Under the pieces are notes generated by a model, which worked only from the letters and a program-made list of their open reading frames with translations, ran no database searches and had not been told where the DNA came from. Shown here in pieces: positions 1-64,000 of a DNA stretch of 64,000 nucleotides; position 1 is the first letter of the stretch, and every line of letters starts with the position of its first letter. The stretch is taken from contig AP026125.1 in assembly GCA_030295235.1 (NCBI GenBank), positions 1,860,001 through 1,924,000 on the forward strand. Direction: 5' to 3'. The position numbers and the translations under genes were made by a program. This stretch comes from Fistulifera solaris. Lineage: Eukaryota.

Positions 1-22
1 TAATAACTCCAAAGCATTCATC

Positions 23-2152
23 ATGTCACCGCAGTGGGAAGGCGTTTTCGATCATTCGTTGGAAGCACCGGAGCCTGTCTGGCTGGCCCGCTGGATCAAC
101 AAACCCGGAACAAACAAGTGGCTCCCTTTGTCCCCGGCGGATTGCAATGCGCTCAACAAAGGAACGACTGACCCGGTTTTAATCGAAGGAGGACGATCTA
201 CTGTCTCAAATGGACGCATTTCTTATAATTTCGTTCGGGGAGCTGAACGTGAAGTCGATTACGCGACGTGGTTTATTGTTGACGAAGAGAACGGACCTAT
301 TCCTATTTTCAATAAGCAAGATGCAGAACAAATCGAAGCATTGTATCAAGCCGCTGACAAAGCAGACCACATACAAGAAATACTAGACAAGGATGTTGTA
401 TTACAGGATGGGCAGTATAAAGCAAAAGTGGTGAAACTTAACTCCAACGGCACAAAACTAGCAATGCGAAAAGTACCCACGGGTTGGATAGGAACGCGAT
501 ATCAACTTCAGAGAGGTTACGGGGCGTACGATGGTCCTGTCGACTATGATACAATGTTAGGACCGGTTCGGCATCTGGTGTTTGTGATACATGGTATCGG
601 TGAGCACGTAAGTCATCATTGCGAACGGTGTTGCTGAGACGAGTTTACAATCAGCGCCTCATTCGTTTTCAATTTAGTTTTTTAGCAAGGAAGACGTCAA
701 ATGGCCTTCTATCGTCGAAGCTATGGATAAGATGCGACGCGGAGTTCAGGAAAAGCAAGTAGAGGGATGGGAAGAATCGAAAGGACCGTGTCCCGATCGT
801 ATCGAATTCATTCCGATCGAGTGGTATGACAAGCTTCATGACAGTAGCACGTCTCTCATGCGCTCCCTGCGAGCTACAACGCTACAAACTATCCCTGCTC
901 TCAGATCCATTGCGAATGATGTGATTTTGGATGTACTGCTTTACATGACACCAGCCTTCTGCGAGGCGACACTTGAATGCGTTACCTTTCAATTAACCGA
1001 GTTATATCACAAATTTCTCCACGTGTATCCCAATTTCTTATCCCAGGGTGGGACGATTTCTCTTATGGGACACTCCCTCGGGTCTGTCATTGTATGGGAC
1101 CTTTTATCAGTACTTAAAGAGAAGGAGACCAAAGGAAACCCTCAGTCTCAAACCGACTCATCTGGTCCCCAGATTCACGGAGTTTCGGTACAAAGTGACG
1201 ACAGCCAGTCGAATGAGGTGGGTTACCAAGCATACGCAGGTCACGATATTACGATGGATGGTAAAATTCAGATGGGAACATGGGGACCGTCGTTGACGAA
1301 GCCTCTCGACCAAACTATTCCTTTCCGTCCTCATTCCACTATCCTTTTAGGATCTCCACTTGGTCTGTTTCTTACTCTTCGAGGTGCTCACCCTGTCTTT
1401 GACGCGATCCGGCGGAATCACAAAATATTATTGGAGCCCTCAAGCGATGCATCTTGGGAGGGTTTAAAAGTGACATCGGAGATCTCTCCTTTTTCTTTAC
1501 CGACCGGCAGCCTTTTCAATATCTTCCATCCCAGTGACCCTGTTGCATATCGCATTGAACCATTACTTCTCCCGGTAGATCTTGATCCAGACAATTTGCC
1601 AACAGTAAGTTGTTGCGCTATTTCTGTATTCTTTTGTGGTAATTTTTGCTGTTACGCTTGTCCACTGACATGATCCTGTCCGTATCTTTTCCCTTAGCCG
1701 CTATATCTAACAGCCCTTGGGAAATCTGTTCGTTTGCACATCAAAGCCAAGCAGCTACATAGTCAACTTCGCAAAAGCGTTTTGGACACGAAAAATTCGT
1801 GGAATGTACTTCTCGCCTCTGCTGTTACAGCATTGAAAGTCGACAGCACCACTTGTGAGGCCGGAGAAAGTGCGGCTAGCAACGGCATCCTCTCACAACC
1901 TATTGTTTTTCCTCTCGGGGGCACCAGCAAAAGAATTGATTTTTCGTTACAGCCTGGGGTCATCGACAATGAGTACATAAGGTAAGATATTCAGTACGTA
2001 TGAACAATAAATTTTTTCTATGAATTTCTGACCGACCCCTGAACGCATGTTCTCAAAGTGCTGTGTTGGCGCACTCTGGTTATTTTACTAACTCGGATAT
2101 ACAAAGCTGGATTGCGTCATTGTTGCAGTCGAGCAGGTCCGCAGAGCCCTAA
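23..2152 (+). CDS. DDHD-domain phospholipase A1 (PA-PLA1/SEC23IP-like), 4 exons
   Basis: Motifs HLVFVIHGIG, lipase GHSLG, NIFHPSDPVAYRIEPLL, RIDFSLQ and terminal AHSGYF. GT-AG introns at ~608-678, ~1605-1697 and ~1982-2058; stop TAA 2150-2152. Confidence 0.9.
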
Positions 2153-2170
2153 AGCACACCACGCATTTTT

Positions 2171-5100
2171 TTAGAAGCTTACAAATCCGTATCGATCCGA
2201 TCCCTTGGACATAATTGATTGAGAGCTTCCTCCAATAATACTGTCTGCAATGATTTCCGAATCCAAGTTAGGGTCGAATTGATTCTGACTGTTGACATCG
2301 CCCGATGATTGAAGTCCTTGAATGGCCGATTCATCGGAAGCGAGACAAAGTTCTTTTTCAATTGAAACTACCATGGATCTATAGCCACCGCTAGAAAAAT
2401 AATTTTCTTGTGTACACTGTTTTAGCCAACGGGGGAATCCATTTTGAAGTATCACTTGCAAGCTTGGTTGAAGCGCCTTCACTAAACTTGTAAAAGACCG
2501 CTGTAATTCACTTTGTACTGCAATAGCGGAGTCGGCACGAACACCTGCAGGAGCGGAAAGATTTGAGTGAACAGAATTCAGATCTTCTGATAAAACCTTT
2601 TATGGTGACTCTGCGGATTTTGCTTGCTGTTAGAATCTTCCGAGGATTTCGCTGCATGCCTACGTTGTCCAGTGCTAGAACTAGCTGAAGGCTGTCGAAA
2701 ATGCGGATCTTGACCTGATAAAGAGCCCGGTGTCGTAATACCAAATCCTCCCGAACTTGTCGACCCTGTGCGCATGTGCTCTGCTGAGGACTTGTTATTT
2801 GCTTTCGAGATACTTGCAGTTGCAGGAGCTTTCTTGTCACCGTCACGGGGTTTCCTCTCCTGAATGATTTCGAGTAGAGCGTTACGGTTTCGAGCAATTA
2901 GAACGTGCAAAAGCTCAAGGAACACCACAATCAGTTTGGCAAACTTAATCTGAAGTTTGTGGATCTCATCTTCCGCGTGTCGATCAAAGTTGGTAAGGAA
3001 AATGGCATCGTCATTTTCCTGTTGGGGCTCTGATGTGTTTCGTAGTAATGAAAGCCCCATTTCTTTGATATGGCTTGAGTGAATACTATCCACCACAACC
3101 TTTGCTGCTTCTGTGCCAATTCCGGGATCCGCGTTGATTCCAAGAACGGCCGTGCCGACAGTCGCCGCAGCTGTCCTGAATAAGAGCGAACACCACTGGC
3201 TGACAGCATCGATACCTGCTTCAAGGGGACTTATCGAGTAGACGAGCCGGTGGACGACGGGTTGTCTTGCCACGCATGTTGGAAAGGGCTGACTAACTTG
3301 AAGCTGCGTTACCTTCACACTCTTCTCAACTATGCCGGCGGTCGTCGATGTTTTCCACCAATCCTTAGAACCTTTGTGTCGGTCCCGCGGTTGCAGAAAA
3401 CAAAATCTATCCACGCCGGTCGAGTGACCTTCGCGAGAGCGTGAAAAAACTGTATTATGATTGTGAGCTTGCCCACCTACGCGAATCCCAGCAGCTGGGT
3501 CGATGGAGCTGAAGACATTTACAGTGAAACTGCGACTGTGTTCGCGATGATGAGGATCGTTCTTGTCTTTGTTTCCAGAATACTGCGTACCAGAGCGTCG
3601 GACGTTTACCTCTCCTCGCAACAAATGAGTCGGGCTTGCTGAAGCGTCTTCAACGTAGTGATAAAACCACTCCGGTAGTCCTCGTGCTAGTCGTTTCTTT
3701 GAGAATAACGGCCGCAGAGGCGTTACTTTCACTTTAACGGGAGCAAGTGGCGCTGGTCCAATGCGACCGTAGTTGCCAAAATTTGAAATCCCTTCTTCAA
3801 CTCTCTCTTCGACTCTTCCGTCTAGTACAAGATGAATTGGGGTGTTTTCTTGAATGATCGATTTCACGGTTTGCTTCAGCTCTGCACCAAACTTAGCAAG
3901 ACAAAAAGCGGCTTCGGCACGGTAGACAAACTCCATTCCTGTCAACTCATCTGGTGCTCCGCCATGAAACCAAACACGATAAAATCTACCCAACGTCGAC
4001 GTTACTTCCTGGGGCACATCTGGGTCTATGGTTGGCACTTGAGTCACGACGGCTCGAGAAAAGATTTCCATATATGCTTTGTAGCCTGTTGTAATTAAAT
4101 CTTTCTGCATAGTATTGCGCCGCTAGGTTCCAAGCAAGCCGGCTATTATCAATAATACCGGCCTTGAGAAAAAGCTCTCCTGCAGCTTCGGCTTCCTCGA
4201 CCATATTTTCTTCCATTTGCTTTAGAGATAGCCATGACTTTACTGAGTGATATTCTGACGGCAAGGCAACACCGCAAAACAAAGTTTTGGTGGAAGCGAT
4301 GTCCCAGTATGAACTGTTTGCGCCTTCACCGACAGAATTCGCGACGCGATAAAACATTCTCCGAGAAGAAACGTTCCCCATTGTCGGTCGGCCGAATAGA
4401 GATTCGCCATCATCTAAATCTAGATCTGATTGGTAGTTCTCAGAACCACCGTTTGCATATCCCGGATCTAAAAGGTTCTCTGTCCAAGGAAGAAAAGGGG
4501 TGTTGGTCCAAAGTGAACCGTGTAAAACAGCTGCCCTGGACAGAGTGATGTAAATTTGAAAATGACAAGTTGCTTCTTCAGCAAATTTTTTCTGTTCGCA
4601 TGGAGTTCGGCAAGCACTCTCAGCCAAGCACAGCGATGCTCTGGCAGCTCAGTAGGAGAAAACACATCCGCAGCATCCAATAACGCATCTTCGACAGCCT
4701 CGTAGTGTGCGACGCCAGAGTTATCCTGTCGGGTCCCCTGAAACCCGAGAAACTGCTTGCTGTGTCCACTGGATGCGTTCACCACTCGCATTATGCTAAT
4801 ACGAGCCGCTCGAAGTTTGGATTCTGTTTCGAAGTCTAATTCCTCAGTACGGGCTTCGTCGCCGTCGTTCCGCAGTAGCGACAGAACTCGGGTGGCGATG
4901 TATGCCCTGTAAAGAATTTTGAGTTTGCCTGCCATGCGAATCAATGCTTCCCTGAAAGCCACGTTCTGACTAGCTGGTTGGGTTTCCATTCTGTCTAGTG
5001 TACGCCAAAATGGAGCAAGGCTTGCTTCGGCACTGACGGAGGGGAACGGCTCAATGGCAGAATTATTAACAGTCAGTCGCTGCTCACGATAGTAGCGCGA

Positions 5101-8100
5101 CGCCGCAGTGGCAAAGATTCTCTCCATGACCTCCGTTTGAACGGCAAGCAGAGGAACACGAATTCGGAAGAAACTTCCAAAACATTCCCACGTAGTTCTT
5201 AGGATTAGTTCGAGCAAATCTGTCGACTCAATTCTCACACTTGCACGTCGGGCGCCACAGTGGAGAAGAATGACTCGCATCCAGTGTTGCAGTGTTTCTC
5301 CAACCGCCTCAAGGAAATTACCTATTCCGAAGATCTTTATCACCTCGGCTGAAAGTGAGAGGGTCCTGATTGTGACGAGGTCACTCTCCTCCAGGAAAGG
5401 GCGTGAAGGTAGACTGAGGTTGACGATCTGACAAAAAGTAAAACATCATCGGAAGTCAGTTTGAACGGGTCATTCTGCGTGAAATTTTCCCCTGTATCTG
5501 CGTCCGCTTTTGTTTGTCCGCTTCTGCTCCGATGCACAGCAGGATTTAAAAAACTGATGCCTTTTGGTGACTTTCGCATCATTCCATACATCTCGAGAAT
5601 AATGTGGTGAACAGTGTTCACAATGACCATGGCTGCATCGTGCCCTTGCCACCGCCGTGCTACAGAGCTTGTAAGTTTATGTCTAGGGGCTCGTCTCCTT
5701 GACCAGTGTTACCCCAACTATCAGAATTTGCATTAGAAGTCCGATTCATTGGTGACAACAAATATTCGCGACGCCAAAGTTCAACAATTTCCTGGCACTG
5801 GCTAGTTTCTTCGGACTCGGCATACTCCTCTCCTTCGAATTCAAGGGTCTTCAGTGCTAGATTGAGCATTGTAAACATATCAACGATACTGTTCTCGCTT
5901 TCATTTGCCATTTGATCTTCGCCCCCCTCATGGCTGAATTCTGGGGAAGATTCGCTTTCGAAGCCAACAGACATCTTGGCAACGATGCCGTACTTCGAAG
6001 ACTGCCCTCTGCCCTGAAGTTTATTACAGAGATCTCGATAGTAAATCCGTAGTAATCCAGGCGTAGCCCATTGAAGAACGTAAACAAAGCATGGGAGAAG
6101 ATGTTTTCGCAGTGCATTTTTCGGAGAGAAGTTGGACAGATAGCTTCCCTGCATCAAAAGCTTTTCCAAGAGAGTAAAAAACATAGTAGCAACTGGAGTT
6201 CTGATCCCATTGTAGATACTCTCTTGGCTGCGACCACAAATAAGTTCATGAAGTAGAGATGCTGCTCGTTGCTGAATGTGTGTCTCGACATGCTCCGTCC
6301 CTTTCAAACATACATCAACGAGTAGTTCAACTAGCCAGTGGGGTCGCATTGAAGGAAAAGCACCGTCGGTAGAAGTGATAACACCGAGTGTCTTGAATTG
6401 TGTTACCAAGCCAGAATTGAAAAACTTTTCGTCCATGCTCATAGATGGGATCTCCCACCATGCTCTCCAATTCAGCATGTAGGGGCTATTAATCTTGATG
6501 AGATCAACAAAACGAATCAGTGCCGTCGTTGCGTCAAGACGAAGTTTCGTGGTTTCCCACGAGCAGCGAAGACCGACTTTTGAATCTCGATCTTGGATAT
6601 TCTCTTTGTCCAGGAATCTTGAAAAATAGGTTAGGATAAGTCTATGGACACATGATGGTGCAAGGTAACTGAACATGTCACGCACGAAGAGAATAACTGA
6701 TTCATTGACGTCAACACTTGTCTGGCGAAGATCCCAATCATCAAAATTTCTTTGGTCAAGACAAGCGTCAGTCAAAAGGCCTATAATTTGTTCCAGTGAA
6801 GCCATTAGCGTCTCATCCAGTATTATCAATGGCGGGGTCGTCCAATCATCTTGCTTTGACAATATGTCGCGGAATAATGAATGAATTCGAAAGCCAAGGC
6901 TCTGCTTAATCACTTCAAGTAACACTGGAGCTCCGGCTACTAGAATACTACTGCAACCTGAGAGTGGGGGAGGCAACGATTCTTCAGCATGCAGTATCGA
7001 TAACAAGGAACTCCCATTCTCCAGTGATAATCCCCCAACAGCAGCCCCAGAGTGCTTTTGCTCGACCAGGAAATACGACCACTGGCATATGATTATCTCA
7101 TATACGTAAGGAAACCAGCGAGCAGGCTTGTTTGGGTTTTTGCCCATCGCAACCAAACGGTCAATGAAGTTCGGAACGGGTATACTCGAGAGTTCTTCTT
7201 TACAGAGCATAGTCATCTTATCAGCCACTTCCCGAGAATCGTCATGTTGCACACTCAACGAATCATCATTTAAACCGGAGTTAAGAGCGTCCACCCCGTT
7301 TAAAGTCCAGTCGATGCTTGACCGACTACGAATCCGGCGGTGATTCCTTGATGCAGTTCGACTAACTTCGCCCGAGTCTGTTTTTTGGGAACTAGATCGT
7401 GTTTATAAAGAGATATAAGGCGATTCAGCAATATGATGTATGCAGCTTACTCAGCGTGGATCTTACCTAGCTTTGATGTTCTCTCCGATAGCATCAAGAA
7501 AACCTATATTCAGTTTTTCAAAATCATCATCGTTTGGGGGAAATGGATTCAAGCACTTTTCCTTTTCGTTCAAAGAAGACGAGGTAGTTACTGAAGGGTC
7601 CATGCCTTCTACCAAGGAGTCTGGGTTGGATTTGTTTGTCACCAGTTTCGGATTTCGCCTAGCTGGGATCCGCATTTGACGCACACCGTGAGCGTGCTTT
7701 TGATTTGCAGGGTTGTTTGTGAGAGAGTTCTTTGTCCCGATGGCTAAGTCAGCGCCCATGTTGTCTTGTTCCTCCTCCTCATATTCCGGGTTATCGTCTT
7801 CTCCGTCATCGGTTTCTGATATTGTCATCAGCGTTCTCGGAGCGGGCAACGTCATATAACGGCGACTGCTAGCATCAGAAAGACTGGATAACGCTTGCAT
7901 CATCGTCATCGACGCCCCTGATGTTTTAGTGCTCTGAAGTTTGTCAACATCGTCTTCAGAATTGTCGGCCAGAGAAGCCCGGAGAGCATTTTGAAAATCA
8001 ACTTTAGAATCGATTCTTACGTTAGCACCATAAACAAACGGCTCATTTGATGTGCCCTTGAGACCGTCAGATGAATTGTTTCGTTCATTCAATCCGCGAA

Positions 8101-11100
8101 CCGGTCCCGCTAAGGCCCCCGCCACTGTTGAAAGAAAATCATTATCTCGAAACTCAGATGTTGTGTTGCTTTGTTTAGCACGATTGGAAAGATCTAGGCG
8201 ACTTCGTACATGTCGACCTCCATGAGGTTTCGCTTTCGCCAAAAAACTAGATTGGTGATCTCTAGAATCAAGAATTAATGACCAGTTGTCTCGATCAATA
8301 GCTTCTTTTGACTGATCACCAAACAGGCTTCTTTCATTGAACAGTAGCGATATCACACGGCCGAGATTCGCCCTATTCCACTTCCGCATACCGTCAGCCT
8401 CCGTCACACCGTTCTTTGAAAAATAGACGCATGTGCCTTCCAACAAATGCAAAATTGCGGCGAATGAGTGTAGTCTTAACGGGATTAACGACGCAGGATT
8501 CGACCAAACTAAACTGGCTTCACCATGTCCCAAAACAAATTGTCTCCACAAGGTCGGCAGTATTCTGAGGATAAAGGGCGAGAATGTCGGCAAAGAGCGG
8601 TTCATACTAGACGATGTGGTCAAAGTAGAATTCACAAGATGAGTCTCTAATGTGTCATCTTTTTTTGGTACGGCCTCTAGTGCTTTTCGCAAAAGCGACT
8701 GCCTGTTGATTTTGATATCCGAGAAAAATTTCGTTTCCAGTCTATGCATGACGTTATCAGGGTAATCGGATTCCTCGTATAAGAAGTCACTGAGCGCTTC
8801 ATCTTGCGAATGAAGGGACGTAAGAGCGACGATACGAACCTTTGATGTCTGTTTAGAATAGTCCTGTGGGCATAATATCATATTTTTCAGAAAGCAACTT
8901 ACCGAGAGAGACATGGGTTCGTCTTCCGTAACGTTCGCGACGGCAATTGCTGAATCGGCTGCATTTGTAACAAATTCGTTATTGACGAGAACGGAGGGCC
9001 CATTGTAGATTTGTTCCGTTTGTAGAGACTTGGAACCCGAATCCTTGGCGAGGAGAAGAGTTGTTATCGAACAGCCCAACTGCTCACAAAACGTCTTCGG
9101 AACTGCTTGTGCTTTGTATACAAGCTGCACATCATGGATACCGTTGCTAACTAGGCGACCCTTTTCGGACAAAGGCAGGAAACCACAACTCAGTTGCTTT
9201 TGACATGAATGAAGTTCAGTTTCTTTTAACTCTTCAACAGGAGAAACGGAAGCCACTGCTTCTTTTGTGGGCTTCAAGACAGAAGCGTCCCGTTCAACAT
9301 GGTAAACAGTAAAAACGAGGGCAAGCGATGGGGTGCACTTGTCCTTTCTCTTTTCGCGAGATCCAGTGGCAATTTTGTCTTGAACTCGTCAATAAAATAA
9401 TGATGTGCCGTCGTCCCTCTCCGCGTAGCGCACGTCGTGAATGACTCAGAAATAAGAAATGGGCCACGCCTGTTGTTGTGAATCGAAGACCCTCGTTCCG
9501 GCAAGTGCGCGAGATAACCAAATCCATCCATCCACTCTAAATCGCGAACTTCAACTCCTAGCACTACTATATCTCTGTCACAGTTGTGAAGGATGCGGGG
9601 TTGAAAAATTAACTCGTTGTAGAATACCGTGTGGAAAAAAGGCTCTATGTCTTGGCCGGAAAAACGACCTTTCCGAGTCGCGCTACTTTCACTGGTTGCG
9701 GGAACCAAACTAAGCGGGATCGGTGCGAGTTCTTGAGCATATGAATTGGGTTTCGTTACGAATCTAACGGAGCTTTCGACTCTGTCACGGCCACCATCAA
9801 TCGTTGCTTCCGTAATTAGTCCAGGCAATACCTTAGCTGTTCGTACAATGAAATCCGATGACAAAGTCATCGGATTTTCATCTACATCATCACCCTCCCG
9901 CTTAACTTGGAGTTCACCAGTAAAATCTACAAGCCTATCTCTAGCCAATGAGCTTTTGTTGTCCACAGCATTCTGTAATATGGAGCACAAATGAGTAGAC
10001 ATGCGATGAACAATACAGTCAAACGCCCTGAACATACATGGATACCTAGATATCCGAAGTTTCTCATTACTAACATAGCGTTTCCACCATTGGTCATCAG
10101 GGCCGGACCTCCGATCCCAACTAGGCTGTGATTTGCCCTGTGAAAAACAAATAGTTGATAATTAGTACACTCTTTAGCAAATGGAGTAACGAGCGTGACG
10201 TACCTAGGATATAACATTGCCATAATATGCTCGATGATCTGTTTCTCTTCGCCGTTGAACTGAAATAAAGGGATTTGAACAGCTCTACTCATGGCAACAG
10301 CAGGATTTTCCGTACCAAAGACCTGAAGGAGTGGTACGACGCCAAATGCCACGGGCATCAAGAGGTGGCCGTGGCTAGATGAAGCCCTTTCTGCTTTCGA
10401 ACGTAGATGTTCTAAAGCTACGGCCTCACAATTCGGAACGAAGTAAGGTTCAAGGTCGCGTACGTCTGCCAGTACTTTGCGAACTATCAACACTGCGTAG
10501 AGGTTGGAAACATTGAAATTGGATGGAAGTGGGAAAATACCACAACGTGTACCTGTGAGCCTGTCGTCTGAAGCTTCCGATAAGGAATAAGGCCATAATG
10601 CACCGGAGCAGCGCGCGGCAACATCACCGTCTCCAACTACATCAAAGTATAAAGCCTCTGTCACTTTCGCACATCTCTGAAGATCAGGAATCGGAGAAGG
10701 GGTTGGATCATCTCCTGGTAAATCGGAAATTGTCTCAATGTGATAAATAGCAAGTGAACAAAAAGCGGTTCTATCTCTCCATTGAGGGATGGAAAACCCA
10801 CAGCTTGCGTGTCTATTTGAAGGTAACGGTAACCATGCGGTCGATCGGAGAGGTAGGGAAGGCTTTGTTCCACTGGCGTAGCAGCATGGAGATGAGACAA
10901 TGAAAGGTTATTCTCGCGCAGAACATCTGGACTCGGTTCCAGTCGAGTAAAAAGGGCTGGATTCCGTTTCTCAACAAGTGATGCTGGAGGTACATGAAGT
11001 TGCCTTCCAGCAACTTTCTTTTGTCTTCGAATGGAGTTCTTTGATTGATTGAACCAGCCGCATCTTAATCGCGACTGGCGCCGTTTCATTTTCGGCTCTT

Positions 11101-12841
11101 TTCGTCGTACTTGTACAGGCGACGCCCTAGATCTTCCTAAATCACTGGACTCAACGCTGCCTAGTGTCCGCTTCGTTTGAACAGATCCAGAATCTGAAAC
11201 TGACGTTTCTTTTTGAGTATTATTACCGCTTTGGCGTAAGATTGCTGTTCGAGAGTTCCAACTGTGGTTGTCGTCGGGGCGCGTCGCAGGATTGGGGCAT
11301 GCAACCGTACCGAAAAGGTCAGGTATAACAAATCGCTCGATTGTCTCTTGTGATCTTTTCAACTCGTTTGATCGAACTTGTTCTTCTCGTGTCTCATGAA
11401 TGCCAAGATCGGCCGAATCTGGTAGAGCCTTGTCGTCCGCAGCGAACAACGGCACGCACCCATTAGTCAATTCATAATTTGACAGCGGCCGAAGTCGAGA
11501 ACCATCTTCAGGAACTTGCTGCGACAGCAACCGTGATGCCTCAATTGGGATATCCGCAGTTCCACCTTCATCCATATCACCCGTTAGCAACGCAATAGCC
11601 TTACTCAGATGATCACTGATTCCAACCTGTTTTTTCATTTCGTCTTCATGCAAAGATTCGTCATCGCTATCTACCACCCGTCTTGTAAGCGACTGACTTG
11701 GGCGGAACGAACCACTTTTGCTTGATACGAATGTTCCTCCGTCACTTTGCGTCGCCCATAATGAAAACAATTCCATCTCATCTTTTGCAACCGGATCACT
11801 TCCTGGTCCATCCTCGGCAACATTGACTTCCTCTTCTTCAGACTGCGGCTGCTCTGCATCCTCAACTATATGTATACTTGATTGACTCTCTGATCTCGAA
11901 TGCTCTCCGGACCGATTTGTGGACTCATCATCTTGCCGAAGCCACATACTGAATAGTTGATTTTCGCTGACAATCTTGTCGGGTATGGTGTCTTTCTCCT
12001 CACGTATCGCCTGACTTTCTCCGACCCTTGGTCGCCTAAGATCCTTTTTCGACATTGTGGCTGGAGCTGTGAATGACCGAGAAACGATGGAGGGCTTGTG
12101 AACGGGCTCCGGACGGTCTTTCATGTACATTTTGACACGCTTGGCTCGTTCATCGTGACCCCAAACAGGCTGATACGTGGAAACAAGATCACTGCCAACA
12201 CACTCAGGTTCGTTTTCATTCGCAGCCTCTTTCATAATGTCGAGACCAAAGCCGAATACTCGAAGTGCCCCCACAACATTCCGAACAGCTGGAGGCAATT
12301 GATTCAAACGCGGCTTGATTCCTGGATTTTCTTGTTGAAAATCATCAATAGCTTCCCGTAGCATTGAGCGAGCTTCCTTTATGACTCTAGGAGGTACAAT
12401 GGGACCGAAGAAAAGAGGCCGATGCATCTCCACTTTTCACAAAACATGGAAATATCGTTCTCTGGTTTGATTCTTTGCGGGTTGCGTTTCGTGGAATTCA
12501 CCGATCCTTTTACATCCGAAGGGACCTTGGGCTTTGATGATGTCTTTTCTACAACGGGTTCACTCAGCAGCGCAATTGCTGCATTCAAATTCGATTGCTC
12601 GGCTTCCAAGCGGTGCTTGGCGTTCTCCCCCTGGAGCCGGAAATCGCAAAGACCCGGAGCCGGCAGTAGTTGTGTTGTCGACAAAGGCGTCTAAAAATGC
12701 GTTATCTGCGGAAGTCATATTGTTCGTAGGTGTAATGTTCCCTGTCATTGCATCAGAAGTAGAAGGCGATTCACCTTTGACACCCACAGCCATGGCGGCA
12801 AATTGATTGATCTCCTTCTGCCGCGTATCCTCTTCTGTCAT
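2171..12841 (-). CDS. Very large DOCK-family (Zizimin/DOCK-C/D-like) guanine nucleotide exchange factor, multi-exon, broken by several frameshifts
   Basis: Chain of minus-strand ORFs with a C2/DHR-1-like segment (HTVFYNELIFQP...FIDEFKTKLPLDL) and DHR-2 motifs (SPTELPEHRCAWLRVLAELH, GRFYRVWFHG...EFVYR, PFPTCVARQPV, SPLEAGIDAV). Introns include 8840-8902 and 10138-10203. Exact exon structure is uncertain. Confidence 0.8.
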
Positions 12842-13540
12842 AATTATTACACTCTGTCGCACTTAATAGCTGAGTCCCTAAAAGCAGTTAGCAAGAACTT
12901 ATTATTGTGGGACGCTCTAATGTTGTTATTCCTTGTACATTCAACACAACAACTCTCTCGTTTGACGAATGAGCGCAATGAGCGCACAGCACCGCGTGCA
13001 CTGAGCCTGCACGGAGGATCTACCTTACCAGTATTAATCCTTGCTTCCCGCCGGTAAAATGTTTCGCGTGACTGCGACAGTCAGTCTTGTAATCATTGTT
13101 CCGATACACTTTGATCGAGAGTCAAGTGCGAAGGTAGCGACACTGAACGGCTGTCGACGTCAATGATCGTTGTGTAATTTTAAGATTGAATTCAAAGTGG
13201 CTTTCAGCAGATTTAGCAAAACATTTGATGGAGGGAAACTTATGAAACGATGGGGTTGTGAAAACACAAGAATGAGGAATATTCAGATTTGGCTCGTGAC
13301 AGAAAATCAGTCTTGAAAAAGTAATCTACACTTTTACTTACAGTAAATGCCAAAGGGGACGACAAGAGAATTTCAACTAAATAAAATACAATAAAATGTC
13401 GCAGTAGCAACTTGATGTTTTTACATTGCAAAAAGATTTTTTCGGCTTTCATTCGAACGAAACTCGAGGGTACCATCTCTTTGTAATCTGTAGTATTCAT
13501 TCATCACCTTTGTCGATCTACTTTTCTAGTAAAAGACATC

Positions 13541-23685: not shown

Positions 23686-24906
23686 TTATTTGTTGGGAAA
23701 GTTGTTGTAAAGGACGGTCGAAGCAGAAACCAAGCCGCCCATGCAATGGATGCCTTCGTGTAATTTCTTGCCCTTCAGTTTCATCCATAAATCAATGCCA
23801 GGGTTGTTACTGAACACCAGTACATCAGCACAACTTTTGACAAGCGCGAGAAAAAGACTGAATTCCTTCGCTTTTGCTGTTTCCCATGCTTGAGATGCTT
23901 GACTCTTCTTCTCGCCCTCGTCATCTACCTTATCTTGCACCTGGCGTGAATTGTTGGCTCGATATTCCAAATAGATTTTCAGGTTGACATAGAGCCCGGC
24001 AAGTGCTCCGAAAAAGTAAGAGCGATTCGCAAACTTGCTAAATGCTGTGGAAGTCTCGTTGCGGTGATTCAACCTCGCAGCTTTGTCCGTTCTCAGATCG
24101 TCCAGGAAGCCACAAGCCGACAGAAACGAAACGTTATCGCCAGCCCAAAAACCCAATAGACCAGCCATTTTCAAAGCCGTACCCAGCGTCTTCCACAATG
24201 GACTCGAAAGTGACTTGCTTCCTTCGTCTGACCCGAGTAACGAGCAAATCGCTAGCACGAGAGGCCGATACACCTTGTCAAATAGAAATTTCTTGCCCTT
24301 TGTGCTTCCAATCGAAGCAATCATTTCTTTGAGAGTCTTTCTCGAACTTAATTCCCCATTGTCACGGTCTATTTCGACCGGCTCGACAGTTTGTCGGAGC
24401 GATACACCAACGGCTCGAGGAACTTGCAGCTCCTGTATTTTTCGAAGTTCGATGAAGGAACGACCCAGACGAAACGCTTTTCGACAGGTTGTGAGACTTT
24501 CCTTCAGCGCCTTGAACCGTTCCGCGGACGGATTCCCAGCCAATCGCCAACTCAAAAGTCGGGCAAGATATTGCAAAACTTTCGTGATCTTGTCACGGCC
24601 ATCGAGCGTCAGGGCCAGTGCGATCCATGAATCTACGTTCGCAGCGGACCGCTTGACTTCCAGGCCTTCTTTCAAACAACAAACTGGCAAATCCGCGCAA
24701 ACCTTTTGGTTATCTGAAAGAGCGTCGACGAAAATCTCGTGTTCTTTGGTCTGGTTACTGTCTTCGGAATGGCCATTCGATTCTTGCGTGCTTTCCGTGG
24801 CCATCCTCTCTTCTTTGTTGCCAGCTGTCGCTTGATCGAAGGTTGCTGTTGCGCTTTCACTGCTTGAATCGCTCGGTCCTTCCGCTTCGTTAATGTTTGG
24901 CGTCAT
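23686..24906 (-). CDS. PEX11: Peroxisomal biogenesis protein PEX11
   Basis: TLDGRDKITKVLQY, RKAFRLGRSF, FWAGDNV, LVKSCADV and GGLVSA. Confidence 0.9.
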   Translation of the reverse strand: MTPNINEAEGPSDSSSESATATFDQATAGNKEERMATESTQESNGHSEDSNQTKEHEIFVDALSDNQKVCADLPVCCLKEGLEVKRSAANVDSWIALALTLDGRDKITKVLQYLARLLSWRLAGNPSAERFKALKESLTTCRKAFRLGRSFIELRKIQELQVPRAVGVSLRQTVEPVEIDRDNGELSSRKTLKEMIASIGSTKGKKFLFDKVYRPLVLAICSLLGSDEGSKSLSSPLWKTLGTALKMAGLLGFWAGDNVSFLSACGFLDDLRTDKAARLNHRNETSTAFSKFANRSYFFGALAGLYVNLKIYLEYRANNSRQVQDKVDDEGEKKSQASQAWETAKAKEFSLFLALVKSCADVLVFSNNPGIDLWMKLKGKKLHEGIHCMGGLVSASTVLYNNFPNK

Positions 24907-25484
24907 TTAATAACTACTATTGAAAGGAGATTCGCTACCTGATGATGATGATTCATAACAACCTACCGAACAAATGCACCCCCAGTTGAAGGCAAAGAAC
25001 ATCAATGCAATCCTACTCTGTCACCAAGTGTATCTTTCGCAATATCCGTTTAATAGTGGATTAATAGTGGATCCCGAGTATAGTGATTTCTGTAGATTGA
25101 TGTTCGAAGAATGACGCGCTCTGACCGCGAGACATGGGAATCTAGAGAGGGAGCCTTCCTCTCCCTTGGTTTGGATTAGACCACCGCTCTTGTCACCACA
25201 AGCGAAGTTGTACTGTAGATGCGTTCTTAGAAGGCAAGGAAAAGTAAAGGTTTTTGTACCTATGATTTGAACTCCGAGAACGCATGCGTCTCTTTATTCT
25301 TGAGAACTAAGAACATGATATTCCTAAGTGAATCAAATCCAACTCGTGGGAGAGTTAATCCCCACGCACGCGACCCTTGAAACACAGCACAAGAAGCAGA
25401 TCGCTACAAAGCAATGTAGTCAAAATAGCATTTAATTTTAATGCAAAAACTCCGCCTGAGAAATTTGAAAAACATGTAAATGGA

Positions 25485-26651
25485 TTATATCCCACCACCG
25501 AGCCCCGCCAAGACTCGATTCGTCAGTAGATGTTGCGCTTCACAGACTCCGTAATCCGACTCGGTCGACATGTGATTCACAAATCCGCCATGTTGATAAT
25601 GCACCAGTCCCGGTGTGGCGGGCGCATACAATCGATGGTCCACCACCAAGATGGGTTCTTCCGGATACATCAAGTTGGGAGCGGTCAGATTCGAAAGACC
25701 CACGACACTTTCCCCGCATCGACCGAGTTGCACAGTATAGCTACCTTTGGATGCGTCCGATCCCACATTCATCGGATCCATGCAAGGATAATGTGCTGGG
25801 ACGTAATAGTTCAAAGGTAGTTGGTGCTCCATGGCGGATAAATGATTGGGCTGGTTGCTGGCCACCAACAAGACATCATTGAGCAACTTGGCAGCAGCAT
25901 TCGGAGGTGATGGTGTTATCCGCGACGGATGTTGACTGGCTTGTGGAGCCGGAGCATAGGTCGGGGTGTAATCACGGTAATCTAGCGCTTGAAAAGATCC
26001 AAAGGAAGGTGGTGCTACCTGCATCACGGGCGACGGCTGTGGAACTTGAGAGACCAAGGGAGCTACCGCATCGAGGGCGGTTTGAAACGAGACAGTCCCC
26101 GCTTGAGCCGCGAGCTCGACTCGATACTTCTCAAAGACATCGGGGGTGACGTGCAACGAGAAGTTGATACGAAACAGAAAGTCGACCTCCAAGCCGTTCA
26201 TTTCCGACGTAAGAACACCTCCCACTTTCGCATAATATGCGTTGTTGTAGTAGGCATCATCGAAGAATTTGGCAGCCAGTAAAACGGAAGTAATCACCAC
26301 GCGATGAACGTTGAGCTCCGTGAGGAGAAAGTTATTCCGTTGAATCAAGCGATCAATGTAAATGAGCGCGAGCACGAAGCATTCATTCGAACAGGATGCG
26401 TACTTGTGAATGCTAACAACAATCATGAGATGCAAATAAAGAAAATTGCAGATCCCACACGATGAAAACACGTACCGTTCAAGATACTGTTGTATCCCAA
26501 TGGCGGGGGCTTTCATGGCGTGAAATTTGGTCACTTGTCCCGGATCCGCTTGCGCCATGGCCGCGTTTGCACTAACCAGACGATCCAAAACGGCTGAAAG
26601 GACTCTTACAATGACCAAACCTTCCGCGGTTTGTTCCGGAGTCGTCTCCAT
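25485..26651 (-). CDS. P/U-type (PHO80-like) cyclin; 63-nt intron 26413-26475
   Basis: [41 protein letters not shown] and [32 protein letters not shown]. Confidence 0.92.
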
Positions 26652-28449
26652 ATTATTTAATTGTTTGGTTTGCAGTATTTATATACAGTGCCACAGTGGC
26701 AAATTATTCCTGACACAACATGATCGAAACTTTTTGACCGTGTAGCAATGTAATGAAAGGAATTAAACGTTTCCGCAGTTCAAAGAAGAGGAAAATGTGA
26801 ATCTTTAAAGATTGATGACGTGACGAAGGTTCTGTCAAATGGAAAAAGGGAAATAACGAATTTGTCAGCCAAAATGGAAAGGGAGAACTTGACAAATGAC
26901 CATGCAATTTCGAATTTAATCAAGATGCATCAGTGCTTCAATCTAAAGATCAAAGCAATAAAGCAATCACAAGACTGATACATCGACAAAGCAAGGTTTT
27001 GAATGTGTGGCCCTGCCTCGATGAGAACGCAGAATTTGAATCGGAATTCATGACTGAAACCAGTTCACGAACCAGTTCACCACGTCCTCGATTTTTGTCG
27101 CTTTTTGCAACAGAGAGACCACGGCAAACGATCGCAGGTGCCGCACTTGAATTTCACTTTTAATTCAATTTAATCTATAAATCACTCACCTTTTCGGATG
27201 TGTCAAAAGAAGGGAAAGTTCGGTTTGAGCTTGAAATTTGTCTTCAAAATTGGATCGGTGGAGAGAGTGGAAAAGACGTCGGGAAAAAAAGACGCGAGAG
27301 AGAAAAGGCGAGAGCTCGAGTTCGGAGGACGGCGAGGAAAAAGGCGGAGGAGTTTACGTCGTGCATGCCTACGTAAGCGGTATGACGACAGACGAAACTA
27401 TACGAAATACTGTACTTTGCGGTTTGGGACTGCGCCTGAATCTCGAACCTGCAACATTACCGGAGCCAATAAAGTAGCGAAGACACAAACTATCTGTCCA
27501 TGAGTGGGGCGTCGGCGAAACTGATACACTTTAAGTACTTGTCAATACGATCCGACTGAACCTTTTCTGTCTGGCAAACTCACACTTTCCATTGAGGGTT
27601 CTTAAACTAGAACGCACTCCTTTTAAATTCACAAGACAGTTGGTTTCTGGAATCCAGAAAGAAGACATTGCATGGTGTACTCTTGGAAAATGTTCTGACA
27701 CGCAGAAGGCGACGAAGGACGGGAAAAGAGGCGAACGCACTTGGAACTTTTTCCCACAGAACTTTTTTTCTTCCGGGTACGAAAACAGGAATTTGGGGGA
27801 AATGTATGGTGGCAAAAACGCCGAAGAAAAGTAAGGAGTAAACTCTAGATTCTTTCACGAGTGACAAGGTTTTCTTTCGAGTTTAAGACTCCACAGATCG
27901 AGCGGCTCAATTCCTATCTGTCGTATTGCATGCAACCTTACCAAAGCATCGAAAGTGAGCGAACAAATGATCAGTCATGCGTTTTGACTTTTGACACATG
28001 GAGTTGTACCTGCTGCGCACTTATGAGCATCGATCGACAAGGAAGGACACAACTTCAACGATCCTGGCGTTATATTCGAGGATAAGTGTCTCTATCATCA
28101 AACCATGAAGCTCTAGTTTTATCTTGTTAGGTTACTCCGTAAGGTTATTAACTGTCGCTAAATTAGTCACGACCAATTTTTCAGTCATGAGTCGTCGATA
28201 TGACGTCTTTTTATGTGACTGAAATTAATGCTCAGTCCCGTTCGACATCAACCTGCGTCATCTCTTTCGTTTTGCACCGCATAACCACATCCACAAAAAC
28301 AAAACGACAGCAATAACAACGATATTTGCGCATCACGAAACGTTTCAAACGGAGGTGACCTTCTTTTGGAGCAAACAAGTGATTTTCGGAGTATTAGCGC
28401 TGTGATTCGCGTCGAAATTGAAAGTCGCAAGGTACCTTTGTAAAACAGA

Positions 28450-30530
28450 ATGAAATTCCAATTCAACATGTCACTGTTAGGGCTCATGGCTTCGATGGCC
28501 GCACGACGAGGCCTGGCGTTTGTGCCTTCGTTGACGACACGAAATGCGTTGACGAAAAGTAATCATCATATCAAGCCGTTGACGCGTCACTTCCTGTCGA
28601 CATTAGCACCGCCCACCGAACAATCGGAAGCGGAAGAAATCATTCAACTACCGACCAACGAAGACGACGAAGAATTATTGAAAATTCGTCACTCTTCCGC
28701 ACACGTCATGGCCATGGCGGTCCAGCAAGTTTTCCCGGAAGCGCAAGTCACAATAGGACCTTGGATTGACAACGGATTTTATTATGATTTTTATTTCCCC
28801 GACACAGTCGACAAAGAAACCGGAGAGAAGGTACCTTCGCGAAAATTGACGGAACAAGACTTGAAGGCCGTCAAAAAGAAATGGACAAGATCATTTCCAA
28901 AGATTATCCCATTCGAAGAGAAGAAGTCTCGAGAGAAGAAGCGCGGCGACGAATTAATGAAATTGGTGAGCCATTCAAGTTGGAGATTCTAGATAGCATC
29001 AAGACGGAACCGATTACGATCTATCACATTGGCGAAGAATGGTGGGACTTGTGCGCTGGTCCTCATGTTGAATCGACCAGCAGTATTCCGAAAAAGGCGA
29101 TTAGTTTGGATAGTGTAGCAGGTGCTTACTGGCGTGGTGATGAAAAGCGAGAGATGCTTCAGCGCATTTATGCAACAGCGTGGAAGGATCCTCAGCAACT
29201 CAAGCAGTACAAGAAAATGTTGGAGGAAGCGAAAAAGCGCGACCATCGAATGCTGGGAAAGAAACTTGACTTGTTCTCCGTTCAAGAGGAGGCTGGTGGA
29301 GGTCTTGTATTTTGGCACCCCAAAGGATCGAAAATTCGTCGTATGATTGAAGACTTCTGGAAGAATGCTCACGAGGATGCTGGATACGACATTGTTTACT
29401 CGCCCCATATCGCCAACATCAATCTTTGGAAAACATCGGGTCACTTTGATTTTTACCGTTCTGATATGTTTGACCAGATGGACGTCGAAAACGAACAATA
29501 TCAAATCAAACCAATGAACTGTCCCTTCCATTGCCTCATGTTCAAAGACGAGCTTCGATCCTACCGAGACTTGCCATTCCGATGGGCGGAACTGGGAACC
29601 GTATATCGGTAAGTCTATACAATATGTATTGTCGACGTGTCGTTTCATACCGCTCTCACTTCTATCGTTTCCAGTTACGAACGATCAGGAACTCTCCACG
29701 GATTGATGAGAGTGCGAGGATTCACCCAGGATGACGCACACATATTTTGTTTACCTGAACAGCTGGAAGATGAAATCGTTGGCGTTCTTGACCTCACCGA
29801 GCGGATCTTATCACGATTCGGCTTTGACAAGTATGATATCATGCTATCCACCAAGCCGGAGAAAGCCGTCGGGTCTGATGATATCTGGGAAGCTGCTACA
29901 AAGGCTTTAGAGGGAGCTTTGAAAAAGAAGGGATGGGAATATGGTGTCGACGAAGGTGGTGGTGCTTTCTACGGTCCAAAGATCGACCTGAAAATTAGAG
30001 ATGCTATTGGTCGTCAGTGGCAGTGCTCCACCGTGCAATGCGATTTCAATCTTCCAGATCGGTTTGGTCTAGAATATGTGAGCGCCGAAGGAACGAGAGA
30101 GCAGCCCATCATGGTGCATCGTGCTATCTTCGGCTCTATGGAACGTTTTTTCGGCATTCTCATTGAGAACTGCTCTGGTGACTTCCCTTTATGGCTAGCT
30201 CCAACTCAGTTCAAGCTTCTACCGGTCACGGACGCCGTTCATGATTACTGTAACGAAGTTGCGGCTAAAGCCAAGAAAATGGGCATTCGGGTAGAGGTAG
30301 ATCGTGGCTCTGAACGTTTGGCGAAGCAAATCCGAAATGCAGAACAGCAGAGAGTCCCTATTATGGCCGTCGTTGGAGTTAAAGAAATGGAAACGAACAA
30401 CTTGGCCGTCAGAAGCCGTAAGCTTGGCGACTTGGGTTCCTTCAATGTCGACGATCTTCTTTCGGAATTAAGTCGGTGTTCTGCAGCAGCAGAGGAGATG
30501 ACGATGCAGGGAGACAAATCAGCAGAATAA
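28450..30530 (+). CDS. thrS: Threonyl-tRNA synthetase, organellar (bacterial type); intron ~29609-29674; frameshift ~28880
   Basis: [52 protein letters not shown] and [11 protein letters not shown]. Presequence ending GLA-FVP. Confidence 0.95.
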
Positions 30531-30824
30531 TGATAAAGAGAATTGCTAGTATCACGTATCCTTCTTTCGAATATTTTCATCGCCCGAAGTTCACAATGCA
30601 GGAAGATTTGGACTAGGTAGAAACATGACGTCGCGTTGTTTTCTACAGCAATCTTTTGAACGAAAAGTTATGACAACCCAAATTCGCAAACTACTCGAGC
30701 AAAATGAAACGAGACACGAGAAAAGCACAAACGTCAAGATCAAGATCGATCGCTCTATTGTGTACGCTCTAAACGACTCGAGTTTCAAGGCGGGGGATGA
30801 TTTCGCTACATCATTACATGGTGA

Positions 30825-31266
30825 TTAGCTGCTTTTGACCATCTTCTTTGCTTGGGTGCCCTCTCGGAAACCGTTCTTGAATTTTCGTGTCATATCCTTC
30901 ATGTATCGCATACGACCAACGCCTGTTGTACGACGACCTTTAGCTTTCAAAGCCCAGTTGTACGAGCGCATCTTCTTGGCAGGGTATCCGCAAGAAGAGC
31001 AGGTCGCCTTTGGATGTGATATGAAACCTTTCCACATCGTCGGCAGGTTGTGTGCGACTTCGTGTGTCGCTTTCCGAATGAAGTGGTACCTTTAGTCTGT
31101 TACGAAATTAATCAAGAAGCGAATAAATATTAGGAAAATTGTTTCGAAAATCAGGATCGACAAACAAGCCGATGAACCTCCCGTCAGTCCGCTTAGTAGC
31201 GACACAAATCGCTTTGCGCGATGCGCTCATTTTAATAATCCTACATTAACAACGTCAACTCACCAT
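30825..31266 (-). CDS. RPL37: 60S ribosomal protein L37 (ATG + 167-nt intron 31097-31263; 1-nt deletion in A run at ~31010)
   Basis: [23 protein letters not shown]...[35 protein letters not shown]. Confidence 0.95.
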
Positions 31267-31603
31267 ATTGTTTGTGAATAATTATAAGGTCTTGACAACA
31301 ACGATACGTTCTCTATTCGACGAGGACGGATGCTGTTGGAAGTAGCGTCGTTGCATGGATGAAGAAAATCGTGACAAATTTTTGTAGTAATGCGGTAAGA
31401 TGCTTAAAATTAGGAATAGGGATTTCACTTGAGTCTTATTGCACTGTACACTTCATGTCGGACCGGCTCTCCTATTAACTATGGCTAATATTTTTGTTGC
31501 AGTTTGAAAGCAGAATGGGGCTATTGACAACTTGAGAAGCGTATCGACCATTTTATCTTTGCTCAGAATATTGTTATTGTTAGCCTGGTGTCAATCCTAT
31601 CCA

Positions 31604-33491
31604 TTATTGTGTTAAAAGCGGTCTCAGGAGATCAGGATTGCAAGGTCGCTCTCGCATTTGAAAGGCAGGATCACCAGAGCGCCTTGCATTATCGACTCCA
31701 TTTTCACCAAAAGTCTTTCTTAACGCTGAGAAAGCGACCTGTTTTAACATTTGTAATGTTTGCATTTCACCCAAGCGTAAATGTTCACCAGTCCATTTCC
31801 GTGTCCCAAAGGCTTCACGGTTTAATCGACCCACGAGCCCCTTCTGCTCTTCCAAAGTCGTATTGAAGCGAGATAAGGCGGTAGACGCGAATCGAGCAAT
31901 ACACATTTGCGTTCGGTACTCCAGCGCATCGTTCGTGGGGGTAAGACAAATGTCGCGCCATCCACAGAGGGCTCGTTCCTCAACGCATCTTGTATCATCC
32001 GAGTGGCGTTGCCGTTGTAGTCTATATGGGTCAACGAAATCAGACGACATGTACCAAACAAGATATTTCCGTCAAATTGAAGGTCTCCGTCCAAGTGAGC
32101 GTCGGGTGGCGGTTCGAGCGTAATAGGTCCATTGGTTGACCGTCCCGGTTTGGAATCCCTGTCACGGGGTGACATCTGCGCAACCCAATGAGATTCCTTA
32201 CCAGCGATAGACATCAAGTAAGCGAATTTCCATTTCTTAAAGTTCCAAACAGCTTCGTCATCTTGGAGAGGATCAATGCAAGCCTCGTAACCGTCATCAT
32301 ATTGCAAATATCGAAGAATGCGTGGTTTTTCCTTGGCCAAACCCTGACTAGACCCTGAGGCAAGCACTGAATGCCAGAGTGCTATACTCGCTTGCGTCCA
32401 CTCACTACCATCGCCATTCACAAAACCGTATCTTGCGAAAAGATCCGAGTCTGTTCGCTTCCCATAGCTATCCATAACCTCAAACCCGGGAGCAATGCTT
32501 GCAATAGCCGAAATCACAAAACTTTCCCGATCAGCGTCGTACGAGAATCCGACATTGGGCGATGCATGATGATCGTACAAATCCAAAACTGGAACCATAG
32601 CATGTGATCCGTGTTCGAGAGTCAACCCACCGACCTTTTGATACATTGCGATCTCGCTGGTAGTGAGTTGCGAAGGTTGCTCCGAACCAGATGTTGAGAC
32701 AGGTAGCGGCCCTGTCCCAAAACTACGCGTCAATACATTTAAGCGCGCGGCCAGATACTCGGATCGGTCGATGAGTTGATTAAACTCAGTAGAAACTCGA
32801 GTAAACGCATCGTATTCGTCATGAACTAATCGACGAAACATCATGACCTGCGAAAACGTGGAGGAATAGGGCCCCAAAGTACTGACCAGTTCATCCTCGG
32901 GCCACAAAATGGGATGGAATGCAACATAGTCATCGTAGCTTGGCAATACTTCAGTCAAATAGTTTTGTAAAATTGGGTTGAGGTCCGAGTTTTGGTATGT
33001 AGCTAGCTTGCGCTTGTTCGCCAAATGCGCCGCTAAGAAAGCAGCATTCGGTAGTGCATCCCCATTCGTCAGTCTCGCCGTTAGTAATTCGTTCCGAATC
33101 AACGGATCTCGCAAAGCATCCAAATCCCACAATTGTAGATGCCGCGGAACCACCAAAATGACTTCCCCGTTTTAATTCGTTTTGTGGCTCTCTGGGTTCT
33201 CCTGGATGGAATTAACGACGGATGGCAAAAGACCGCATCATCTGCAGCAGTGCAAATCTGTTTCAAGAATCGATGAACGACAGGATCCAGAGATTCATCG
33301 AACCAATTCCACAATACTCCGGTGACAATTGCCACAGTTAACACAGAACAGGCTTGTAATGTAGCGGGAGAGAGAACACCTCCCCAAGGTCGTCGACGTT
33401 TGCCATGTTGAACCCTTTCCGAAGTATTGTCTGTTGTTGATGAAAATCCTGGTGGCTTGCGAATTGCAACACATCTTTTTCGTGCTGTCAT
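31604..33491 (-). CDS. SET-domain (Rubisco LSMT-like) methyltransferase with N-terminal transmembrane helix; frameshifts ~33165 and ~31935
   Basis: YLTEVLP, HPILW, NVLTRSF, AMVPVLDLYDHHASPN and EVMDSYGKRTDSDLFARYGF. TM segment VLTVAIVTGVLWNWF. Confidence 0.8.
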
Positions 33492-33997
33492 TTCGTCGTT
33501 ATTAATTTTAATCAACTGCGTCTAGTACGCTCTCTCTTTCACGGAGTGCATTATTGCATTTCCTTGCATTTTGCCTTGCATTATTGCGCAACACGATGGC
33601 GAGCATTTTGAACGCACCTCGTCTCCAGAATCTCTGCAAGCAAAAAAACCTCACTTTCAGATTTTCTGGGTATCTGAAAACACCAAATTAACACACAGAT
33701 ACCCAGAATTATCGCTTGATACAAAATAAGGACACCTGTATTTTTTTTTTTTCTTTTTAAATAAAAAAAAACCTTACTATGAACCTTAATAGCATCGACT
33801 TATCCACGACTGCACTTCAGTCATGAAATGGCTAGGCTGATTTACTATCTGCGAGCGATAATGCTGCCTCTCTAGTCTACAATTCGTTCATTTAGCTTTT
33901 CTTCTTAAGTTCAATTACTCGTTGTGAAAATGTAATAGACTTTGTTAGCATTTTCAGAAAACACCTTGATGTTTGTAGGGCGAAAAGCCTGCGAACA

Positions 33998-34995
33998 TTG
34001 GTGCTCTTATTGCTTCGGTGGAGTTTCAAGTGACTGAAATTGTGTCGCGATCGTGTACAACCAACACTTTACCACCATAGTGAAAATCGCAGTCGACGAT
34101 ACGGATGCTTTCCGACGCAAATAGCTGCGCTTCGAATGAAGATGATAGATGATAGTTAATTCATATATAATTGGTATTTTCATGGCATTTGATTTTAAAT
34201 TTCGCGTTTTTGTTTGGGGACAACTTTGGTGTTTTCATTGCTTCGGTGGAGTTTCAAGTGACTGAAAATGAGTCGCGATCGCGTACAACCAACACTTTAC
34301 CACCATAGTGAAAATCGCAGTAGACGATACGGATGCTTTCCGACGCAAATAGCTGCGCTTCGAATGAAGATGATAGATGATAGTTAATTCATATATTATT
34401 GGTATTTTCATGGCATTTGATTTTAAATTTCGCGTTTTTGTTTGGGGACAACTTTGGTGTTTTCATTGCTTCGGTGGAGTTTCAAGTGACTGAAAATGAG
34501 TCGCGATCGCGTACAACCAACACTTTACCACCATAGTGAAAATCGCAGTCGACGATACGGATGCTTTCCGACGCAAATAGCTGCGCTTCGAATGAAGATG
34601 ATAGATGATAGTTAATTCATATATTATTGGTATTTTCATGGCATTTGATTTTAAATTTCGCGTTTTTGTTTGGGGACAACTTTGGTGTTTTCATTGCTTC
34701 GGTGGAGTTTCAAGTTTCAAGTGACCGAAAATGAGTCGCGATCGCGTACAACCAACACTTTACCACCATAGTGCAAATCGCAGTCGACGATACGGATGCT
34801 TTCCGACGCAAACAGCTGCGCTTCGAATGAAGATGATAGATGATAGTTAATTCATATATTATTGGTATTTTCATGGCATTTGATTTTACACTTCGCGTTT
34901 TTGTTTGGGGACAACTTTGGTGTCACCATTGCTTCGGTGGCGTTTCAAGTGACTGAAATTGTGTCGCGATCGCGTACAACCAACGCTTTACCAAC
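33998..34995. repeat. Tandem array of ~228-bp units, ~4.3 near-identical copies
   Basis: ATTGCTTCGGTGG recurs at ~34009, 34237, 34466, 34693 and 34928. Copy 4 carries a TTTCAAG duplication. Confidence 0.97.
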
Positions 34996-35458
34996 ATCAT
35001 AGGTCTAAGTCTCATGAATTAACACGTAAACATAGTATACACCCAGATTTTCTTGGTTTTCGTACAATTTTTGAACCTGAATCTCATTTCTGAAAACTAC
35101 TACGTAGGCTGATTTCGTACTAGTTGTGGTGCGGGTGACTGCACCGGTGATTCACGGTATTTATGTCTAGCTTTGAAATAGGTTTCTATGGCATCAATTA
35201 AATGAAAATATGTAGCTTTTTTGCTGATTTAGATAAGAAGTTAGTTAGACATGGCTAAAATCTTAAATTTTTTAGTCACGAGTTGTGTGCTAGTTTTCAG
35301 AAATAATTGAATTCCATGAAATCGAGTTTTCAGAAAGATTCCGCTCGCCATTACCTCGCTCGCAGCAGCCCTTTCTTATTGACACCGATCCATCATCAAA
35401 AGACAAAGACAAGGATTATTACTCATTACAATCCTTTTTGTTCACTTAAAGAACGGAT

Positions 35459-37173
35459 ATGACAACACCTTGTAAGCTAGCTATGAAACTATCGATACTT
35501 CTCCTCCTCGCGTGTCAAGCAGGCGCTTTCGCTTCGGCATTCCATCCGGAATCGGCACTTGTCTCAATTCAAAACCAAAGGCTCTGTAAAACCCGATTGA
35601 CGAGTTCCATTGATGACCAGCGTGCTGCAGAAGACATTAGTCGAGGTGGTGCATCCGGATCTTTGCCGAGAAATGTACCACCGCTTCCGACATTTAAGCA
35701 ATTTCGCAATTTTGCTGTCCCTTGTTTAGCTTTATGGGTCGCTGGTCCATTGCTCAGTCTCGTGGACACCTCCTTCATTGGATTGTCGGGATCCGCCGAC
35801 CAGTCCGCCGCACAGCTCGCGGCGTTGGGCCCTACCACTACTTTCTTTGACGGAGCCACCTATCTTTTCATGTTCCTGAACGTGGCCACCACCAATCTGT
35901 ATTCCTCGGCACGTGCCCAAACGGGCGATAAGAGTCCCAAAACCGAGTCCGTCGTTCGAACGGCAGCCAATGTGGCGTTTCGTTCGGGTGTGGGCTTGAT
36001 GATTTTCTTATTGGCCTTCTCGAAGCCATTGCTGAAATTGTATGTGGGGGAAAAAGCCGCCAGTACGCCAGGTCTCTTGCAGTCCGCGTGCGACTATGTG
36101 AATATTCGTGCCTTAAGTATGCCAACGACTCTCTTGTTAGGAGTCATACAAGCCGCTCTATTGGGAGCACAAGACTCGGTGTCGCCTCTCATTGCTATTG
36201 TTTATTCCACCATCTGCAACATCGTGGGAGACTTTTTGTTAGTGAATCGATTCAACATGGGATTGCAGGGAGCCGCCATTGCCACCACGGTGGCACAGTA
36301 TGCTGCTACGGCAGCCTTGATTGTCACTGCCCGACGCAAACTGGTGCGGGATAAGAACTTGGGCATCCTCTCCAAACCGGCGGACGGTGCCGTGAGTGCA
36401 CGGACGTTCCTCGGCTTTGCGGCGCCCGTTCTGACACTCATTTTGGGAAATTGGCAGCCTTCGGCTTCATGACCAATTCTGCGGCCGCCTTACCGGGTCA
36501 ACCGACACCTCTGGCCGTTCATCAAATCATTTTGAGTCTTCTCTTTTTCTGCAGTCCTTTTTTGGAAGTGATTAGTCAAACCGCGCAAACATTCTTGCCG
36601 CAATTTCTGGCGCCGCCCCTCGAATATGCAGAACAAATGAAGAAACGAAATTCGTCGTATGTCGCCGAGAAAGATACGAGTCTAACTAATTGGTACAACT
36701 CGGCTCAAACGTTTTCTACCCAACTACTCGGTCTAGGTTTTGTGGCCGCGACCGTTGTCGCCAGTACCGCTAGCTTGATTCCGGCCTATTTCGGTCATCT
36801 CATTACGCAAGATGCTACTGTGCAACAAGCGGTGAAACCTTTGGCTCGGTACTTATGGCTCGGTACATTCTTTTGGGCCCCCACTGCGGTGGGTGAGGGT
36901 GTTTTGTTGGCCCGTCGTGAGTTGAGTTTTCTCGCGTCGGTGTATCTGGTCAGCACAGCGCTGTTACCACCCGCGCTGTTGCGCATTAAGATTCTACAGG
37001 GCGATGTGAGTCAAGTGTGGGCTTGCTTTGCGGTCTTTCAGATCTTCCGTGCTTCGTGTTTTGCGGCTCGCATTTGGGGCGGTCCCCTGCTGTCCCGTCT
37101 GGCCAGTCTGTTCCGTGGCAATGGACCATATCGTGCATCCTCGGTGAATGGACAATCCAAAGCAAACAAGTAA
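35459..37173 (+). CDS. MATE/DinF-family transporter (EDS5-like), plastid-targeted; frameshift ~36448
   Basis: [39 protein letters not shown] and [16 protein letters not shown] presequence. Confidence 0.9.
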
Positions 37174-37275
37174 CAAAATACATGAATTACTGACAGAATG
37201 GAAGCAACTTAATTGATTGGCTAGCTAAGAATTATTCAATTCTCGTAGCAACACGCGTTCTTATCTTGCTATGTT

Positions 37276-38040
37276 TTAAAACTTGAATCGCACCCGCGGA
37301 TCCCGATCCACCGTCTCGTACAATGCATACAACATCGCTGCCGATTGGACCGGTGCCTTGACGGTCACCGACGTCCACTTGCCGACCATGCGGACACTGT
37401 GTGAGACATCTTGGACGGTGACTTCACAGGCTTCCGCCACGACGGCCACCATTTCCTCGACAAACAAACCTTCGTTCGCGCCGACAATTTTTAACGTGAA
37501 TTCGCACGGATATTCCACCAAGGCCTCAAAGACACGAGATTTCTTTCCCGTGACTTCATCGGCGTACAATGTGTATCCCTGGTCGTCGGTTTCGGGATTG
37601 GTGATATCATTGACGGACGCCGGACCAATTCCCACAAAGGGTTTCGAAGACGAACTAGTCGTTTTGACGGGTGTATTTCCAAAGCCCTGTCCCACTGTAT
37701 GCGTCGGAACACCATCAATGGTCGATGGCTGTGATGCTCGGGGAGGTTTCTTACGACGACGTAACAAGTCTTCGACGCTTTCTTCAAACGTCGAAGGCAA
37801 TGGATTGTCACTTTCGTTTTCGTCATTCTTCTTATTGTTGTTGTCTTCCGGAACCGGATTGAAGAACGATCCCGCCGTCTTTTCATACAACGACATATTC
37901 CGCCGACGACTGCTATTCCTATTGTTGTTATTGTATGTAGGGAATTGTGTTTGTAAGGGTGAAACGGTCCACCCTTCGCAGGTAATAGGGAGTCCCACGG
38001 AAAGCAACGCGAGGAAAAGTGTCTTGCCAGTAGAATGCAT
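37276..38040 (-). CDS. DUF493/YbeD-like protein, probably plastid-targeted
   Basis: C-terminal LVEYPCEFTLKIVG...GKWTSVTV...LYETVDRDPRVRF. Signal peptide ending CEG-WTV. Confidence 0.8.
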   Translation of the reverse strand: MHSTGKTLFLALLSVGLPITCEGWTVSPLQTQFPTYNNNNRNSSRRRNMSLYEKTAGSFFNPVPEDNNNKKNDENESDNPLPSTFEESVEDLLRRRKKPPRASQPSTIDGVPTHTVGQGFGNTPVKTTSSSSKPFVGIGPASVNDITNPETDDQGYTLYADEVTGKKSRVFEALVEYPCEFTLKIVGANEGLFVEEMVAVVAEACEVTVQDVSHSVRMVGKWTSVTVKAPVQSAAMLYALYETVDRDPRVRFKF

Positions 38041-38746
38041 CCGAGCTATCGTTTCGTCCTTAGTTACTAAATTACAAGTGGGAACGCGTAAGGTTGAAAA
38101 AGGCAAATAAAAAAGTTTTCAGGGTTTCCTTCGTTCTCGAATGATGTGTTGCCGCATTCGTTGTTCGGAACTTTTGTGGTGGTTGTACCAGGTACAGTAC
38201 GTAGTACGACGAGACGAGGAGGTGCGAGGAGGAAAAAACAAATGCATTCGAACTTTAGGAAATTAGGAATAAATATTTAGGAAAATCGTGAAAGATAAGG
38301 CGAGAGGCGAGTGACCAAACGAATAATCAACGGGAGGAGACAACAGAATATTTCAGTGTGGTTATTCTACTATGGCACAGAAAGAACAGGAGTCGTGACG
38401 TATTCATTGAGTAACAGAACCGGTACGATGCCAGTGATTCTTCGCAAAAAGTAAGCGGTCTACTCCGGACCAACTCCGGACTCACAACAAAGTCGTCAGT
38501 AGACTACGTAGTACAAAGTCAAGTACAGACCTGCCCGAACTGCCCCGCCCGGACTAGGTCGACGCCGGACTGGAATTCTTTTTTTTTTGCCAAGCAGCAG
38601 CCGCAGCCATCAAAATGGCGCTAACCTTACAAGTATTGCCGGCATTGACATTACATTCTTTTCCTCTGAATTTCATTCAAAAACAAGGCGTCACTCTTTG
38701 CAAACGCTCGCAAGAAACTCTTTATTACTTACATTATCTATTATAA

Positions 38747-39701
38747 ATGGACGTGGTTCGCTCGCAAAGAGAAATGGCGCGACGGAAGCGCACGGTTGAG
38801 ATTCACGACGGAACCATGCCGCAAGAATCATCATCATCTCCCCCAAAGTCCCCAATGCCCCCGTCAAATCACGCAAAGCCTTGTCAATTCTGCGTCGACG
38901 ACGATCCAACTCGGAACCTCCGCGTCGGCGGAAACGGTTACTCGAAGATCATTACCAATTTGATCCAGAACGTCGCATTGTGTTACCCGGTGTGCCCCGC
39001 TACGAACAAGATTTCGCCCGCGATGCGCACGATTGTTTCAATCTCATCATGCTGTTGCCTGTCATTGTTTTGGATATTATGAACTGGAATTGGGATACGA
39101 TATTGTACGCGAAACGCACTAGTATTGCGGAGGCTTGGACGGGCGAATGGTTTGATTTATTCTTTCAGGTCACGGCGTTTTATTTTGTCGTCGATTTGAT
39201 TTGGATCAGTCTGGTGCCGTCCTGTGTCAAAAGTCCCGCAACCATTATACAACATCATTTGGCGACCATATTGTACATTCTCATTCCGTATCTGCATTCC
39301 GAGTTTCGCTGGTGTATGGGGGCGTGTTTGAGTGTCGAACTCAATACGTGGTTTCTGATTGCGCGCCGTGTACTCAACAAACAAGGACTTTCGCCCTGGA
39401 CCATCAGTTTGTCCTTTTATCGATTCGCGTCAAACTCATTTCCATCTTCTTTTATACGACGTGGATTGGTATTCGCTGTATTCTCTATCCTGTCTTGATG
39501 ATGCCGTTCTATCAAAATTGGATTCAACATTCTCTAAAAGTGGGCACCAAATGGAATTTGGTCATGCTGTGTGTGCCACTGCATGCGTGCTTTTGTCTTT
39601 TGAATTTGAAATGGTCCTATGATCTCCTCATGAGCAAAGTCCGGTATTGGCGACGCAAGGGAAGTGTCAAGTACGATTCTTCGATTTCCAAGGGATTGTA
39701 A
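38747..39701 (+). CDS. TLC-domain-like multi-pass membrane protein, paralogue 1 (intronless, two frameshifts)
   Basis: YFVVDLIW, IIQHH, VELNTWFL, WIGIRC and LLNLKW. Confidence 0.7.
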
Positions 39702-39833
39702 GCGGATGGACTGGTTGTTGTTGCAATCAAGCATCTATCTAAGTGTAACTATAAGCACATTGAGCTAGCTAGATAAAAAGTATAACAAACTTGTAATAGT
39801 TTACAAAATAGCAAGCTCACAATTTCTATTGAC

Positions 39834-41383
39834 TCATCCCTGAAGTCGTGCCATCAGCTTGTTGTTGACCGTCTCCCATCGCTCAATGGTGGATTTTGCC
39901 TCCGCAAGTTCATTGCGTAATTTACGAATGGTTTCTTCCGCCTCATTGCTGTTCGTTTCGGCGCTGATAGTGGGAAGGACGGCCTTGGACCGTCGTCGTC
40001 GTCGAGCCAATGAGGATTTCACAAACGACGGACTAACGACGTTTGGGACGTCCCAGAAACGGAAGAATGCGGCCGATAATAAGCTACCATTCCCTTCTTT
40101 TCATCCACTGCATGCTTTTGTAAGAGACGAATAAGCTGTGACACAGTCTCTTTCTTCTTCGCGTGCTGTCGTTGCGAGGTACTCGTAAAAAGGGGAGTCG
40201 ATTCTGAAACGTCTTGATTTAATACGGTGATGGAAGTCACCGGATGAAGCGAAATCACATTTTTCTTCTTTTGTGTATCAACACCCATATGCGACCACGG
40301 TTCAACAACTTTCACACAACTTTTGGACGCTAAGCTCCACGTCCGAACTACCCCAGCTTCATCCCCCGATATTAATAAGTGATCGTCGTCGTCACCTTTG
40401 GCAATTGCCAACGCCGTGATGGGGTAGTCGTGACCACAGAGTGACATCAAATATGGCTTTTCTTTGTCTTCACGTCCAAACAATTGCTCGGTATACGATC
40501 CTGGCTGCAGTTTTTGTCGCTTCACACTCGCGCCCATTTGGGCGGTTTTGTGCAAAGCATAGTCATCGGTGTCGATGATATAAATCATTCCGCTTTTGCT
40601 CCCCACAAACAACCGGTTGTGATCTTGCACCTCTAAAACATGCAGCGGATTGTTCAGCTGTATACACGCCAACACGTTTCCTGAAAATACCTCATACAAC
40701 ACCACTTGTCCATCTTGACCGCACGAAACTATTCGACCACCACCGAGAGCCTTGATCCCTGTGACAGGTAAATGATGCTGTGTCCACGTCTGCCACGGCT
40801 GAACATCGGTGGTTGTTTCCGAAATCAACTCAATCCAAGAAAAAGCGTGAACCATCCCATCATCTCCACCTGTCACCAAGTCCCGACCCGAAAAGGCCAT
40901 GACCGCGACGGATCGATAATGAGCTTTGAAGCTTCTCACCAACCGACTTTGTTCCAGTACATTCCACAGATAAATCGTCCCGGAAGATCCCCCAGCTACA
41001 ATATATGCGCCACACGGAGAAATGAGTAGACCTGCTGACATTTCGGGTTCTGGCAAACGACACTTCCAGTGCAAAATAGGAGGTAATGCAGCCGCCGAAC
41101 GGAGGGTAAACAACAGAGCGTATGAGTCATCTTTCTTGTGTGTGAATCCAAAAGCAACAGCTAGAGTATTGTTCGGAGTAGACATGATATGATCCGGGAA
41201 GGTAGAAATGGATGCGACGCCTAAAGGCACCTTCCCCGACATGTCGCCGGCAAGACGAAGTGACGACTGCACGCTGCCGGTATAAGGACACATCATGCAA
41301 AGGGAACCCCCGCCTCCGCCAGGCGCGAGTGATGTTGTCGGCTTGGTTGTAGAGATACAAATTATTTTCTTGGGGATAGACAT
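39834..41383 (-). CDS. WD40 protein WDR18/Ipi3-like (frameshift ~40050)
   Basis: LPEPEMSAGLLISPCGAYIVAGGSSGTIYLWNV, FKAHYRSV, TGGDDG and HHLPVTG. C-terminal coiled coil ending INNKL-like VNNKLM. Confidence 0.8.
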
Positions 41384-41859
41384 TATTCAAATTGATTCAA
41401 GGACTAAGAATGAAGTGCAAGCTGGAAGCTGCAAAAGAAAGAAAAAATGGTGTGAAATATTTTGTTGTGAATGGTTCTGAGATCGTCTGTCCTCCACACG
41501 CAATGGTAGGAAATATTGATCCGCGCCCAGAGGCCGACAGGCGCCGAACTCGGGTAGACAGTACAGCTACGGAAAAGTCCACGATTTCCAGTTAGATCAC
41601 ATTTAGAATTTCCCTAGAGTACTTACAGTCGTGAATTTTCGAAATAGACAAATATGCTTAATTAGGACAAAACCAATTGCACGTTGGAGTACCGCCTGCG
41701 ATTTCATCAAGATAGTAAAATCTCGCTCTTACAGTCACATAACGCCAACACGACTTTTGAGCGAGCACTTGGATCACAAACCTCCACCTTTCGTACCGTC
41801 CATTCGGAGCATGGGAAACTCTTGTACAAACAATAAACCAAGCTTTGAAGTGATTAACC

Positions 41860-43534
41860 ATGGAAGAATTTGCAGCAATACGATCACCCAAATCGGAAAA
41901 ACTGAGTCCGAGTTCTCGATTCGAGCCGGCGCAAACGATGAGTGACGATGACAAGAGCATCGTGGACAAAGTTCAACAACAGCATACTTTACCAACACAG
42001 TTCCGAGGGAGTGACGAAGAGAACCAAGCAGATGAGTTGACTGTTGTATCTAAGCTTGAGAGCGGTCGCACTCAACCGTATCAATGGGATGATCATCTCG
42101 ATCCTTTCTTTTCGGACCCAGGCGCCCTCAACAATCATTTTGCGTTGTCGGCAGAAAAGTCCATCAAAGACGAAATATCCCCTCTTCAAGAAAAGCGAGC
42201 AACACCATTGAATTATACAACGTCCTCGTCTTCTGACAGGTCCGCTAAACAGATGTTGCGTTCAAGGAAGGATCAACGAAATTCGCAAAGTAGTACTCGG
42301 TCGGTTTTGTCTAAAACCACCCGTGATCTCATTTTCAATGAAAGCACAGACTCATCAGACAATGATAATGACGTCCCTCTTGCAAAGGTTCTCTCGATGG
42401 AAGAAGTGCTTCCCCCACGTATTGGGTCTATTCGTTCGCTACGTGAGAGTCTTGACGATCATGAAGATCGACATAGCGTGAAGTCTTCTAAGATCAAAAA
42501 GACGCAAAGCAAACAAGGCCAAAAAGTGACAAAAAACTCTTCAAACATGAGCTACGCATCGGTCACTTCAGCTACTAGATGGAGCAAGGTCCCCGAAGTA
42601 GACGATCAGGAGAAATTACCAATGCAACGTTCAGGTGGAAAGAATGAAATGGTTCCTCAGAATCCTTTTTCGATTACAAACCTCTTTGCGAATAGTTGCT
42701 TGCCCTCTCAGACCACACACGATATTAAAGAGGAGAAAATGGACATTCTGACGATCCAGCCACCCAATAAACTCTCTTTTTTTAACTGAAGTATTTCAGT
42801 GCGGAAACAAATACGACGACGACGTTATAAGTCCCCGAAATACTCAAATTATTCTCGACGTTTTTGATAAAACATTGTGCGGAATTCCAGCGAAGATGGC
42901 GAACATCAGCTTGGACGATCTTCTCAATGGAGAAGAGGAAGACGATCTGGACATGAAAAGGCCCAAATTAAGGAAAACTAGGCCACCGTCGGAGAGCAAA
43001 TTTTGTACCCCATCTTCGAGCTCTAACGTGGATCAATCTAGCCACCTCTATGGGTTATTGAAAGAGCACATGAACAGTAGTCCCGACGAATCGAAAATTA
43101 ATTCTGTGGGACGCTCTGTCGACAATGATCCTGAAGTACAGCGCGAGCTACAACGGTTGTGTAAACTATTGGAAGCCAAGCTGGATGGACACAGGCCAGA
43201 GCCTGTCTATGAATCTGATTTCGACGATGACTACTATGAGAGTGAAAGTGAAAGTGATTTTGACGATGATGAGGATGAAAAGCTCTTTCAAAACTGGATG
43301 CGATCAGGCCCTATTATGGAGCTTTTTGGCATAGGTTGTCACGACAAGAATGGTACTATGCGTGAGATTACTAACGATGATCGTATCATGTCTGGTCGCT
43401 CATATCACAGCAATGACAGATTTTATCCCGGAGAGGAGGATGAATACTATGACGAGTTCGACGAGGAGTACTACAGTGATGCGGAAAGCACGGAAAGCAA
43501 CCTCACCATCGTAGCAGCAAATGATTACAAATAA
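41860..43534 (+). CDS. Low-complexity Ser/Asp-rich hypothetical protein (frameshift in T run ~42780)
   Basis: Two long adjacent ORFs joined at a T homopolymer. No recognisable domain. Confidence 0.55.
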
Positions 43535-43622
43535 CGATAGGTAGTATATTGTATGCAATCCTGTTTCAGCTGAAAGAATATTGATACTCTATCTTATATG
43601 ACGTATTTCTCTAGCTTTGTCA

Positions 43623-45029
43623 TTAGTCCAAACAGCCAAAGTCTACGTAGTTTGGTCGCTCACAGGCAATGTATTCATCCACTAGATTCTGGACCGTTTC
43701 TCGTGCATGATCGAACTCGTCCAGCGAATCAGCAAACATGGGTTCTCTTCGATAATTGTCCAAGAAGGCGTTCCTGCTTCTGATCCTATCGTATTGCTTT
43801 AGTAATCGGTCAAAGAGCTCCGCCATTCCTGTGTGATTTGCGAGCATAAAACCCGAGACTTTGTGTTTGGTTTCCACAAACGGCGACTTGCGCGCCATGG
43901 CAACTTGGATCGACGCGGGTCCCCAAGGAATGAAATTGAGAGCATTGCGCTCTCGTATTCGCTGCAAGGCTTTATGCACTTGAGTAGGATCGATTTCGTT
44001 GCCTTGGATGATGTTTAGAATGGAGATATAGCATCCCGACCTCGTATTGGCCGAAACCATGACATTTTTCGGTTGTGTCAATCGCCTCATGACGTCTAGC
44101 ACGGTAGTCTTTCGTACGCCGGCAATGACTTCGGTTTCATCGTCCATTAGATTGAGTGGAGTATATCCCGTCATGAGAAAGTGGCAGCGGGGCGTGGGTA
44201 TCAGTGAAGCAAGTAGACCAATGAGGTCATTGTTCATGTAGCCAGGATAGCGCAACGTTGTTGTACTCGCCGCCATGATAGTAGCGACCAGACTATTTAA
44301 ATGATCGACAGACGGATTATCGATGCGCAAACGTTCCATGGCGATCCGATTCAAAGCCGAGTTATCCAAAACCACCACTGCATCGGCGTTGAGCGTTAAT
44401 CGCTTCATCGTTAAAATGGAGTTGTAAGGTTGCACTACCACATCCGACTGATCCGCCCAACTGGGAAATACCGAATACGTCTGGATCAATTTCTTGGGAA
44501 AGTGATCGTTCAAAGCCTCCAAGAGATACGAACCCATCCCACTTCCCGTCCCTCCCGCAATACTATGACACAAGACAAATCCTTCCAAGGAATCGGAATT
44601 ATCACTCTCTCGATCAATCATATCCAATACCTGTTCGTGATGTTCTTCTCCTTGTCGAAATCCACTAGCCCAGTTGTTTCCCGCACCGCCTCCTTCTTGT
44701 GCAATAAACAAATTTTCCGGATTGAAGAGCTTTTGATTCGCGTGCGCTAATTTGTTGACAACACGCGGTTCTAAATCAATCAACAATGCTCTCGGTATGT
44801 ATCGATCGTCATCGGATTGATAAAAGAAGACGTCTTTTCGATCTTCTACGGCGGGTTGATTTTGCTGTTGCCAGAAAGATGAAGAAGAAGCCGAAGGAGT
44901 CCCTACGGGCTTTTCTTTCAGCGTCCCGTCCGCGCAAATGCCGTGTTCGAGCGTCAGTTGCTTCCAGAATTCTCCTCCAATCTGGTTGCCACATTGGCCG
45001 ACTTGTAATGTAATGATTTCACGCGGCAT
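43623..45029 (-). CDS. TUBG: Gamma-tubulin
   Basis: [42 protein letters not shown] and DVVVQPYNS. Confidence 0.97.
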
Positions 45030-45579
45030 TTTCGTTACGTTGTCGTAAGTCGAGGGATGGATTGATTGCAATAGTAAATAATAGAATAATGGTTTCGCTC
45101 TCCTTTCAGTTCGTCCTTATTGTCATTCATATCATTCGTTTAAGTTTCGTCCGCTCCTCGTCGGGTTTTAACAGGAAAACACGCTGCAATCTTATTGGTA
45201 CCTAACTACAGGTTACGGGCGAGTTCAAATTTTCAAACAGCCTCGGACATTAAAGTCATTCGATTTACAGTGCGTCATTGCAAGTGTGTCTAAAAGCTAC
45301 TAAAACATTTTACCCGGTACTCAGGTGTACTTCTTACTGCAGAGTCGTGGAACGCAACGACCCAGACCCAACCAAAAAATGCCACGGATTTCTAACGCGG
45401 ACGAGACGACTCCTCCTCCTCCTCCTTGTCGTCCTCGTCGTCCTCGCCTTTTCGCCTCTGGCTCGTCGTTGATTATTGATCATTATTCACCTCATCTCGC
45501 CGTTCCTTCCAACAATAAGAGCGAAAGGTTCCCTTATCACGTGTTTTCTCCATCAATTCATTATATATAGTAGACAAAC

Positions 45580-46602
45580 ATGGCAAAGACATCACCACGA
45601 CAACGTTTATCGCCGACAACACGGACTCCGGTGAATGGCGAGAACGACCACCGACCCCTCATCACCAAGACAGATGCGAAGGAACGAATGGAGGATTCCG
45701 AAATAGAAGCCGATATCGCGCGAACGAATCATGATTACTTTAATCTGGTCGCATTGGTAAGTTGGGATTTGTCAAATTGACAACGAAAATGGAGAAACAA
45801 CGCTCATTGTATTGTTACCTTTTTAGGTACCGGTCGTCTTGACTCTGCTTCCGAACTGGGATCTTTCCAAATTATTTTCGTTTACTGCATATCCAGCTAG
45901 TTGTTATACAGGAGAATACTTCTTTCTCAATTGGACGGTACGTTTCCAAGTTTCATTGGATCCGAGCTCGTTGAATGTGTTGATAGTTCCTCATTGTCAT
46001 TTTATTCTCTATTTCGCAGGTAACCGCTCTTTACTTCATCATCGATCTACTTTGGGTTATGAAAGTTCCAACTTGCGTAAAAAGTCCCGATGTCATTATA
46101 AAGGTACGCATTGCTTATGCTATTTCTCGGTTCGACTATTTGATCAAACGAAACTAACCCAAGTTCGCTCGATTCAAAAAAAAAGCACCACAAAATCAGT
46201 CTCGTATATCTACTAGCACCCATTTTCTTTCCGCAATACGCTTGGTTCATGGGAGCCGTTCTATCCGTCGAAATCAATACATGGTTTCTCATTTTGCGTC
46301 GGGTCATTTACAAGAATAAAGTACACCCCATTCTGGCCGAGACAATTTCCTTTTGCTTTTATATCACATGGATCGCAATTCGCTGCATTGTCTATCCCTT
46401 CATTCTCTTGGATTTTCTCCGCCTCTATGTTGCGAAAGTACAAGAAACGGAAACATTGTTCCATTGGCCCATGTTGGCGATTCCCGTACACGCCATGCTG
46501 TGTATTCTCAACCTCAAGTGGACGTACGATTTGTTTGCGCCCATTGTCAAACGGTGGGTCAGCAGTGATGCCGATTCACCCACCATTGCCACGGGATTGT
46601 AA
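45580..46602 (+). CDS. TLC-domain-like membrane protein, paralogue 2 (three introns ~45757-45826, ~45938-46019, ~46104-46185)
   Basis: HDYFNLVAL|VPVV, CVKSPDVIIK|HH, VEINTWFLILRRV and LNLKW align with the 38747 gene. GT-AG boundaries present. Confidence 0.75.
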
Positions 46603-46713
46603 TTAATATTAATGATAGTAGTAGTAGTATTGTGAATCGTCAATGGAAATGAAATTGTGTTCGAGTGAAATTTAAATAGTCTATTGCTACATGTTATCGA
46701 CAAATGGGAGTTA

Positions 46714-49154
46714 TCACTGACGACTTTGGTGTTGCTCCTTTGTGTGCGTCTGTTTCGCACCGTCTTCCACCGCAGGGGCAAAGGTCGGGAATGAGGCGAC
46801 CAGATACGACTCGAGAGCGGATACACCTGCACCGGGGTGAGATATCATCCAATTCGCTTGTTCATCCATCACGTCGCGAAAGGCTGGGCCACGAGGAATC
46901 TGAGGAAGTAATTTCTTCACGGCCTCACCGTCCAGTAATGGCTCCTGGTGCCAAATACCGATGAGTCCGAGCTGTTGCCAAGCTGCGGCAAAGGCATCGA
47001 ACGACTCGATGATGCCTCGACGTTGCTCATCTTGAGAATCGTCTACAATATCACCCTCAATGGCGTAGCTCATGTCGCTCTCAAGTGCTGCCAATTGCTC
47101 CGAAATAGCAAGTATGAGACTGGCGCGCCAGAGGGGGCCGACTTTAATCAAAACCTTCGCGCAGCGTTGTCGAAATTCCATCGCATGAATCCAGAGAGGA
47201 TCCTCCTCCGTCGCCGAATCAATTTTGTGACCATTCATTGTGCACAGAACGCTGGTCGAATCACGATCGGCGCTTGCTCCGCGAGAAGTTACGAGAACAT
47301 CACTCAAAAGAATCATCGTGGCCGAAATATCCCCACCAGATCCCATCAAATGCGCTATTTGATCGGATGCAATCAAGATTTTTTCTACTGACTCGGCGTC
47401 TCGGGTAGGCCGCTTTAGCTCGTCCACTAAAATCTTTGAAATGATAGAACGGTTTGACTTTTTGTTTCTCGCACCTGGTGCCGCGGCAGCATTCTTTCTC
47501 CAGAGTGCCGTTTCGTCCCAGAGAGGCTTTAAGAAAGCAGCGTACCACAATAGGCGACGAGATTCGCAATCGTCGACCAGTCGACAGCCTCCATCATAGA
47601 TAGGATTTTGCGCTGTACACCATAGCGGGGGCGATAACCGGCAATCGGCCAAATGATCGTGTGCTGTTGACAACAATGTAAGACCCTTGCAGAAAATCCG
47701 CCGCGTTGTGTCGGCACAATCATCGCCACCATACTCGCACAAGTACTTTGAGATCGGAAAAACAGTGTCCACCAGCTTCAAATTGATCAAGAGTCGCATT
47801 GCTCCGACCGGATCGGGTGACCTCAGCATCAGGTCGATCTCGCCACCAACGCGTTCACGAGAGACTTTCTGCCCCAATGCGGTGCGTACTCGATCGTCCA
47901 TGGCTGACGCCTTCAACTCCGGGTCCATTCCAAAGCGCAAGCGGGCCGCGAAACGGATGGATCGCAGTACTCGAAGGGGATCATCGAGCAATGTCGTCAA
48001 AGGTGCCAGCGGAGTAGCAACGATTCCTCTCCGTAAATCGTCAAAGCCTCGCCCCGTCCAGTCTTCTACTTGTCCGGTGTTGATGTTGTAAAACAAGGCA
48101 TTGATCGTCAAGTCACGGCGAAATGCGTCTTCCTCGGCAGTTCCGATCCTCATCAAATCAGGTATTCGGCTATCTTGTGTGTATTCTTCCGCCCTTAGAT
48201 TAACAAAGTCAATCCAAAACGAATCAACCTTCATTGTGGCCGTTTCAAGGTGCTTTGATTTTTCCGGATTTTTCAAAACAACGCCCACTGAAACAGTATC
48301 TTCTCCCTGTGAAGTCAAGTATTCATTAAGATGATCCGCAAACTCCCTTCCCAACATGTCATCCAGTGCTATGTCAATGTCGACTGGCGAATTCGATGAT
48401 TCATCAGTGCTGACAAGCACTTTTGTACCCTGTCTTCCCAGAGACGGTGCAGGTTTTTGAAACTTGGATGTCAACCGATTGCCCCCTATATCAAACACTT
48501 TATGGTAAGTTTGAAACTCTGGAGTTGCCAGTAGTTTATCACGGACCCAACCACCAGCTACACGGAGGGTGGTATTGAGATTCGTCTTTTCTCGAACGTG
48601 GCGAAGTAAATTAAAAGATGTTTTTCTTCATCTGTCAGATGAATGGATGGACCATATCCCTCTCGAGGGCGGTTACTCTTCGACGACCCGTGAGACGAAG
48701 ACGAGGCGGAAGCAGCAGCTGAAAAGAAACGAACACTATCCATGCGGCTCATTGTCATCGTATAAGAGGATTGTTCGGATGACATGCCCACAGTCCGTTG
48801 AAAAGCTGCCATCGACGAAGTCTGTAACATATCATGCACCAGGATTCCTCCAAGTAACCTGAGTTCTCTCGAATCAGCTACCATATTCCATTTCGCCGAT
48901 GAAAGAGGCTTTTCTCTCATCTTAATTGTTCCGAGCCATGAAGTTTTAGAAATTGCTTGTATCCGATGTTGTTGTAAAAGTGTGCTGCGCAAAGCGGATA
49001 TTTTGGATTGTAGCATCATAAGTGATACTATTGAAACGAGAAGTACCTTCGAAAAGCGAAAGCGTCGGCGACTGATTCGAGCGGCGCAAGAAAACGTCGC
49101 AATTCTCTCCAAATTCGTTCTCTGCCCCATAGTCTCGCCTGCGAAACTGTGCAT
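46714..49154 (-). CDS. tRNA nucleotidyltransferase (CCA-adding enzyme, class II); frameshift ~48620
   Basis: LRVAGGWVRDKLL, DIDIALD, NPEKSKHLETA, IDFVNLRAEEY, EDAFRRDLTINALFYN and DDPLRVLR. Confidence 0.92.
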
Positions 49155-50099
49155 AAATCTCCTTTTCTAAAGCTCGCTTCTTATGAAATTATATGCGACT
49201 AATGCAGATGAAGCGCATTTCGTAATAAAGTAAAGCCCGTTTAGTTGAGATGGATAATGATTGACAAAAGAGAATTGAAACACGTGACACGAGTGACGAA
49301 GAATGGTGTGGGTGGCCAATTATTTGCTTTGTTGGTTCTGTTCTGCCGCCGTTGCTCTTCGCCGTTTGTTTGGCTGTTTTCTGCGACGAGACGCGGTTGA
49401 AGGATAGGACAAAAAGCGAGCGTTCAAGCTTCAAGCTACCTTTTTCTACATACAAATGCATAGTAAATTTACTCCGAATTCGGATTATCTTGTACAGTAT
49501 CTGACTAGTGTGGCGTGTCGTGTCGTCGTGTCCGGTATTCATATCATGGTGTATCTCAATCCCTAATAATGTGACCTGCTTCCTGTGACTCTGATGTGAG
49601 ATGTGACCCGCGTCTCACTATTACTCTCTACTTTGTACGCTACATACGTTTATTTAGCATATTGTTTGAAAGTACAATCCCAGAGTCATTGTGTCCTGAT
49701 GCCTGATGCCTCGAACAACGAAAACTGCACCTCCTTTCGGGAAAGAGTGTGCGAGTTTGTGTGAAATCTTTTCGTTTGCGATGGTCTTCGGCATTGACGG
49801 TCACCATTCTCGAGTTTGCTTCCTGTTATTACCTTGCCGGTTCCACATCATAGTCCTTTTTGAAGATAGGAACCCTTTAGCAACAAACAAAGCAAGTCGA
49901 CTTGACATCAACAGCATAGTATCATCAAAACATCAAGCTTTGCTGTTTGACAAGAGGGCATTTGACACAAGCCGCTATTTCGCCAGCGATTCGAGTCATT
50001 TCCGGGAGTTTCGGCCGTCGGCATATCTTGTCAACCATTTAGCATTTGTCTAGCTTCATTCATATCATTCTATCCTTCTTGTAATCAAATACACGCACC

Positions 50100-51524
50100 A
50101 TGTTACGGTCCTCATGGGTGAACCTTTTATTTTCTTTCTCCTTCCTCTTGCACAATGCCACATTGGTCGAGGGCAACTTCTTCTCAAGAATCTTAAGTTT
50201 CGGAAATGATGAAGAAAAGCCTCCACAGCCATCTGGAGCAAGACACGCAACGGGAGCAATGGGAAAGGTTGGAAGTATCATAGCGTTCGATAAGGGAATT
50301 CTTATGGCTCATCTTGCCAACAATAATAGAATCCCTTTGATCGGTGTGGGAGTGGGAAATGCGCCTCGACATCACGTTTCCTCTTTGGTGTCGGAAGCCG
50401 TGCAAGATAACAAGCGAATCCGACTGATCGATACATCCCATGCCAGTGGCAATGAAGAATTAGTAGCCCAAGGCATCATAGCTGGTGCTGAAAGACTTGG
50501 TCAAGATGAAAAACTGGAAGTACACGTTGTAACGAAAGTATGGTACACATATTTGGGTTATGAACGCACAAAAATTTCGGTTGAGGAATCGCTGAAATCC
50601 TTCGAGGCGGCAATTCAGCACCCCAAGGTCAACCTCCGACTTCACGTGCTACTGCACTGGCCGAAATGCTTTGATAACATCGAGTGGATGAACTGTGCCG
50701 GCGAAGAAGAAGCTATGGACCCCAAGGTCAAAGCTGCAGGACCGGATCCGACCAAGGACCCGGAAAATGCTTGGAAGGAGAGCTGGAAATACCTTGAAGA
50801 ACTGTACTTGTCTGACAAATATCCTGTAGAGAGTATCGGCGTGTCAAACTTCCACTTGCATGATGTGGAGAAGATGGACAGGTTTGCTAGAATTCATCCG
50901 CATGTTCTACAAGTCAACCTCTGGAATCTACTTTACGACCCCATGCTGGTGGACTACTGCCACAAGCATCGAATCCACTTGCAGGTGTACAATGCAATGC
51001 ACGGCACGGTTGTGAACGCCGGACGAGCACCGCACGCGTTCCACCATCTACAGAAAGTCGCCAACGACCTCACCACTTCCGCTGGTCTCCCCGTAACGCC
51101 AGCACAAGTCATTCTGGCTTGGCTCGTGCAACACGGTGTATCGGTAATCCCACGAACGTCCAAGCTCACCCGACTGGAAGAAAACTCGGGGGTCGTCTTA
51201 TCGGCGATTCCGGCTATGAATGACGAACAAGTGGAGATCGTCGCGAACGCGGTAGAAGCGTACTTGAGCGGCGAAGATATGGAAAAAGACATCCATGTTT
51301 CGGTCACATTCCACGCTATCACTCATGATATCATGTTGTATTGGCTTGGATCGGATGGAAGCGAAACCCGAATCGATCACATCTGGAAAGGAGAGACGTT
51401 CGACGAAGTCACATATCCCAACCATCGATTCCGTACCTATAATGCGTACAACAAGGACGAATATGTAGACCACGTGATCGATGCAAACTTTGGCGAGCAC
51501 AAGAATATTCATGTAGAACTCTAA
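50100..51524 (+). CDS. Secretory-pathway aldo-keto reductase-like protein with extra C-terminal domain, ending HVEL
   Basis: Signal peptide; IPLIGVG, LIDTS, VVTKVW, LLHWP, IGVSNF and AQVILAW...VIPRT. Confidence 0.85.
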   Translation: MLRSSWVNLLFSFSFLLHNATLVEGNFFSRILSFGNDEEKPPQPSGARHATGAMGKVGSIIAFDKGILMAHLANNNRIPLIGVGVGNAPRHHVSSLVSEAVQDNKRIRLIDTSHASGNEELVAQGIIAGAERLGQDEKLEVHVVTKVWYTYLGYERTKISVEESLKSFEAAIQHPKVNLRLHVLLHWPKCFDNIEWMNCAGEEEAMDPKVKAAGPDPTKDPENAWKESWKYLEELYLSDKYPVESIGVSNFHLHDVEKMDRFARIHPHVLQVNLWNLLYDPMLVDYCHKHRIHLQVYNAMHGTVVNAGRAPHAFHHLQKVANDLTTSAGLPVTPAQVILAWLVQHGVSVIPRTSKLTRLEENSGVVLSAIPAMNDEQVEIVANAVEAYLSGEDMEKDIHVSVTFHAITHDIMLYWLGSDGSETRIDHIWKGETFDEVTYPNHRFRTYNAYNKDEYVDHVIDANFGEHKNIHVEL

Positions 51525-51770
51525 TACCTCGGTATTCTGTTATTAACACACAATAATTTCACTTCATTCACGACAAGTCAAACATCTTCATAGAAGACAC
51601 CGAATCAGTAGATTTAAGACTCGTTGGAAGCGCAAGTCATCTACACTCTTAGATTTATGGGAAGATAACAAGAACAAGGCGTGAAACTATTACTGTACAG
51701 ACTTTCGAAGTACATCAATCTCCTCTATCTATTTTCAAACTACTAAAAACTAGCCGATTTCGAACCGAGT

Positions 51771-52136
51771 TTAGAAAAGACCGAACAACTTCTTCTTGGG
51801 GGCTTCTACCTTGGCGGCCGCTTTCACGGGGGCCTTCTTGGCGACTGGTGCCTTCTTGGCAGCAGGGGCCTTGGCAGCGGCTTTGACAGGTGCCTTGGCA
51901 GCGGCTTTGACAGGTGCCTTTTTAGCGGCGACGGCCTTGACAGGGGCCTTCTTCTTGGGCTCTTCGACGTACATTGTTTCGTTCTCGAACTCCCATGACT
52001 GTTTTCCTCCTCGGCTGTAGGCGTTGTTCAATCCGAACAAAGAAGTGCTTGCTCGCGATTGAGAGGAGGGTGCGAAAGCCATGCAGGCAGTGATCGCAAC
52101 AAGAAGAAGGAGAGTGGAAAGAATAGACTTGGCCAT
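51771..52136 (-). CDS. Small plastid-targeted Lys/Ala/Pro-repeat protein (121 aa)
   Basis: Signal peptide ending CMA-FAP, Ser-rich transit peptide, repeated KAPVKAAA units and a KKKLFGLF end. Confidence 0.85.
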   Translation of the reverse strand: MAKSILSTLLLLVAITACMAFAPSSQSRASTSLFGLNNAYSRGGKQSWEFENETMYVEEPKKKAPVKAVAAKKAPVKAAAKAPVKAAAKAPAAKKAPVAKKAPVKAAAKVEAPKKKLFGLF

Positions 52137-52500
52137 TTTAAAAGTGATAGATAAATTGCTTTTGTTATGAAAAGAAAAGTGAGAAGCGATTGTGTGGAGA
52201 AAAAGATCGTCCAACGGCGATGTAACGAGTGACGCAATTACTTTGTGACGTAAAGCAATCGCTACGTTGGATTTCTGAACACACGGGAAGCTCGCAACAA
52301 GCCACGAGCCACCAAATACGAAAACTACACCCCTCTCTCCCCGCTTTCCTACTTCATCACAGTGTTTCCTCTCGCACCCATCACAAAGATCGGCATTTGA
52401 TGGGGTCGAACAAGGGAAAATGTCCGCTGACTCACTCGACAGACTCGCCCGGCGCACCGGGAAAATGACGACGTCATACGTCATCATCGCACGGATCACG

Positions 52501-52756
52501 CACGTACTGTAAGGAAATTTATCGACAGACGAGAACCCGGATATTCATCAATCTCGAAGACTCCATTTTCCCGGTTGATTGTGCTCCAATGGCATCCCGC
52601 TTTCACAAATATGCATGATGCTTGTAATGCATCCAGTACTTACATCAAAATAGATTGAAATACGGAAAAAACGAAAGATGCAACGTTACCAAATGTCTAC
52701 GTAGATTCTACGTAGCATTCGTAAGGAAATTTATCGACAGAGGGGAACCCGGATTG
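52501..52756. repeat. ~213-bp repeat family copy (one full monomer plus part of a second core), inverted relative to the 18.4-19.1 kb array
   Basis: The reverse complement of 52692-52754 reads TCCGGGTTCCCCTCTGTCGATAAATTTCCTTACGAATGCTACGTAGAATCTACGTAGACATT, versus TCCGGGTATCCCCTCTGTCGATAAATTTCCCTACGAGAGCTACGTGAAAACTACGTAGACATT at 18570. Confidence 0.88.
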
Positions 52757-53120
52757 CACCGCATCATTATTTGCAGCAACTAAAAAGAATACCTTCTTTT
52801 TCATTCATTACGAACTCATTAAAACACACTATCACCCCATTAAGTTGAAGTTCTCGTCGCAATGCAATGTTTTGTGGAAAGTGGGATCTTCCTGTGATCT
52901 TCCTAACCGTGACGACGACCTCCTGCGATGATTCGAGTGCAAGGCGTTTGCTTCGGAGAGTCATGTTCCTTCGTCTGCAGCAATCAGCAAACATAACCGC
53001 GCATTTCGCATTGCTGTGAAGCAAGGTTTTATCTTTCATTTGCTTCGCTTCTACAAAGTTACAGCTTTCCTTTTCAAACTCCTCTTCGTAGCTATTTCGC
53101 GCAACAAAAGCTCAGTCAAA

Positions 53121-54722
53121 ATGTCGCGAACGACGGATCCTTATCTACAAATCGTTCGACGGGACCGGATGACACCACGGCAACAGGCTCTTGTACCCGC
53201 ACATTTGCCAAGATCCTTGACCTTGTATGAGTTCCGACAAGACCCGACACGTTTAGACGACATTAACTGGCAGGAATACGGTTCGATAGCGATCTGGAGT
53301 AGCAACGGGTCCGTCATTTTTATTATCGAAGATCAATACTTCAAACCTTTTGGGGACGCCATGTGCTTTTTTTTACTTAGCGATCGTCTGCGCGGCTCGA
53401 TTTACGGTGAAACGGATGCCGCGATTGCGGAAACGGCAACATTCTTCTGGTCCCTTCAGTATCCCGAACATTGGGGCGAAAATCACCTTCAAATTCGCTT
53501 AGGATTTGTTCCTCCTGGAAATTCTGAATTCGATTTCGCCGCACTTTTACCCGCGCAGCTCGAACAGATTTTAGACTCTACGCGTTTTATTACTTTGTCA
53601 GCAGGGACCTTTACGGCTGAGCAGTCCGTCATACTCGCAACACGACCCTATCCCTTAAACATAGTGTTGAGTGGAAGATTTACGTTTGTTGACCAGGGAA
53701 CCGCATTTGTGCATGCGCTGCAAACACGCGAATCGCCTTTCGGTTTCCTCGAAGTAATCGGTCGAAGAAACGGGAGACCTTTCAGTGTTGAGAATTTGCA
53801 GCTACTATTTCAACTAAATTTCATTTTGGAGCACCTTCGGTGTCACATTGATGACGAAGAATGTGCTCTTCTTCCGATTTCCGCAAAGGTGAATAAGCTG
53901 CACTATCGGATGAGTACAAATTACGTTCGGCCGGATGATTTTGCTTCCATCGATATTGAAGCGAACGACTTTACTCTCGAATTGTCCGTGGATGGTAATC
54001 ACGAGAATTGGGACTCGCTTTTGATTGCAGCCCTTCATCGAGTAGCTGAGCTGGGTCACTTTGAACGATTATGCTTCTCTGTCTTTTCCGATTATCCTCG
54101 AAAAATGGGGTTTGACAGAGTGGCTCGAGTTGTTGATGCACTGATTCGTGCTATCCATGCAAATCCCAGTCTAGCATGTTTGGATTTGAGTAGCGATCGA
54201 CAGTCTGTACGTTGGTCTCCTCATTTCCAACCTCTTTTCCAGTCAATGGAAGAACACCCCGGACTGCGTACTTTTGTAGTGCAAAGCTGCACGCGTCGGG
54301 ATGAAGAGGTCTATAATTTTCATGAGCCTCTTTTTCAGTTCGACTTTTCCTGGTTACAGCAGCTCCTCTCAAGCAATCGACGCATTGCGGTCGTTGATCG
54401 TTCGGGTCAAATATGTTCGAATGGACCCGTAATCGACAGAATGTATCTACTCAACCGCTTCTATCTAGGCTCGGAAAGTCTTTTGCAGGAATTAACAGCA
54501 TCACGGCCGGCGTTGGTGCCGTCAGCGTTGGTCGACCGGGCTTCAAATAACGCTCAGTACATTGCATTGCTACTGTCGCATCACACCGACGTGCTGTGCG
54601 GGGTTGTTCAAGATTTCGATGTAGGAGAAGTGGCTAGTTTGCAATCCGTATCGGAAGGTGAGCCGTCATCAGGCACGCTGCGTCCAAACGCTTTGAAACG
54701 CGAAGCACCCAGTCACTTGTGA
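53121..54722 (+). CDS. Intronless hypothetical protein, RNI/LRR-like, lineage-specific multigene family member
   Basis: 533-codon ORF with IYGETDAAIAETATFFWSL and ALIRAIHANPSLACLDLS...MEEHPGLRTF. Resembles an expanded Fistulifera family (from memory, not verified). Confidence 0.75.
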   Translation: MSRTTDPYLQIVRRDRMTPRQQALVPAHLPRSLTLYEFRQDPTRLDDINWQEYGSIAIWSSNGSVIFIIEDQYFKPFGDAMCFFLLSDRLRGSIYGETDAAIAETATFFWSLQYPEHWGENHLQIRLGFVPPGNSEFDFAALLPAQLEQILDSTRFITLSAGTFTAEQSVILATRPYPLNIVLSGRFTFVDQGTAFVHALQTRESPFGFLEVIGRRNGRPFSVENLQLLFQLNFILEHLRCHIDDEECALLPISAKVNKLHYRMSTNYVRPDDFASIDIEANDFTLELSVDGNHENWDSLLIAALHRVAELGHFERLCFSVFSDYPRKMGFDRVARVVDALIRAIHANPSLACLDLSSDRQSVRWSPHFQPLFQSMEEHPGLRTFVVQSCTRRDEEVYNFHEPLFQFDFSWLQQLLSSNRRIAVVDRSGQICSNGPVIDRMYLLNRFYLGSESLLQELTASRPALVPSALVDRASNNAQYIALLLSHHTDVLCGVVQDFDVGEVASLQSVSEGEPSSGTLRPNALKREAPSHL

Positions 54723-54928
54723 TCTGCTGCAAAAAATCCAGCTTGCAAAATTTTTGAGAATTCTTCGATTTCTTATATTCAATCTGTTTCGGTTTCGTAT
54801 CCAAACTAGTAAAAACATTGTATTTAACAGTTTGGTTTTATTTTCTAGTAAAAAGTCCTATCCACGTTGTTGGTTCTTACTCTCGCGATAGAAGTCACTC
54901 GATATAAGCCACTAGAAACTGATTCAGA

Positions 54929-55043
54929 ATTGTGCTCAAATGGCATCATCGTTTTCACAAACATGAATTAAAGAGTGTAAAGAGGACCTATGTAATGTCC
55001 AATGCTTCAAAAAATAATGTTGGACACAGGGGATACCTAGGAG
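54929..55043. repeat. Degenerate remnant of the ~213-bp repeat family, same orientation as 52501-52756
   Basis: ATTGTGCTCAAATGGCATCATCGTTTTCACAAACATG matches 52578 ATTGTGCTCCAATGGCATCCCGCTTTCACAAATATG. GACACAGGGGATACCTAGGA matches the core end GACAGAGGGGATACCCGGA. Confidence 0.65.
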
Positions 55044-55099
55044 TCCAATATGTTTAAGACTGCTTTTCGCTGACTCGCTAATTCGGTGATCTGTTTTTT

Positions 55100-56293
55100 T
55101 TACTTCTTCGAAAGATGATAGGCTCCGAACGTGTCTTTGTCTTCATCAGTGTCCTGGAGACGCCGATCAACTTCCAGGAACGGAGGAAGATCAACTTCAG
55201 GCTCCGCTTTTCCTGAAGCTTCCACCTGGGCGTGTAAGATACACAGCCCTTCCTTGGGTGACTGAAAGATATGAACGACAAAGCTTTGCTTGTTGTACAA
55301 AAAGCTTATACGTCGCTGTTGTACTACATGACGACTCGTGTCACGAGTTGCCGATGTGGACATGTACTCTCGTTCAGATATTATGCGCTTTTGCTCGATC
55401 AGTTCTCCGTCTTCGGTCCACTGCGCCAGTGTAGATTGATACACACTACCGAGACGTCGACCGTCAGGATCAATGTTAGTTCGTCGTCGAATGAAGCTGT
55501 AGCTGCTTTTATCGTCGTGAATGTGCTTCAGATAGATCTTCTCAACTTCAAATTCTTTGTAGGCGATATCAGAAGGAAACTTCGAGAGATCAGGCTTGCT
55601 CTTCAGCAAGAATTTCGCCGATCGACGCTTCAAGTTGGATGGGAGACCGACAATCTTGCTCAATGTGTCTACCAAGCGTGACATTTTCCCCTCAAAATCA
55701 GTAGAATTATCGATGAAGTAAAAGTGCGGATGTCCTACCCATGCATTTTGTGTCTTTTGATCTACTTCACGTGCTTCTTCCTTCGTTTCTGTGCGAACCT
55801 TGTTGTTTTCAAGTGTATAAAAGGGCTCCGCACCGTCTGCAGCTGTTATGAGATGGAAAATAGCGTCGTATCGATTGTCACGAATTTGCACAATATTGGT
55901 GTCCATCTCGCTCAGCAACTCCGAAAACTCCTTCTGCGGCATGTACACACTCCCATCCATCGTCCCACGATCACAGAGCATGACTCCAGGTTTACCTCTT
56001 GCTTTTAGTACGCGATGAATACCATCTTCGAGTGCCATTTGAACTTCCAAAACGGTTCGCTGAATCACTTTGGGCATCCCTTGTGTCGAAAAGAAATCAA
56101 CATTCATGCCGTTGGAAGACAGCGTCGTATAGGCCTCCGGACACGTGATGCATTCAAACCCTCGCTCTCGCAAGTAAGAAAAGACTCGCGCGAGCGCAGT
56201 CGTCTTTCCACCACAGGGACCACCCGTAAAGACGAATCGGAAAATCGGAGGGCCGTCCGTGGCATTGAGGTTTCGTTCTGCTTCGGATAACAT
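55100..56293 (-). CDS. AAA_28 P-loop + CYTH domain protein (TRPL translocation defect 14-like)
   Basis: FVFTGGPCGGKTT, CDRGTMDG, RYDAIFHLITAADGAE, AWVGHPH, FEVEKIYL and FIRRR. Confidence 0.85.
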   Translation of the reverse strand: MLSEAERNLNATDGPPIFRFVFTGGPCGGKTTALARVFSYLRERGFECITCPEAYTTLSSNGMNVDFFSTQGMPKVIQRTVLEVQMALEDGIHRVLKARGKPGVMLCDRGTMDGSVYMPQKEFSELLSEMDTNIVQIRDNRYDAIFHLITAADGAEPFYTLENNKVRTETKEEAREVDQKTQNAWVGHPHFYFIDNSTDFEGKMSRLVDTLSKIVGLPSNLKRRSAKFLLKSKPDLSKFPSDIAYKEFEVEKIYLKHIHDDKSSYSFIRRRTNIDPDGRRLGSVYQSTLAQWTEDGELIEQKRIISEREYMSTSATRDTSRHVVQQRRISFLYNKQSFVVHIFQSPKEGLCILHAQVEASGKAEPEVDLPPFLEVDRRLQDTDEDKDTFGAYHLSKK

Positions 56294-56453
56294 TGTTATT
56301 ATATGTTCTTGCTTTTCAATCGTTTATCCATACGGTCAGTCAAGTCAGTGGCCGTTATATATTACTCCGTATGTTAGTTGGAAGTCACGATGAAGATGGA
56401 AGATCCCCTTTCGTCCTCTTGTTCTTTGCTGTTTCACCACAAAAAAATAAATC

Positions 56454-56492
56454 ACGTCATTCGTTGTGATTGGTTGACGTAGTATGACGTCA
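56454..56492. promoter_or_regulatory. Cluster of TGACGT (bZIP/aureochrome-type) motifs with a CCAAT box, upstream of the Ttd14-like gene
   Basis: ACGTCA, ATTGG, TGACGT and ATGACGTCAT within 40 bp, ~160-200 bp upstream of the ATG. Function is inferred only. Confidence 0.35.
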
Positions 56493-56726
56493 TTTTAGTG
56501 TTTGCCGGTCATTGTTGGGCTAGCTTAGCTAGAGCGAGATTGGATATTGAATCAAGTCTAACCTTGTATCGCCTTAGCTGTCAGCTGGTATTAAGAATCT
56601 CGTAGGAGATGCACTAGAAAAAGAGCATGTGATATGAAAGACAAAAGATCAAATAATGTATGCACGATATTTAAACATTGCAAATGAGCACAGGTGTCCG
56701 CTACCGTTAAAACTGGAAGCTTTCCA

Positions 56727-59637
56727 CTACGCCGTCTCAGCGGGGCATTTCTTGTATAACAACGAGTGTAATCTATACATTGCCGGACCTTTGACATAAT
56801 GAAAGGCAACACTCTTTGGAGAACAGTGTTCCGGACCTTCGAAAACACAATGAATGCGTGAGAAAAGAGAAGGAAAGGTGCTAAACTACCGTCTCGGCTT
56901 ACACACTAACCTTCTTTGATATTGATTGAATACTTTGCATACCAATCCGAACTAGGATCTGCCGGTAATCTATAGCCTGTGGATCATAGTATTAAGCACA
57001 TAAATGAGCGGACATAGCACAAACCTGCAACACAGCACAAGCATAGCTACTCACCCCAATGATGGCCCGGCATGAACGGCATGTACCGCTCACTTCCATT
57101 TTCGTCTTTGGTTTCATACGGAAGTACACCAAACTTGCGGAATATTCGCGCTACCATGGTATCCTCTGAAAATGTGTGAGCGTTGGGAAAGAATTCGGGC
57201 AGTCCTTTTACAACCAAAGTTTTCAAAGCCGCCTTATTCATCGTATAACCAGAGCCACCGGAGATAAATATATCATTCATATCACCCTGATACGCGAAAC
57301 GACGACCCATGAACAGAGGAGTCTGGACGGTTTCAGTTCCATCCGGCAAGTATATGCCCCCATTGGATGCAGTGCGGATTTCCTCACTTTCAAGATACTC
57401 GCGCAAGTTCTCCACAAGTAAGTAAAGATCGTCACCGCCGATGTGAAAGAAGTCGTACTTCTCATAGTAGTTGTCATACACATAGCTCCACATACTTCGA
57501 ACTTTCTGCCAGATATTGTTGTATTCCTCAGGACCTTGGTGGACGATGTTCACAGTTCCCAAACTCACGTCTGTTTTGTTTGAAGCAACAACGAATCCAT
57601 CGCATTTTTGACTGATGACGACAAAGCTGGTTAGATTTCTGTTAATAAAGTCAGGTCCGAACTCGTCGGTTTCACTTACCCCCAAGTTTCTCGGATGGCT
57701 GGAATTCGTGGATGACCACTATCGATTGTGTAAACCAAGCAAAAGATCTTGGCGCGTTTGTTTCCTGACTTTTCCATTTCCTTGTCGTATTCCATATCGA
57801 CGTGAACCCTCTCGGTCAACATTTTGTAGTTGTTGTCACGCTTTGCGCACTCGCTGATGAGCTCTTCACCGGCCATGTGGAAATCGGGAGGATTCTTTCG
57901 CAACGCTGTTTCGTCGGCAACGTACCCAAAATTTCCCTCTTCGTCAGTCGCGCCCATGTGTGGGTGTTCCTTGTGTCCACCGCTCACGTCGACGTAGGCA
58001 ATGTCGATTGGCTGAGCTTGTTGTATAATCTTCAAACATTCATCACAAAGAGGCTTCGACGGTTTCGCTTTGTCAAAACGTTGCGGAATTTTAACCTCTT
58101 CATCTTCTTCCTCCGCGAGCTTCTTAACATCATTCGGTTGAGCGCCCCGTTCTACTTTTTGTGGAATGACTATTTCTGGTTCTTTTTTTGGCTCGGCAGC
58201 AACCTTTTCGGGTTCTTTCTTTTGTTCCTTCGCCTTTTCGTTTGTCTCAACCTGTTTCACTGCATCTTTTTCTTTCTGTGTTTGCTTCACTTCCTCTTCA
58301 ATAATGCCCGGTTCAGACAAGATCGAAGTAACTCCTGGATTGATTTGCTCAGCATACCACTGAAACGAGCGACACCGCGTCGGCAAGTCCGGTGTAAAGG
58401 TCGGATTTTGTCGAGCCTCCGCCATGAAGGTCTGCCACTCCAGAGCGGTCATATCGGGACGAGTCTTGGAATACGCATGAAAGAATTTGCGGCCCGTGAC
58501 TTCATCCATCCACGCGGCCGCAAATCGGGCGGCCATGGCCGGAGACAAGGGCGCCGGGGCGCGTGGTTCCTTGTAAGCTACATCCACATCACTTAACATG
58601 TCAATGCCATCCGCACACAACCACAAATTCAATGCTAAATCCAAGTTCGCTGTCCATGCGTCCTCTAGTGACAAATCCTGAATGGGCAAATTTAAATACG
58701 TCTCCAGACGCAGGGCCATGGCCGCTCCATTGAATGCGGGTGTCGGATACGAGGCCCCACTGGATCGATTGATTTCCGTAGGATCGGCATCCAATATCTG
58801 CGCTCGGAAGGTCGCATCAAAGCCCGTGCATTTGGAAGGCCCTTCCGTATTGAACGACACGGCATTCGCGAGTTTGAGTGTTTGTTGTTCGAGCAAAGGA
58901 GGTGGCACGATCAGTGCTTCGGTCACCGCATCGAGCCACGTCCGCGCGATCAGTTGCGCTCCTCCCTGTAATAGCATTAGAATAAAATCCTCTTCGGACG
59001 ATTTCAATCCATTCTCTTCGTAATGTTTTTGCAAAATCTTAATAAATTCGACCGCATCCGCGCGACTCTCGGCAACACCCCGACGATCTTCATTGAACAT
59101 GACATGTATCTTATTGCCGTGGGATTCTTCGTTGTGAGTGTTTTGTGGCGAATGAACATCGGCACGAAAGCCGTGCCAGTGTGGTACTTCTCCTTGATCG
59201 ATGCGTTGAAACCGCTCGAGTAAGGCATCATCCGGTTCGTGACCGTCCACAACGACTGTAACGATGAAAATGCGATTCAAGTCCGTTTTACTGAAAATAG
59301 ACTCGACGGTCGCCACCAATTGATCCGGATCGTCTCCAACGACGGCAAATGCCACACGCGGATGGGTCGGCCCGTAGCCCATGACATCGACTCGATCGAG
59401 GACATTGCGCAGATTCGAGCGCAATTTCGAAGTAAGACTCAATCCGCTGTGTTGTTGTGATAATTCGATACTGTTTGTTGTTGAGGGTACTTCTTCCACA
59501 TGAGGCGCAGAAGCCGATAAGAGAGCCATTAATGCCAGAGGCCAAAAACATGCGATGGCCAGCAGAATGTTGGCTCGTGTGTAATCGGCTTTTGGTTTCC
59601 CTGTGCTTCGGCTATTGCGGAGAACAGGTGTCGCCAT
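56727..59637 (-). CDS. Type II membrane glycosyltransferase fusion: GT27 (ppGalNAc-T)-like domain + GT31 core-1 beta-1,3-galactosyltransferase domain; introns 57612-57679, 56977-57054, ~56837-56909
   Basis: Spliced C-terminus KIFCLVYT...ETWG|QKCD, GGDDLYLLVENL, FMGRRF, SGGSGY, EDTMV, MPFMPGHH and GPEHCSPKSVAFHYV matches C1GALT1. N-terminal half aligns with ppGalNAc-T motifs. Confidence 0.85.
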
Positions 59638-60495
59638 TCTACTGATTTTATATTTCACTTATTGATTGATGATAATAGGAAGAGAACACGCAATAAAGAA
59701 TGTGCATTACATCGCTTCTTTCAAAATAATACGGAGTAAGAGAATGACCATGGCGACAAAGTCGCGCTGCGGGGTGTCTCTCCATGACAGAAATTCAGTC
59801 GCGCCGAAAACGGACAACAGTTTAGGGTTATAGTAAACGCCGCGCCGCAATTTTCATCGTGTTGTGAAGTGTAAATGTAATATAATGTGATATCAGGTAT
59901 TGCTGAGATTAACTTAATTGCTTGAATAGGAATAAAATCATCTCGGAGATGTGAGAAGCACAAAATCGAGCAAAGCTATATTTGATGATTCATGACTCAG
60001 ATTCAATCCTAAAAAAAGTAATCTACAGTTTGTATTATAGTAAAAGGACAAAGTGAACGGTCCAGAAGGAATTCGACATCAATACTCAAGATGTGAGCTG
60101 CAAACGTAAATTATCGTGACTTTAATCCGCGTGGAAAGCCTAGAAAGCAAAGCAATTGTTTATAGGGGAATTACACCATCACAGAGATCCGGAAAATACA
60201 AGAAGGAGCAAAAGAACTGTTTTGGCTTATGACTGAAATCTGAAATTCAGTCCTGAAATCGTGGAACCTACACTTCGATCCGCAGTAAAATGCTATACCG
60301 GTACGATATTGTATTATATACACTCATTCCCGCTTTATTCATTCTTCAACGCACGGCGGGCTGCGGCGGGGACGAGGATGCAGAGCATGAGATGTGACAC
60401 TAACTTTTGGATTTTTTTCTTGCAAACATTGTATTCAACCAAATGATAATGTCTTGCGTCCTTAGATAATCATTTTCATTTACATTTCCTAAGCT

Positions 60496-63400
60496 ATGAC
60501 TTCCCCCGGATCACAAAACGAAAAGATGGCGCAATTCGACACAGACGCGCCGACGGAGCAGGACGATCCGAAAGTATCGTTCGCGAGTCACGTGAGCACG
60601 GCGGAGGAGAATGCGTCTCATCTCAATAACAACAATTTGAAGTCCCCGGGTCCGATTGCTGCCTACAATTCCACTGATTACGGAGATTACGTATTATCAG
60701 ACGAAGATTACGAAAAGTTTTGGTTGACGGAGGAAGACGAAGAAGATGAAGCAGAGCTTCTGCCCTCGCACAGTAACCTCACGGACACGGCCATACAGGA
60801 TGAGGCTAATGCGGACGAACCAACGTTGCGCTTCCGATCGTACTCTCATGGTGATATATTGTCGAGACAGATACTCGCCGCGGCGTCGGATGATGACATG
60901 GCGGCGTATGCCGACGATGAGAGTGAAAAACAAATCAGCAGTAGTTCGACTACGCTCCGAATGACCAATAAGACATCACCGTCCAAGAAAAGCATCCGTC
61001 TATCGTCGTCTCTAACCTCACCCAACAAGAAGCGAAATCACACGCGATCGGCATCATTAAATGCGAAACCCTTTCTTCGTTACTTGCGGAACTTTACGGT
61101 CGGTCGAGAGAAACGTGACGCGGAAGGCAAAGAAACCGACGAGGATATGCCCAACGTGCATCGCGTGGTGGATGCCGATTCTTCTTCGTCATCACCTTCC
61201 TTGCCCGATGATGGATGCGTGGACGATGAGGATGATGATGATGAAGAAGAAGCAGGACAAGTTAATTTTATTCCGGCTGGTGCTAGTGAATACGATTCGT
61301 GGGACGAGAGTAGTTCTCTTGAACTCGATGAAGACATGGCACCCACTGCCGTGCATGACTGGGGGTCTCTTCCCCCGGTACCGAACAAATTCATTCCCAA
61401 TCCAGATCCCCGTGATCCGCAAATGAATACTCGAAATATACCTTACTTGGATGCGGATATTCTGGAGGAATCCGAGCAAATGTCGAAATTGGATGCCAAC
61501 ATTTTTGTTTTAGAACACGCTTTGCTGTTGCGGTCGGTCATGCAGTTGCTCATTGAACGAGATCATATTGGTGTGGAAGGGAGTGTTGATGATATGGACA
61601 ATATTATCAAACGAGGACCACTGAAGAAAACAACGTTTGCTGTAGGAAAACGAGGACACAAGAAGATACGAGCGACTTGGGGTATCAAATACGTGGAGTT
61701 GCGTCGAGGAAATTTAACGTACTACGGAGATAATGCTAAGAACGGAGAGCGAAAAACTATTCACTTGCGACAGAAAGAAGCCGTCGTTCGAGAAAATACA
61801 GCATTAGATAGGGGGGACCGATGGATTTCCGTTTGAGCTGTTGGTACAGGGCAACCCACCGCGGTATTGGATGGCGCGTTCCGAAGAAGAGCGACAGTCA
61901 TGGATTAGGGCGATTGAGGCGGCCATGATTGGAGACGAAACGCGATCCACTCGTGCACTAGACCTGACACCTTACAAAAGTTCTATCAATGCCTCGAGCA
62001 AGTTGAAAAGCACGCTAAGCCATGCTGCCACGAAGGACTCTTACATCAACGCGATCAAACATGTAAAAAAGGAATTAGGGAACGATCAACCTCTTCAATT
62101 ACCTGTGCAATGGTTGAAGCAGCAGATACAGCTGGAAACTAGCAAGGAAGAAGATAATCGAAATCCTTTAACTCGTCGAAACATTCCACCCGATCGGGTC
62201 ATCAAGTTTTCGTTTCAACAGTTTTGGAAATCGATGCGCCAATTAAATGTATCGATCAATGGATTTGAAATACCACCTTCCAGTCCGGCAGCGCCAGAAC
62301 GGGTAGTCGGCTCCTTGACTCGATGTATATTGGAGTTTGATAAGGCACATCAAAACCACAGTAACATACACGGCGCATCCAACGAAATATCGGAACTACA
62401 AGCTGTCTCCTATGCGAGAATCATCTTGTCGTCAGTGCTGCAATCAAAAAAGGAAGGAGTAACTTTTGATGTCCTTCATCACTTTTGCAAGCACAAAACG
62501 ATGTAATTTGCATTTCTCAGGAACTTGAAGATGAAGCCGAATCGGCAACGCATTTTGAAGTTTCGTTTGCCGGGGATGACCTTCCTGAGGATCTCTTTTA
62601 GAAACTGACTATGAAAAGGATCAGTCGAGTTGGATATACTTAGCACGACGAAGGAACAAAAAAGCAACAGTTCCCAAAAGTCGTTGGAGACGTCGCTACG
62701 CTGTCTTGTCAGGTGCCGTTTTGAGTTTCTATGAAGCTGCCACGCCACGTCCTCATGGTCTTCGCGGACAATTCGTGCTTTCTGGCCAATGCGAGGTTAT
62801 AGCGCAAGAGACTTCGAAAGATGCAGATGGATCAATGCTGGTTTCTCCCCGTGGGGATCGTCGATATGTTATTTGCATTTGCAATCCGGGGGAGCAAGAT
62901 TGTCTTTTGTGCTTTGAATATAAAGGGGATATGGAATCTTGGCAGGAAATTTTGGAACAACAAGTTCGGGCTTTAGCAGCTGCGAAGCAAGATACGAGTG
63001 AAGAGGTGATTGGCTTATCTCGGCAAAAGAATACGACTGGAATGTTGAAAGGTGCAGAAAGGGTTTTCAAAGGTGCTGCTGACAGTGGAATGCGTGTCGG
63101 TGGTCGTGTTATCAAAGGAGCTACTGATACGATGAAAAGTGCAACGGATGGCAGTATGAAAGTAGTGAAGAGAGCGACAGATGGTAGCATGAAAGCCATG
63201 AGAAGAGCCACCGATAGCAGTATGAAGGTCATTCGCGGGGCTGTGAGAACATTTCGCTCAACGGGGAATCGTGACGAAGCCGAAATTTCACCTCCCATAA
63301 TCTCACGAGTCATACGCAAAGCAACGTCTTCACATTTGCTCTCCACTGCTACCGATTCAGGGAAGCGCGAGCCGTCAGTTCAGTGTATTGTACAGCGTTC

Positions 63401-63641
63401 TAGTACGTTTTCTATTCGATCGGCGCTGGCGAGAACAAAGCATTACTATGATGATGGTGACGATGATGAGGACGAAGACGACCACTGGCTGACGGTGCAG
63501 GTGACTTGGTATCAAGCGTTTCTCATGTCTGGAGGATCCAGTGGGAAGATAAACAGCGGTGACGCACTGATTGAACTTGACTTTGTTGACAAAGAAGAAG
63601 ACACTGATGAAGAGTATGTCGGTGAACTAGAAGTATTGTAA
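60496..63641 (+). CDS. PH-domain protein with acidic N-terminus (several frameshifts)
   Basis: IKRGPLKK...WGIKYVELRRGNLTYY...YWMARSEEERQSWIRAI. Second PH-like segment LSFYE...LLCFEYKGDMESWQEIL. Confidence 0.75.
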
Positions 63642-63776
63642 CATATGGATGAAGACGTGTTTGTTATGATGTCAAGATAAAGCTGGAAAAGGTCCCTTTT
63701 TTAAACTATGCCTTTAGTTGAGAAGAAGGTAAAAAGGAATAATGCGGCGAATAGAAGCTTATGAGCACAAGAGTTA

Positions 63777-64000
63777 TTAGTTGCGAGCTTTGGTGGGATC
63801 CGTAAACTCTTTGTAAATAACATCGATTTTTTCCATCACCTCACTATCCACCCTGAGATCATATGCTTTGATATCTTCGTGGAGCTGGTTCATTGTCGTT
63901 GCTCCAATAATCGTCGATGCTACATTCTTGTTGTGATAGCACCAACTCAATGCCAACTCGGACGGAGTTATACCGATGGATTCTGCTAGCTCGGCGTATC
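63777..64000 (-). CDS. Tas-like aldo-keto reductase, C-terminal fragment (truncated by window)
   Basis: Manual translation: YAELAESIGITPSELALSWCYHNKNVASTIIGATTMNQLHEDIKAYDLRVDSEVMEKIDVIYKEFTDPTKARN*. Confidence 0.85.
   Translation of the reverse strand, partial: YAELAESIGITPSELALSWCYHNKNVASTIIGATTMNQLHEDIKAYDLRVDSEVMEKIDVIYKEFTDPTKARN

Follow-up and report, generated by a model that had tools for sequence, protein, structure and literature searches.

Integrons are defined by an integrase together with attC-like sites, which are imperfect palindromes or hairpins. In capture by Helitrons and Pack-MULEs, the hallmark is the presence of host genes flanked by repeat-bearing DNA, and internal tandem arrays are present in some Helitron families. 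A further case comes from the diatom Fistulifera solaris, in which the spacers of the tandem LPAAT genes are stated, in the available text of that report, to contain 'highly repeated elements' of unknown function (10.1101/2021.11.10.468027).

The locus described here lies in the same genome. The window, i.e. the whole stretch of DNA analysed, comprises 64,000 nt of F. solaris (GCA_030295235.1, AP026125.1 1,860,001–1,924,000), and all positions below are window coordinates. An initial annotation had read the locus as a gene inserted into, or travelling with, an array of a ~213-bp repeat, and had proposed integron-like capture or a cargo-carrying element as a route for expansion of the gene's family. 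If true, repeat-guided gene capture by a diatom would add a new route by which eukaryotic gene families grow; the evidence presented here does not point to it. The locus is made up as follows.

51771–52137, reverse strand: gene for a small Lys/Ala/Pro-rich protein, the left neighbour, with an N-terminal signal-like peptide and no Pfam family
52484–52756, forward strand: left repeat block of ~1.3 monomers, delimited by core spacing and profile homology
52757–53120, forward strand: 5' flank of the LRR gene, 364 bp, presumed promoter and 5' UTR
53121–54722, forward strand: LRR gene FisN_4Hh191, a single uninterrupted ORF in a single exon, 533 aa
54723–54928, forward strand: 3' flank of the LRR gene, 206 bp, with no repeat homology
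54929–54968, forward strand: monomer-body fragment in the right flank, 85% identical over 40 columns to 52578–52616
54969–55022, forward strand: degraded stretch leading from the body fragment to the core, with ~63 bp missing relative to an intact monomer
55023–55043, forward strand: degenerate core, three edits from the A-type core (that of the larger array described below)
55100–56293, reverse strand: gene for an AAA_28 (NadR/Ttd14-type) ATPase, the right neighbour (PF13521, E=2.3e-24)

The Lys/Ala/Pro gene reads away from the left repeat block, and 57 bp lie between the stop codon of the AAA_28 gene and the degenerate core. An aldo/keto-reductase gene is another neighbour of the LRR gene.

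In the left block, two copies of a 34-nt core stretch (52509–52542 and 52721–52754, forward strand) are 212 bp apart and 94% identical. Profile homology starts at ~52484 and ends at 52754–52756, directly after the second core, as had been noticed in the initial annotation. The block is absent from the output of Tandem Repeats Finder because ~1.3 monomers are too few. The only other locus of the repeat in the 64 kb is a larger array.

18372–19123, reverse strand: larger ~213-bp repeat array of ~3.5 monomers, whose higher-order unit is 427 bp

This array sits between the 3' end of a kinase gene and the 5' end of an Efg1 gene, and no member of the LRR family was found beside it. Its monomers are spaced at 213–214 bp with a higher-order period of 427 bp: A1 shares 98% identity with A3 and 60% with A2. 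Between these A monomers and the B monomers of the left block, identity is 55–65%. With a constant period and head-to-tail copies, the repeat forms a tandem, satellite-like array. Monomers were compared pairwise and by profile, a nine-way MAFFT alignment that included flanks having been dropped for mixing in unrelated DNA.

Conservation along the monomer is uneven. Over the last ~70 columns, three-way identity among diverged monomers is 60–75%, compared with 15–35% elsewhere. This conserved block of ~70 bp consists of two ACGT boxes ~12 bp apart, followed by the core; in the left block the paired boxes are at 52694–52716. We take the boxes to be putative bZIP/bHLH-type sites. An RNA gene within the repeat was considered and ruled out as far as Rfam reaches, at gathering scores and in permissive scans of both repeat loci, which returned nothing at E≤1. 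Elsewhere in the window, a 5S rRNA at 15547–15665 is the sole Rfam match at gathering score, and no tRNA genes were found. Neither the repeat nor the locus is described in the searchable part of the literature on diatom satellite and tandem repeats, Helitron capture and LRR expansion.

To the right of the gene, homology to the monomer resumes at 54929, as had been claimed. The initial annotation made its proposal depend on the significance of this match, which held in a proper alignment: the Smith–Waterman score of the fragment is 48, a value reached by none of 2000 dinucleotide shuffles of 54723–55099 (mean 18.6, maximum 30) and by none of 628 real 377-bp tiles from the rest of the window (maximum 29). 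In nhmmer searches of the whole window, the fragment was recovered at E=0.029 with the left block as query and at E=0.27 with a four-monomer profile. A further stretch cited as homologous, TGTAATG..TCCA, is collinear with the monomer at 54990–55016, but its match is weak, and with a score reached by 121 of the 2000 shuffles it is marginal when taken alone. The degenerate core reported at the end of the right piece is the sole core match in the window outside the arrays, and 50 shuffled windows gave no match. The right flank belongs to the ~213-bp repeat family.

The right core is A-like, retaining an extra T, and the right body is B-like. Given this mixture, the right remnant and the left monomer are not simple sisters. 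The 85% identity between the right body and the left monomer, against 55–65% between the left monomer and the distant array, fits a local common origin.

The two pieces have the same strand and the same monomer order, 2.2 kb apart. To this extent the right piece is where the next monomer had been expected, but its spacing does not fit: the monomer resumes ~35 bp later than a clean insertion requires, and the distance from body to core is 94 bp, compared with 157 bp in an intact monomer. The part missing from the right piece is the best-conserved block of the monomer. If the flanks are joined using the coordinates, the cores are ~116 bp apart, not 212. With ~35 bp gone at the junction and ~63 bp gone from the right piece, no full monomer can be reassembled from the split array. 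No repeat homology was detected in the 5' flank (52757–53120; score 16, reached by 1698 of 2000 shuffles, whose mean is 17.6) or in the 3' flank (54723–54928; score 14, reached by 1582 of 2000).

Continuation of the left monomer beyond the break was rejected, as a weak match by the junction that begins GCATCAT is no better than shuffled sequence (936 of 1000 shuffles reach its score). The 7-mer GCATCAT itself recurs within 15 bp inside each junction. Also rejected was a 34-bp slippage deletion between CCCGG sites at 52536 and 52570, which needs a further loss of 3 bp and lacks statistical support. Such a deletion would place the core beside the 40-bp segment, and a 4-bp overlap, ATTG, would then resemble a target duplication.

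The gene between the two pieces was annotated correctly as a single uninterrupted ORF following the left block. Its product matches the 533-aa record FisN_4Hh191 at 99% identity and 100% length coverage. In the AlphaFold2 model (pLDDT 84.6, pTM 0.81), strands and helices alternate from about residue 120 to residue 430. The top 11 PDB matches of this model in Foldseek at E≤0.001 are LRR proteins, and comparison with RNI-like folds gave E=4.6e-4 to 1e-2 and TM scores of 0.23–0.37. A profile search against PDB sequences gave radial spoke protein 15 as its best match (E=0.012). All 108 members of the top Atlas cluster are from diatoms, and nearby clusters carry LRR_6 and LRR_TMOD-LMOD. From its predicted structure, FisN_4Hh191 is an RNI-like LRR solenoid belonging to a large diatom family. 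It shares a predicted alpha/beta solenoid with SKP2, COI1/TIR1, the LRR domains of NLRs and RanGAP/LRR_6. Unlike curated RNI-like LRR proteins, it has no match to Pfam LRR models at E≤0.1 (the only match being GAF_3 at E=0.027, below its cut-off), and it showed no F-box, NACHT or further partner domain.

A foreign origin of the gene was rejected on composition: its GC3 of 0.457 is within the range of the window (mean 0.479, SD 0.040), so the gene is not compositionally foreign. It has no paralogue elsewhere in the window, where all 44 tblastn matches obtained with 43 family proteins fall at 53–54 kb, and a comparison of 37 window ORFs gave no paralogous pair.

The gene has a collinear partner, FisN_4Lh191, to which it is 79% identical (395/498); the next relatives show 52% and then ≤44% identity. 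Homoeolog pairs of F. solaris are described, in the portion of that paper available, as syntenic copies along paired chromosomes (PMC5935921). This general description, together with the name of the partner, suggests that FisN_4Lh191 occupies the syntenic position. The gene identifiers were not found in the 11 supplementary files of PMC5935921 or in the searchable literature, and searches with the AAA_28 and aldo/keto-reductase neighbours as queries returned no named F. solaris records. A collinear partner at 79% identity indicates that the LRR gene is old at the locus. It also makes an empty site at the homeologous locus unlikely and would date any insertion to before the two parental genomes split; the event itself was probably that old. 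The median identity of homoeolog pairs is reported as 91%, in a passage that also gives DNA figures (10.1101/2021.11.10.468027). Read against that median, with the DNA figures alongside it in the available text, a protein identity of 79% suggests that FisN_4Hh191 and FisN_4Lh191 have diverged beyond what is usual and that the gene evolves fast. Several family members have another member on their own contig, which points to ordinary tandem duplication.

Same strand and monomer order at a distance of 2.2 kb, with one other repeat locus in 64 kb, make shared local history of the two pieces likelier than coincidence, and to that extent the bracket is real. An old array interrupted by a gene segment is the simplest version of such a history. 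We give about an even chance to the reading in which FisN_4Hh191 is an ordinary resident gene surrounded by what is left of a single old tandem array in the intergenic spacer, with no mobile cassette involved. On this reading, a short ~213-bp repeat array would once have occupied the spacer that separates the Lys/Ala/Pro gene from the AAA_28 gene. Before the two parental F. solaris genomes diverged, 2.2 kb of DNA with one copy of an RNI-like LRR gene of the diatom family, together with the gene's own flanks, would have been joined in directly behind a core. The gene would have entered an existing array (as opposed to an array growing up around the gene), probably by break repair or ectopic duplication, the array being a passive, perhaps break-prone, target. 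The right remnant would since have lost ~100 bp, the best-conserved block among them; on the left, 1.3 monomers would have survived. Tandem arrays make up 2711 of the 24,794 non-ORF bases in the window (10.9%), so that a random landing would fall in an array about once in nine times and no special mechanism is needed. The main alternative, possible but clearly less probable, is that the gene was there first and that the repeat pieces came later, by local duplication of the left block in the 3' direction or by two separate seedings. The age of the gene at the locus, the abundance of arrays in spacers and the dispersal and local turnover of the repeat (A1/A3 at 98%, A1/A2 at 60%) are consistent with this order of events, as are break points that do not match one insertion site, with ~35 bp missing, and a right remnant that combines a B-like body with an A-like core. 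However, local duplication should copy the conserved core block, which is exactly what the right piece lacks, and that the repeat should have arrived twice, independently, within 2.2 kb and with strand and monomer order matching is very improbable by our rough estimate, which is a judgement and not a computed value. It is also doubtful, and distinctly more so, that selection has maintained the conserved ~70-bp block near gene starts as a cis-regulatory module, the bracket being a by-product of regulatory DNA in gene-dense spacers. Both arrays do lie upstream of, and read away from, a divergent gene (Efg1 at 19313; Lys/Ala/Pro at 52137), the left block is ~365 bp upstream of the LRR gene, and the marked conservation of the last ~70 columns without an RNA-family match in Rfam would suit a module of this kind. 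The right piece, which lacks the block, is situated between two 3' ends, though, and uneven conservation can also arise by gene conversion or array homogenization.

The capture proposed in the initial annotation, in which the repeat would be the recognition or terminal sequence of an integron-like or Helitron-like system, or of a non-autonomous carrier, that moves LRR genes, is very unlikely. A complete gene with flanks is indeed bracketed by same-orientation pieces of one repeat, ATTG occurs at both junctions, and the LPAAT genes with repeated elements between them offer a possible parallel as far as the available text describes them (10.1101/2021.11.10.468027). Against this, hallmarks of mobility are lacking. 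Terminal inverted repeats are missing from the 2172-bp segment, whose first and last 60 bp share an inverted match of at most 5 bp (score 10), and there is no target-site duplication beyond the shared ATTG, a 4-bp match with free register that is weak evidence. Helitrons were sought by 5'-TC and 3'-CTRR ends, a subterminal hairpin and insertion between A and T; the ends are absent in any register that the ATTG overlap allows, and single-strand DNA folds of the repeat pieces are not unusual (z=-0.11 for the left block, z=-1.63 for the right piece). As had been noted from the outset, the window contains no recombinase or transposase: none of 40 window ORFs (≥150 aa, plus the 121-aa neighbour gene) matches a Pfam recombinase, integrase, transposase or Rep-helicase family. 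The larger array carries no cargo, the right end is without the conserved block, and the gene has a partner on the other subgenome. Apart from that partner, FisN_4Lh191, no paralogue is more than 52% identical to the gene, which means that recent copies are absent. The 3' end of the segment carries no A-run of the kind left by a retrocopy; the event would be old enough for such a tail to have decayed. More improbable still is an extended version, in which the ~213-bp unit would be the working end of a diatom carrier or recombination system that places LRR genes in arrays, this locus being an old, decayed product and the LPAAT array a young one. Of the initial proposal, then, the bracketing of the gene by the repeat stands and the mobile cassette is without support; the locus shows nothing of a repeat that moves or captures genes.

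A ~213-bp repeat with one markedly conserved block, present in two spacers of one chromosome, is a modest but useful finding. The locus is also a good test case for the decay of short arrays and for genes inside arrays, with the two subgenomes as a built-in comparison.

Compared with described systems, the locus resembles the gene cassettes of bacterial integrons in having one gene enclosed by related elements that point the same way. It differs from them in having no integrase in the window and no attC-like palindrome or hairpin, in the gene's own 364-bp upstream region and in its eukaryotic setting. Unlike Helitron or Pack-MULE capture, the segment has no terminal inverted repeats, TC/CTRR ends or longer target duplication, the window has no Rep-helicase or transposase, and capture would have had to take up a complete functional gene that is old at its locus. 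The LPAAT case belongs to the same genome and likewise has repeats in spacers beside genes, but as described in the text available it is a tandem gene array on one subgenome only (10.1101/2021.11.10.468027), whereas here there is one copy with a partner on the other subgenome. The locus is most like an interrupted minisatellite or satellite array, with a constant period of 212–214 bp, a 427-bp higher-order unit, at least two dispersed loci, homogenized as well as decayed copies and a remnant on both sides of a non-repeat segment. Unlike the usual satellite arrays, the two in this window are very short (1.3 and 3.5 units), and one 70-bp block within the monomer is far better conserved than the rest.

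The two-sided bracket around the LRR gene proves to be real, with pieces of the ~213-bp repeat on either side of the 2172-bp segment 52757-54928. In the left block the cores (a 34-nt stretch) start at 52509 and 52721, a spacing of 212 bp, and are 94% identical. Profile homology extends from ~52484 to 52754-52756 and ends directly past the second core, as the initial annotation had described. Tandem Repeats Finder has no entry here, because the block comprises just 1.3 monomers. Two further features of the window, referred to below, are:

18372-19123, minus strand, larger array of the 213-bp repeat, ~3.5 monomers with a 427-bp higher-order unit
51771-52137, minus strand, gene for a small Lys/Ala/Pro-rich neighbour protein

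The larger array lies between the 3' end of a protein-kinase gene and the 5' end of the Efg1 gene. Among its monomers, A1 and A3 are 98% identical and A1 and A2 60%, while identity between these and the left-block monomer, B, is 55-65%. Conservation amongst the diverged monomers is uneven, with a three-way identity of 60-75% in the last ~70 columns versus 15-35% elsewhere. This conserved block contains the core and two ACGT-core boxes ~12 bp apart; further ACGT motifs occur at 52460-52510, immediately upstream of the left block. A regulatory function of the block would fit either order of arrival of gene and repeat and could account for this unevenness, but we regard it as improbable. Rfam has no match at the two repeat loci, even with the threshold relaxed to E<=1. 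Each array is situated upstream of a divergently transcribed gene and points away from it: Efg1 at 19313 (plus strand) in one case and the Lys/Ala/Pro gene, which ends at 52137 (minus strand), in the other.

On the right, 54929-54968 is 85% identical to 52578-52616 over 40 columns. The nhmmer E-values (0.029 with the left block as query, 0.27 with a four-monomer profile) are borderline on their own. The Smith-Waterman score of 48, however, was reached by none of 2000 dinucleotide shuffles of the 377-bp spacer (maximum 30) and by none of 628 real 377-bp tiles from both strands of the rest of the window (maximum 29), so that the match is significant in a proper alignment. The 'TGTAATG..TCCA' stretch is collinear but marginal, its score being attained by 121 of 2000 shuffles. 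The piece does end with a degenerate core (55023-55043), three edits from the A-type core; this is the sole such site outside the arrays in the window, and none occurs in 50 shuffled windows. The description in the initial annotation, with homology resuming at 54929 at roughly the expected place for the next monomer, is thus correct, subject to two qualifications. At the junction ~35 bp of the monomer, corresponding to 52543-52577 of the complete unit, are unmatched. The body-to-core spacing is 94 bp rather than 157 bp, and it is precisely the conserved block that has been lost. With the flanks joined, the cores would stand ~116 bp apart, versus 212.

A common local history of the flanking pieces is likely, because they lie close together, on the same strand and in monomer order. 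In the simplest version, which we give an even chance, the segment with the gene would have landed in one old array and divided it, the array playing a passive part. Of the 24794 non-ORF bases in the window, 2711 (10.9%) belong to tandem arrays of one kind or another; an insertion at random would hit an array in about 1 of 9 cases. Alternatively, the gene may have been resident first and the repeat may have spread later; because the junction is unclean and the right remnant mosaic, this order of events stays in play, and we consider it possible, though rather unlikely.

The ORF at 53121-54722 (plus strand, 533 aa) matches FisN_4Hh191 from the allodiploid pennate diatom Fistulifera solaris at 99% identity along its entire length. 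Its nearest relative by far is FisN_4Lh191, with 79% identity (395 of 498 residues) in a collinear alignment that starts at residue 1, followed by relatives at 52% and then <=44%. The two names differ in H/L alone. In one study, 9007 homoeologous pairs are described as syntenic copies located on paired chromosomes, and 2441 genes as confined to one chromosome (PMC5935921). The 'h' presumably denotes 'homoeologous'; if so, the homeologous site is not empty and an insertion, if any, would be older than the divergence of the parental lineages. The strong decay of the right remnant is consistent with an old event. The pair is unusually diverged, at 79% protein identity versus a median of 91% for homoeolog pairs in a preprint (10.1101/2021.11.10.468027). 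The best non-self match of the neighbouring AAA_28 ATPase is 94%, and the aldo/keto reductase falls in a 90% cluster with six other sequences. Evolution of the LRR gene seems to be unusually rapid.

The protein has no Pfam family at its cut-off. An AlphaFold2 model from 31 aligned sequences (pLDDT 84.6, pTM 0.81) alternates strands and helices, and its best-scoring PDB matches are solenoids of the RNI-like LRR type (COI1, SKP2, NLRP7, NLRC4 and ribonuclease inhibitor; E=4.6e-4 upward, TM 0.23-0.37), so that the predicted fold most plausibly indicates a protein-binding scaffold. The closest Atlas cluster (0.97) is diatom in all 108 members, and the next-nearest clusters carry LRR_6 and LRR_TMOD-LMOD. 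A family profile search found 413 representatives at E<=1e-30 and, in all, 858 at E<=0.001; FisN_4Hh191 belongs to a large diatom LRR family. Several library representatives contain two to four full-length matches to the profile; P0165, P0166, P0167, P0177 and P0186 (975-1379 aa) are examples, and represent either tandem genes that have fused or gene models joined across adjacent copies.

With 43 family proteins as tblastn queries, all 44 matches in the window fall at 53-54 kb, and one of its two 213-bp repeat loci adjoins a family member. Thirteen of the 43 family matches come from contigs equal in length to that of another match: 168,485 nt for four members from F. solaris (10Lu412 and 10Lu413 among them), 9,173 nt for three, and 7,590, 8,576 and 44,926 nt for two each. 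If equal length means one and the same contig, the family grows mainly via ordinary tandem duplication.

The window is gene-dense (G+C ~46%) and carries ordinary nuclear genes, among others tubulin, cyclin, PEX11 and the following:

13541-14728 and 14745-15368, plus strand, FGGY carbohydrate kinase in two ORFs
15547-15665, plus strand, single 5S rRNA gene, solitary amid protein-coding genes (Rfam 101.6 bits, full length)
28881-29612 and 29706-30530, plus strand, threonyl-tRNA synthetase in two ORFs

The two-ORF splits are likely due to short introns. The Lys/Ala/Pro protein matches no Pfam family; an N-terminal hydrophobic signal precedes an 'AFAP' stretch, which we take to resemble diatom plastid-targeting signals, and 18/24-bp DNA repeats (51829-51920) encode its Lys/Ala/Pro-rich repeat body. 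Pfam assigns no family at E<=0.001 to six successive minus-strand ORFs at 2578-12427 (510, 270, 518, 483, 253 and 588 aa), and these are not paralogous to one another or to the LRR gene (E<=1e-3). A 228-bp array at 33994-34997 (4.4 copies, 95% matches, alternatively a 463-bp unit), within a 2.6-kb gene-free gap, has no similarity to the 213-bp monomer in a profile search. Short arrays cluster in a two-gene spacer at 22456-23022 (33/67-bp units at 22456-22672, then 52-bp units at 22703-23022). An AT-rich 32-nt direct repeat (84% identity; 13316-13347 and 60013-60044, 46.7 kb apart) may well be a chance match. In the F. solaris genome, 5S genes at contig ends are mentioned in the preprint (10.1101/2021.11.10.468027).

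The initial annotation proposed repeat-mediated capture or a cargo-carrying element, for which the bracket itself is the sole positive evidence; we consider such a system very improbable. The segment has no terminal inverted repeats (best match 5 bp) and no A-run at its 3' end. Apart from ATTG, present at each junction, it has no target duplication, and with a freely chosen register that match is weak evidence. The ends of the segment, read directly, do not fit Helitron rules. Single-stranded DNA folding of the repeat pieces is no better than shuffles (z=-0.11 and z=-1.63). GC3 of the LRR gene (0.457) is inside the window spread (mean 0.479, SD 0.040). A Pfam scan of 40 window ORFs found no recombinase, transposase or Rep-helicase families, in agreement with the earlier reading. 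The observation is real, the proposed mechanism is unsupported and the locus looks ordinary.
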